Below are positions 1-64,000 of a stretch of DNA of 64,000 bases, in pieces. A program made the position numbers and the translations under genes. Source of the stretch: Bryobacterales bacterium. Lineage in GTDB: Bacteria; Acidobacteriota; Terriglobia; Bryobacterales; UBA6623. How positions within the stretch are numbered: the first letter of the stretch is position 1; each line of letters starts with the position of its first letter. A model generated the notes under the pieces. That model worked only from the letters and a program-made list of their open reading frames with translations, had not been told where the DNA came from and ran no database searches. The stretch spans positions 23,327 to 87,326 of the forward strand of contig CBDCYS010000019.1 of NCBI GenBank assembly GCA_965224215.1, in the 5' to 3' direction.

Positions 1-710
1 AGCGCCTGGATCGGTTTGAGATAGCTGCGATGCACTTTGAGCAATTCACGCCCGACCGTCGTTCCCAGCTCGGGCAGTTTCGTATCGGGGCGGTGGTTGG
101 CCGTTTCGAAAAACAGTTTCCGCGCAAGGGAGTAGCCGTTCGTGTGCAGGCCCGTTGAGGGCAACCCGATTAATGCGTCGCCTTCTTTGATCTTGCGGCC
201 GTCGAGCATTTGCGAGCGTTCCGCTGCTCCGACGATGAAACCCGCCAGGTCGTACTCACCCTTGGAATACATGTCGGGCATCTCGGCCGTTTCGCCGCCG
301 ATCAGAGCGCAGCCGTTTTCGCGGCAGGCAATGCTGAGTCCCTTGACCACCTCGCCTGTTACACCGGCATCGAGCTTTCCGGTCGCGAAATAGTCCAGGA
401 AAAACAGCGGCCGCGCGCCCTGGACCGCAATGTCGTTAACGCAATGATTGACCAGGTCTTGTCCGATCGTGTCGTGGGTGCTGGTGGCAAAGGCAACTTT
501 GAGCTTGGTCCCCACTCCGTCGGCGGAACTAATCAAGACCGGCTTCTTGAAGTCGCCTTCCTGCAAGGCATAGGCCGCCCCGAAAGACCCGATTCCTGTC
601 AACACGTTTGGGTTGAAAGTCTGTTTCGCGTAACGCTTGATTTTGGACGTCGCGCGGTCCGCTTCGGCGAAACTAACGCCGGCATCGGCGTAGGTGATCG
701 AGCGCGCCAT
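1..710 (-). CDS. purM: Phosphoribosylformylglycinamidine cyclo-ligase (AIR synthase), 3' part runs off the window
   Basis: Manual translation from cat at 708-710: MARSITYADAGVS...LISSADGVGTKLKVA...DLVNHCVNDIAVQGARPLFFLDY...LIGGETAEMP...GLHTNGYSL, all PurM motifs. An in-frame upstream ATG at 731 is possible. Absent from the ORF track because it is open at the edge. Confidence 0.95.
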   Translation of the reverse strand, partial: MARSITYADAGVSFAEADRATSKIKRYAKQTFNPNVLTGIGSFGAAYALQEGDFKKPVLISSADGVGTKLKVAFATSTHDTIGQDLVNHCVNDIAVQGARPLFFLDYFATGKLDAGVTGEVVKGLSIACRENGCALIGGETAEMPDMYSKGEYDLAGFIVGAAERSQMLDGRKIKEGDALIGLPSTGLHTNGYSLARKLFFETANHRPDTKLPELGTTVGRELLKVHRSYLKPIQA

Positions 711-824
711 TCGCGGGGCATTGAGGGCCATGGAGGTTCATTATCGCATTCTTGATTGCGGAAGCCGGAAAACCCAATGAACGGCCACGAAAGGCGCTCC
801 GCTAGTTGTCGAGACTTGTTGCCT

Positions 825-1873
825 CCTGCTTATACGGTTGTTTCAGCAAGCCCCAAGATGTTGGGGTGGAGGTCATCGCGTCTTGTCCAGGTCACGCGCG
901 CGGCGGATGTGGGCGTAAGGCGTAGGAGCGTGTTGAGTTCCGAGACCGAGGAGGGTTTGGAAGGCTGCCATTGGGGTCTTGCGGCGGTTGTGTCGAAACA
1001 CGAACTCATCGAGGTAAACCTGAAGCTGAGCGCGGCTCACGCCGTGGTACGTTCCGGTCAGCCATTGCTGCAGGTTGCCAATGGCACGATCCGCCAGCGG
1101 CACCACCGACTTGGCGCCTTTCCGCAAGTCAGTCCGGTGAGGTTGCGGACGAGAGACGTGTTTGTAGCCGGCCTCTTCGAGGGCGGTAAAGGTCTTCAGA
1201 CCGTCTGTGTAGATGGTCGAGCCGGGAACAACGTTCTGGGCAAGAAACCTGTCGATCGTCACCTTCTTGAAGTCTGGAATAACGGACATGCGAACGCGCC
1301 CGGAGCGCTTCCCGCGTTTCTCAACAGCGACCATCACAAGGGCCGCACGGCGCCCCTTCAGTTGCCGGCTGCCTCGCAAACCTGCTTGCGGGCCGCCAAT
1401 CCAGGTGTCATCGACCTCTACTTCTCCGTGCAAGGGCTCGCGAGCTGCGTTCACCATGGCCCGTCGCAGTTTGTGCAACATCATCCAGGCGGTTTCGTAG
1501 CGCGACAGGCCGAGCTGACGCTGCAGTAGCAGCGCCGACACACCTCGTTTATCAGTTGTCATCAGGTACGCAGCCCAAAACCAAACCGTCAGCGGGGTCT
1601 TCGTATTGTGGAGCACCGTTCCCGACGTCAACGAGACCTGGTGTCGACACGCCGCGCACTGCCATCGTAGTTTCTGCTCGAGAATGTAGGCCTGCCGATG
1701 CCCACACTGAGGACAAAGGAACCCGTCGGGCCAACGACAAGCAGCCAGGTACTTCTGGCAAGCCTCCTCGGTCGCGAACTCCACCTGAAACTGACGCAGA
1801 CTCTTCGCAAACGGCGGCCGGGCCACGCCCTACCCTACATCTTGGGGCTTGCTGAAACAACCGTATAAACAAG
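825..1873 (-). mobile_element. IS1595-family insertion sequence, intact
   Basis: Terminal IRs C(C/T)TG(C/T)TTATACGGTTGTTTCAGCAAGCCCCAAGATG; 8-bp TSD TGTTGCCT at 817-824 and 1874-1881. Confidence 0.95.
873..1826 (-). CDS. IS1595-family (ISXO2-like) transposase
   Basis: N-terminal zinc ribbon (CRWPDGFLCPQCG...CAACRHQ), EVEVDDTWIG, TDG, and YLDEFVFRHN motifs. Confidence 0.95.
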   Translation of the reverse strand: MARPPFAKSLRQFQVEFATEEACQKYLAACRWPDGFLCPQCGHRQAYILEQKLRWQCAACRHQVSLTSGTVLHNTKTPLTVWFWAAYLMTTDKRGVSALLLQRQLGLSRYETAWMMLHKLRRAMVNAAREPLHGEVEVDDTWIGGPQAGLRGSRQLKGRRAALVMVAVEKRGKRSGRVRMSVIPDFKKVTIDRFLAQNVVPGSTIYTDGLKTFTALEEAGYKHVSRPQPHRTDLRKGAKSVVPLADRAIGNLQQWLTGTYHGVSRAQLQVYLDEFVFRHNRRKTPMAAFQTLLGLGTQHAPTPYAHIRRARDLDKTR

Positions 1874-1886
1874 TGTTGCCTAGACC

Positions 1887-2087
1887 CGGCGGAATTCGCG
1901 ATCCGGAAGGAAGCTGATCAACTGGGAGAATACGGTGCGGCCGAGGTTCATGAACCATTGTCGGCCGCCTCCGAAGTCGTTCCAGCCGTCCTTCGCCGTT
2001 CAAATCGCGGCAAGGGGAAAACAGCCCTAAGCTATGCTGGAACAATCAGTTGCCGCTCGCCAGTGAGTCGTTAACCGGACAGTAGTG
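1887..2087 (-). mobile_element. Left-end fragment of the IS4-family element at 9510-10828
   Basis: Near-identical to about 10628-10828; ends in the IR TTAACCGGACAGTAGTG; includes only the first ~21 transposase codons. Confidence 0.9.
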
Positions 2088-2334
2088 ACATGGTATGATT
2101 CTCCGCGCACGCAACATCGATCGTAGTAGGCTTGCCCTGTTTGAGGCCGCTGCTATGCCCAGCTTGCAGCAACTTCGCAGACTGAAACTGCTCTTGGTCA
2201 GATCCGTTGTTCGCCAAGAGTTAATTTGCGATGTTAAACGAGCCCTTGGACTAATCCGAAAGAGACTGTACCTGATTCAAGGCACGCAAGCGTCTGCAGA
2301 ATCTGGCGTGACCGAGAGAGGGGAAACTATTGAA

Positions 2335-3996
2335 CCAGGATTTCCATTTTGGATCTTGGCCTCCCCGATTCTACGTTCATTCTCTCTTGAACGCAAGCCT
2401 TTCTTGACCGCAGGCACGCACCGGGCCGGACCGAAGTGCTTCCACTGGACCCTTTCGTTCTCCGAAGGGGACAATTCGTCGGTCGGAAAGCAGTTTTTCA
2501 GACACTCCTCCGAGCTTCAACTCCGCAGCATCCAGATTTCGCACTCGCGAGCGACCGTTCTACCCGCTCGGCAGTGGCAGCGCCCAGATCCTGTGCAGCA
2601 TGTCGCCGAACAGCTTGCGGTTCAGATGTCCCTCGGCCAACAGCAGCCAGTAATAGCGCGCATGCTTCACTAGCCGCCCGCCCGTCTTCATCAGCCGCTG
2701 CTGCAGGCTCGTCAGCGACCAGCTCTTGATGCGCCGCGGCAGTCCCAGTCGCCGCCAAAGATTGCCCAGGTTGTAGGCCAGAACGGCGAGTTGCAGCCGC
2801 ACTTGGTTTGCCCGGAAGCGATGGCACGACAGCCGCGTCCAGTGAGTCGCCTGCTTGCCTTCCTTGATCCATTGCTCGGCCGTGCCGCGCTTGTTGTAGA
2901 AGCGCACCAGCGACCGGCTGGGCAAGCGCATGTTCGTGACGATGAACCCGACGCGAGGAAACAACTCGCCTTGGTGGTGCTCCACCTTGGCCACAACTCG
3001 CCGGGGCTTCGACCAACTCGCGGCCTGATAGCGGAAGCTCTTGTAGCGCACCAGCGGCTTCAGGCTCGGCCTGCCCGGCGGACGGAATAGAATGTCTTCG
3101 ATTTCCAACTCCAAGTTCTTGTTCGCCGGGATGCGAATGACGTAGTCCACTCCGCGATCCTCCAATGCCTCGTAGATCGCCGGCTTGGCGAAGGCGGCGT
3201 CGGCGCGGAACGTCACTCGCTTGCCTTCTCCCTGTTGGCGCTCGATCTCGGGCAGCAGCAGTTCGTCCCAGTCCTCGGCGCTGGACACGTTACCCGGTCG
3301 CAGCTTTGCCGCCAGACAATCGCCGTGCTGGTTGAACAGCAACAGCGGGTGATAGCAGGTGGACTCGAAATGGCCGTTGTAAGCGCTGCCTTCCTGTTGG
3401 CCGTGAACGGGGCTTTCTGTCGAGTCCATATCGAGCACGACACGCTCGGACTCGTCCTGCGCTTGCGCTTGAGCGAGCAACTCGCGGTTGACCGCCATCA
3501 GCCCAAGCAGGTTCTCTTCACTGGCCAGCAGCTCTGCCTCGAAGCTTTGCAGACGCGACGTAAGCGCCCCGCCGCGTTCCCAGTTCTTTTTCGAGCCGAG
3601 CAAGCGAAAGGTCGGATCGGCGGAGACTCGCACGGCATCGTTGAGATCCTGGTAGCCTGCGAGGCGGCTGTAGACCGATTGCCGCACCAGATCGACGAAC
3701 GGAAACTTCTTGTTTGTGCCTTGTCGCGAATCCGTCAGATGCTCGTCGATCAGCTTGCCCAGTCCGAGCCGCTCGTCCAGTTCCCGAAGGAGAATCAGGC
3801 CACCATCCGAGGTGACGCGCGATCCTTGGAAATCGACTTTGAGAAATCCGTTGAAGGTGAGCTGAAACGGCTTGTTTTCTTTTTCACCCATTGGGTGTTG
3901 GCCTCCGTGCGTCCTGACAGGGCTCGATCCCCTATCAATAAAGACGCTGAAGACCGCTGGAAGGTCGGGATGCCGAAGTCAAATTGGAAATGCGGG
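2335..3996 (-). mobile_element. IS1380-family element (type 1)
   Basis: Imperfect IRs CCAGGATTTCCATTTTG / CCCGCATTTCCAATTTG; 5-bp flanking repeat TTGAA at 2330-2334 and 3997-4001. Confidence 0.9.
2560..3891 (-). CDS. IS1380-family transposase
   Basis: VTSDGGLILL, VLDMDST, FRADAAF and YNKRGTAEQWIKEGK motifs. Confidence 0.95.
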   Translation of the reverse strand: MGEKENKPFQLTFNGFLKVDFQGSRVTSDGGLILLRELDERLGLGKLIDEHLTDSRQGTNKKFPFVDLVRQSVYSRLAGYQDLNDAVRVSADPTFRLLGSKKNWERGGALTSRLQSFEAELLASEENLLGLMAVNRELLAQAQAQDESERVVLDMDSTESPVHGQQEGSAYNGHFESTCYHPLLLFNQHGDCLAAKLRPGNVSSAEDWDELLLPEIERQQGEGKRVTFRADAAFAKPAIYEALEDRGVDYVIRIPANKNLELEIEDILFRPPGRPSLKPLVRYKSFRYQAASWSKPRRVVAKVEHHQGELFPRVGFIVTNMRLPSRSLVRFYNKRGTAEQWIKEGKQATHWTRLSCHRFRANQVRLQLAVLAYNLGNLWRRLGLPRRIKSWSLTSLQQRLMKTGGRLVKHARYYWLLLAEGHLNRKLFGDMLHRIWALPLPSG

Positions 3997-4437
3997 TTGA
4001 AGGGTCTCGCGGCTTGGCAGCTGCCACATAGCGCGGGCCTCTTCAGCCGTCAGCCAGTTGCCGAGCCGGACGCCCAGTTTTTTCGAACCCTTGACCCGGC
4101 GGATGCCCGCCGCCAGCTCCGGGCTCAATAGCCCGGACTCAGCAGCCTCGTAGGCGAGTCTGCGCACGGCGGCGAGTCTGAGGTTGATTGTGCCTGGTGC
4201 TAGCCCACGGGATTCGAGGTGGATGCGGTACTGGGTCACCACTGTCTTGCTGAAGGACAAGCGTGGTTTTAAACAGTACCAGCGGATGAACTCATCTATC
4301 GCGTGGCTATACCCACGCTGTGACTCAGGGGAATGTAGGCTGTTGAGTACTGCGGTCCTTGCGAGGTCAAGATCCGGAAGATTAGGGTTTCGACTAGTTT
4401 TGGACGTTTTTGCGGATTCATCTGACTTTCTTCTCAT
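3997..4437 (-). pseudogene. Tyrosine recombinase, N-terminal half only, cut at the IS1380 end
   Basis: Integrase core-binding (SAM-like) region: SQRGYSHAIDEF...LAPGTINLRLAAVRRLAYEA...LGNWLT. The catalytic half is missing; the frame meets a stop straight after the TSD on the far side. Confidence 0.75.
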
Positions 4438-4553
4438 GACCAGCGGCCTCCTTTGCCGCTGGTCCGATGCTCGGGCTAATAGCTTGTCGGCCGGACGTCC
4501 TTGTTAGACCGAGCTCGATTCTGATGAATACCACTTAGCAAGGTTACGCCTCT

Positions 4554-5087
4554 TCAGCGTGGGTAGCAATCTCCTGAACGTAGTCGCCGTAGCCCCACCC
4601 AATCGAATCCGCCCGGGCTGCGATTCGTTCGATTCGCGCGACCGCGTGCCCGGCGCGAATCCGGCGAGAGTTCGACCAAAGCGACCACGATGTCGTCGAG
4701 CGTCCTTTCCAGCGCTCCGAAGTACCGTTCCTCACCGTAGCCTAAGTCCGCCGCCTGCTCGGTGCCGACTTCAACGAAGCTGAGCATCAGGTCGACAGCG
4801 CTCTCGATGTCGCTTGTCGCTTGACGATAGTGGCGAATGAGCCGTTCCGCTTCCCTGACTCGAACCGGTAGTCGACTGAACGGCTCCGGGTAAATGGCAT
4901 CGACCACGAGCTTGCGGTACTTGACAAGTTCCGTCTCAGAACCGAGCAGGCGAGCATGCAGAAAACGCCGGTTTTCCTGGCTCGACCGGTAAATATCTCG
5001 AACCAGGTTGACTAGCGCCTTGGGATCCATCTGTTGCAGTTCGACTTTGACAGATGCCCAGGTCGGGTTTTTGGTCCGATTCGCCAT
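4554..5087 (-). CDS. Hypothetical protein, helical
   Basis: 177-aa ORF with an ATG start and natural composition; the C-terminus may be frameshifted. Confidence 0.65.
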   Translation of the reverse strand: MANRTKNPTWASVKVELQQMDPKALVNLVRDIYRSSQENRRFLHARLLGSETELVKYRKLVVDAIYPEPFSRLPVRVREAERLIRHYRQATSDIESAVDLMLSFVEVGTEQAADLGYGEERYFGALERTLDDIVVALVELSPDSRRARGRANRTNRSPGGFDWVGLRRLRSGDCYPR

Positions 5088-5303
5088 GGTTGTCTCGCGT
5101 ACCTTGCCGGCTGGGCCGAAGCGGGTCGAACGGCCTCGGCCTTCAGCCGCGGTGTGCGGGTTACTTCGTCAGCCGCCTACAGTCCGTGTTTCGCCGGCGT
5201 ATTATGTCGAGCGATACCAGCCACCCGGCGTGTACTCAACATTCATGTAAGCCTTGAAGTCCGCCATGTACTGAGTCAATTCGTCAACCACCACCCCATC
5301 AGA

Positions 5304-5657
5304 CTAGCCGCGCCGCCACACCTGCGGGTCTACCGTGCCAAGCACCAAGTACTTCGGCTTAGTCGCTATCGCCTGAGCGACGGAGGCCGCTATCAGCGGT
5401 TCGAGTTCGTCTTGGTGCACGATCAAGAGCTCGCAGTTGACGCACAGACGGCATGTCTTCCGGAGAACCACAAGCCCTGCTCCATCCACGTGAATGACGA
5501 ACGGAATCTTACGGACTCGTGTTTTCGCTTTACACCGGGGGCACGTCGTGAAGCGAGCAGTCGCATGAGGATTAAGCGCGAATGAATAGCGGGCGGGCAA
5601 CGAGCCCATGCGAGCTTTCTGCTTTCTGGGAACCGATGTCATTTCAAGTCTTGCCAA
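5304..5657 (-). CDS. Hypothetical protein with two CxxC motifs (possible Zn finger)
   Basis: TTCPRCKAKT and TCRLCVNC motifs; same strand as neighbours. Confidence 0.6.
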   Translation of the reverse strand: MARLEMTSVPRKQKARMGSLPARYSFALNPHATARFTTCPRCKAKTRVRKIPFVIHVDGAGLVVLRKTCRLCVNCELLIVHQDELEPLIAASVAQAIATKPKYLVLGTVDPQVWRRG

Positions 5658-5703
5658 CTAATAATAGGCGGTCCGGATGGTCCCACCTCTGCGGAAAAGC
5701 TCG

Positions 5704-6045
5704 TCAGCGACGATGAGGTCGGCGACAACTTGTCACTGGTCGACGGGAGCGAACGTCAAAAAGCAGGTTTGGGTTGAGACGGAGACCAGGAAGGCTTCTT
5801 GGTCGCCTTCTTCCGCTTGCGGCCCACCGCTTTTTCTGAGCCTCAGACATCCGCTTCCGTGCCTCAGCCGACACCGCCCGCCGCCTCCGCGCCTTATTCG
5901 CACCAGCCTTTTTCCCTGAACCCGGCGGCCGCCCAGGACCGCGACGCCCGGGTGGACGGCCTGGCCGACGAGTGCCCTGCAACACAGATATCGCCTGATC
6001 CAAGCGATCGCGCTCTTGAATCAACAACTCCAGAACATCAGACAT
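5704..6045 (-). CDS. Small basic putative DNA-binding (nucleoid-associated) protein with GRP/AT-hook-like motifs
   Basis: GGAGG RBS; N-terminal amphipathic helix, then RPGRPPGRRGPGRPP, then SAEARKRMSEAQKKRW. A probable 1-nt frameshift near 5820 would give ...KRKKATKK. Confidence 0.7.
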   Translation of the reverse strand: MSDVLELLIQERDRLDQAISVLQGTRRPGRPPGRRGPGRPPGSGKKAGANKARRRRAVSAEARKRMSEAQKKRWAASGRRRPRSLPGLRLNPNLLFDVRSRRPVTSCRRPHRR

Positions 6046-6423
6046 AGAACCTCCGGAAGATCAAGCACAGCGCCCGAGCGTACCACTCAAGGCCGACAAA
6101 TCTCAACCCAGAGGCGGTGCTCGGGTTATCGCGATTTCAGGTCCAGAAAGGTGGTTAGGCCGTTATACGACCATGTGATTGCTGACATGAAGCCGACTTC
6201 TCGTTCCTAATTCGCTCACTTCCGAATTGCCGACGATCTACGCACTATCCGGGTCTAAGACCCAGAAGGACTGGTCGTCAGGGCCTAGCTGGTCGCGCTC
6301 TAATCGGGAGCGTCTCTTTCAGAAGTCGTGTTGTAGACTTTGCCGCCGGATAAGATCGCCTTACTGCGTAACTCTGAACGGGAAATGAAGCTTGACCGGG
6401 AGACACCTACGGATAAGCATAGC

Positions 6424-7161
6424 TTATCGGGGCTGCATGGCATTGGACGACGCTGAAAACAGCGGCGGTTGCCCACCATGCTCGGCTCGCAGTTGCGGCC
6501 GGTAATCGAACTCACGGAGCAGGTCGATGAATGCCTGGGGCGATTCGACTGCCTTATCAACTAGGTTACGCCGCATCAAGGAAAGGAATAGTGCGCACGA
6601 CCGCGCTTCGCAGTTGATCGACCGGTGCGGATTGAACTCAACGTCCGTGAATCCTCCATAGGCATAAAGCTTCGGAGCCCAGTCCCGGAAGTTCTTTAGG
6701 AAGCTGATATAAAGCCAGTCGTAAAATGCCGTCTTGGGCTCCAATGGGAAATCGAACCCTTCGAACCGGAACCCGACCAAAGCGCCGGATTCCTGAAGGC
6801 GTGGATCGCGCTTCGCTTAGCCGATCTCCTTCTCGCCTTTCTCATACAGGTCGGTGAACGGTCCGCCACGCTCAAAGACCTTGCTTCCCTGAAAGGCCAA
6901 CTCCAGCTTGATCGTTCCATACTGCTTGGTGCCCGCCGTCATGTGAAACGCGCTCAGATGCTGGCCACGCTCGCTCTTGGACTTGGTTGAAATCTCCAGC
7001 AGGTTTCGGTATCCGCCTAAAGCCGCTGCCTCGTGCAGCTCCTCGATGTTTTTCTCTTTTTGGACGCGAGCAAAACCGGAGTGCCAGTGGATCTGGAAGA
7101 AGATCTCCTTCACCAACTCGTCGCTGTCGGGGGTTGAGACGAAGATTGGACGTTCAGCCAT
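6424..7161 (-). pseudogene. DarT1-associated NADAR-type antitoxin, broken by an in-frame TAA at 6817-6819
   Basis: MAERPIF...GFARVQKEKNI...LEISTKS...LSAF...ELAFQGSKVFERGGPFTDL*AKRDPRLQESG...FYDWLY...FTDVEFNPHRSINCEARSCA. The two ORFs are in the same frame. Confidence 0.8.
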
Positions 7162-7677
7162 TGGGGAAGTTCGTGATAAATTTCATTGGCACAAACTCTG
7201 GCACCAGAATTTCGGACCTCTCGGCCTTTCGGCGACGGGCCTGGTTGGCCGGGGGGGTAGAACGAGCCGATCTTCCGGTTGATCGCATCATAATCGATCA
7301 TCCCACCATCAACCGCCTCCTGCACCGAATACGTTGGCATGTTGTTCGAGTTGGCCACGCCAGGAGTAAATAGCACCCCCGGTTCATAGAGGATCAGCCG
7401 ATCGATCTGAAGATACGTAACCTTGATGCCCCGATTTTTGACGTGGTACTCCATATCGTGCCCGAGATCCCAGCACAGGTGCACGTATTTATCCATTCCA
7501 ACCGCTACGTCCTGTTTCAGGCTCAACTCGTTGCCTCCAGGAACGAACTCTACGCCTATCTCGTGAAGCTTGGCCGTCGCCCAAATACTCATGCTTCTTG
7601 ATGTCGGCCAGGTTCGTTTCGGGCGTGAAGTGGTACAGGCGTAGGATCTCCAGCAGGAGATCGGGGGCCATTGCCAT
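7154..7677 (-). pseudogene. darT: DarT (DUF4433) ssDNA ADP-ribosyltransferase toxin, two frameshifts
   Basis: LYHFTPETNLADIKKH | GGNELS...DKYVHLCW...FTPGVANS | RRRKAERSEILVPEFVPMKFI. Shifts fall near 7590 and at the G7 run 7251-7257. The TGA overlaps the NADAR start (ATGGCTGA). Confidence 0.8.
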
Positions 7678-7872
7678 GACCGCCTATTTTATCGCTCCTT
7701 GCCATGTAAAGATGAAGTTCCGGCCCGATTTTCCGCGAAGTCTTTTGCTTTGCGGATACTGGGCCGCATACATGGTATGGCAAGGGGGCCCCCGACCCGG
7801 CTAAGCAGCCCGTGGCAGAATGCCCCGTTTTCAGTCCGCGAGAAGCATCGGCTTAGGTGGAGGCGCGCCGGC

Positions 7873-8090
7873 ACAGGTAATAGCAATCTTGGACAAGGCG
7901 CAACCGAGCCGGTTCTCCGCGAGCGGCTTGAGGCTAAGGCCAAGGAGTTAAACTTCATCCGCAACAACCTCATGATCCGCCACACTGAAGTCGGCAAGCC
8001 TCCGATCGCCGAATCCGCGCAGGTGGATTACCTGTTCCACAGGATGTTTGCCATGATCCGACTGCTTTTTCGAATCCAGCGGTCGCGGCG
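7873..8090 (+). pseudogene. C-terminal remnant of an AbiJ-like/HEPN-type protein
   Basis: ILDKA|TEPVLRERLEAKAKELNFIRNNLMIRHTE...VDYLFHRMFAMIRLL, with an R-x6-H motif; no N-terminus. Recognised from memory. Confidence 0.5.
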
Positions 8091-8232
8091 GTTAAAATCA
8101 CCTCCATGGCCGCTTGGTCGCGTCATCCCGAGTTTGAGGTTCGTTGGAAATCGCTCGGGCCATCGCCGGAGGGACTTTCCGTGACGACCCTGGGGGGACA
8201 TGTCTTGCGATCTCTCCGACACGCTACCCACC

Positions 8233-8688
8233 CTAACCACGAAGGTACGGCGGCAGGATCTCGGAAGTGAAACGGAAGCGTTGGCCTTGCTCATCGACTC
8301 GGCGATCATCGACCCGCGGCCGCCTGGATCTTGAGCTGACCCGCGCAGCTGACAATGGTGCGCTCGCGGGCGTGGCCGTTGCGCACCACCAGCCGCCGGC
8401 CGTCCTCGCCGACTTCCTGCTGATGCGCTTCGATGTAAGCGGCCACCTCGGCTTCGACGGCGTTGACGAGCATCTGGAGCGCTCCTTGGCGCAACACCTC
8501 ATCCAAGGGCGAGCGTTCCTTTCCATCCATGACTTGGGGCTTGACTTGACTGTTGCTCTCGGCAGCTTCACACTGACTCATGGCGTATCCTCCTTGTTCC
8601 TTTGCAGGAAACGATTGAATTGATTCCTCAATCGTCAGGATACGCCGCCTTCCCTCAGCCGCTCATCCACAACTTCTGGTTATATCTC
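8233..8688 (-). mobile_element. IS256-family left end plus truncated, frameshifted transposase start
   Basis: LDEVLRQGA...EAEV...RLVVRNGHARERTI | PRVDDRR...RFTSEILPPYLR; the end begins GAGATATAACCAG at 8688. Confidence 0.8.
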
Positions 8689-8774
8689 AGATTGAAGGCT
8701 GCCACCCCTGTGATATAGTGAAGCTGAAACTCAGCTGTGAGAATCAATATTCTAGCACTTGAGAGGCGGTTTTG

Positions 8775-8805
8775 TGGTGTCCGATTTGGTGTCCATTTTG
8801 GTGTC
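8775..8805 (+). repeat. Three TGGTGTC direct repeats at 12-bp period (integrase arm-site-like)
   Basis: Copies at 8775, 8787 and 8799, about 100 bp upstream of the tRNA. Confidence 0.6.
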
Positions 8806-8901
8806 AGAACAGGCAGAATAAGTAGATACCATAGACTGGAGAGACAAAGAGCCAGTTCGATAAGTGGTTTTTTTTTAGCTAAGTAGCAGATTCCATTAAG
8901 G

Positions 8902-8976
8902 GCGGGAGTAGTTCAGTGGTAGAACGTCAGCTTCCCAAGCTGAATGTCGCGGGTTCAATCCCCGTCTCCCGCTCCA
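8902..8976 (+). tRNA. tRNA-Gly(CCC)
   Basis: Acceptor stem GCGGGAG/CTCCCGC, anticodon arm TCAGC-TTCCCAA-GCTGA, T-loop GGTTCAATCC, U discriminator, encoded CCA. Confidence 0.97.
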
Positions 8977-9012
8977 TGTTTTCAACAACTTAGAACCACC
9001 CTCACAATAGCC

Positions 9013-9032
9013 TGCTCCATTTTGCTCCATTT
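9013..9032 (+). repeat. Tandem TGCTCCATTT x2 (integrase arm-site-like) between the tRNA and the integrase stop
   Basis: Direct 10-bp repeat at the position typical of att arms. Confidence 0.6.
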
Positions 9033-9509
9033 ACATAATTGGCGACGAGTCTTTGCCCTTCAGAGCAAGCGTCGCCTCTAGTAAGTTCACGGCCTCTTTC
9101 TTGCGTTCGAGACCGGAATCGGTGTAGACGTTCAGGTTTACATCGAGCGTGTGACCGAGTTGGTCAGCCACTACCTTCGGATCTACATCCAGCTCCCTCA
9201 TTAGCGTCGCATGGGTCCGTCTCATGACCTGAAAATTTACCCAATCCAGACGCACCTCGTCAAGCTTCGGCGCGATGTTCCGACGCCAACAATTCTCGCG
9301 AGAGATCGGAGTCTTGCCGGTTTCGGACGGGAAGACCCAAGCCTGCGGTCTTGTGTCAGGACAGACGCTTCTCCATTTTGCAATCATCTGTTCCAAGCCT
9401 TCAGGCAGCGCGACAGTGCGACAGGAGCAATTGCTTTTCGGAGAATCGAGAATGCCCTTATATATCCGCTGGCGCACACTTATTTGGCCTCCGTCGATCT
9501 GCTGCCACC

Positions 9510-10828
9510 CACTACTGTCCGGTTAAAAGTCGAATAGAATCAGCTGGTTAGGGTCATCGAGTAAGTTTTCGTGGGAGTCGGACGGCTGCAAGGCCTGTAA
9601 AATGGGCGTTTTCTCGAAAAGGGTAACGCTGAGAATCTGTAGAATTTGGTAGCGACTCGCCTCCAGGCCCAACCTCTTGCGCGCGATCGCGACCAGTACG
9701 TAAACCGAGACCGCGATCCAGATTTGCGTCTTCACGGCGTTCTCGCTGGTACCGTAAAACTGCTTGATCCGCAGGTGCTGCTTGATCCACTTGAAGAACA
9801 ACTCGATCTGCCAACGCGACTTGTAGATGCGGGCGATGGTCAGCGCCGGGAGCGCGAAGTTGTTGGTCAGGAACTTCAGCCGCTTGTTCGTCGCGGCGTC
9901 AAAGTAGCTGATCCGCCGCAACGGGTCCGGATACGCCAGGGCCGACTCGATGGCAGTCAGTAGGACGGTCTGATCCGAGCGCACCCCCGTGGACTTGTCG
10001 ACGGGATGCGAGTAGCGCCGTTGGCGCAAGATGTTCTTCTTGGTTCGCACGACGAAGAACGACGAGCAGAGGGTGAACACGAAGAGACGTTCGAAATCGA
10101 CGTAGGCCCGATCCATGACGTAGAAGGCGCCGGGCTCGGGGAGGAACTCGTCGAGGATGTTGACGTCGTGCGTTTTGCCAGCGGTAATGCGGATAAACGT
10201 GGGGATGTTACCCCGCAGGTCCAACAGCGTGTGCATCTTCAGGGCGGCCTTGTGCCGGCGGAACTTGGCCCAGGGGAACAGCGAGAGGCACAGATCGATG
10301 GTGGTCGAGTCCAGAGCGTAGAGACTTTGATCGAGATCCACGCCGATCGGATCGCGGGCGTACAAAGGCCGCGCGATGCGAATCAAGACCTGGGCGAAAT
10401 CGGCATAGATCCGCCAGTCGCGCGACTCGTTGGCGTCGGCCAGTGTGGAGCGCGCCACCTGGGAGCGGAATCCCCTGTGGTAGAGCTTGGCGCCGAGCGA
10501 ACGCAGGCACGCTTCGATGTCGCGCAGGCTTTCGCGGTAGGTCAGCTGGGCGAACGCCATGCAGAGGAACTGATCCCTGCAGGAAAAGCCGCGCCATCTG
10601 CGATCCCCGTCGTAGCGGCTTACGCAGCGGCGGAATTCGCGATCCGGAAGGAAGCTGATCAACTGGGAGAATACGGTGCGGCCGAGGTTCATGAACCATT
10701 GTCGGCCCCCTCCGAAGTCGTTCCAGCCGTCCTTCGCCGTTCAAATCGCGGCAAGGGGAAAACAGCCCTAAGCTATGCTGGAACACTCAGTTGCCGCTCG
10801 CCAGTGAGTCGTTAACCGGACAGTAGTG
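9510..10828 (-). mobile_element. IS4-family element
   Basis: Perfect IR CACTACTGTCCGGTTAA; 9-bp TSD GCTGCCACC at 9501-9509 and 10829-10837. Confidence 0.95.
9523..10692 (-). CDS. IS4-family transposase (DUF4372 N-terminal type)
   Basis: ALDSTTIDL, VMDRAY and YKSRWQIELFFKWIKQHL (YREK) motifs. Confidence 0.95.
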   Translation of the reverse strand: MNLGRTVFSQLISFLPDREFRRCVSRYDGDRRWRGFSCRDQFLCMAFAQLTYRESLRDIEACLRSLGAKLYHRGFRSQVARSTLADANESRDWRIYADFAQVLIRIARPLYARDPIGVDLDQSLYALDSTTIDLCLSLFPWAKFRRHKAALKMHTLLDLRGNIPTFIRITAGKTHDVNILDEFLPEPGAFYVMDRAYVDFERLFVFTLCSSFFVVRTKKNILRQRRYSHPVDKSTGVRSDQTVLLTAIESALAYPDPLRRISYFDAATNKRLKFLTNNFALPALTIARIYKSRWQIELFFKWIKQHLRIKQFYGTSENAVKTQIWIAVSVYVLVAIARKRLGLEASRYQILQILSVTLFEKTPILQALQPSDSHENLLDDPNQLILFDF

Positions 10829-11460
10829 GCTGCCACCAAAGGGCAAGAATCTCACCCGGACGCATCCCAGCAAGGACTGAAAGCATGGTAATGACCTGCT
10901 CACGGGTGTCAAGTACAGACAAGCATAGTGCCACCTCCTTCCAATTCATGCGCCTTCTCGGGAGCGAGCCCGCTTCCTGCGGGGTAAATAGCAAGGCAGC
11001 AGGTGTCGTGGATAAGTAGCCATCGGCCATTGCCATCTCGAAGATCTGCTTCAGATCCCAACGCAGGTGATCGACTGTGCTGAACGACAGACCCGAAGCA
11101 GCTTTTCGTTCGAGCAGGTCCTGTAGTTCGTCACGTGTGAAACTGTTGAGTGTCCGCTCCCTGAACTCCGCAATCAAGTGAAGCTTGATGCGGTGCTCAG
11201 TTGTCACTGCTGTGGAACCCTTCCACTTGCGCTTGTAGAACGGCAAATGGATCTGCTGAACGAAGTCGCCAAACGACCAACGTGTCGAGGGAGTCTGGCA
11301 AGCATTCACTGGAGCTAAGATAGCCTCCAGTTCCAGACGGGCTTGGCTCTTCGTCATCTTCGATGCCAAACCTAGGGTGCGCTTTCGATGATGCCCATCT
11401 TGCCACCACTGGGCGATCCAGCGCGCGTTCACTTTTCTCAAGCAACCTCTTTGGTACCGC

Positions 11461-11724
11461 TTACGCATGGTAATCTCCTTCCCAGCGTCCTGCGGCATCC
11501 ACTTCTGACGATGTGAGTAGAATATCATTTCGAGCACTGGTTTCGTTGTCTCTCTTCCACTTCTCCAAACTGCTTCGGCGAACCAACCGTCGCCGACCAG
11601 CCCGGATCGCCGGTAGCGGTGACACCCCGTGTACAGTTCCCCGGATCAGCCTGTACACATGCGCTTTGGAACAGCAGAGATCCGCTGCAACATCCTTGAT
11701 TCTGAGAATCTCATCGCTATCCAT
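11461..11724 (-). CDS. Excisionase-like HTH protein
   Basis: LRIKDVAADLCCSKAHVYRLI...LPAIRAGRRRLVRRSSL; its stop overlaps the integrase start. Confidence 0.85.
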   Translation of the reverse strand: MDSDEILRIKDVAADLCCSKAHVYRLIRGTVHGVSPLPAIRAGRRRLVRRSSLEKWKRDNETSARNDILLTSSEVDAAGRWEGDYHA

Positions 11725-11853
11725 GGAGTCACCTCAAGTTCAAACCCCATTGATCCTCAGTTGGTCTTCTACTGCTCATCGTTTGATCAAACCTCTGTAG
11801 ACCGGACACCAGAAGGACGACTTTTACTAACTTGCCTTACCCTCGACTACGAG

Positions 11854-12356
11854 TTAGAAATTATTTCTAGGCCGATGAATACACTTTCGAGTCGCATGCC
11901 CTGTTGACGATCCGGTTTGAATTGCGGATGAAGGTTCTTCCGGTATTGCGATCAGTCCCTTGGCAAATTCTTCCAAGCTAACGGTGCAATTCTCCATCGA
12001 CGCACTGAACGAACCACGGTGGAACGTATGCCTATCGACTACGCCTCCCGCCGCAAGAACCGTTTTGCATTTCTCCCGTAACCAGTCGGGGTCTGAACTC
12101 GCGACCACTATCCATGGCCCAGTCCAATCCTCCGACCCGAAAAACACGACCGGTAATCCCTGAGCCTGCCGCATGTGGAAGAACACAGAGAAATCAAGAA
12201 TGGATTCAGGTTTGGCAATACGAGATATCCGTTCTTGGTCGCGTCGGTCAAAGCATCCGACTCAGGGGTGTTGAAGAAATTATCAATAAGAGTCTCCAAG
12301 TCACTTACGCTTTTATTCATCAGGTCCTCGGCTCCTTCGCGGTTGTTCATGGCCAT
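11854..12356 (-). CDS. Hypothetical protein, probably one frameshifted gene
   Basis: Two overlapping same-strand ORFs (12108-12356 and 11854-12186); GGAG upstream of 12356. Confidence 0.4.
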
Positions 12357-12597
12357 CTCCGTGGTTTTGGGTAGTAATAATCCAGGACTGATATTTCGAA
12401 ATCAATGTGCGTCTTGCATCGGCATTTTATTTGGCATTTTTTCCTCATTTAATCGTCTCCAGGGTGTCCATACGACACACACGATTACTCGTATCTTCGG
12501 ATCGACGCGTGACAACCCGCCCATCGTGTGCGCCTGCCCGGAGACAAGGGAAACCTTGAAACTTGATACTTAAGTCTGTTATTTTCAATTACTTTAT

Positions 12598-13127
12598 CCT
12601 GAATTATGCACAGATTCACTTTGCGAGTGTGGCTGCGTTCGTAGCGGGTTGGCGGTCGTCGTGAGGTGGTAGCTCGGCAACTGGCCTTTTGGCTTCTCCG
12701 TGTCCGGTTTCCCTTCCCGCCCAGAATCCGCGTCGTCAAAACCTCGCTCGGAAGTGACGTCTTTCCAGTGCGTTACGGCTAGTGCATAAAATTTTATGCA
12801 TAGCGCATAGCCAGGCTCTCAGATCAGCGCCCTCCCGACCACCGGCAGCAAGCCGCCGTAGGGAGTCGGCTTCCTGCCGCGGAAGTGGTAAGGCGTCGAA
12901 GCCCCGATTTTATTGGGCCGCGAGGCCGTCACGGCTGGGCCTTGTTGGACGGGCCTTTGGGAGCTATGCTGTTTTCGTCTGGTAACCATGTGGGTGACCT
13001 CCTTGGGGTTGGCTGGCGAAGCTGGGATCTTTGCCAGCCTACCTTTTTACCCCATGTTTTCGGGGGTCCCAAATGGTCTCTTGCGGCTCAGCCCTCCTCA
13101 GGTCCACGCCGCAGTGCATAATTCAGG
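12598..13127 (-). mobile_element. 530-bp MITE derived from an IS1380-type element, copy 1
   Basis: IR CCTGAATTATGCAC; 5-bp TSD TTTAT. Confidence 0.93.
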
Positions 13128-13356
13128 TTTATCCTTTTCAGTCCGCTGGAACGTCGGTGAAACGTGGAACCTCTGGCAGGTTTCAAGGTTCCAGTGACGT
13201 TTCACCCCGTTGGAACTAGCTAAGTAATTGATCATCAGTGACATAGGTGTCCAAGTTTCTCACAACTCTACCCCCAGACCTTGCGAAAGACGCCTGCCTT
13301 CCGATAACTCCCGTCGTCGTCTTGCTTAAGAAGCCTCAGTGACTTGGCTCGGTTGA

Positions 13357-14271
13357 TCAGCCGGTAAAGACTTGCCCCGGGACTAATTTGTCGGCAACGG
13401 CTTCAAAGCGAAAACGGTCCGGGAGCACACCCCACTGCTCACGCTGTCGCGGGGTCAACGCCCGCGCTAGATTCAGCTCGCCAGGTTTTACTCGCCGAAA
13501 GCCCGCCAACGCCTTGGGTTCTCCAACGGGTTTGATCAGGAGTGGATCGAAGTCTTCATTGCGCCGCACGCCGTTGATGATGCGAATATCTTCGTCGTAG
13601 AAGTCCATGCCGATTCGAACATCGGAGCGATTCATGATGTCCATGGACCCGGCGACCTCGTCGAGCCAGTCTCGCGGCTCCTGCAATAGATTCGCCCTCC
13701 GAGTTCTGCGATCCCGTTTGCGCAGATTGAAAGTTAAGAGAAAGGCTGCGCAGGGGTAATCTACGGATAGGGCCCGGAAGCGCTTGTACAGGCGCAGCAC
13801 GTCTCTACCCTTCAACTTGTCGAAGTCGAAAAACAGCTCGACCGGATCGATGATGACCAGCGAGTCCGGCGCCTTCTTGAGTCGGGACTCAAGCAACTTG
13901 ATCCGATCACTGTCGTCAATGTCAAAGGCGGACAGACGCCGCCGCTTCGACTGGGTTCGGTCGTGCGCAAGGTAGACGTCCAAATCGTCCGGCACACGTG
14001 GCAGCCGCACTCCGAGCTTCTGGGAGATCCGTTGGATGTTGCCGCGCCAAACATCGCCGTCGTTTTCGAGGTCAAAGATGATGACGCGCCGCCGACTCGT
14101 TTCGCGGCTGCAGAAACGCTTACCCTTCGCCACACACACAGCTAGATGGTCCAGGAACGGCGACTTGCCGACACCGTACGTGCCTCCGAACGCCGCAATC
14201 TGCCCTTCGCGAAGAATACCCTCGACGACTTCGGGCGGGCGCTTGTTCGGTCCCTCAAAAAAACTTTTCAT
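13357..14271 (-). CDS. AAA_25/RepA-like ATPase-helicase
   Basis: Walker A GGTYGVGKS and Walker B LVIIDP; GGAGGAG RBS before the ATG at 14271. A probable frameshift near 13378 removes the C-terminal SLYRLINRAKSL helix. Confidence 0.8.
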   Translation of the reverse strand: MKSFFEGPNKRPPEVVEGILREGQIAAFGGTYGVGKSPFLDHLAVCVAKGKRFCSRETSRRRVIIFDLENDGDVWRGNIQRISQKLGVRLPRVPDDLDVYLAHDRTQSKRRRLSAFDIDDSDRIKLLESRLKKAPDSLVIIDPVELFFDFDKLKGRDVLRLYKRFRALSVDYPCAAFLLTFNLRKRDRRTRRANLLQEPRDWLDEVAGSMDIMNRSDVRIGMDFYDEDIRIINGVRRNEDFDPLLIKPVGEPKALAGFRRVKPGELNLARALTPRQREQWGVLPDRFRFEAVADKLVPGQVFTG

Positions 14272-14453
14272 GACTCCTCCGCCGGATCTCTTTCGCTCGA
14301 ATCGAGACGTCCGGGAGCTTCTGAATCCGAGTCTACAGGCGCACCGAATTCTGCCCAAACTCTGCTGAAAAGAATCTTCAAGTCCTTCAGCGGAAGGAGG
14401 TTAGGAACGTCCGGCAGGAATTGCAGCTATTGGCAGGAGTTCAGAAAGGACAC

Positions 14454-15401
14454 CTAACGGGGACTATTGGCCCTCTTTCGGGCCTCTTCTTGGCGGGAAC
14501 GGATTAGGGTCTTGACCGGTTCTTTGCCCCCGTGTTTCAAAGCTTCGCTCCAGGTCTTGGCACTATGGCTGCTGTCTTTCCACGAACCAGGGAGTTTTTC
14601 TACGCGCTGCCACCCCGTCGGGGTGGGAATCTTTTTCTCGTCGAGCTGTCGGCAGACCGTCTTGAGGTTTCTCTCGTCGGCCCATTCGTCACTTTGCCCA
14701 TATTGCCGCAACACCGAAAAAACATCTAGATAATGGCTGTCGGCAATGGGCTTAGGCCCCGTTTTCCCAGATCGGGGTCTTTCGGAAACCTGGTCATGCT
14801 TCTCGTCCGTTGAAGTGAATCGTTGGTCCTGAGGCAAGTCCTCGTCTTTGGACAAGCCCTTGCCAGTCAAGGTGTACAAGTTGGGCAACCACTCATCGTC
14901 GGAGTCCACATACTTCCGATCCATATCACCTTGCCGCACGAGGTACGAGACCAGTACCTCGAACTTGCCCGGGAGTGGCGTGTCTACTAGCAGTCTATCT
15001 ACTTCAGGGTCGATCTCTGCAATTCCAGTGCAGCTTTCCTCCCGACGGGCCAGCAAAGCGAGGAAACGTTTCCACCTGCATTTAAACGGCCTGCTTCGAC
15101 GTTCCTCGGCTAGCGTTCTCCAGTTTTCTTCGCTGATTCGCGCCTTCCCTTTACGCTCATGTTTCTGGCGGACGTGGCACCGCAGATACGGTATTAGTCC
15201 GCGATCGGGAACGGACAGATTCACGAACTTCCTAGCTAAGGAATCCTCGATCTCAAACGCCCCGCACCGCTCTGAGCACATGACATCTAGGTAGCCGCTA
15301 TCGAGGGTTTTGGATGCGATTCCTGACGATCGGAAACAAAGCGGACACCTTAGCCTATCCGTCTGGTTCCACCGTACTCGCTTAAACTTTCTACTCGCCA
15401 T
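14454..15401 (-). CDS. Hypothetical protein with an N-terminal Cys-rich region (CPLC...CSERC) and possible winged helix
   Basis: 315-aa ORF on the same strand as the helicase, xis and int. Confidence 0.65.
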   Translation of the reverse strand: MASRKFKRVRWNQTDRLRCPLCFRSSGIASKTLDSGYLDVMCSERCGAFEIEDSLARKFVNLSVPDRGLIPYLRCHVRQKHERKGKARISEENWRTLAEERRSRPFKCRWKRFLALLARREESCTGIAEIDPEVDRLLVDTPLPGKFEVLVSYLVRQGDMDRKYVDSDDEWLPNLYTLTGKGLSKDEDLPQDQRFTSTDEKHDQVSERPRSGKTGPKPIADSHYLDVFSVLRQYGQSDEWADERNLKTVCRQLDEKKIPTPTGWQRVEKLPGSWKDSSHSAKTWSEALKHGGKEPVKTLIRSRQEEARKRANSPR

Positions 15402-15502
15402 CGCTCCCTGCCGCGATCCCTGATGTGGAATTGGCCGCCGACGGGTCAGGGAAACCCGCGTTCACCTCGCGCTGGCTAGGCGGCCAATTCCATTCTATTC
15501 AA

Positions 15503-16032
15503 CCTGAATTATGCACTGCGGCGTGGACCTGAGGAGGGCTGAGCCGCAAGGGACCATTGGGGACCCCCTAAAACATGGGGTAAAAAGGTCGGCTGGCAAA
15601 GATTCCAGCTTCGCCAGCCAACCCCAAGGAAGTCACCCACATGGTTACCAGACGAAAACAGCATAGCTCCCAAAGGCCCCTCCAACAAGGCCCAGCCGTG
15701 ACGGCCTCGCGGCCCAATAAAATCGGGGCTTCGACGCCTTACCACTTCCGCGGCAGGAAGCCGACTCCCTACGGCGGCTTGCTGCCGGTGGTCGGGAGGG
15801 CGCTGATCTGAGAGCCTGGCTATGCGCTATGCATAAAATTTTATGCACTAGCCGTAACGCACTGGAAACACGTCACGTCCGAGCGAGGTTTTGACGACGC
15901 GGATTCTGGGCGAGAAGGGAAACCGGGGACGGAGAAGCCAAAAGACCAGTTGCCGAGCTACCACCTCACGACGACCGCCAACCCGCTACGAACGCAGCCA
16001 CACTCGCAAAGTGAATCTGTGCATAATTCAGG
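15503..16032 (+). mobile_element. 530-bp MITE, copy 2
   Basis: Same IRs as copy 1; TSD TTCAA. Confidence 0.93.
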
Positions 16033-16099
16033 TTCAATCGACCAGACGGGATCGGGGAAGGATACAGACCCAAAGGGCGGGCCGGGCCTCTAAACAACT

Positions 16100-16441
16100 C
16101 CTGCTTATACGGTTGTTTCAGCAAGCCCCAAGATGTTGGGGTGGAGGTCATCGCGTCTTGTCCAGGTCACGCGCGCGGCGGATGTGGGCGTAAGGCGTAG
16201 GAGCGTGTTGAGTTCCGAGACCGAGGAGGGTTTGGAAGGCTGCCATTGGGGTCTTGCGGCGGTTGTGTCGAAACACGAACTCATCGAGGTAAACCTGAAG
16301 CTGAGCGCGGCTCACGCCGTGGTACGTTCCGGTCAGCCATTGCTGCAGGTTGCCAATGGCACGATCCGCCAGCGGCACCACCGACTTGGCGCCTTTCCGC
16401 AAGTCAGTCCGGTGAGGTTGCGGACGAGAGACGTGTTTGTA
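16100..16441 (-). mobile_element. 3'-end fragment of the IS1595 at 825-1873
   Basis: Matches 825-1166; abruptly truncated. Confidence 0.92.
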
Positions 16442-16495
16442 AAAGTCGAGTATCTAGCTCGCGAGCCCAGTTGACGGACCCGTGGATCTTTATCA

Positions 16496-18295
16496 CCTGA
16501 ATTATGCACTGCCGGTGCACCTGGTGAGGGCTGAGCCGCCAGGAACCATTTGGGGACCCCCGAAAACATGGGGTAAAAAGGTAGGCTGGCAAAGATTTCA
16601 GCTTCGCCAGTCAACCCCAAGGAGGTCACCCAAATGGTTACCAAACGAAAACAGCATAGCTCCCGAAGGCCCGTCAAACAAGGCCCCGGCGCGAGGGCCC
16701 CGCGGCCCAATAAAATCGGGGCTGCCACGCCCTATCACTTCCGTGGCAAGAATCTGACTCCCTACGGCGGCTTGCTGCCCGTCGCCACCCTGCTCGAAAA
16801 ACTCGGCTTCCAAGCGCTGCTGGAAGAAACCCTCACGACCAAACGGATCACCCGAGCCATGAGCCCCTACCAGTTCGTGCTGGCCCTCGTGCTCGGCCTC
16901 TATGTCGGCTTTGCGCGGCTCAACCAACTCCGCTTCATCGCTCGCGACACCATCCTGACCGGCATCTTGCAAGTGACGCGTCTGCCGCCGCAGTCCACGC
17001 TGTGGCGCTTTCTGGCCTCGCTGCACCTCAACGTGGCGAAGCAGATCCTTTCCATTCAGCGCTAGCTGCGGGAACGAGTCTGGGCCGCGGCCCACGTGAA
17101 GTTGGAGACGGTGACGCTGGACACCGACACCACCGTGCATACCCTCTACGGCCGCCAGATGGGCGGGCGCAAGAGCTACAACCCCAAGAACAAGGGCAAG
17201 CGCAGCTACCAGCCGATACTGACCTTCCTGGCCGAGACGCGCGAATACCTGATGGGCGGGTTGCGCAACGGCGACCGGCCCACGGGCCGACAGATCGCCG
17301 CCCACCTCGAGAGCGCTTTCCGGACTTTGCCGGGCGGCGTGAAGAAAATCCTGGCGCGGGCCGATTCCGGCTTTTATTGCTGGGAGGCGGTGGAGGCCTA
17401 TGAAAAGGCGGCTTGTCAGTTCGTCATCGTGGCGCGCAAAACGCGGCGCCTGGTCGAGCGCTTGCAGCAAGCAGAATGGAAACCCTCCCCCCGCTCCGAC
17501 GCGGACGCGGAATGCGAATTCCTCTACCAACCGCAAGGCTGGGCGCGGGCCTGCCGTTTCCTGGCACTGCGTTACGAAAACGAGCCCAAGGCCGGCGCGG
17601 CCGAGCAATACCAGTTGTTCGCCACCAGCGCTTACACCTACCGCGTGTTTGTCACCAATCTGGCCGAGCCGATCGCGGCGGTGGTGTGGTTTTACAATCA
17701 GCGCGCCGGAGCCGAGAACCTGATCAAGGAGGCCAACAACGACGCCGGGCTGGCGGCCCATCCCTCGCGCCGCTTTGACATGAACCGCAATCACTTTCAG
17801 TTGGCCATGCTGGCCTACAATCTCAACTGCTGGCTGCTGCTGTTCAACCGCGAAGCCCAGGCCAGCGTGGAGACGCTGCGGCACACCACCCTGGCGACGG
17901 CGCGGCTGCGTTTTCTGTTCGTGGCGGCCAAGATCTGGCGGCACGCCGGCAGAACGGGTGTCAGCTACAGCGATCATTATCAGGAAAAGGGCCTGTTTGA
18001 ACGGCTGATGCGACGGCTGCGGGCGATGGGGCCGCCGGGATCGAGCTTGGCGCCGGTGGTGGAGGGTGCGCTGAGCTGAGGGGCACTCCATGCATAAAAT
18101 TTCATGCACTCGCCGCAACGTACTGGGAACACGCCGCTTGCCAGCCCGCTTTTGCCCTGCCGGGATCAGGAGGCGGCTCAAACGGGGAGGGAAACAGCAG
18201 AAAAGACGACTTGCGAAATCACTGAGTTGACACGAGTGCCGCTATCGCCACAACTCCATCGACGATGGCTACGCCGAATCTGTGCATAATTCAGG
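16496..18295 (+). mobile_element. IS1380-family element (type 2), copy 1
   Basis: IR CCTGAATTATGCAC; TSD TATCA; 1800 bp. Confidence 0.95.
16634..18079 (+). pseudogene. IS1380 transposase with a nonsense codon (CAG>TAG at 17063)
   Basis: The other two copies read CAGCGCCAGCTG at this position. Confidence 0.92.
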
Positions 18296-18864
18296 TATCA
18301 CTCTCCACTCATCACCCACGATGTAATCGCGCATAGTGCGAATTCGCTTGCCAACTGTGGCCAGTGCTGTTTCTAGCATCGTGTCGTAGTTGAAAGTGAC
18401 CAGGCACGTTTGCTCATCTTTGCACCTGCTTTATCTGGTCTAGCAGGGTCGAATAATTCGTTACCCCTCTTGTCACTTCATTCCAACTCTCGACACATTC
18501 CCAGAGCATCAAGTGAAGGTAGAACCGTATAGCCGCTAAAAGCCGCTAACTGGCGGTGTCGATCAGGATTGTTGTCGGACTCCTGTTGAAGCTCTTCGAG
18601 CACTTGTTCCACTGACAACGTGTACCGGTTCAGCCGAAACGGGAGAGCGAGCGCTCCGCGGTGGTGAAGATGCCGCCCTGCGGGCGGGGATTTTCAAGGC
18701 ATCAGGGTCTTTCGATCCGATGGGGTTGAGCGTGGGCGCAAGAAACTCGTTCCCGCGCCCGTGATCATCGTCTCGATGAGCCCGCCGGGCTATCCCTCGG
18801 TAGGGTTGCTTCCCAGCAGAGCCCGCTTCCGTTTCACCCGGCAACGCCATTGTAACTCCAAAAC

Positions 18865-19797
18865 TCAAGCCGCCTGCCGACGGCGTAGCTGACGCTGCTG
18901 CCGCGCCTGCTCCAGCTTGCGGTCTCGCGCGGCGTGAATCTCCTCCCGCTGTCCCGCCAGCATGTCCGCCGGCGTCACGAATCCGATCGCGCTGTGCAAC
19001 CGCACCGTGTTGTAATGCTCGACATAGCGCTCGATCAGCCGCCGCGCATCCTCGGGCGTCAGCGGCACGCCCGGCCGGATACATTCGCTCTTCAACGACT
19101 TGTGCCAACGCTCCAACTTGCCGTTCGACTGCGGATAGTAGGGCGAGGTTCTCACGTGTGTCATCCCCGAAATACGGATGAATTCCTTGAAGTCCTTGGC
19201 GATAAACTGCGGCCCGTTGTCGGAGATAATGCGCGGTTTGGCGTCCGGGTATTTCTCCTTGGCGGCCTCGAGAATAATCTCGACATCGGCTTCCCTCATG
19301 GCCTCGCGCAAGTCCCAATGCACAATCGAACGGCTGTAGCCGTCGAGCACGCTGCAGAGGTAGTAGAACGTACCCGAGATGTTGATGTAGGAAACATCGA
19401 TATGCCAATGCTGATGCGGTTCCAGAGGCTGTTGGAAGCCCGTTCCTTTCAGCGACGTTTTGCCGTTCCACTTGCGCAGCAAGCCCGCCCGGCTCAACAC
19501 CCGCCAGACGCTCGACGGGCTGACGGCCGCGATGTCGGCGTCGAGCATCATGAACGTCAACCGCCGGTAGCCCTGCAGCGGATGCTCGCGATAAAAGTCG
19601 AGAATGGCCTGCTTTTCCCACTCTTGGAGCCAGAAATCCCGGAGAACCCAACCGTTGTGCTCGTTGACGCAGCCGTAGCGTCGGCGCCAGGAATAGAACT
19701 TGCTGGGCGCGATGCCGAGCCACTTGATGAAACGCCCGGCATGGATCCCGGTCTTCTCGGACCAGCACCGCACGAAATCGACGATCTGGTCGCGCAC
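18865..19797 (-). CDS. IS3 OrfB, DDE integrase-core transposase
   Basis: WHIDVSY, ISDNGPQF and PQSNGKLERWHKSLKSE motifs. Confidence 0.93.
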   Translation of the reverse strand: MRDQIVDFVRCWSEKTGIHAGRFIKWLGIAPSKFYSWRRRYGCVNEHNGWVLRDFWLQEWEKQAILDFYREHPLQGYRRLTFMMLDADIAAVSPSSVWRVLSRAGLLRKWNGKTSLKGTGFQQPLEPHQHWHIDVSYINISGTFYYLCSVLDGYSRSIVHWDLREAMREADVEIILEAAKEKYPDAKPRIISDNGPQFIAKDFKEFIRISGMTHVRTSPYYPQSNGKLERWHKSLKSECIRPGVPLTPEDARRLIERYVEHYNTVRLHSAIGFVTPADMLAGQREEIHAARDRKLEQARQQRQLRRRQAA

Positions 19798-20129
19798 GTC
19801 GGGTGATGTCCAGGTTTTGGTTGGAGTTCCCCAAGGCTTTTTTTTAACGCGATGTGCTCGGCCATCAACTCGGCCAGAACTTCATCCTTGGTCTGGATCT
19901 TCTTCTGCAGCCGCTCGATCCGTTCCTGTTCGGGCTGGCGATGGCTGCGGTTCTTAGTCTGGAAGGCAGCGGCTCCATTCTCAAAGAATTCTTTCTGCCA
20001 GCGGTAGAACACCGTCGGCTGCAGCGCCAGCTCGTCGCAGAGCTTCGAGACCGGCTCCTTGTCCACGAGATGCCGCCTCAGGATGGCGACCTTCTCTTCG
20101 GCTGTGTATTGCTTTCGTGCTTTTTTCAT
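19557..20129 (-). CDS. IS3 OrfA (HTH), with a -1 frameshift window (A8 at 19838-19845)
   Basis: RKQYTAEEKVAIL...FYRWQKEF...LKKSLGEL. Confidence 0.9.
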   Translation of the reverse strand: MKKARKQYTAEEKVAILRRHLVDKEPVSKLCDELALQPTVFYRWQKEFFENGAAAFQTKNRSHRQPEQERIERLQKKIQTKDEVLAELMAEHIALKKSLGELQPKPGHHPTCATRSSISCGAGPRRPGSMPGVSSSGSASRPASSIPGADATAASTSTTVGFSGISGSKSGKSRPFSTFIASIRCRATGG

Positions 20130-20190
20130 GCGTTCCCTCCGTTAGCTTAACGGCGGAACGCTGTTCTCCATTTCCAGCTGAGGCGGGACA

Positions 20191-20920
20191 GGAGAAGCAC
20201 CTCGAGACTTTGCTTTCGGTGGTCGATTTCGTGAAGAACCGATGTCGCATTGCCCCTGCATGGCGTGCACTGGAACTCAACCGCGCCGAGTACTCCCCAC
20301 TACAGGACACTCTTGGTCCTGGGTCGATTGCCACCATACTCATCGCACAAGAGATCGAGTATCCCGCATGCGTGGACGACCGCGTTCTAGCTCAGTTCGC
20401 CAGGGAAGTGTTTGGCTTGAGGACCGGTTGGACGCAATGTGTAGTCGCTGCGCTTGAACGAAAGGGCAAGTTGTCCGCAGATCGCTATAGCGAGCTTGTC
20501 GCCTCCCTAGTGCGCATGGGATATGTCTTCGTCCCCGTGAGATCCCAAGACATAATCGCGCTTCTGAAGAAATCACACTACTCACTTACGCCCGATCTCT
20601 TGTCTAGCCTTCGTGCTCTACGTGGACCGGACGTCAATCTACAAGGGGCGGTCAAAGTATCAGCGGGCATAGTCAAAACGGCGCGCAATGATGGGCTGGT
20701 GGTTGCCGAACTGGACCTGCTGACCGATGCTCTCGTAATGGCATTGATGAGCGGACGTGACCGCTCAGTGGCAATCGCAGCGTTTCAAAGCGAACTGGGC
20801 TCGAGTTTGTCAGACCATGACCCATTGAAGAAAAGACTGATCCAGTCACTTTCCCTCCTAGAACTCTGCCTAGGAACCGAGATCAGGGCTCAACCATCGT
20901 CCCCTGGAAAACAACAGTGA
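20191..20920 (+). pseudogene. C-terminal fragment of a large protein ending in a PIN-like domain
   Basis: The open frame starts at the IS3 end. VDDRVLAQFAREVFG...GWTQCVV...YSELVASLVRMGYVFV resembles the PIN domain of TPR-GreAB-C-PIN systems (by eye). Confidence 0.5.
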
Positions 20921-21022
20921 GGCCGACGACAACCCCAAGAAACCGGCGTTCCGGCGTTCGAGGAGTTCGAAGCTTATTTATGTACTTGACGCAAGGGTGG
21001 GTGCCGTGGTAGCCTCGCTTTT

Positions 21023-21823
21023 ATGCTATCGCCATCCGCTAGGCAGAAAATTGCCAATGAGGCTATCAACTTTATACTTCAGGCTTTCTACGCTGGCGTG
21101 GTGTACTCCGTGTTAGCAGCAGGTGGAACAATATACGCTTGGATTACCGGAGCGGATCAGCAATGGGTTTTTTTGGGCCTAGGTGCGCTCGGAACCCTGT
21201 TTCTTGTCTTGGTGACCACTGGTGTCGTCGTTTGGCAACGCTCCAAATCAAAGCCGCTACAGACGGTTGGTCGTAAGGGATATTTGGATTTCAGAAAGGA
21301 CGCGGAGGCTGCAATTCACCAACTACAAGTGGACATCCCCAAGATTACGGCAATAAATCAGCGGATGGGCGAGATCGCGTCGAATGCTTCAAAACGTCCA
21401 GATACATCCTCGCACCGCGCGATCCACGCAGGAGTCGTAAAGGTATCAAAAAAGATCAATCGGCAGGCGAGCATTATGAGGATTCGCTCGGGTCCCGTAA
21501 AGCGCAACGTTGACCTACTCATCGAAAGCATAACCGGATGGTCTGATTGGGTCCGGAAGCGGCAGGGACCAGATGAAATTCAGTCGCTTCTCCCACTGAT
21601 CCGATCTATTGGGGCTCCGCTTCAACAGACTATTTCTAGTCTAGAATCGTTTCAGGCGAGTCTACAGGTGCACATTCGAGAGATGAGTCAGGAGATGGAT
21701 TTGGCTGGAGGGGCATTTCACAGTGAAATGGACGCGGTTCTCAAGCGGATAAAGCAGCTCCGTGCGTGCTGTCAGCAGCAGATTTCCCTATTAGATCCTT
21801 ATACTTCAGGGAGTCCGAGTTAA
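21023..21823 (+). CDS. Passenger: membrane-anchored helical hypothetical protein
   Basis: Two N-terminal hydrophobic segments followed by an amphipathic helical region. It lies inside the IRs and overlaps the transposase 3' end convergently. Confidence 0.8.
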   Translation: MLSPSARQKIANEAINFILQAFYAGVVYSVLAAGGTIYAWITGADQQWVFLGLGALGTLFLVLVTTGVVVWQRSKSKPLQTVGRKGYLDFRKDAEAAIHQLQVDIPKITAINQRMGEIASNASKRPDTSSHRAIHAGVVKVSKKINRQASIMRIRSGPVKRNVDLLIESITGWSDWVRKRQGPDEIQSLLPLIRSIGAPLQQTISSLESFQASLQVHIREMSQEMDLAGGAFHSEMDAVLKRIKQLRACCQQQISLLDPYTSGSPS

Positions 21824-22676
21824 TGAGCCGCAGCAGGGTGTCCCGAAACAAATACGGATTGTTCCGATTGTCGAACCGAAACTCGAACTCATCAAGGTAG
21901 GCAGGAAGATGCTTCACGCTGACTTTATGATAGGCACCGACAACAGACCGCTTGAAGAGCGAGAACGCGCCCTCGATCGAGTTCGTGTGGACATCGCCGC
22001 GAACCCACTCGTCAGCGGAATGGTTTACGCTCTCGTGCTTGGTTTTCTCATCGCCAATGCCTTTGTAGGCTTCGTAGTCGTCGGTATAGATGTTCTCGGC
22101 ATCCGGGGCGTGCTCCTCAATGAATCCGTGAAGCGTTTCGCGATTGCGCCGCTTGCCGACCGTCAGCCGGATATTGCCATCGCGTTCGATAGCCCCGAGA
22201 ACCATCGTTTTGTTCCCCGTGTATCCCCGGCCCATGCCCTTGGCCTTACCGCCGACCCAGGTCTCATCGACTTCGACGGTGCCTTCAAGGGGCTCGGTGT
22301 CGGCGTCCTTCATGGCGGCTCGGATACGATGGCAGAGATACCAAGCGGTCTTGTAGGCTACTTTCAGGGTGCGCTTGAGTTGGTTGGCCGAAATCCCTTT
22401 GCGGGATTCGCACATCAGGTAGATGGCCGCGAACCACTTGGGAAGCGGCAAGTGAGAATCATGGAAGATTGTCCCGGCGGTAACGGAGAACTGGTACCGG
22501 CATGAGTCGCAATCGAACTGTCCGCGCTTGTGGATTCGAGAGATCTTCTCGTTTTCGCATCGTGGGCACTGTATACCCTTGGGCCAGCGTAAGCCCTCAA
22601 GGTAGGAGCGGCATTTCTCTTCAGAGTGGAACCGGTCCATTAGCGTCATCAAATCGATATTTGCGGTGGAAGCCAT
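21741..22676 (-). CDS. IS1595-family transposase
   Basis: Zn ribbon CPRC...CDSC; VEVDETWVGG, YTDD, NSIEG and YLDEFEFRF motifs. Confidence 0.95.
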   Translation of the reverse strand: MASTANIDLMTLMDRFHSEEKCRSYLEGLRWPKGIQCPRCENEKISRIHKRGQFDCDSCRYQFSVTAGTIFHDSHLPLPKWFAAIYLMCESRKGISANQLKRTLKVAYKTAWYLCHRIRAAMKDADTEPLEGTVEVDETWVGGKAKGMGRGYTGNKTMVLGAIERDGNIRLTVGKRRNRETLHGFIEEHAPDAENIYTDDYEAYKGIGDEKTKHESVNHSADEWVRGDVHTNSIEGAFSLFKRSVVGAYHKVSVKHLPAYLDEFEFRFDNRNNPYLFRDTLLRLINSDSLKYKDLIGKSAADSTHGAALSA

Positions 22677-22680
22677 AGCT

Positions 22681-22833
22681 ATGACCAGAAAGAAACCAGA
22701 GAAGGATCTAACGACCGACGAAGCGATGCGGAGGATCTTCCCGAAGAAGGTACGCGAAGAACTTCACCGAGTAGCGCACGAGAAGGACGACAAAGAACTG
22801 AAAGGAAAGAAGACAACCCGATCACTAGAATAG
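22681..22833 (+). CDS. 50-aa micro-ORF back-to-back with the transposase start
   Basis: MTRKKPEKDLTTDEAMRRIFPKKVREELHRVAHEKDDKELKGKKTTRSLE; also present (3'-truncated) in copy 2. Confidence 0.45.
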   Translation: MTRKKPEKDLTTDEAMRRIFPKKVREELHRVAHEKDDKELKGKKTTRSLE

Positions 22834-22860
22834 TATACTATGGTTATAACCTTGTGTCAA
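22832..22860 (-). promoter_or_regulatory. Near-consensus sigma70 promoter in the IR, driving the transposase
   Basis: TTGACA (22860-22855), 17-bp spacer, TATACT (22837-22832). Confidence 0.75.
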
Positions 22861-22890
22861 GTAGATAAGTACGGTTCGAAGGACAGGAAG

Positions 22891-22951
22891 AAGGGGACAG
22901 TAGTCAAGGTGCCTGTCCCCTTTGGTTCCCCTGTGGTTCCCTTTGGTTCCC
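22891..22951. repeat. REP-like hairpin AAGGGGACAG...CTGTCCCCTT followed by TGGTTCCC x3
   Basis: 10-bp perfect stem at 22891-22922 with short direct repeats after it. Confidence 0.5.
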
Positions 22952-22970
22952 TGCTAGACGATATATAGTA

Positions 22971-24001
22971 GATGGGTATACGGTTGACTCAGGTAGCCCC
23001 AATATCTTGTGGTTTGGGGATTTTCTTGGGTTCTGTAACCGGGTGAACAATCATCTTGTAAGTCGCCGGATCCACGGCTACCGCCTGCTGGACGAGCCGA
23101 TAGAAGAGTTTGCCGCGGCTTTTGGATTTGCGGCGGTTGAAACGGAAGGTGAACTCGTCCAGGTAGTAGTCCAGATGTTTGTGGCTCACGGCACCCTGAT
23201 GGGTGCCCAGCAGCCAGCGCTTGAGCAGTGACATCACGCGGTGGACGCGGGGCATCCATTACGACGCGGACTGCTCCTGCCTGCTGACAACTGTGACCTG
23301 ATGGACGTAGCCTTCCTTTTTCAACCCGGAGTAACCGGGCCAGCCGTCGGTATGCACCACGCTGCCCGGCTCGATGCACTCCTCCACGAAAGGCAACAGG
23401 CTCTCGCCCGAGGCATCCTCGATTCTCTTCATGCGAATCCGGCCGATACCCCGCCCATCCTCTTGAGCGGCTACTGCGATCAATGCTTTGTTTTTCAGGT
23501 TTCGGCCCCGCAGGCCCTCTTCGAGCCCGCCCCAGTAGCTTTCATCGACTTCCACCGTCCCGGCCAGCAAATCCCGTCCCGGCCGCACCATCGCGCGCCG
23601 CATTTTGTGCAGCCAGGTCCAAGCCGTTTCGTACCTGTTGAGCCCCAACACTCTTTGAAGTCCCAAAGCGCTGGCTCCGGTTTTTTGGGTGGTGACCCAC
23701 CACATCGCACGAAACCACAACGGCAAAGGGCTGCGCGTGTCCTGAAAGATGGTCCCGGCGGTCACCGAGGTTTGGCGCCCACACGCAGCGCACTGCAGCA
23801 GCACTTTTCGCAAAGGCCACGACTTTCCACAACCGCAACCCGGACAGCGGAAACCGTCCGGCCAGCGCAGCCGGAACAGATACTCCCGGCAGGCCTCCTC
23901 ACTGCTAAAACGGGCCTCGAATTCTGGCAGGTTCTGAGGGTAATCTTCCATCTGCCGGCATACTACATCTTGGGGCTACCTGAGTCAACCGGATACCCAT
24001 C
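22971..24001 (-). mobile_element. IS1595-family element; transposase broken by an in-frame TAA at 23259
   Basis: IR GATGGGTAT(A/C)CGGTTGACTCAGGTAGCCCCAA; 8-bp TSD ATATAGTA; ORFs 23259-23951 and 22989-23255 share a frame. Confidence 0.93.
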
Positions 24002-24014
24002 ATATAGTATTTGA

Positions 24015-25361
24015 ATGATGAAATCTCGTGTACCTGTTCTCTCCCTAGTAATCGCCTGGGCCCTCGCCTTTCCCGCAGCGTCTCAGGCCGGAGGGAGTTA
24101 TGTGGAGGTGGAGTATCCACCCTCGGCCGTTCCGGGCCAGTTGCAGGTGGGGGTGAGCCATATTCTGTGGATCCCGGAGGGCGTAACTCGCTTGCGCGGG
24201 GTTATCGTTCACCAGCACGGAGCGGGCCGGAACGCGGCTATGCATGGCGCCATGGCAGCCTACGATATCCACTGGCAAGCGCTGGCGAAGAAATGGGATT
24301 GCGCGCTGCTCGGCCCTACGTATCACGTACTGAACGACGCGATTGACACAACACCGGGCGGCGCGCAGCTCTGGTTCGATCCCGGCATGGGTTCCAACAA
24401 GGCGTTTCTCAGGGCGCTGGAAGAGCTGGGGTCCAAGTCGGGCCACACGGAGTTGAGCGAGGTTCCATGGCTTTTGTGGGGCCATTCGGGCGGCGGGATC
24501 TGGTCCGATGTGATGACCGACCTGCATCCCGAGCGGGTAGTCGCGGTGTTTCTTCGCTCCGGGACGGCGTCGATGTTTCGCGGCCGGGTCTTCCCGCAAC
24601 CACAGGTTCCGGCCGCCGCCTACGCGATCCCGATCCTGTCTAACCCGGGCGTCAAGGAGCAGAAGAAGGACGGGAGCGTTGGACCGTGGGAGGGCTCGAA
24701 GACCATTTTCGAGGAGTACCGCGCCAAGGGCGGGCTGATCGGTTTCGCGCCCGATCCGCGAACGGGACACGAGTGCGGCGATTCGCGATACCTGGCGATT
24801 CCGTTTTTCGACGCCGTCATGGCCATGCGCCTGCCCGTGAAAGACAGGAAGGACCAGGCGCTGCGGCCGGTCGACACATCGAAGGCGTGGCTGGCTCCGC
24901 TGATGGGCGATACGGCTCAGCCCGCAGCGGCGTACAAGGGCAATGCGAATGAGGCGGTGTGGCTGCCGAATGAAGCAGTGGCAAAGGCATGGGTGGAGTA
25001 CGTGAAGACCGGCACGGTCGCCGACACAACACCGCCGCCGGCTCCGTCGCGCGTGCGCGTCTCGGCAAAGGCCGGCGACGGCGCCGAGATCACATGGGAG
25101 GCCGAAGCCGATTTCGGGAGCGGCATCGGCGGGTTCGCCATTCTGCGCGATGGGCAGGAGCTGGCGAAGCTGCCGGAGAAACCGCCGGCGAGCTCTTACG
25201 GGCGGCGACTGTTCCAAGAGATGTCATACCACGACACGCCGGAGCCGCCGGTCGCCGAAATGCGATATGTGGACCGGACGGCCAAGGCCGGCGAGAAGCA
25301 TACCTACGCCGTCGTAACGATTAACAGCGCTGGACTGCGCTCGAAACCGGCGACGAAATGA
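24015..25361 (+). CDS. Secreted alpha/beta-hydrolase-like protein with a C-terminal FN3-like region
   Basis: Signal peptide; WGHSGGG nucleophile elbow; GHECG; C-terminal PPAP...YVD...YAVVTINSAGL. Confidence 0.7.
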   Translation: MMKSRVPVLSLVIAWALAFPAASQAGGSYVEVEYPPSAVPGQLQVGVSHILWIPEGVTRLRGVIVHQHGAGRNAAMHGAMAAYDIHWQALAKKWDCALLGPTYHVLNDAIDTTPGGAQLWFDPGMGSNKAFLRALEELGSKSGHTELSEVPWLLWGHSGGGIWSDVMTDLHPERVVAVFLRSGTASMFRGRVFPQPQVPAAAYAIPILSNPGVKEQKKDGSVGPWEGSKTIFEEYRAKGGLIGFAPDPRTGHECGDSRYLAIPFFDAVMAMRLPVKDRKDQALRPVDTSKAWLAPLMGDTAQPAAAYKGNANEAVWLPNEAVAKAWVEYVKTGTVADTTPPPAPSRVRVSAKAGDGAEITWEAEADFGSGIGGFAILRDGQELAKLPEKPPASSYGRRLFQEMSYHDTPEPPVAEMRYVDRTAKAGEKHTYAVVTINSAGLRSKPATK

Positions 25362-26110
25362 ATGAACAGAAGAGTAGAGTGACGAGTCTCATCAAGAAGA
25401 ATGACGAGGGCGACAGTAGCTGGCATCGGTTCTAACCGAAGACGCTGCTTACAAGTCCGATGGTCCCGCTGAAAGTGGGAAAGTGAGGGAGGTGTGGCAG
25501 CCCAGAACCCAGCAACGGCATAGTGCTTACAAAAGCTTTAACCACTTAAAATCAATAGTATACAATTGATTTCTTTTAAGGCTGCTCTTTCCCCGCATGT
25601 TACTATGCGACTAGGAAGCGAAATATTCCCATGAAGAGCAACCTGAACAGGAATCGGCTTGTCCATCCCGAAGCCCAAGTCTTGCGCCGACTCCTGAGGA
25701 GCTTCGCGCTGGCAACCGCGATGCGAGAAAACCTGCGCGCCCCTCAGCCCGACGTCGTACTCGGCCCCAGCCGTGCCCCGCGGCCGGCCGTGAAACACCC
25801 GTGCAATCTTGGTCATCCCGAGCGGCTGCCGGCAAGCTGGTCGCGCCGAAAATCATCCCTGTGTCCGGCGCCGTGGCTGGGGGCGGTTTGGTGCCAACTT
25901 TCCAGTTTACATAATAAGGATCGCGCGCGTGAGCGAAAACCGCTGATTTCCGCTGGATTGCCCCGGTTTCCGCTGGCTTCCGATTATGGTCCAGATGGTT
26001 CCCACCGCAAGCGGCACCGATATTTCGGCAAGTCCGGCACACGGAAAGTTGGGTACGTCTTGGAAGGTTGGAAAATGTAGGGCGAAGACTTCAGGCGGCA
26101 AGCCATCCGC

Positions 26111-27142
26111 TCAGGGATTCAGGATGACCTTCGTCAGATTGGACTCCTTGGCATAGAGGCGGTCGAACATCTCGGCTCCGCGTTCTAGGGGGACAGTCGC
26201 GCTGATGATCGGCTTCACGCGGATCTTGCCTCGTCCCATGAGTTCTAGGCAGGCGGGGTAGTCGTTCGATGACGCGCATGATCCAAGGACGCTAACTTCC
26301 CTGGTCACTACTGATTGCAGCGGAAATTTCACGTCCGGAGCGATGTTGCCGATCAGCGTGACGGTGCCTCCCTTGCGGACGCAGTCGACCGCCATCCGGA
26401 CCGTTGCGTCGGCCCCTACGGCTTCGACGGTGATGTCGGCTCCTAGGCCATTTGTCATCTCGATGACGGCGGCAGGGATGGACTGGTGGCTCGAGTTCAG
26501 GGTGTCGTCAGCGCCCAGTTCCCGGGCTAGAGCGAGGCGGTCGTCTTCCAAATCGACGGCGATGATGCGGCCGCAGCCGGCGGTCCTCAGGGCTTGAATC
26601 GTTAGCAGGCCGATCATGCCCGCGCCGATGACCACGGCGGTGTCGGCGAGTTGGACCGGGGTGCGGTTGACGGCATGAACCGCCACCGAGACGGGCTCGA
26701 CCAGCGCCGCTTCGTCAAACGGCAGGTTGTCCGGGATGCGGTAGACGATGTGCTCGGGGACGGAGACAAATTCGGCGAAGGCGCCGTTGCGGCGGTAGTC
26801 TTCGCACGAGACGCCCAACACACGGCGCTCATCGCACAAGTTAGGTTCGCCGCGACGGCAAAAGCGGCAATGTCCGCAAGAGATCATGGAGTCGAAGGTG
26901 ACACGTTCTCCCGGCCGGAAGCGGGTAGCGGCGTTTCCGATGCTGTCAATGACGCCCGAGGCCTCGTGTCCCATGATGACCGGGGGGATGCGGCGGCCGG
27001 AGCTGCCGTCGAATCCGTGTACGTCGCTGCCGCAGATGCCGCACGATTTGACGCGGATCAGGACTTCGTTGGCGGCTAGTTCGGGGACTGGGGAGTCTTG
27101 GATTTCTAGGAATTTGTAATTTTCTAGGACTAGTGCTTTCAT
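26111..27142 (-). CDS. Zinc-dependent (MDR) sugar-alcohol dehydrogenase
   Basis: CGICGSD, MGHEASG, structural Zn CGHCRFCRRGEPNLC and Rossmann GAGMIG motifs. Confidence 0.93.
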   Translation of the reverse strand: MKALVLENYKFLEIQDSPVPELAANEVLIRVKSCGICGSDVHGFDGSSGRRIPPVIMGHEASGVIDSIGNAATRFRPGERVTFDSMISCGHCRFCRRGEPNLCDERRVLGVSCEDYRRNGAFAEFVSVPEHIVYRIPDNLPFDEAALVEPVSVAVHAVNRTPVQLADTAVVIGAGMIGLLTIQALRTAGCGRIIAVDLEDDRLALARELGADDTLNSSHQSIPAAVIEMTNGLGADITVEAVGADATVRMAVDCVRKGGTVTLIGNIAPDVKFPLQSVVTREVSVLGSCASSNDYPACLELMGRGKIRVKPIISATVPLERGAEMFDRLYAKESNLTKVILNP

Positions 27143-27190
27143 TTGCTTGGGGTGCCTTTGGTCAGTGTAGCTTAGGTGATGGATGGAGAC

Positions 27191-27315
27191 GCTGCCGCTG
27201 AGATGCCGCTACCGCTGCTGAGATGCCGCTGCCGCTATTGCTGAGATGCCGCTATCGCTGAGATGCCGCTGCCGCTGCCGCTCAGATGCCGCTGCCGCTA
27301 TCGCTGAGATGCCGC
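27191..27315. repeat. Degenerate tandem array of GCTGAGATGCC and GCT(G/A)CC units
   Basis: About six (G/C)AGATGCC cores. Confidence 0.85.
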
Positions 27316-27330
27316 GACTTCGATCGCTGA

Positions 27331-27350
27331 GCGTGGACTTCCGTCCACGC
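27331..27350. repeat. REP-like palindrome GCGTGGAC-TTCC-GTCCACGC
   Basis: Perfect 8-bp stem; a related copy with compensatory changes lies at 40744-40763. Confidence 0.8.
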
Positions 27351-27399
27351 CTTCCATGAGGAGGCTCGTCATTGTCAAGGGAGGAGTGAGGAACTTTCA

Positions 27400-27560
27400 G
27401 CTGATGGGATGTTTGACCGGGCTTCCATCCGCACTCGTTGGTCGTCGCTGAGGACGCGGTGCTCTATGAAGTTCGATCTAGCGGCGCTGCTCTCTCTGTC
27501 TCGGCCTCTTCGGACCGGGCGTGGACTCGCAGTCGCCGCGAACTCGGTCTGTCCCTTTGC
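27400..27560 (-). ncRNA. Putative bridge/seek RNA of element A (ends approximate)
   Basis: Guide-like segments: GTCCACGCC (27526-27518), hairpin, GACAG (27500-27496), and ATGGAAG (27428-27422), matching the target and donor junction. Confidence 0.7.
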
Positions 27561-27824
27561 GCTGTTACGATTCCTCAACCTCCTTCAATCCGACGTTCTT
27601 CCTCAACCTCCTTCAATCCGACGTTCCTTTTTGCGCTCGGGGATTTCGCGGCTGACAGCCGCCACACGAGTGGTCGGCAGGCGGCTCGTTCCGGTTATCC
27701 CCTTTCCCTCATATAAGTCCTGCTCTCAGATCGGCCCGGAGCAGTCCAGGGCGCGCCGAGCGCGGCGAAGCGAACCCTGGACGGCGAGGACCGATCTGGA
27801 ATCCTGCCAGCAGAGGGAAAGGGG

Positions 27825-29644
27825 TGTCAACGCCAAGTAGAAATGTCCTAATCGCTGCCAAGTAGAAATGTCCGCTTTGGGGCAGGTGGCTGGAGAGGCG
27901 ATGGTAGAGTGGTTGGCGTTGAGGGCAGGGTCGCGCCTGCTCTTGATGCCCAAGGCCGAAGCGATGGAGCTGGCTCCCAAGCAATCGGCTGAAGCAGACG
28001 ACCCTCTGGCCTCCCGGTCAGAGGGTTTTCTGTTCGTGACAGAGATTGCTTTGGTGAAGCTTCGGAGCGGAGGCCTTGGGCTTCGCCAACGCGACGATCG
28101 CTGGGCGCCGTTTGCCCGGCGCTCCCCATAGCGTCTTGGTTTGGCAGCGACTGCCAACTCAGCGCATCGGCCCGATGGACGCTCCGCATAGCGTCTTGGT
28201 TTGGCAGCGACTCCTAGTCCTGCGTATCGTCTCGCCGAGCGCCGGATGCCTGCGCCGCTTGCCACACAGGCGGGCTGTCTTTCAGATCGAAGTCCTTCAT
28301 CCAGTCGCTGCTTCGCTTGCCGGCAGCTTTGCCGCCAGCCTTCTCGGCTGCTGCCGCAGCGGGTTCCGCCTGGGCGCTCTTGGGCTGCAGGCGCTCCGAT
28401 TGGGGCTGCGCGCCGCAGCGCTTCAGCGCCAGTTCGTGCTTGCCGCAGCGCGCGGCCAGGACGCCGTCCAGGCGTCTCTCCACCCGCACTCGGCTGTTTC
28501 GCAGACCCGGCACAATCGCCTTGCGGTCGATTTGATAGCTCTTTCCCCGGAAGCGAATCGTGTAGTCGTTGGCGACCCGCCGCGTCTCGACCTGGCTCAG
28601 CGCCGAGTCCAGATCGTGCTCGGGACCTAGCTCGCGATGCGCCTCGTCGGGGTGAGCCGGCTGCACCCGCAACGTGGCGTTCCACCAGGGCAGAAACTCG
28701 CTTTCCAGGTAGGCGTTGGCCTGTTCGATCGTCGTGGCCCCGGCCACCCGCAGACCCTTCACCAGGCGGTCCTGGGCGGTGCCAAAGCTGCGCTCGACGC
28801 GGCCTTTGGCCTGCGGCGAATAGGCCGTGATCGATTCGATGTCCAGCTCCTGGAGCGCCCGCCCGATCTGCGTGGGAGGCAAGAGCTTGGGATCCTCGCC
28901 GGCGCTGTTTTTGGGCGTGTTGACAAACAGGCTGGCGCGGTCGGTGTAGAAGGCTACGGGTCGGCCGTTTTGTTCCAGATACGTCTTCAGCAAACGGCGA
29001 TTCTCTTCGCCCGAGTCGTGCCGGACGAAGCGCGCCAGCAACTCGCTGCTGGCGTCGTCGATCATGCCGATCAGGTACAGCTTCTCCCCGCGTCCCTCCA
29101 GCCAGTCGTGCTCGGAGGTGTCCCATTGCACCAGCTCGCCGCGGCAACTGCGGCGGGGCCGCCACGGATGCGGGCGTCCTGACTTGCGGCGGCGGGGCTT
29201 CCACAGGCCCGCGGCGGCCATCCAGCCCCGCAGCGTTTCGCGGCCGACTTGGACGCCGTGGCGCTGCTCGAGATACTCCGCCGCCAGAGTCGGGCCAAAG
29301 CCGGCGTAGACGGGTTGGGAGAGGATTGCCACGGCTTGTTTTTCCGCCTTGGCGCTGAGCTTGCGGTTGGACGCGCGGCCCCGCGCGGCATGGACCACGG
29401 CCTGGTCGCCTTCGCTGCGAAGCTTCGCCAGCAGCCGCCTCAGATGCCGTTCGCTGAGGCCCGTCTGCTGGGCGGCCTGCTTTTGCGTGATGAGTTTTTT
29501 GTCTGCTTTGCGCAGCGCCACCAGCCGGTCGCGCTCTCGTTGTGTCATTAGTAGTTGTCCTTGCTTGCTCACCCCTCCAGGCTGACCTTGTCAATAGGAC
29601 ATTTCTACTTGGCACGTTTAGGACATTATCACTCGGCAGCGACA
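27825..29644 (-). mobile_element. ISNCY/IS1202-type element with a 17-bp TSD
   Basis: TGT...ACA ends with repeated CCAAGTAGAAATGTCC motifs; TSD CAGCAGAGGGAAAGGGG at 27808-27824 and 29645-29661. Confidence 0.92.
28214..29572 (-). CDS. ISNCY/IS1202-type DDE transposase
   Basis: HTH N-terminus; GELVQWDTSEH, FYTDRASLF and PQAKGRVERSFGTAQDRL motifs. Confidence 0.93.
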   Translation of the reverse strand: MSKQGQLLMTQRERDRLVALRKADKKLITQKQAAQQTGLSERHLRRLLAKLRSEGDQAVVHAARGRASNRKLSAKAEKQAVAILSQPVYAGFGPTLAAEYLEQRHGVQVGRETLRGWMAAAGLWKPRRRKSGRPHPWRPRRSCRGELVQWDTSEHDWLEGRGEKLYLIGMIDDASSELLARFVRHDSGEENRRLLKTYLEQNGRPVAFYTDRASLFVNTPKNSAGEDPKLLPPTQIGRALQELDIESITAYSPQAKGRVERSFGTAQDRLVKGLRVAGATTIEQANAYLESEFLPWWNATLRVQPAHPDEAHRELGPEHDLDSALSQVETRRVANDYTIRFRGKSYQIDRKAIVPGLRNSRVRVERRLDGVLAARCGKHELALKRCGAQPQSERLQPKSAQAEPAAAAAEKAGGKAAGKRSSDWMKDFDLKDSPPVWQAAQASGARRDDTQD

Positions 29645-38703: not shown

Positions 38704-40719
38704 ATGGCTGAAGCGAGTGGCGGATCGATCGAGAATTCCGTGAAAGACCTGTCCGAGAGAAAGCCTCACGTGGTCTGGGAGAAGGTCCTCGAACACGGAG
38801 AACTGCCCGACGGCCGCGTAAAGCCGGTCACCTGTCACCGCCGCACCGTGTGTATGACGCACCACGAGGGCGGCTACCACGCACTCGACAATAAGTGCCC
38901 CCACCAGGGCGGTCCTCTCGGCGAAGGCTCGATCGAAAAAGGCTATCTCCGCTGCCCCTGGCATGGCTGGGATTTCCACCCCGCAACGGGCAAGCCGCCG
39001 GGCGGCTATGACGACGGCATCCCGACCTATGCAGTCGAAACGCGCGACGACGGCATTTACGTCGGCTTCGAGGAAGAGCGTCCGCACGAGAAGACGGCGT
39101 CGGACGTGATGACGGAAACCATGGTGAACTGGGGAGTTCGCCACGTATTCGGGATGGTCGGGCACTCAAACCTAGGGCTCGCCGACGCGCTCCGGATGCA
39201 AGAGGAAGCCGGCAAGCTGAACTTCTACGGCATTCGCCACGAGGGGGCGGCGGCCTTCGCGGCGTCGGCATACGGGAAGCTGACCGGGCGTCCCTCGGCC
39301 TGTTTGACGATCGCCGGCCCGGGGGCGACAAACCTGCTTACGGGGATGTGGGACGCCAACGTCGACCGCTCCCCGGTGCTCGCGCTGACCGGTCAGGTTG
39401 ACACGCAAGTGCTCGGACCAGGCGCATTCCAGGAGGTCGATCTCCAAGCCGCGTTCGGCAAAGTCGCGCAATGGAGTCAGTCGGTTTTGCATTCCAGCAA
39501 ACACGCCGAATTGATGAACTTAGCGTGCAAAAGCGCCATCCTAAACCGCGGAGTTTCTCACCTGATTTTCCCCGATGAGGTACAGAACCTGAAGGTCGGG
39601 GATGCCAAAGCGAGCGGGCCCCAAGGCCGAATTACCCCGCTCGAGATCACGCCGCCGCGCGAGTCGCTCGATAACGCGGTTGAGCTTCTTCGCGGCTCGA
39701 AGCGTCCGGTGATCGTCGTCGGTCACGGCGCGCGCTTCAACATGCCGTCGATCACCGAGCTGGCGGAAATGCTCAACGCGCCGGTGATTAAAACCTTTAA
39801 GGGCAAGGGTTTGATTTCCGATCAGCATCCTCTGGCGGGCGGTGTCTTGGGACGCAGCGGCACTCCGATCGCGAGCTGGGCCATGAACGAGTGCGATCTG
39901 CTGCTCGTCTTTGGCGCGAGCTTCAGCAATCACACAGGAATTACGCCCAAGAAGCCGACCATCCAGGTCGATTTCGACGCCATGACGCTGGGTAAATTTC
40001 ACGCTATCGATGTTCCCTTGTGGGGCGAAATCGGAATCACGGCGGGGCTGCTCAAGGAGCGGTTGGTAGGCACGACGGACACAGTCGATCAGCGGCCCGA
40101 CATGGCCGAGCGCTGGCAAATCTGGCGCCGTGAAAAGGAACGCCGCACCGAAGACGAACGCGGCCGTGGCATTAACTCCGCCTCTATTTTCGAGGCCATG
40201 ACGCGCCAGGTCCCCGAAGACGCCATCATCGCCGTCGATGTCGGCAATAATACCTACTCCTTCGGACGCTACTTTGAGTGCACGCGGCAGGCGGTTCTGA
40301 TGTCGGGTTATTTGGGGTCCATTGGATTTTCCTACCCGGCGGCCATGGGGGCCTGGGCCGCAACCCAGGAAGACGATCCGCGCTTCAAGGGACGTCCAGT
40401 AGTCGCGGTCTCGGGAGACGGCGGGTTTGGTCAATACATGGGCGAGATTCTTACCGCCGTCAAATACAAGATGAATATTACGCACGTGCTCGTGCATAAC
40501 GACGAGCTGGGCAAGATTTCCAAGGAGCAGAGGTCAGGCAATTGGAATGTTTGGAAGACGTCGTTGCATAATCCGAATTTCGCCAACTACGCGAATCTCT
40601 GCGGCGGACTCGGTATCCGTGTCACAAAAAAGGAAGAGCTCGACGACGCGATCGCCAAGGCACTAGAGTACGACGGGCCCAGCATGATAGAGGTGATGGC
40701 CGACGCCGATCTTGTCTAG
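38704..40719 (+). CDS. Rieske [2Fe-2S]-fused thiamine-pyrophosphate enzyme (pyruvate oxidase/acetolactate synthase-like)
   Basis: CPHQGG...CPWHGW Rieske motifs; RHEGAAAFAA; TPP motif GDGGF...VHN. Confidence 0.9.
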   Translation: MAEASGGSIENSVKDLSERKPHVVWEKVLEHGELPDGRVKPVTCHRRTVCMTHHEGGYHALDNKCPHQGGPLGEGSIEKGYLRCPWHGWDFHPATGKPPGGYDDGIPTYAVETRDDGIYVGFEEERPHEKTASDVMTETMVNWGVRHVFGMVGHSNLGLADALRMQEEAGKLNFYGIRHEGAAAFAASAYGKLTGRPSACLTIAGPGATNLLTGMWDANVDRSPVLALTGQVDTQVLGPGAFQEVDLQAAFGKVAQWSQSVLHSSKHAELMNLACKSAILNRGVSHLIFPDEVQNLKVGDAKASGPQGRITPLEITPPRESLDNAVELLRGSKRPVIVVGHGARFNMPSITELAEMLNAPVIKTFKGKGLISDQHPLAGGVLGRSGTPIASWAMNECDLLLVFGASFSNHTGITPKKPTIQVDFDAMTLGKFHAIDVPLWGEIGITAGLLKERLVGTTDTVDQRPDMAERWQIWRREKERRTEDERGRGINSASIFEAMTRQVPEDAIIAVDVGNNTYSFGRYFECTRQAVLMSGYLGSIGFSYPAAMGAWAATQEDDPRFKGRPVVAVSGDGGFGQYMGEILTAVKYKMNITHVLVHNDELGKISKEQRSGNWNVWKTSLHNPNFANYANLCGGLGIRVTKKEELDDAIAKALEYDGPSMIEVMADADLV

Positions 40720-40743
40720 AAAAGTTCGCTAGGAACAACAGAG

Positions 40744-40763
40744 GCGCGGACGGAAGTCCGCGC
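40744..40763. repeat. REP-like palindrome (reverse copy GCGCGGAC-TTCC-GTCCGCGC), possible terminator
   Basis: Same family as 27331-27350; 25 bp after a stop codon. Confidence 0.75.
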
Positions 40764-40784
40764 TCCGCGGCGTAGAAGGCGGTT

Positions 40785-40846
40785 TGCAGCGCCCGAGAAC
40801 TTTGCAGTGTCCGAGAACACTGCAGCGCCCGAGAACCCTGCAGCGC
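40785..40846. repeat. 18-bp tandem repeat TGCAGCGCCCGAGAACNN, about 3.4 copies
   Basis: Units start at 40785, 40803, 40821 and 40839. Confidence 0.85.
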
Positions 40847-40954
40847 ACCCAGGCCACCAACCGGTGTGTGAGAAAGCCAAGCCGTAAGCCGCGAGCCCCG
40901 GGTCAGCCCCGAGCCAGCCACCCCCAAGCCACCAACGCACAGGAGAAAGCAAAA

Positions 40955-42598
40955 ATGCCAACCACCGACACCGTCACCAGCCAAAAAGTGAAAGTCGCCA
41001 CCTGGAGCCAACTAGAAGACCGCAAACCCGCCTACGCCCTAGTAGCCAATGTCGATCTCGTCGTCCTCCGCTTCGACGACCAGGTCTCGGTGCTCTACGG
41101 CCGTTGTCTCCACCGCGGCGCCCTGCTGGCGGACGGCTCGATCACCGGGCAAAACCTCATCTGCGGCGTCCACGGCTGGGACTATCGCTGGGACTCGGGC
41201 ATCAGCGAATACAAGAACACCGAAGCCCTCCCGAAGTTCAACGCCTGGGTCGATGCCGACGACGACGCGGTTTATGTGGACGAGTTCGAAATTCGTGCCT
41301 GGGAGCAGGACAACCCGCAGCCCTACAATCGCGACAGCTACCAGGGGCTATACGCCGACGTCCACGGCACCCCCGAGGAACCCCACAACCACTACGTCCA
41401 AGAGCTGGCGAAGAACGGTTTGAAGAACTTTGGACACCACGGCCAGATGTCAGCCATGGGTGTAGCCCTGACCGACTTGCCCCGCTGGGACGATATCCAA
41501 ATCCTGACCGGCCAGCTCGCCCGCAAGCCGTTGCTTGACGATGACCCGGTGGGCTCCGAGTTGTGCATCGGCCCCAACGCAAAAAAGCCGCTGACCCTCG
41601 ACATCCCGCTATTCGTCAGCGATATGAGCTTCGGTGCATTGAGCAAGGAAGCCAAGACCGCTCTCTCGAAAGGCGCGGAGATGGCCGGCACCGGAATTTG
41701 CTCCGGCGAAGGCGGAATGCTGCCCGCCGAGCAAGAGAACAATTCGCGCTATTTTTACGAGCTAGCGTCAGCGCGCTTTGGCTGGAGCCTCGACAAAGTC
41801 GCGCGCTGCCAAGCCTTCCATTTCAAAGGAGGGCAGGGAGCCAAGACAGGCACCGGCGGCCACCTTCCGGGCAATGAGGTCAGTCCCGAGATCGCCGAAG
41901 TCCGGGGCCTCAAGGCCGGAGAGGCGGCGATCAGCCCAGCGACGTTTCCTGATCTTGAGTCGCCGGCCGACTATCGCAAGATTGCCGACGAAGTTCGCGA
42001 CGTGACGGGAGGGGTTCCCGTTGGCTTCAAGATATCGGCGCAGCATGTCGAAATTGACATCGACTTCGCGCTGAAAGTTGGCGTGGACTACATCATTCTC
42101 GATGGCCGGGGAGGAGCCACCGGAGCCGCCCCGATCATTTTCAAGAACAACATATCCGTTCCCACGATGGCTTCCCTAGCGCGAGCCCGCCGCCACCTCG
42201 ACATGCGCGGACGAAGCGACGTGACGCTGATCATCACCGGGGGCCTGCGAAGCGAGTCGGACTTCGTCAAAGCCATGGCTCTTGGGGCCGACGGCGTCGC
42301 CGTGGCGAACGCGGCCATCCAGGCCATCGGTTGCCTAGGCATGCGCGCCTGCCACACAAACAATTGCCCCGTAGGCATCGCCACCCAGCGCGAGGACCTC
42401 CGTGCCCGCCTAATCGTCGAGCAATCCGCCCAGCAGCTCAAAAACTACTTCGAGGCCACGGTCGATCTGATGAAGATCTTGGCCAGGGCGTGCGGCCACA
42501 GCCATCTCCGACAATTGAGCCGCGACGACTTGACGACCTGGAAACGCGACGTGGCCTATCTGACCGGCATTGCTTATGCCGGGGTGGTGCCGCTGTAG
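40955..42598 (+). CDS. Rieske-fused FMN-binding glutamate-synthase-like protein
   Basis: CLHRG...CGVHGW Rieske motifs; SDMSFGALS, SGEGG, GQGAKTGTGGHL, LDGRGGATGAAP and CLGMRACHTNNCPVGIAT (Fe-S) motifs; AGGAG RBS before 40955. Confidence 0.9.
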   Translation: MPTTDTVTSQKVKVATWSQLEDRKPAYALVANVDLVVLRFDDQVSVLYGRCLHRGALLADGSITGQNLICGVHGWDYRWDSGISEYKNTEALPKFNAWVDADDDAVYVDEFEIRAWEQDNPQPYNRDSYQGLYADVHGTPEEPHNHYVQELAKNGLKNFGHHGQMSAMGVALTDLPRWDDIQILTGQLARKPLLDDDPVGSELCIGPNAKKPLTLDIPLFVSDMSFGALSKEAKTALSKGAEMAGTGICSGEGGMLPAEQENNSRYFYELASARFGWSLDKVARCQAFHFKGGQGAKTGTGGHLPGNEVSPEIAEVRGLKAGEAAISPATFPDLESPADYRKIADEVRDVTGGVPVGFKISAQHVEIDIDFALKVGVDYIILDGRGGATGAAPIIFKNNISVPTMASLARARRHLDMRGRSDVTLIITGGLRSESDFVKAMALGADGVAVANAAIQAIGCLGMRACHTNNCPVGIATQREDLRARLIVEQSAQQLKNYFEATVDLMKILARACGHSHLRQLSRDDLTTWKRDVAYLTGIAYAGVVPL

Positions 42599-42949
42599 CT
42601 GCGTGGAAGGTCCTAGCCTTGCCGCTGCCTTTCGGATTAGACGAGTAAAGATTCTTTATTCGGGCTCCGTCCCCGAACTCCCCCCCCGAACTCCCCCTGC
42701 TACGCGGACTTCTTGTGTGCCAGCGAGCTCGTGCCGGAGCACATCCGTCAGAACTGCTATTACCCCAAGCCGTACGCGACTTGCCCGTAAGTCGGTGCTA
42801 AATCACCTGGAAACGGCCGTTTGCGCTCCGCGATCCTCCAAAGTTGTTACAATTGCAGCCGAAACTAGAGAGAACGGCACGGTGTTCTGCCGGAGTTGAG
42901 ACGGGGTGGTAACGTTGCCCCGGGATCTATCATCGAAATCGCGTGAGGC

Positions 42950-43843
42950 GTGGCCCCGTTTGGCGGCGCCGTGGCCTACAAAGGATGGCCCGTTTTTCGC
43001 ATCGATGACTTCATGAGTCAAGTAGCCACGATGGACAGCCGGATCGCACAGATCGAGCAGTTGATCGAAGAGGGAGAGAAGTTCACGCCTCAGAACTTCT
43101 GCTATCCCACCGAGCACGGAAGTGAGTTTGGCGGTGGAGACACGCCCGAATGGCTCGCTTGGAAGACTCGCGTGTTCAACCTCGCCAAGAGTCTCGGCTC
43201 AGATGGTTCGCCGGCACTCAAGCTCGCCACTACCGCCCTGGGCGTAAGGACCGACGGCTACCACCTCATCCAGTTCGAACGCGCGCTCGGGTCTTTGAAG
43301 ATGGCGCTAGACCTACTCCTGTCCGCGACCAAAGACGACGCCTATGGCGAGCTCCGACAGACGACGTCACGAAGCGCAATACCTACGCTTTCGAACAGAG
43401 TGTTCGTGGTGCATGGGCATGACAGCGCCCTAAAAACCGACGTCGAGAGGTTCTTGCACCAAATCGGATTAGATCCTGTCGTGCTCCACCGCCAGCCAGA
43501 CCAAGGGCAGACGCTCATTGAGAAGTTTGAGCAGCACAGCGATGTCGGATACGCCATCATACTTCTGACGCCGGACGAGTTCGCCTACACCGCCGACAAA
43601 AAAACACTACCGGCCGAGCAGAGAGCGACCGAATCGCGAGCACGGCCAAACGTCATCTTCGAGTTTGGATACTTCGTCGGCAGATTGGGACGGAAACGAG
43701 TGTGCTGCTTGCATAAGGGCGATGTCGTCTTGCCGAGTGATCTGCACGGACTCCTGTACAAGAAGGTCGATGACTCCCTAGACAGCCAGGCGTACGGGCT
43801 CATTCGTGAGCTAAAGAGTGCAGGTTACCAGCTCAAGATCTGA
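42950..43843 (+). CDS. TIR-like nucleotide-binding domain protein (CAP12/Pycsar-effector-type TIR)
   Basis: NRVFVVHGHD...IEKFE...AIILLTPD...RARPNVIFEFGYF...PSDLHGL. The real start may be an ATG near 43013-43031. Confidence 0.88.
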   Translation: MAPFGGAVAYKGWPVFRIDDFMSQVATMDSRIAQIEQLIEEGEKFTPQNFCYPTEHGSEFGGGDTPEWLAWKTRVFNLAKSLGSDGSPALKLATTALGVRTDGYHLIQFERALGSLKMALDLLLSATKDDAYGELRQTTSRSAIPTLSNRVFVVHGHDSALKTDVERFLHQIGLDPVVLHRQPDQGQTLIEKFEQHSDVGYAIILLTPDEFAYTADKKTLPAEQRATESRARPNVIFEFGYFVGRLGRKRVCCLHKGDVVLPSDLHGLLYKKVDDSLDSQAYGLIRELKSAGYQLKI

Positions 43844-43990
43844 TACCGAGCCGGCCACCCCTCGATCAGCAAGAAGGATCCGGGCGAGCGGTTCGGAAAG
43901 GCGGAATCAGAGTTCTGGCGAAGAGACGGCGTGAAACACTTTGGCCCCGTTTGCCCGCGGCTTACGCGCTTCTTATTAGGAGGATTCTCT

Positions 43991-44788
43991 ATGTCCAAGA
44001 CGCCGGTTGCACTACTCATCTGCACCCTTATCGCATTTAGCGCAATGTCGGCTGCTGAGCCCGACAAAGCCATCCGCCCCGACCTACTCACGGACGCTTA
44101 CATCCCGTTGGTGATCATCGGTGAAGGGTGGTCGCAACAAATCGTCATCCAGAACATCGACGAAGAAGAGTCGGTGACCGGCACTCTGAAGTTCTTCACC
44201 GCTCAAGGCGATCCGTGGCAGGTGGATCTGATTGACGGACGCGGTCGATCGGACACGTTCTTCGTTACGCTGCTGCCGCGCCAAATGGCAATTTACGAAA
44301 CCGCCGTTCGATTCAACCCCCAAACCCTCGGCTACGCGCACATCGACGGCGATTGTTGCCCCCGTACGCTGGTCCAAACGATCTTCCGACGTCAGGAGTC
44401 GGGCCGGCCGGACCTGATGACATCTCTGGCGGTCGAAGACGATACGGTACGGAGCGTTCATTTGATGTTCGACAATCGCGGCGGCAAGTTCGCCGGCGTG
44501 GGAATCCTGAACACCGATACATGCTTCAGTTTCAGTTGCGAGCAGATTTACGACATCGTGTTTCGCGACGAGAACGGAAACACGTTTCACCGGGCCAGCA
44601 GAACCCCGCGCAACGAGACTCTTTGGTGGTTCAGTTTGGACGCTGAATTTCCACAGGTTAGAGGGCGACTCGGCACCATGGAAGTGAAGAGCGGCGATCC
44701 CGATAGCGAATTTATACGCGCCGTGGGCTTCAGTCTGCAGTTCGCTCCGAATGGGGCATTCACTGCGGTGATGACCGGCGAGAGGTAG
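43991..44788 (+). CDS. Secreted beta-rich hypothetical protein
   Basis: AGGAGG RBS; signal peptide MSKTPVALLICTLIAFSAMSA. Confidence 0.75.
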   Translation: MSKTPVALLICTLIAFSAMSAAEPDKAIRPDLLTDAYIPLVIIGEGWSQQIVIQNIDEEESVTGTLKFFTAQGDPWQVDLIDGRGRSDTFFVTLLPRQMAIYETAVRFNPQTLGYAHIDGDCCPRTLVQTIFRRQESGRPDLMTSLAVEDDTVRSVHLMFDNRGGKFAGVGILNTDTCFSFSCEQIYDIVFRDENGNTFHRASRTPRNETLWWFSLDAEFPQVRGRLGTMEVKSGDPDSEFIRAVGFSLQFAPNGAFTAVMTGER

Positions 44789-44923
44789 CCCCAAAAGGCC
44801 GGCGAGGCCCCGAAGCTCGTGACGAAGGCCCAGTTCGGGCTGCCATGAAATCCTGCCGTCCAAAAATATTTGAGCTACCGATTCCGTTCGGCACCGTCTT
44901 TATAAGCGAACGGAGGTTTTCAG

Positions 44924-45223
44924 ATGAATAACGAAGTCGACGAGCTAGACACTGTCCAAGAAGAGGATCAAGAAGGGATCTCAGACGAAGTTAAGAAAGT
45001 CCTTGACCAATTCCTGATACGGTTTACCGGGTTTACTCACCCGTTGGACGAGGAGCGATGGGCTGACTTCGTAGTAGCTGCTCATCGTGCCAATGAGGAT
45101 ATAGCAGAAGTGCAACTAGAGGAAGCCCTGGGCAGCCGGCCGCCGAGCGAGGAATGGAAGGAAGGATGGGTTGAGAAATACCGCTGGGGGCGAATCCTGT
45201 TGGCAAGGAACGACCAGCTTTGA
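44924..45223 (+). CDS. Small acidic hypothetical protein
   Basis: GGAGG RBS; 99 aa. Confidence 0.65.
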   Translation: MNNEVDELDTVQEEDQEGISDEVKKVLDQFLIRFTGFTHPLDEERWADFVVAAHRANEDIAEVQLEEALGSRPPSEEWKEGWVEKYRWGRILLARNDQL

Positions 45224-45429
45224 GCGCGCCGCGCAGCATGGGCTTCGTGGGATTGGGGTGGGGCGTAGTCGGCAAGCCGAGCTCGCAACGTATCACAACT
45301 GGCGGAAGTGATTGTAGGGATGGGCGGCTCCGGGATGGACTGGAGCGTCGTGGTCGAAGAACCCGCTCCGTAGCGTTGATCGACGGCCCGGCCGGGGCGC
45401 TGCGTCCGATTGTCGAGCAATGAATACAA

Positions 45430-45924
45430 ATGCCAAGTGATGAAGAGTACGTTGGAAGAAAGGGCGAGGCGCTGTGGGACCATGCCAACCGCATCGCGGT
45501 CCTGGCGCTCGCTGAATCCACGGTCCGACTACTGGATAGCGACAAACCAGCCGGCGCGAAGGAGGCGGGCCACTACTTCGGGGCCTATCAGCAGAGCTTC
45601 ACGAAGACGCGTAGCGCGCTTCTAGATCTCTTCCGTGCAAGAGCGGAGATGCATCGAGTAATTCACTGGGAACCGACAGGCGCCGGGAGGTACAGGACAC
45701 AACCGATTACCGAATCCGATACGGAGACCATTAGCGCCCTGAGCGAAGCCGCAGCCCGGTTTGTCTCGTTCGTTGTTTCCTGGCAGCCAGTGATGGACTC
45801 AATTGCCGCGCACGTTGCGACCGTCATGGCGCCCCGGGGACCGAAGTTGCCGACGGATATGCTTCGAAGCGCAAAGGCTGCGGCTATCGAAAAACTGCCA
45901 GACTCAGCAAGCAGTCTGAAGTAA
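45430..45924 (+). CDS. Hypothetical protein
   Basis: 164-aa ORF, same strand as neighbours. Confidence 0.55.
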   Translation: MPSDEEYVGRKGEALWDHANRIAVLALAESTVRLLDSDKPAGAKEAGHYFGAYQQSFTKTRSALLDLFRARAEMHRVIHWEPTGAGRYRTQPITESDTETISALSEAAARFVSFVVSWQPVMDSIAAHVATVMAPRGPKLPTDMLRSAKAAAIEKLPDSASSLK

Positions 45925-47207
45925 GGTTCTGACCGAGCAAGCCGAGTGGTATACCGCGGATGTTCGAATACTACGCAATTACTTCGTTCACAATCACCGG
46001 ATAGCCCATTTGCTGCCCGAGGCGGGATCCGAGAGGACCGTGGTCACGATCAAGAAGCTCGATCATGACGAGACGACCGATAAGTTCGACCTAGACCAGT
46101 TCATCAATTGGACATTCGGGCACTTTCTACTTTTCGTCGTCGCGCTCGACGAGGGGCTTCGCGAAGCCCAGACTTTGGGGCGGCAGTGACGGGCGGGCGG
46201 GATCGGGGTGGTTCAAGGTCCACCCGCGCCAAGTCTACCCGAGTTTCACGTATCGCGGGAGCTCGCGACCTCACAACTGGCGGAAGTAGATTGGCGGACC
46301 ATTGGCGGAGTTGTTGTGGAAAAAGAAGGCCGAGGTGGTTAGAAATATAGGAGGAAAATCATGATTATTAGAAGATTCGTATTTTCGTTTATCTTGGTGT
46401 TGGTAGTCGCGGTCGGCACGTTATCGGCGGCCCAGCCGAGTAAAGATCTCATCGTCGAAACAATCAACGGCATCCGGTACTGTGACGAATTTGCGTCTCT
46501 CCAGGCGTGTCACGATGATCTACCTACCACTGGCGGGAAGATGGTGATACCCGCTGGTACGTACACATTGACCGCTGAACTGCTAATTTCGAAGTCAAAT
46601 GTTCATATAGAGTGTGCTGGAGTCGGAAATACCATCATCGAACGCAACGGTATGCCAAGCACCGATTCGGTGATCCAGATCGACGGCAGTCATGTGGCTG
46701 TTACGGGCTGCACATTCGACGGGCGCTCTGAGAGCACGACAAAAGCCACCGTCAATCTTAACGGCATCAGTACTCGATTTGAACACAACCAAGTCCTTGG
46801 GAATGACCACATAGCCGTCGGTATCAGCAAAGACGACGCATCTGTCATAGACAACGAGATCACCGGGCAGGCGAGCGCGACCCAGGGGAGTTCCGGCATT
46901 TGGTGTGCCGCCGATTCCATCGACCGTGTCCTCATCAAAGCTAATCGGATCTCAGACCAAATGCTAGCAGCACTCCAATGTGTGGGAAACGACATTGCGG
47001 TGATTGACAACGTCATATGGAATAACCACTGCCAGACGTCTCCAACGGGTGGTGGACAGTTAGACTTCAGCAGCGGCGGGAGCGGAGGAGCTGTTGTGTC
47101 CGGGAACATTATCGGTCCAGGGTGCGGCTCACTTACGTCTGGCATTGAGGTCCATCGGCACGCGACCATCATTGGTAACACCATCCGTGGTCAAAAGCAT
47201 CATGGTA

Positions 47208-49007
47208 CCTGAATTATGCACAGATTCGGCGTAGCCATCGTCGATGGAGTTGTGGCGATAGCGGCACTCGTGTCAACTCAGTGATTTCGCAAGTCGTCTT
47301 TTCTGCTGTTTCCCTCCCCGTTTGAGCCGCCTCCTGATCCCGGCAGGGCAAAAGCGGGCTGGCAAGCGGCGTGTTCCCAGTACGTTGCGGCGAGTGCATG
47401 AAATTTTATGCATGGAGTGCCCCTCAGCTCAGCGCACCCTCCACCACCGGCGCCAAGCTCGATCCCGGCGGCCCCATCGCCCGCAGCCGTCGCATCAGCC
47501 GTTCAAACAGGCCCTTTTCCTGATAATGATCGCTGTAGCTGACACCCGTTCTGCCGGCGTGCCGCCAGATCTTGGCCGCCACGAACAGAAAACGCAGCCG
47601 CGCCGTCGCCAGGGTGGTGTGCCGCAGCGTCTCCACGCTGGCCTGGGCTTCGCGGTTGAACAGCAGCAGCCAGCAGTTGAGATTGTAGGCCAGCATGGCC
47701 AACTGAAAGTGATTGCGGTTCATGTCAAAGCGGCGCGAGGGATGGGCCGCCAGCCCGGCGTCGTTGTTGGCCTCCTTGATCAGGTTCTCGGCTCCGGCGC
47801 GCTGATTGTAAAACCACACCACCGCCGCGATCGGCTCGGCCAGATTGGTGACAAACACGCGGTAGGTGTAAGCGCTGGTGGCGAACAACTGGTATTGCTC
47901 GGCCGCGCCGGCCTTGGGCTCGTTTTCGTAACGCAGCGCCAGGAAACGGCAGGCCCGCGCCCAGCCTTGCGGTTGGTAGAGGAATTCGCATTCCGCGTCC
48001 GCGTCGGAGCGGGGGGAGGGTTTCCATTCTGCTTGCGGCAAGCGCTCGACCAGGCGCCGCGTTTTGCGTGCCACGATGACGAACTGACAAGCCGCCTTTT
48101 CATAGGCCTCCACCGCCTCCCAGCAATAAAAGCCGGAATCGGCCCGCGCCAGGATTTTCTTCACGCCGCCCGGCAAAGTCCGGAAAGCGCTCTCGAGGTG
48201 GGCGGCGATCTGTCGGCCCGTGGGCCGGTCGCCGTTGCGCAACCCGCCCATCAGGTATTCGCGCGTCTCGGCCAGGAAGGTCAGTATCGGCTGGTAGCTG
48301 CGCTTGCCCTTGTTCTTGGGGTTGTAGCTCTTGCGCCCGCCCATCTGGCGGCCGTAGAGGGTATGCACGGTGGTGTCGGTGTCCAGCGTCACCGTCTCCA
48401 ACTTCACGTGGGCCGCGGCCCAGACTCGTTCCCGCAGCTGGCGCTGAATGGAAAGGATCTGCTTCGCCACGTTGAGGTGCAGCGAGGCCAGAAAGCGCCA
48501 CAGCGTGGACTGCGGCGGCAGACGCGTCACTTGCAAGATGCCGGTCAGGATGGGGTCGCGAGCGATGAAGCGGAGTTGGTTGAGCCGCGCAAAGCCGACA
48601 TAGAGGCCGAGCACGAGGGCCAGCACGAACTGGTAGGGGCTCATGGCTCGGGTGATCCGTTTGGTCGTGAGGGTTTCTTCCAGCAGCGCTTGGAAGCCGA
48701 GTTTTTCGAGCAGGGTGGCGACGGGCAGCAAGCCGCCGTAGGGAGTCAGATTCTTGCCACGGAAGTGATAGGGCGTGGCAGCCCCGATTTTATTGGGCCG
48801 CGGGGCCCTCGCGCCGGGGCCTTGTTTGACGGGCCTTCGGGAGCTATGCTGTTTTCGTTTGGTAACCATTTGGGTGACCTCCTTGGGGTTGACTGGCGAA
48901 GCTGAAATCTTTGCCAGCCTACCTTTTTACCCCATGTTTTCGGGGATCCCCAAATGGTTCCTGGCGGCTCAGCCCTCACCAGGTGCACCGGCAGTGCATA
49001 ATTCAGG
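47208..49007 (-). mobile_element. IS1380-family element (type 2), copy 3
   Basis: Same IRs; imperfect TSD TGGTA / TGGGA. Confidence 0.95.
47424..48869 (-). CDS. IS1380-family transposase, intact 481 aa
   Basis: Full ORF, near-identical to the other copies. Confidence 0.95.
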   Translation of the reverse strand: MVTKRKQHSSRRPVKQGPGARAPRPNKIGAATPYHFRGKNLTPYGGLLPVATLLEKLGFQALLEETLTTKRITRAMSPYQFVLALVLGLYVGFARLNQLRFIARDPILTGILQVTRLPPQSTLWRFLASLHLNVAKQILSIQRQLRERVWAAAHVKLETVTLDTDTTVHTLYGRQMGGRKSYNPKNKGKRSYQPILTFLAETREYLMGGLRNGDRPTGRQIAAHLESAFRTLPGGVKKILARADSGFYCWEAVEAYEKAACQFVIVARKTRRLVERLPQAEWKPSPRSDADAECEFLYQPQGWARACRFLALRYENEPKAGAAEQYQLFATSAYTYRVFVTNLAEPIAAVVWFYNQRAGAENLIKEANNDAGLAAHPSRRFDMNRNHFQLAMLAYNLNCWLLLFNREAQASVETLRHTTLATARLRFLFVAAKIWRHAGRTGVSYSDHYQEKGLFERLMRRLRAMGPPGSSLAPVVEGALS

Positions 49008-49178
49008 TGGGATTGTACTTCAGACGCCGGCTAGAGACGTTCTGATAAGTGGCAACACGATCATCAACACAGATGACGACCATGTCAAACTTGACAATGT
49101 TGACAACGTGGTGATCATCGGGAATGTGTGCCGCGACGACCAAGCGACCCCAACAGCTGACCGATGCATTCACATCAC

Positions 49179-51030
49179 TGATCGGGTTGTCTTCTTTCCT
49201 TTCAGTTCTTTGTCGTCCTTCTCGTGCGCTACTCGGTGAAGTTCTTCGCGTACCTTCTTCGGGAAGATCCTCCGCATCGCTTCGTCGGTCGTTAGATCCT
49301 TCTCTGGTTTCTTTCTGGTCATAGCTAGGGCTTCCACCGCAAATATCGATTTGATGACGCTAATGGACCGGTTCCACTCTGAAGAGAAATGCCGCTCCTA
49401 CCTTGAGGGCTTACGATGGCCCAAGGGTATACAGTGCCCACGATGCGAAAACGAGAAGATCTCTCGAATCCACAAGCGCGGACAGTTCGATTGCGACTCA
49501 TGCCGGTACCAGTTCTCCGTTACCGCCGGGACAATCTTCCATGATTCTCACTTGCCGCTTCCCAAGTGGTTCGCGGCCATCTACCTGATGTGCGAATCCC
49601 GCAAAGGGATTTCGGCCAACCAACTCAAGCGCACCCTGAAAGTAGCCTACAAGACCGCTTGGTATCTCTGCCATCGTATCCGAGCCGCCATGAAGGACGC
49701 CGACACCGAGCCCCTTGAAGGCACCGTCGAAGTCGATGAGACCTGGGTCGGCGGTAAGGCCAAGGGCATGGGCCGGGGATACACGGGGAACAAAACGATG
49801 GTTCTCGGGGCTATCGAACGCGATGGCAATATCCGGCTGACGGTCGGCAAGCGCGCAATCGCGAAACGCTTCACGGATTCATTGAGGAGCACGCCCCGGA
49901 TGCCGAGAACATCTATACCGACGACTACGAAGCCTACAAAGGCATTGGCGATGAGAAAACCAAGCACGAGAGCGTAAACCATTCCGCTGACGAGTGGGTT
50001 CGCGGCGATGTCCACACGAACTCGATCGAGGGCGCGTTCTCGCTCTTCAAGCGGTCTGTTGTCGGTGCCTATCATAAAGTCAGCGTGAAGCATCTTCCTG
50101 CCTACCTTGATGAGTTCGAGTTTCGGTTCGACAATCGGAACAATCCGTATTTGTTTCGGGACACCCTGCTGCGGCTCATTAACTCGGACTCCCTGAAGTA
50201 TAAGGATCTAATAGGGAAATCTGCTGATGACAGCACGCACGGAGCTGCTTTATCCGCTTGAGAACCGCGTCCATTTCACTGTGAAATGCCCCTCCAGCCA
50301 AATCCATCTCCTGACTCATCTCTCGAATGTTCACCTGTAGACTCGCCTGAAACGATTCTAGACTAGAAATAGTCTGTTGAAGCGGAGCCCCAATAGATCG
50401 GATCAGTGGGAGAAGCGACTGAATTTCATCTGGTCCCTGCCGCTTCCGGACCCAATCAGACCATCCGGTTATGCTTTCGATGAGTAGGTCAACGTTGCGC
50501 TTTACGGGACCCGAGCGAATCCTCATAATGCTCGCCTGCCGATTGATCTTTTTTGATACCTTTACGACTCCTGCGTGGATCGCGCGGTGCGAGGATGTAT
50601 CTGGACGTTTTGAAGCATTCGACGCGATCTCGCCCATCCGCTGATTTATTGCCGTAATCTTGGGGATGTCCACTTGTAGTTGGTGAATTGCAGCCTCCGC
50701 GTCCTTTCTGAAATCCAAATATCCCTTACGACCAACCGTCTGTAGCGGCTTTGATTTGGAGCGTTGCCAAACGACGACACCAGTGGTCACCAAGACAAGA
50801 AACAGGGTTCCGAGCGCACCTAGGCCCAAAAAAACCCCATTGCTGATCCGCTCCGGTAATCCAAGCGTATATTGTTCCACCTGCTGCTAACACGGAGTAC
50901 ACCACGCCAGCGTAGAAAGCCTGAAGTATAAAGTTGATAGCCTCATTGGCAATTTTCTGCCTAGCGGATGGCGATAGCATAAAAGCGAGGCTACCACGGC
51001 ACCCACCCTTGCGTCACGTAGATAATCACG
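49179..51030 (+). mobile_element. Second copy of the passenger-carrying IS1595, inverted, missing one end, both ORFs frameshifted
   Basis: Near-identical to 20973-22830. There is a 1-nt loss near 49852 and an extra C near 50835, and the promoter-bearing IR is absent. Confidence 0.92.
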
Positions 51031-51112
51031 CATTGATGAAGAGTCGGTGGTGAGTTTCGCGGGGCTGGAGTTTAGGGAGGCGGGAGTGGCGTGAGGGCGT
51101 GGTGGCCGAAGC

Positions 51113-51490
51113 TTATTCAGCTTCACGCTCGGACAAGATGGCGTAGGTCAGCAACGCGACGGCAATTGCATTCTTCTCGCCGTCAAAAACATCGACGCGC
51201 CCGACGCACACTCTTTTTCCTGTCTTGATCAGGTGAGCGGGGGCCACGATTGTCCCTTCCACGATCGGTCGCAGGTAGTTGATCTTCATCTCGATCGTGG
51301 CGATATTGTATTTGCGTTCCAAGTGCCGCCAAAGAGCGATTCCCATGGCGGAATCGGCCACCGTTGCCGCCACGCCTCCATGGACGACGCCGGCGCCGTT
51401 CATAAGTTCCTCGCGAATTGAGCACTCGACGGTCACGCCATCGTCGTGGCGTTCTAAGACTCGAATTCCGATGTATTCGTTGAAATGCAT
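51113..51490 (-). CDS. PaaI-family (hotdog) thioesterase
   Basis: NGAGVVHGGVAATVADSAMG...TIEMKINYLRP. Confidence 0.92.
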   Translation of the reverse strand: MHFNEYIGIRVLERHDDGVTVECSIREELMNGAGVVHGGVAATVADSAMGIALWRHLERKYNIATIEMKINYLRPIVEGTIVAPAHLIKTGKRVCVGRVDVFDGEKNAIAVALLTYAILSEREAE

Positions 51491-51888
51491 GTTGGAGGGG
51501 GATCGGGGTCAGCGGAGACTGTTGACTCGCGCGTGGCACGAGCTCGTCCCCAATAAGGCACTCTAACATTCAAACAGGACCGTTCAGCGAACTTCGATCG
51601 GCGTATTGGTCACCTTTTCGCACTGGGGTGCCTGCGATTTCGCGTGACTAATCCGACCCCTGCTGAATCGCCGAGATACTCTGCGACCCTGGCCCTAGGG
51701 CATTCAACCCTGTACCGATATAGTTGAACTAAGGACTGAGAATAGTCGTTCCGGCGCGACCCGGTTTGGAACTTCTAACAACGAACCACGCGATAAAGGT
51801 CCCGCTCACACGATCGATCGGGACACTTAGCCAGCACTCTGGGAGTTGGGCGCCGTCACCTGCGCATAGTCACATCCGGGCGAGACCC

Positions 51889-52653
51889 TCAGCTACGCCT
51901 GGACTTTTCCGTTTCGCCATCGGTTTCTTGACTGGCAAATCCATCGATATCTTCTTCCGGACTTGAGCCGCCTGCTACCTGAATTATGCACAGATTCACT
52001 TTGCGAGTGTGGCTGCGTTCGTAGCGGGTTGGCAGTCGTCGTGAGGTGGTAGCTCGGCAACTGGCCTTTTGGCTTCTCCGTGTCCGGTTTCCCTTCCCGC
52101 CCAGAATCCGCGTCGTTAAAACCTCGCTCGGAAGTGACGTGTTTCCAGTGCGTGACGGCTAGTGCATAAAATTTTATGCATAGCGCATAGCCAGGCTCTC
52201 AGATCAGCGCCCTCCCGACCACCGGCAGCAAGCCGCCGTAGGGAGTCGGCTTCCTGCCGCGGAAGTGGTAAGGCGTCGAAGCCCCGATTTTATTGGGCCG
52301 CGAGGCCGTCACGGCTGGGCCTTGTTGGACGGGCCTTTGGGAGCTATGCTGTTTTCGTCTGGTAACCATGTGGGTGACCTCCTTGGGGTTGGCTGGCGAA
52401 GCTGGGATCTTTGCCAGCCTACCTTTTTACCCCATGTTTTCGGGGTCCCCAATGGTCCCTTGCGGCTCAGCCCTCCTCAGGTCCACGCCGCAGTGCATAA
52501 TTCAGGTGCTACGGCACCCCGTATGGCCGGTCCGTAACCCTCACCACACTCGCTGAGGCCGCCCGAGACACCCTCCAGCTCCTCCGTCGATAGCTGAGTC
52601 GACTCTTCTGGCTCCTGAGACGATTCTTTTTCCGAATTGGGTGTTGTTGTCAT
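51889..52653 (-). pseudogene. 76-aa double-glycine-leader peptide gene split by MITE copy 3
   Basis: GGAG RBS. Rejoined frame: MTTTPNSEKESSQEPEESTQLSTEELEGVSGG-LSECGEGYGPAIRGAVAGGSSPEEDIDGFASQETDGETEKSRRS*. Confidence 0.65.
51978..52506 (-). mobile_element. 530-bp MITE, copy 3 (529 bp)
   Basis: Same IRs as copies 1 and 2; TSD TGCTA. Confidence 0.93.
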
Positions 52654-52895
52654 GATTCGTTCTCCTTTTATTCTCGAAGGCGGCTATGTCGTTTAAGTTT
52701 CGACCGCTTCCTTCCTGCACGCAATTGTTGGGCCAATTGGATACTAAACCATAACCCCCTACGATGCAATAACTTTTTCGAAAGCGCTCTGCATTTCGGC
52801 CCTAGTCTTGTCCAATTCGTTTACAGTGCGGATTGTCATTACCTGGTTGCACCCAGCAGCTCCCTGGCGGGTGACCATGTGCTGCCGCTGAGCCG

Positions 52896-53760
52896 CTACA
52901 TGTCGAACAGAGTCGCCATCTTGCGTGGTTCAGGAAGGCGCCTCTCTCTGCCATGCAGCTCTTTCAGAAGTGTCCGCACGGTCGCCGGTGAATGGCCGCT
53001 GTAGTGATTGTTGACGTAGCCGTAGATCGTCACGCCTCGTTGGCGCAGGGGACGGCAAATGCCGACCCATTCTTGCAGGTTGTCGCTACGGTCGAGCAAG
53101 ACTTTGTCCCAGGTCTGGGTGATCTCCTCGATGGCATGACGGTCGCCGAGCCAGCGAATGTAGGTGAATTCGGCCGTCACGGGATCGACTTTCTGACCAA
53201 CCTCGGTGGGACGCTGCATCCAGGCATGGTCGGTCAGAGCCAAGGCAACACCGTGCTGGCGAAGCAGAGAGGCCAAGCGCGGCTGAATCCACCCTTTGTT
53301 TCGGATCTCGACGGCGACGCGAAACTGCTTCGGCAATTCTCGAAGAAATGAACCCAACCGCAGAAGGAAGGGGCCAGGTCCGTCAAACGCTTCGTGGTTG
53401 TAATAGGGAAACTGAAGCAGCAAGGGACCAAGCTTTTCCCCGAGGCCCTCCATCGCGCCCAGGAATTCTTTCAACTCGGGACGGCATCCCACGAGACATT
53501 TCTGATGGGTGATTACGCGCGAGAATTTGGCCGCGATTCGAAAGTGGGGAGGCGTACGGTGGTACCAGGAGCGAATTGCGTTCGTGCTGGGGACACGATA
53601 GAAAGTCGAGTCAATCTCCACGCTATCGAACTCTTTAGCGTAGAAGTGGAGATAGTCCGATGACGGCAGACCCTTGGGGTAGAACGAGCCTTCCCAACCA
53701 CGCGCGGTGAAGGAACAGGTGCCAAGGTAAAGAGGCGCCCGCTTCTCGGATGCGGGACCT
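52896..53760 (-). CDS. DUF72 family protein (start uncertain)
   Basis: The frame extends upstream of the track start: LYLGTCSF...WEGSFYP...VEIDSTFY...LLQFP...AVEIRN...YIRWLG...YVNNHYSGH. Confidence 0.88.
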
Positions 53761-54028
53761 TGGGGATGTTTATCCTCGATCGCTCCGTCAGCTTAGCAAA
53801 GATACAAGAGCGGCCTTCGGTGGCTGGCAGTGAGCAGAACGGTGGATTTCGACCACAGCGTGGGGGGACCCAAGTGTTCATTCCGAAAGACTTGCATGGT
53901 GATGCCGAATGGCCATCCAATTGCTCAGCCTAATCACGGATAGATTCAAGTTGGTTGGGGAACCGCGGGCCAAATGTTGTGGACTGGCCGCGGGAACCAA
54001 CGGGCTCTTTGCTTCAGACGGAGGATTT

Positions 54029-54358
54029 ATGTCGTTACTCAGAATCGTCGCTTTGGTCGCTGTTTTGCCGCTGCTTGCGGCGGGTCAGTTTATAGGTGCG
54101 GGTTCGTTGAACTCGGCCGGTAACACCGATGTTCTTCGAACTCCAGGTTTCAACGGTAAGACGGAACTTCCGAGGACTCGAAATTCGCAGCCGCTCCCGG
54201 CGGGCGGAATACTTTCAACGCCGGGTCCCAGAACACGCCAGCGATCCGTGCTGAGGCCGCCTAGCCTCGGCGAAATGATTCGTACGGTGCCGAGGCGCCC
54301 TACGCGGTCGAACAGGAGTTGCCTCATTGAGCCAGAAGAGACAGCGCTGGCCAAGTGA
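54029..54358 (+). CDS. Small hypothetical protein with a signal-peptide-like start
   Basis: GGAGG RBS; MSLLRIVALVAVLPLLAAG. Confidence 0.5.
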   Translation: MSLLRIVALVAVLPLLAAGQFIGAGSLNSAGNTDVLRTPGFNGKTELPRTRNSQPLPAGGILSTPGPRTRQRSVLRPPSLGEMIRTVPRRPTRSNRSCLIEPEETALAK

Positions 54359-54362
54359 GGCT

Positions 54363-54584
54363 CTAGAGCGGTAGGGTCCGCGTCTGGCTCAGTCGGCTCT
54401 CAGCCAGCTCTCTGGCCTTGGCTTGGGCTGCTTCTTTGGTCGCGCCGTGGGTGCGGGCGATGTTAGCGCCAGGGGAGACGTTATCCGCTTTGCAGATATA
54501 CTTCTCCCCCAGCTTGTAGGAAATGAATCGAACGGGCCAGCCAGCCAGCTCGATGATGGTTTCGCTATAGTCTTCCGGCTTCAT
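54363..54584 (-). CDS. Small hypothetical protein coupled to the sulfurtransferase
   Basis: Starts 2 nt after the sulfurtransferase stop; 73 aa. Confidence 0.7.
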   Translation of the reverse strand: MKPEDYSETIIELAGWPVRFISYKLGEKYICKADNVSPGANIARTHGATKEAAQAKARELAESRLSQTRTLPL

Positions 54585-54586
54585 AT

Positions 54587-55438
54587 TCAGGCGGACGCGC
54601 CTCGCGCGACTGGGGCGCCAACCAGATTACCCCATTCGGTCCAGGAACCGTCGTAATTCGTAACGTTGTTGAGACCCATCAGGTAATGCAGGACGAACCA
54701 ACTGTGGCTCGACCGCTCGCCGATGCGGCAATAGGCGATCACGGGTTTTGATCCCGTAATGCCGGCATCGCCGTAGAGACCGTCTAGTTCGTCGCGGCTC
54801 TTGAAGGTGCCATCTTCGTTGCAGGCCTTGGCCCAAGGGATGTTGCTGGCGCCTGGAATGTGGCCGCCGCGCTGACAGGTCTCCGGCAAGCCGGGGGGGG
54901 ACAGAATCTTCCCGCTAAACTCGTCCGGACTGCGGACGTCGACCATCTCGTGACTGCCCTCGGCAACGGATTTCTGAACGTCGGCAAGGAAAGCGCGGAT
55001 CGAAGTATCGCCGCCGCCTACCGTGTATCGAGCCGATGAAAGAGTCGGGCCATCTGTTGTCAGGTCACGGCCTTCGGCCACCCACTTCTTGCGACCGCCG
55101 TTCATGAGACGGACGTCCCGGTGACCGTAGATTTTAAGCTGCCAAAGAGCCCAGGCGGCGAACCAATTATTGTTGTCACCGTAGAGAATGACGGTCGTGT
55201 TGTTGCCAATCCCCGACCCTGCCATCAGTTCCTCGAAAACGCCCCGCGGGATGATGTCGCGTTGTACGGTGTCACAAAGCTGGGTATTCCAGGCCCAGCC
55301 AACCGCGCCGGGAATGTGCCCTTCCTCGTAGGCCTTGGTATCGACGTCAACTTCGACGATTCGAACACTGGGATTATTGGTGTTCTCGGCGACCCAGTCG
55401 GTCGACACGAGAACTTCGGGATGTGCGTAGTCAGCCAT
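54587..55438 (-). CDS. Tandem-domain rhodanese / thiosulfate sulfurtransferase
   Basis: LVSTDW, GHIPGA twice, active-site YCRIGERS, and YDGSWTEW. Confidence 0.95.
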   Translation of the reverse strand: MADYAHPEVLVSTDWVAENTNNPSVRIVEVDVDTKAYEEGHIPGAVGWAWNTQLCDTVQRDIIPRGVFEELMAGSGIGNNTTVILYGDNNNWFAAWALWQLKIYGHRDVRLMNGGRKKWVAEGRDLTTDGPTLSSARYTVGGGDTSIRAFLADVQKSVAEGSHEMVDVRSPDEFSGKILSPPGLPETCQRGGHIPGASNIPWAKACNEDGTFKSRDELDGLYGDAGITGSKPVIAYCRIGERSSHSWFVLHYLMGLNNVTNYDGSWTEWGNLVGAPVARGASA

Positions 55439-55661
55439 TTGAAAACCCTCTCCTCATCATTCATACAGATTATCAAATATAGAAGGTGCCGACTGGTAGG
55501 TGTGAAAAAATGGTGGGGACAGCCAGCCGCGGCCACAGCATCACTGATAAACAGGGACTTAGGAATGGCCGCTTGTGGCAGTCCCCGATTTTTTCACACC
55601 TTCCTGCACCTTCTTGGTTTGTCGCGGCGCGGGCTTGGTTTGTCGCGGCGCGGGCAGGAAT

Positions 55662-56297
55662 CTACCCTTGCAAGCAATCTTCGAGTCCCCCGCGCGGAAT
55701 GGCACCCTCGCGAATGAGGTTCCAATCGGGCTCGGTGATGTCGACCGTGGTGGCGCCAGGACCGCTGATCATCCCGGCGTCGAGGACCAAATCGACGCGG
55801 CCATCCATCGTGCCGAAGACTTCGATACCGCTGCGGCAGGTCGGGCTGCCGGAACGGTTCGCACTTGTGGCAATCACGGGCAGGCCCAGCATTTCGATCA
55901 ATTGATTGGGCACCGCGGCTGCGCTGTGACGCACGGCCAGCCGGCCCGTATTGCCCGTCACGCGCAACGGTAACTTCGAGGAACTTGGAACAATAATCGT
56001 GAGCGGCCCTGGCCAAAAATGCCTCGCCAGCAGGTAGAAGCGGGCGGTCAAGTTGGTCGTGTAGTCCTCGGCCATTAGCAGCGAGGTCACTAGAATCGGC
56101 AGTGAGCGGTTCGATTCTCTGCCTTTGGCGTGAAACACGGACGAAACTGCTTTCAAATTAAAAGGATCGGCGACGAGCACGTACAATGTGTCGGTTGGAA
56201 TGGCGACGACCTTTCCGGCGGTGATCGCTTCCGCTGCGCTGGCAATGGCTTCGGGAGCTGCCGATTCAGCGTCGATTTCGATGATTTGTGTTCGCAA
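55662..56297 (-). CDS. tsaC: L-threonylcarbamoyladenylate synthase (YrdC/Sua5)
   Basis: VVAIPTDTLY, KGR, FWPGPLT, ATSANRSG and LIREGAI motifs. Confidence 0.92.
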   Translation of the reverse strand: MRTQIIEIDAESAAPEAIASAAEAITAGKVVAIPTDTLYVLVADPFNLKAVSSVFHAKGRESNRSLPILVTSLLMAEDYTTNLTARFYLLARHFWPGPLTIIVPSSSKLPLRVTGNTGRLAVRHSAAAVPNQLIEMLGLPVIATSANRSGSPTCRSGIEVFGTMDGRVDLVLDAGMISGPGATTVDITEPDWNLIREGAIPRGGLEDCLQG

Positions 56298-56455
56298 GCC
56301 GGTTCCTTCTTATCGACCGCCGCGTCTGAGAACGGAAGGACAAAACACCTCTGTCGATTTTAGAGCAGTGGCTTTGCTTCGGCCATTGTTCGCAATTGTT
56401 TTGTGAACGCCGCTGCGGCACGAGATTCTGAATTCCCGACGGGACACAGTGGAAA

Positions 56456-56788
56456 TTAGGGGGCGCTACCGTTGCTGCCGAATCGGTTTTCCAGAGCTTG
56501 CACCAACCGCTCAACGCGAACGCCCAACTGCTGCACTGTTTCGTCGGTTTGCTTCTGCTGTTCCTGAAGGCCCTGCATGTTGCCCTGAAGGCCCTGCATG
56601 GTGCCTTGGATCTGTTGCATGTTTGCGTCGAAACGAGCCTGCGCTTTTCCAAGCGCAACCTGATTGAGCGCCATCTCGTGGACTATGGTGTGTAGTTCTC
56701 CCATCCGGGCGGCAGAGACGGCCTGCTGTTCGAGCAGAAACTCCACGGTTTTTTCGACATCCATTGTCTCTATCTTACCGCGCTTCAT
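56456..56788 (-). CDS. Small coiled-coil hypothetical protein
   Basis: Heptad repeats MQGLQGNMQGLQEQ. Confidence 0.65.
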   Translation of the reverse strand: MKRGKIETMDVEKTVEFLLEQQAVSAARMGELHTIVHEMALNQVALGKAQARFDANMQQIQGTMQGLQGNMQGLQEQQKQTDETVQQLGVRVERLVQALENRFGSNGSAP

Positions 56789-56938
56789 CCCGGCCTCAGA
56801 ACGGAGGGCCGCGTCTCCCCCGGCGAGCGCTATGCGTATCGCGACTTCGAGCGCCGAGATGTGCCCTCCGGCTACAGTGTTCTAAAAGGCCAGTTCTTGG
56901 CTGGCGCATTTTGGGCGCTCCCGATTCGCCCAAGAGCC

Positions 56939-57712
56939 ATGACGGCTTTACATGACTTCGGAGAAAAAAGCAACGTGCTGAGCCATATTCGATCCGTCCT
57001 ATGGATGTGCCCGTTGATCGGTCTGTCCGTATTCGTCATGGGCAGCATTTCCCTGGCGGCTTCGTTGTTCGATTCAAGCGGCCGGCTGCAGCATCGAGTT
57101 GCGGTGGCCTGGGCGAGGATGGTGCTTCGCATCTGTATGGTCCGAGTTGACGTGCTCGGCGCGGAGAAGCTCGATCCGCAACAACCCTACGTCTTCTGCT
57201 CGAATCACTTCAGTTTGATCGACACTCCGCTGATGTTCGGCAGCATGCCGCGAGAATTTCGGATTCTGGCGAGGGACAATCTGTGGAAAATTCCCTTCCT
57301 GGGCTGGCACCTGAACCGCGCCGGCCACATCCCGGTTGCCCGCGAAAGCCCCCGGGCCGCGGCCCGAAATATTAGGGAAGCGGCCGACCGAGTTCGCAAC
57401 GGAGTCTCGATCTTGCTGTTCCCGGAGGGCGAAAGAACCCGCCAGCCGAACATGCGGCGATTCAAACCAGGGGCCGCTTATATCGCGATTCAAGCCGGGG
57501 TGCCGATCGTCCCGATGGCTCTCGTGGGCACGCGAGACATTTTGCCCCCAAGCTCTTCACACTTGCATCCCGCCCGAGCTGAACTACGAGTCGGTGAGCC
57601 GATCGATACCGCGGGGTTTACGAATCGAGACGCCAGAAGCGTGATTGAGCGAGCGCAGCAGGAGGTGGCGAAGCTGGCCGGCGTAGCCTGGCCGGACCAC
57701 GCATCCGGCTAG
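56939..57712 (+). CDS. plsC: 1-acyl-sn-glycerol-3-phosphate acyltransferase
   Basis: SNHFSLID (HxxxxD), GHIPV, FPEGERT and FKPGAA motifs. Confidence 0.9.
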   Translation: MTALHDFGEKSNVLSHIRSVLWMCPLIGLSVFVMGSISLAASLFDSSGRLQHRVAVAWARMVLRICMVRVDVLGAEKLDPQQPYVFCSNHFSLIDTPLMFGSMPREFRILARDNLWKIPFLGWHLNRAGHIPVARESPRAAARNIREAADRVRNGVSILLFPEGERTRQPNMRRFKPGAAYIAIQAGVPIVPMALVGTRDILPPSSSHLHPARAELRVGEPIDTAGFTNRDARSVIERAQQEVAKLAGVAWPDHASG

Positions 57713-57794
57713 ATGCCAGGGGGCACGGAATGATGCCGGCGGGGTGTAGTCGACCTCGACCGCCCAATTGTTAGACTGAAGCATCGAGGCTACC

Positions 57795-59201
57795 TTGAGT
57801 CATCCACGCACACTCTACGAGAAAATCTGGGGCGAGCATGTCGTCTCCCACGAGCCGGCCTGCCCGGCGGTTCTTTTTATTGATCTTCATCTGATCCACG
57901 AGGTGACCTCCCCGCAGGCTTTTCAGGGGCTGCGTGACCGCGGCATTCGAGTTCGGCGTCCCGACTGTACAGTCGCCACGATGGATCACAGTATTCCAAC
58001 GACCGACCGCAGTCTTCCGATCATCGACCCTATCGCGGCCAAACAGATTGATCAGCTCCGTACCAACTGCAACGAGTTGGGCGTGCCGCTATTCGATATC
58101 GGGGACGAAGACCAAGGCATCGTTCACGTCATCGGACCGGAATTGGGACTTACGCAACCCGGCCTGACGCTGGTCTGCGGCGACAGCCATACTTCGACTC
58201 ATGGGGCGTTCGGCGCACTGGCCTTCGGTATCGGGACGACTGAAGTCGAGCACGTTCTCGCCACGCAGTGCCTGCTCCAACACAAGGCAAAGACTTATGA
58301 TGTGCGGTTCGACGGCGCTCTGCCGAAGGGCGTCGTGGCGAAGGACTTGATCCTTGCACTGATCGCCAAGATCGGCGTTGGCGGCGGGACGGGCCATATT
58401 CTCGAATACTGCGGAAGCGCCATCGAATCGCTTTCGATGGAAGCGCGGATGACGGTTTGCAACATGTCGATCGAAGCCGGAGCACGGGCCGGCATGGTTG
58501 CGCCCGACGAGACGACGTTCGAGTACCTTGCCGGCCGGCCACGCGTGCCAAAGGGTGAGGGCTGGGATGAGGCGGTCGCGCGCTGGCGTCAGCTTCCCGC
58601 CGACGAGGGAGCCACTTACGACAAAAGGGTGGCGATCGACGTGGCTCAGCTCGAACCAATGATTACCTACGGGACGAACCCGGGCATGGGAGTCGGTATC
58701 ACGCAGCCCGTTCCCGAACCTGCCTTGACGGGAGACTCGAGCCAAGGCAGCGCAATCCAGAAAGCCCTCGACTACATGCAGCTCGAAGCCGGCAAGCCTT
58801 TGCTGGGCCATCCGATCGATGTCGTCTTTATCGGGAGCTGCACGAACTCGCGAATCTCGGACCTGCGTCAGGCGGCGGAGCTGTTGAAGGGGCGCAAGAT
58901 CGATCCGAAGGTCAGAGTGCTGGTCGTTCCCGGGTCAGAGAAAATCAAGAAGCAGGCCGAACAAGAGAAGCTGCCGGAAATCTTCCGCGCTGCTGGAGCG
59001 GAGTGGCGCGAAGCCGGCTGCAGCATGTGCATCGCCATGAACGGCGACCAGCTTGAGCCCGGCCAGTATTGCGTCAGCACGAGCAACCGGAATTTTGAAG
59101 GCCGTCAAGGCAAAGGCGGGCGCACCTTCCTGGCCAGCCCGATGACGGCGGCCGCTAGCGCGATCCAAGGCACGATCGCCGACGTTCGAACGATGATGTG
59201 A
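57795..59201 (+). CDS. leuC: 3-isopropylmalate dehydratase large subunit
   Basis: [36 protein letters not shown] and [10 protein letters not shown] motifs. Confidence 0.98.
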
Positions 59202-59208
59202 GTAACCA

Positions 59209-59814
59209 ATGACCCCAATCACCGCCTTCACGGGAAGCATGGTCCCGATGCCGGTCAAGAACATTGACACTGACCAGATTATCCCTGCCCGTTTCCTGAA
59301 AACGATCGATAAACAGGGCCTCGGCAGCGATCTGTTTTACGACTGGCGCTACGAGGCATCGGGCGAGCCCAAGCCGGATTTCATCTTGAATCAGCCCCGA
59401 GTGCAGGGAGCTACAGTGCTGCTGGCTGGCGACAACTTCGGTTGCGGCAGCTCCCGAGAACACGCCCCTTGGGCACTGATGGGCTACGGCTTTCGCGCTG
59501 TAATCAGCACGTCTTTCGCCGACATTTTCTGCAACAACTGCTTGAAGAACGGGCTGCTGCCGATCGCCGTCGACGACACAACTCACGCCGAGCTGTTTGC
59601 GGCCGTCGAGAACGATGCCGCCGCCCAGGTTCAGGTCGACTTGGGGCGCCAAGCGCTGCGGCTCCCGAGTGGCCGCGAAGTCGAATTCCCAATCGACGAG
59701 TTTTCTAAGAAGTGTCTGCTGGCGGGCGTCGATCAACTGGGCTACCTGCAGCAGCAAGCGCCTGCCGTCGCTCAGTACGAAGCCAGCCACCCCCGTCCGG
59801 TTTGTACGATCTAG
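59209..59814 (+). CDS. leuD: 3-isopropylmalate dehydratase small subunit
   Basis: NIDTDQIIPARFL and NFGCGSSREHAPWAL motifs. Confidence 0.98.
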   Translation: MTPITAFTGSMVPMPVKNIDTDQIIPARFLKTIDKQGLGSDLFYDWRYEASGEPKPDFILNQPRVQGATVLLAGDNFGCGSSREHAPWALMGYGFRAVISTSFADIFCNNCLKNGLLPIAVDDTTHAELFAAVENDAAAQVQVDLGRQALRLPSGREVEFPIDEFSKKCLLAGVDQLGYLQQQAPAVAQYEASHPRPVCTI

Positions 59815-60891
59815 CCCGCATTTCTCACCGGCTAAGGGGCCAAGCACATGACAGGCCCGCCATTACTTTGTTGCGCTTGCTCGCCGTGCTCAACGTACTG
59901 TCCGAGTACGCCTCGTTGATCAAGTGGGGGTCGTCAAGCGGCGAGCGCCTCGTACTGACAGGCCTCTCATGGACTTTGCCTCGCCACCCGATGAGAAATG
60001 CGGGCTAGGTCTAGGAGCCCACTCGATCGACAGCCTGGTGAGCAGGCGGCCGCGATGGGCTACTGCACGCTCACATGCCGGTTGCCCTTCACGTAAAACC
60101 GCAGAGGCAGATCCCGGCTCGTAGAGATTCCAATGCGGGTCGCTGTCTGGATCTCAAACACTTCCGGGGCCTGCCCGCATTTCTCACCGGCTAAGGGGCC
60201 AAGCACATGACAGGCCCGCCATTACTTTGTTGCGCTTGCTCGCCGTGCTCAACGTACTGTCCGAGTACGCCTCGTTGATCAAGTGGGGGTCGTCAAGCGG
60301 CGAGCGCCTCGTACTGACAGGCCTCTCATGGACTTTGCCTCGCCACCCGATGAGAAATGCGGGCTAGGTCTAGGAGCCCACTCGATCGACAGCCTGGTGA
60401 GCAGGCGGCCGCGATGGGCTACTGCACGCTCACATGCCGGTTGCCCTTCACGTAAAACCGCAGAGGCAGATCCCGGCTCGTAGAGATTCCAATGCGGGTC
60501 GCTGTCTGGATCTCAAACACTTCCGGGGCCTGCCCGCATTTCTCACCGGCTAAGGGGCCAAGCACATGACAGGCCCGCCATTACTTTGTTGCGCTTGCTC
60601 GCCGTGCTCAACGTACTGTCCGAGTACGCCTCGTTGATCAAGTGGGGGTCGTCAAGCGGCGAGCGCCTCGTACTGACAGGCCTCTCATGGACTTTGCCTC
60701 GCCACCCGATGAGAAATGCGGGCTAGGTCTAGGAGCCCACTCGATCGACAGCCTGGTGAGCAGGCGGCCGCGATGGGCTACTGCACGCTCACATGCCGGT
60801 TGCCCTTCACGTAAAACCGCAGAGGCAGATCCCGGCTCGTAGAGATTCCAATGCGGGTCGCTGTCTGGATCTCAAACACTTCCGGGGCCTG
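59815..60891. repeat. Three identical 359-bp units, each a 190-bp MITE plus 169 bp of flank including the mpg 3' end
   Basis: Units start at 59815, 60174 and 60533. MITE IR is CCCGCATTTCTCA / TGAGAAATGCGGG; CTAG flanks copy 1 on both sides. Confidence 0.95.
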
Positions 60892-61386
60892 CGTCAAGCG
60901 CACCCGCAAAGGCCCTCGCGTCACGTCCACGCCGTAGTGCTCCCGCGCAATTCCCATCGCCTTCGTCAGCTTGCCCGGGCCGGATGCCAAATCGTGTAGC
61001 CGCTTGGCTTTGGGCCGGCGGCGCTGCATCTCGTCAATTCCGCAAACCGGCTCAAGAGCACGAAGCAGCACGCAACCCGCCTGCCCGGCGGGCTCGGTCA
61101 CGAGGTTGAGGCACTCGTGCATTCCGTAAAGAAAGTAGACGTAGGCATGCCCCGGCGGACCGAAAAGGACACGGGTTCTTTTAGTGAGACCGCGAGCCGA
61201 GTGCGCCGCTGGGTCGCCGGAACCAAGGTAGGCTTCGGTTTCGACGATCTTGGCCGCAAGTTCGCAACCCTCGAACTGATGGATGAGGTAGTGGCCCAGT
61301 AGCTCGCGGGCCACCTCCGCCGCCGGGCGGTTGAAGAAGGCTCGGTCAGCTCTCCGCGTGCTTCGAAGCAATTGGCGGAGAGTCAT
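60778..61386 (-). CDS. mpg: DNA-3-methyladenine glycosylase (MPG/AAG family)
   Basis: IVETEAY, GHAYVYFLYGMHECLN, LLRALEP, SGPGKL and RIGI motifs. Confidence 0.95.
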   Translation of the reverse strand: MTLRQLLRSTRRADRAFFNRPAAEVARELLGHYLIHQFEGCELAAKIVETEAYLGSGDPAAHSARGLTKRTRVLFGPPGHAYVYFLYGMHECLNLVTEPAGQAGCVLLRALEPVCGIDEMQRRRPKAKRLHDLASGPGKLTKAMGIAREHYGVDVTRGPLRVRLTQAPEVFEIQTATRIGISTSRDLPLRFYVKGNRHVSVQ

Positions 61387-61418
61387 ACGCTTTGCGGCAG
61401 AGCGCTCACGCCGTCGGC

Positions 61419-64000
<2,582 letters not shown>

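Follow-up and report, generated by a model that had tools for sequence, protein, structure and literature searches.

An IS1111-type element with a predicted guide RNA at REP-like hairpins in a Bryobacterales genome

Organisation of the locus

The DNA analysed, hereafter the window, is a stretch of 64,000 nucleotides from contig 19 of the genome assembly of a Bryobacterales bacterium (8.61 Mb, 79 contigs, 59% G+C). It carries an insertion sequence, called element A, which is split by two nested ISs, as revealed by a BLAST search of positions 27000-36500 against the genome. The BLAST extents of its parts are 27329-27824, 29645-30811 and 32603-32730, and Table 1 gives the features recognised in and around them. 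The window copy is dead, because IS-Y cuts the transposase gene after its first codons. Both nested ISs, IS-X and IS-Y, are about 1.8 kb long and present in dozens of copies each in the genome. An apparent operon of 656-aa and 524-aa ORFs with the transposase was discarded: BLAST, and Pfam searches of the other frames, showed these to be spurious frames, without a family match, lying over the nested ISs.

The right end of element A adjoins a hairpin. Its 24-nt pattern has two matches in the window, both with 0 mismatches, at 27329-27352 (plus strand) and 40742-40765 (minus strand), and none in 100 dinucleotide-preserving shuffles. Both sites consist of an 8-bp stem and a 4-nt loop, and both fall between ORFs. 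Folded as DNA, the first reaches −9.8 kcal/mol (z −5.0) and the second −11.9 kcal/mol (z −3.0); the second keeps its stem because its T>C/A>G change is a paired one. An earlier note on this DNA had pointed out the palindrome next to element A, a second family member with these compensatory changes, and the fact that this second site is unoccupied and departs from the guide at one position. All of this was borne out, the guide mismatch being at 40747 (C, where T is needed); the second unit also has one mismatch to the 7-nt left guide described below. The same note had the hairpin abutting the element. The two are indeed adjacent, but the inverted repeat does not touch the stem, as the core (27351-27352) and three further bases (27353-27355) intervene. 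The hairpin was also considered as a terminator and rejected as such: it lacks a T run, its copies occur in both orientations, and its flank is conserved. On the side away from the element it is adjoined by tandem repeats of about 20 nt (27180-27320), which separate it from the start of a zinc-type alcohol dehydrogenase gene (26111-27142, minus strand).

Table 1. Features of element A, its predicted RNA and the hairpin units. Positions are those of the window unless a contig is named.
Feature	Position	Strand	Remarks
REP-like hairpin unit, right part	27329..27352	+	stem arms 27331-27338 and 27343-27350; loop 27339-27342
Right-hand core copy (CT)	27351-27352	+	last two bases of hairpin unit 27329..27352
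Right end of element A	27353..27372	-	3-nt extension 27353-27355; 17-bp subterminal inverted repeat 27356-27372
Predicted seekRNA / bridge RNA	27413..27540	-	two stem/internal-loop modules; covarying fold
Donor module (predicted)	27415-27476	-	right-donor guide 27466-27470 (UUCAU); left-donor guide and core 27422-27428 (AUGGAAG)
Invariant CC	27420-27421	-	in donor module
Target module (predicted)	27481-27540	-	right- and left-target guides
Left-target guide (predicted), 7-mer GACAGAG	27494-27500	-	3' strand of the target loop; identical to left flank and core
Right-target guide (predicted), 9-mer	27518-27526	-	target module, 5' strand of the loop
Rest of non-coding tail up to nested IS	27565..27824	-	includes 27-28-nt tandem repeats
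Nested IS-X, foreign to element A	27825..29644	-	ORF 28214-29572, rve and HTH domains
End of element A tail and most of transposase gene	29645..30811	-	stop codon 29706-29708
Nested IS-Y, foreign to element A	30812..32602 (30811-32603 by BLAST)	+	ORF 30950-32386, DDE_Tnp_1_4
Left end of element A	32603..32723	-	transposase gene start; inverted repeat 32702-32718; 5-nt extension 32719-32723
Left-hand core copy and conserved left flank of the split unit	32724..32770	-	core 32724-32725; ACAG 32726-32729
Second REP unit, unoccupied	40738..40765	+	would-be transposase strand on +
Parts of second unit		+	ACAG 40738-40741; core AG 40742-40743; hairpin 40744-40763
RAYT-like ORF	C68:92529-93110		Pfam Y1_Tnp 25.3 bits; NCBIfam REP_Tyr_transpos 22.6 bits
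RAYT-like ORF	C58:140307-140873		Pfam Y1_Tnp 29.7 bits; NCBIfam REP_Tyr_transpos 20.8 bits

Element A is of the IS1111 type

An intact copy of element A, found on contig 21 (locus L013), is 1,792 bp long and has perfect 17-bp subterminal inverted repeats. Outside the left repeat lie 5 element bases and the 2-nt core (7 nt), and outside the right repeat 3 bases. It encodes a transposase of 368 aa, and about 570 nt of non-coding DNA, the tail, separate the stop codon from the right tip. Genome-wide, some 32 copies keep an open frame of 370 codons. The transposase of the intact copy scored 199 bits with NCBIfam NF033542, 'IS110 family RNA-guided transposase' (cut-off 140), and the serine motif G--P----SG, as given in PMC11187229, is readable in it. 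In the window, the ORF at 29706-30908 (minus strand) matched Pfam PF01548 (DEDD_Tnp_IS110, 57.9 bits) and PF02371 (Transposase_20, 49.4 bits). The marks of the IS1111 group are described in PMC11187229 and PMC11208160. The extensions of 7 or 6 nt on the left and 3 nt on the right were found at 40 left and 38 right ends, the long non-coding region is present downstream of the transposase gene, and an RNA with short matches to both target strands could be recognised computationally (see below). Element A is accordingly assigned to the IS1111 type within the IS110 family; it shows every defining feature of the group that a sequence can reveal.

Homologues of the A transposase, 41-83% identical to it, were found in 28 of the 201 genomes searched in the same order; among named records, three Bryobacterales MAGs have one. 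Sequencing runs of 7 studies, some of them labelled sponge metagenome, contain 0.7-0.8 of the sampled words of region 27300-27830, and in metatranscriptome runs of 2 studies this share was 0.20-0.29. Within the tail, the 27-28-nt tandem repeats (window 27565-27640) vary in number between copies, through indels of 26-28 nt. Further on, a stretch of about 40 nt (window ~27761-27802, L013 689-730) overlaps a palindrome and was covered, in contigs of four runs, about 100 times more deeply than the rest (depth 155-561 in RNA libraries, 2,229 in the DNA run). Given this excess it looks like a separate short repeat, widespread in the samples.

The hairpin belongs to a probable REP family

Genome-wide, the 24-nt pattern has 69 exact matches, 128 at no more than one mismatch, 165 at no more than two and 226 at no more than four. 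The 12-nt loop core, with at most one mismatch, occurs at 268 sites, of which 142 have 8/8 stem pairs and 62 have 7/8; these 204 hairpins with at least 7/8 stem pairs were taken as the working set. The genome scan that the earlier note had called for found the palindrome to be abundant, not rare (204 well-paired copies). In this set 36 hairpins are occupied by element A and 168 are not, which is the count of occupied and empty sites that had been asked for. Variants in the stem are mostly compensated among the genome-wide copies. In most of the 168 empty units the left flank is conserved over about 25 nt, the last four of them ACAG, and AG and the stem follow without interruption. In the logo of these 168 units the unpaired ACAG (CTGT on the other strand) is conserved, and neither GTAG nor CGTC, the tags that mark REP super-families (PMC3733652), is present. 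Past the far side of many hairpins of the source genome lies a conserved stretch of about 23 nt, and its reverse complement lies before others, which points to a composite repeat of larger size, or to a further element with inverted hairpins at its borders.

Among 77 genomes from this bacterial family, 17 have the hairpin core, and they represent 7 of 12 genera. Counts went up to 156, 146, 133 and 112, against 0-1 for a reversed-pattern control, and copies are often arranged as inverted pairs 53 nt apart. Three of the hairpin-bearing genomes, with 112, 66 and 27 matches (G062, G142 and G038), have no homologue of the A transposase at E <= 1e-60; the repeat is therefore independent of element A. 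As to its position relative to genes, stop-free frames of 250 codons or more run across 44 of the 168 empty hairpins (26%), compared to 72% of the genome, and those of 150 codons or more across 90 of the 168, compared to 87%; such frames are a crude proxy for genes.

With its short imperfect palindrome, high copy number and compensated stem variants, the hairpin repeat has, in these respects, what is expected of a REP. We conclude that it is most likely a REP family, common to several genera of the same bacterial family. The literature searched, which included PMC3733652 and PMC12306157, contained no REP family of this kind in Acidobacteriota, and no description of a REP-targeting IS or of a REP/RAYT pair in this phylum. 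The proposal of a new REP family stands as far as the family is concerned; its newness is relative to the literature searched, which gives no proof of absence.

RAYT-like genes beside hairpins

A genome scan with Pfam Y1_Tnp returned an IS200-like gene, in about 41 copies, as well as some divergent genes that occur singly. Two of these single genes are full-length RAYT-like paralogues of 193 and 188 aa, 73-75% identical, with an HUH-like motif and located beside hairpins (Table 1). Both pass the Pfam Y1_Tnp cut-off (23 bits) and stay far under that of the NCBIfam REP-associated tyrosine transposase, REP_Tyr_transpos (80 bits). Around the gene on contig 68, hairpins are found at 92340(-), 93116(-) and 93344(+), and next to one of the two paralogues element A has inserted in the neighbouring repeat unit. 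Homologues with at least 65% identity exist in 9 other genomes of the family, 8 of which have the hairpin. One of them (G001, 110802-111356) lies between inverted hairpins at 110744(-) and 111368(+), and so do two copies of the gene in another genome (G030). Candidates for the RAYT gene that the earlier note had proposed to look for are these two paralogous HUH/Y1 ORFs adjoining hairpins, with close relatives elsewhere flanked by inverted hairpins. We propose that the REP family was probably spread by divergent RAYT-like Y1 transposases.

The multi-copy Y1 transposase, with its ~41 near-identical copies, was also considered as a RAYT and rejected. Among the copies listed, 2 had a hairpin within 1.5 kb, and with so few hairpins nearby the gene is taken to be that of an ordinary IS200-like element. 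Its copies are frames of 165 codons, unassociated with hairpins.

Element A splits the repeat unit at a 2-nt core

Probes for the element ends detected 40 left and 38 right junctions of element A genome-wide. Each of the 38 right junctions shows the right repeat followed by 3 bases, AG and the hairpin, and the insertion orientation was the same in all of them; no right end was found away from the palindrome. At the left junctions, AG precedes the element in 40 of 40 cases and ACAGAG in 33 of 40. The left-end flanks are the left flanks of the empty units, from which it follows that the element splits the unit between flank and hairpin. The core AG (CT on the plus strand of the window) is present on both sides of element A, as one duplicated core of 2 nt.

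A predicted guide RNA in the non-coding tail

The 9-mer that the earlier note had singled out as a putative guide has its reverse complement at 27518-27526 on the plus strand; read as RNA, it belongs to the minus strand, and it complements the final base of the core together with the 8-nt stem arm next to the element. Many related elements share a scaffold motif in the tail, with a variable 9-mer directly after it. We collected the 19 related loci that hold both the scaffold and the right end, and scored each 9-mer, by eye, against the reverse complement of the core base and the first 8 flank bases. Among these 19 loci there are 16 different 9-mers. The match was 9/9 at 10 loci, 8/9 at 4 (one of them shifted by a base), 7/9 at 3 and 6/9 at 1, and was absent at 1, the analytic probability of 8/9 or better at any of 3 offsets being 3e-4 per locus. 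A relative from another genus, with a protein only 51% identical, has the same 9-mer and the same stem beside the element. At three loci (L025, L031 and L032) related copies stand beside flanks unlike the guide; one of these is the non-matching locus, and two are in one genome. These copies may have been rearranged.

An alignment of 13 related tails gave a consensus fold of two modules, each with an internal loop between its outer and its inner stem, in which 95.6% of the cells are paired. Both sides change in 14 of its 28 pairs, compared to 6.5 +/- 1.6 in shuffles, none of 500 of which was as high, and compared to 2-5 when the partners are slid. The G-U pairs fit the transposase strand only. 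Folding of the single sequence produced the same two modules, weakly better than shuffles (z = −1.77, 13 of 200 as good). The 9-mer of element A is located in a loop of this covarying fold, and relatives' 9-mers match their own flanks; the guide put forward from the sequence of the window is well supported in this respect.

On the other strand of the target loop, the stretch corresponding to the left-target guide equals the element's own left flank and core in most relatives, when the 13-tail alignment is compared to the element ends. The left guide was placed on this 3' strand because it is the strand that co-varies in relatives; another candidate, at 27546-27553, upstream of the scaffold and resembling the left flank, was rejected as its position shows no co-variation in relatives. 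In the donor module, 5 nt of the 5' strand are complementary to the left tip of the element, and 7 nt of the 3' strand are identical to the right tip and core. Three relatives in which a right-tip base or left-tip bases are altered have donor guides that differ accordingly. In IS1111 seekRNAs, the segment complementary to the top strand comes first (PMC11187229), and this is the order of the guides in element A.

Rfam gave no match to the tail at gathering scores, and at E <= 1 the intact copy returned a chance microRNA match alone. At low depth, contigs from the RNA libraries of two studies extend over the tail (L013 201-499); contigs of this sort do not show transcription, and the parts of the element that they leave uncovered carry no information. 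Contigs of four sequencing runs contained no joints of element A, be it circle junctions or empty sites, though RNA ends and circles are beyond what contigs can reveal.

Selectivity among genomic hairpins

Occupied and empty hairpins differ at stem position 5, the very position that distinguishes the two window sites. It is T in 36 of 36 occupied sites, and T in 106, C in 59 and G in 3 of the empty ones (p = 1e-6). With respect to the guide, 28 of the 36 occupied sites match at 9/9 and the other 8 at 8/9, and the 168 empty sites range from 9/9 (67 sites) down to 4/9. A 9/9 match together with the full ACAG-AG context is found at 40 of the 168. Many landing sites, as the earlier note had supposed, are therefore available, with 67 empty full guide matches; that they are safe is judged by the crude open-frame proxy alone.

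The first base after the core behaves differently. Seven occupied sites have C for G there, which is a guide mismatch, and in 7/7 the stem partner is uncompensated. Hairpins in which this stem base is a compensated C/G were occupied in 0 of 15 cases, versus 7 of 13 for uncompensated C (p = 0.0014). The compensated C/G class flanks the RAYT-like gene on contig 68. Its 0/15 occupancy is left unexplained by the guides. An alignment inspected by eye gave no clear pattern between element A subfamily and hairpin variant. Hairpins with C after the core were occupied more often (7/13) than guide-perfect ones (28/106), despite the guide mismatch.

Related elements offer a hint here. Of 24 related loci, 15 have CC as the two target bases that follow the core, and an invariant CC (27421-27420) follows the left-donor guide in 13 of 13 species. 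In IS621, insertion is favoured by a handshake guide of the donor loop, which base-pairs with the target once exchange has taken place (PMC13626964). If the CC acted as a handshake guide, this would account, in part, for the CC at 15/24 loci and for the higher occupancy of C hairpins, though not for the empty C/G class. A joint reading would be that, on the strand where the core is CT, the RNA corresponds part by part to the IS621 bridge RNA, with CC as its handshake guide, that the repeat and its genes are the first REP/RAYT lineage to be described in Acidobacteriota, and that the RAYT-proximal sub-class of hairpins is either refractory to insertion or too young to have received any. We regard this combination as tentative, and rather doubtful as a whole.

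Proposed mechanism and alternative explanations

The anatomy of the element, the split units, the adjacency of right ends and hairpins, the covariation of the fold, the co-variation of guides and flanks, and the bias among occupied sites are the observations on which we base our interpretation. Element A very probably uses a seekRNA/bridge RNA, encoded in its 3' tail, to direct its DEDD/serine recombinase to the REP-like unit. One RNA loop would carry the two target guides, the 9-mer pairing with the stem arm near the insertion point and one core base, and the 7-mer of the loop's other strand being identical to the left flank and core of the unit. The second loop would carry a further two guides, directed at the joined ends of the element itself. 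Recombination at the 2-nt core (CT on the plus strand, AG on the transposase strand) would then place the element between flank and hairpin, the core being duplicated on insertion. By homology to ISEc11, ISPa11 and IS621, the RNA would be made and bound by the transposase, the intermediate would be circular, and the order of strand exchange would be as in those elements.

Before 2024, IS1111 elements were thought to reach REPs and attC sites through recognition by the protein, and the transposase of element A could in the same way recognise the shape or sequence of the hairpin by itself, the 9-mer being coincidental or a side effect. Such recognition would suit the strength of the target hairpin, the fact that several related elements also adjoin palindromes, and the guide mismatch at 8 of the 36 occupied sites. 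It would leave aside, however, that the 9-mer follows the right flank (at least 8/9) in 14 of 19 related loci, some with non-palindromic flanks, and that its place is a loop of the covariation-supported fold. In addition, four IS1111 members, the REP-targeting ISPa11 among them, have been shown to require their seekRNA and to be open to reprogramming through it (PMC11187229). We consider protein recognition very unlikely. A slightly smaller probability is given to the idea that the hairpin is a terminal structure of element A, and the 'empty' hairpins solo remnants or miniature derivatives of it. Every right end does have a hairpin, BLAST alignments between copies start at the hairpin, and uncommon hairpin variants are over-represented at occupied sites, with a loop variant in 6 of 38 of them versus 7 of 168 empty ones (p = 0.017). 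Nevertheless, the empty units are continuous with the conserved left flank, which in occupied units lies detached at the other end of the element, hairpins vary beside near-identical elements, genomes with 27-112 hairpins have no A-transposase homologue (E <= 1e-60), and hairpins flank RAYT-like genes.

A variant of the RNA-guided scheme arises from the symmetry of the target: in a palindrome, the far arm, on the other strand, is a second potential partner of the 9-mer (8/9). The guide might then read that far arm, or either arm of an extruded hairpin, which would make sense of the first base after the core, a guide mismatch in 7 of 38 occupied sites. Its stem partner is a guide-compatible C or T in 37 of 38, and, the constant end position aside, no occupied site is without a perfectly matching arm. 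The occupancy data alone do not separate the near from the far arm. On the other hand, related elements with non-palindromic targets pair their guide with the bases directly after the core, and insertion has a fixed position and a fixed orientation, on the near side. It is only through homology with these elements of non-palindromic targets that the near arm is favoured; reading of the far arm or of an extruded hairpin appears unlikely, with a low probability in our estimate. We thus keep pairing of the 9-mer with the near arm as the preferred reading.

Relation to known systems

Earlier work on REP targeting reportedly includes that on IS621 and ISPpu10 and a study of Tobes and Pareja in 2006. 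RNA-guided ISs aimed at REP hairpins are already known from other bacteria, such as ISPa11 and IS621. REP targeting by IS110/IS1111 elements is established, ISPa11 being described in PMC11187229, and their guidance by RNA has been known since 2024 (PMC11187229, PMC11208160). The statement of the earlier note that IS621 and ISPa11 target REPs agrees with the literature (PMC11187229, PMC13626964).

ISPa11, an IS1111 family member of Pseudomonas aeruginosa, resembles element A, according to its description in PMC11187229, in its subterminal inverted repeats, in a seekRNA downstream of the gene for the transposase, in strand-matching segments placed in the same order, and in a fixed place in the REP. 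Compared by description, the two differ in host phylum (Acidobacteriota, order Bryobacterales, for element A), REP sequence and guides. The inverted repeats of element A, at 17 bp, are longer than the 'usually 11-13 bp' of PMC11187229 and within the 7-17 bp range of PMC11208160. IS621, an element of the IS110 group from E. coli, shares with element A a REP target and a CT core (plus strand reading). Its bridge RNA has a target and a donor loop with a left and a right guide each (PMC13626964, PMC11208160), and the guides of element A, in the plus strand reading, are in the IS621 order. Unlike element A, IS621 is described as lacking long subterminal repeats, and its RNA as placed upstream of the gene, within the left end; in element A, unlike IS621, gene and RNA are on the strand opposite to the CT-core frame. 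ISPpu9 and ISPpu10 of Pseudomonas putida are, by their descriptions, likewise IS110-family occupants of REPs (PMC12288879 for ISPpu9), and ISPpu9 has a small RNA gene downstream of its transposase gene (PMC12288879).

The repeat itself shares with the Proteobacterial REP/RAYT systems (REPtrons) a short imperfect palindrome, hundreds of copies, depletion from long open frames (by the crude proxy), and Y1/HUH transposase genes, some of them flanked by inverted copies. It is unlike them in the lack of a GTAG tag and in its Y1 proteins, which score 21-23 bits against an NCBIfam cut-off of 80. A 2013 survey described the tyrosine transposases of Acidobacteria as flanked by long inverted repeats, and not by REPs (PMC3733652).

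Steering of element A by its own RNA into a repeat that seems to lie mostly outside genes, with 67 fully matching sites still free, would explain how about 40 copies are carried at low cost in an IS-crowded genome of 8.6 Mb. The value for the field is comparative more than conceptual. A single order offers a graded IS1111-type series, with transposase identity from 41% to 83% and guides naturally reprogrammed to at least 16 sequences, across which scaffold, tips and donor guides are fixed or change in step. This series represents ready data from which to derive pairing rules, including a possible handshake dinucleotide, in the IS1111 branch of bridge recombinases, which has been less studied. 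REP-like repeats with RAYT-like genes are also extended to Acidobacteriota.

Other features of the window

A second IS1111-type element, 'B', occupies 32757-35868. Its transposase gene (34505-35764, minus strand) scored 196 bits with the NCBIfam IS110 RNA-guided transposase model, and the element is split by a Mutator-family IS (ORF 33385-34296). The right tip of element B, near 32783, is about 50 nt from the left end of element A and adjoins a different motif, similar to the one targeted by a related element of another genome. Elsewhere in the window, an ORF with a PIN domain of the TPR-GreAB-C-PIN system was found at 20117-20920, and one with a CAP12/Pycsar-type TIR effector domain at 42950-43843. 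An Rfam int-alpA RNA match (15418-15486, 39.4 bits) lies beside an island rich in ORFs without assigned function.
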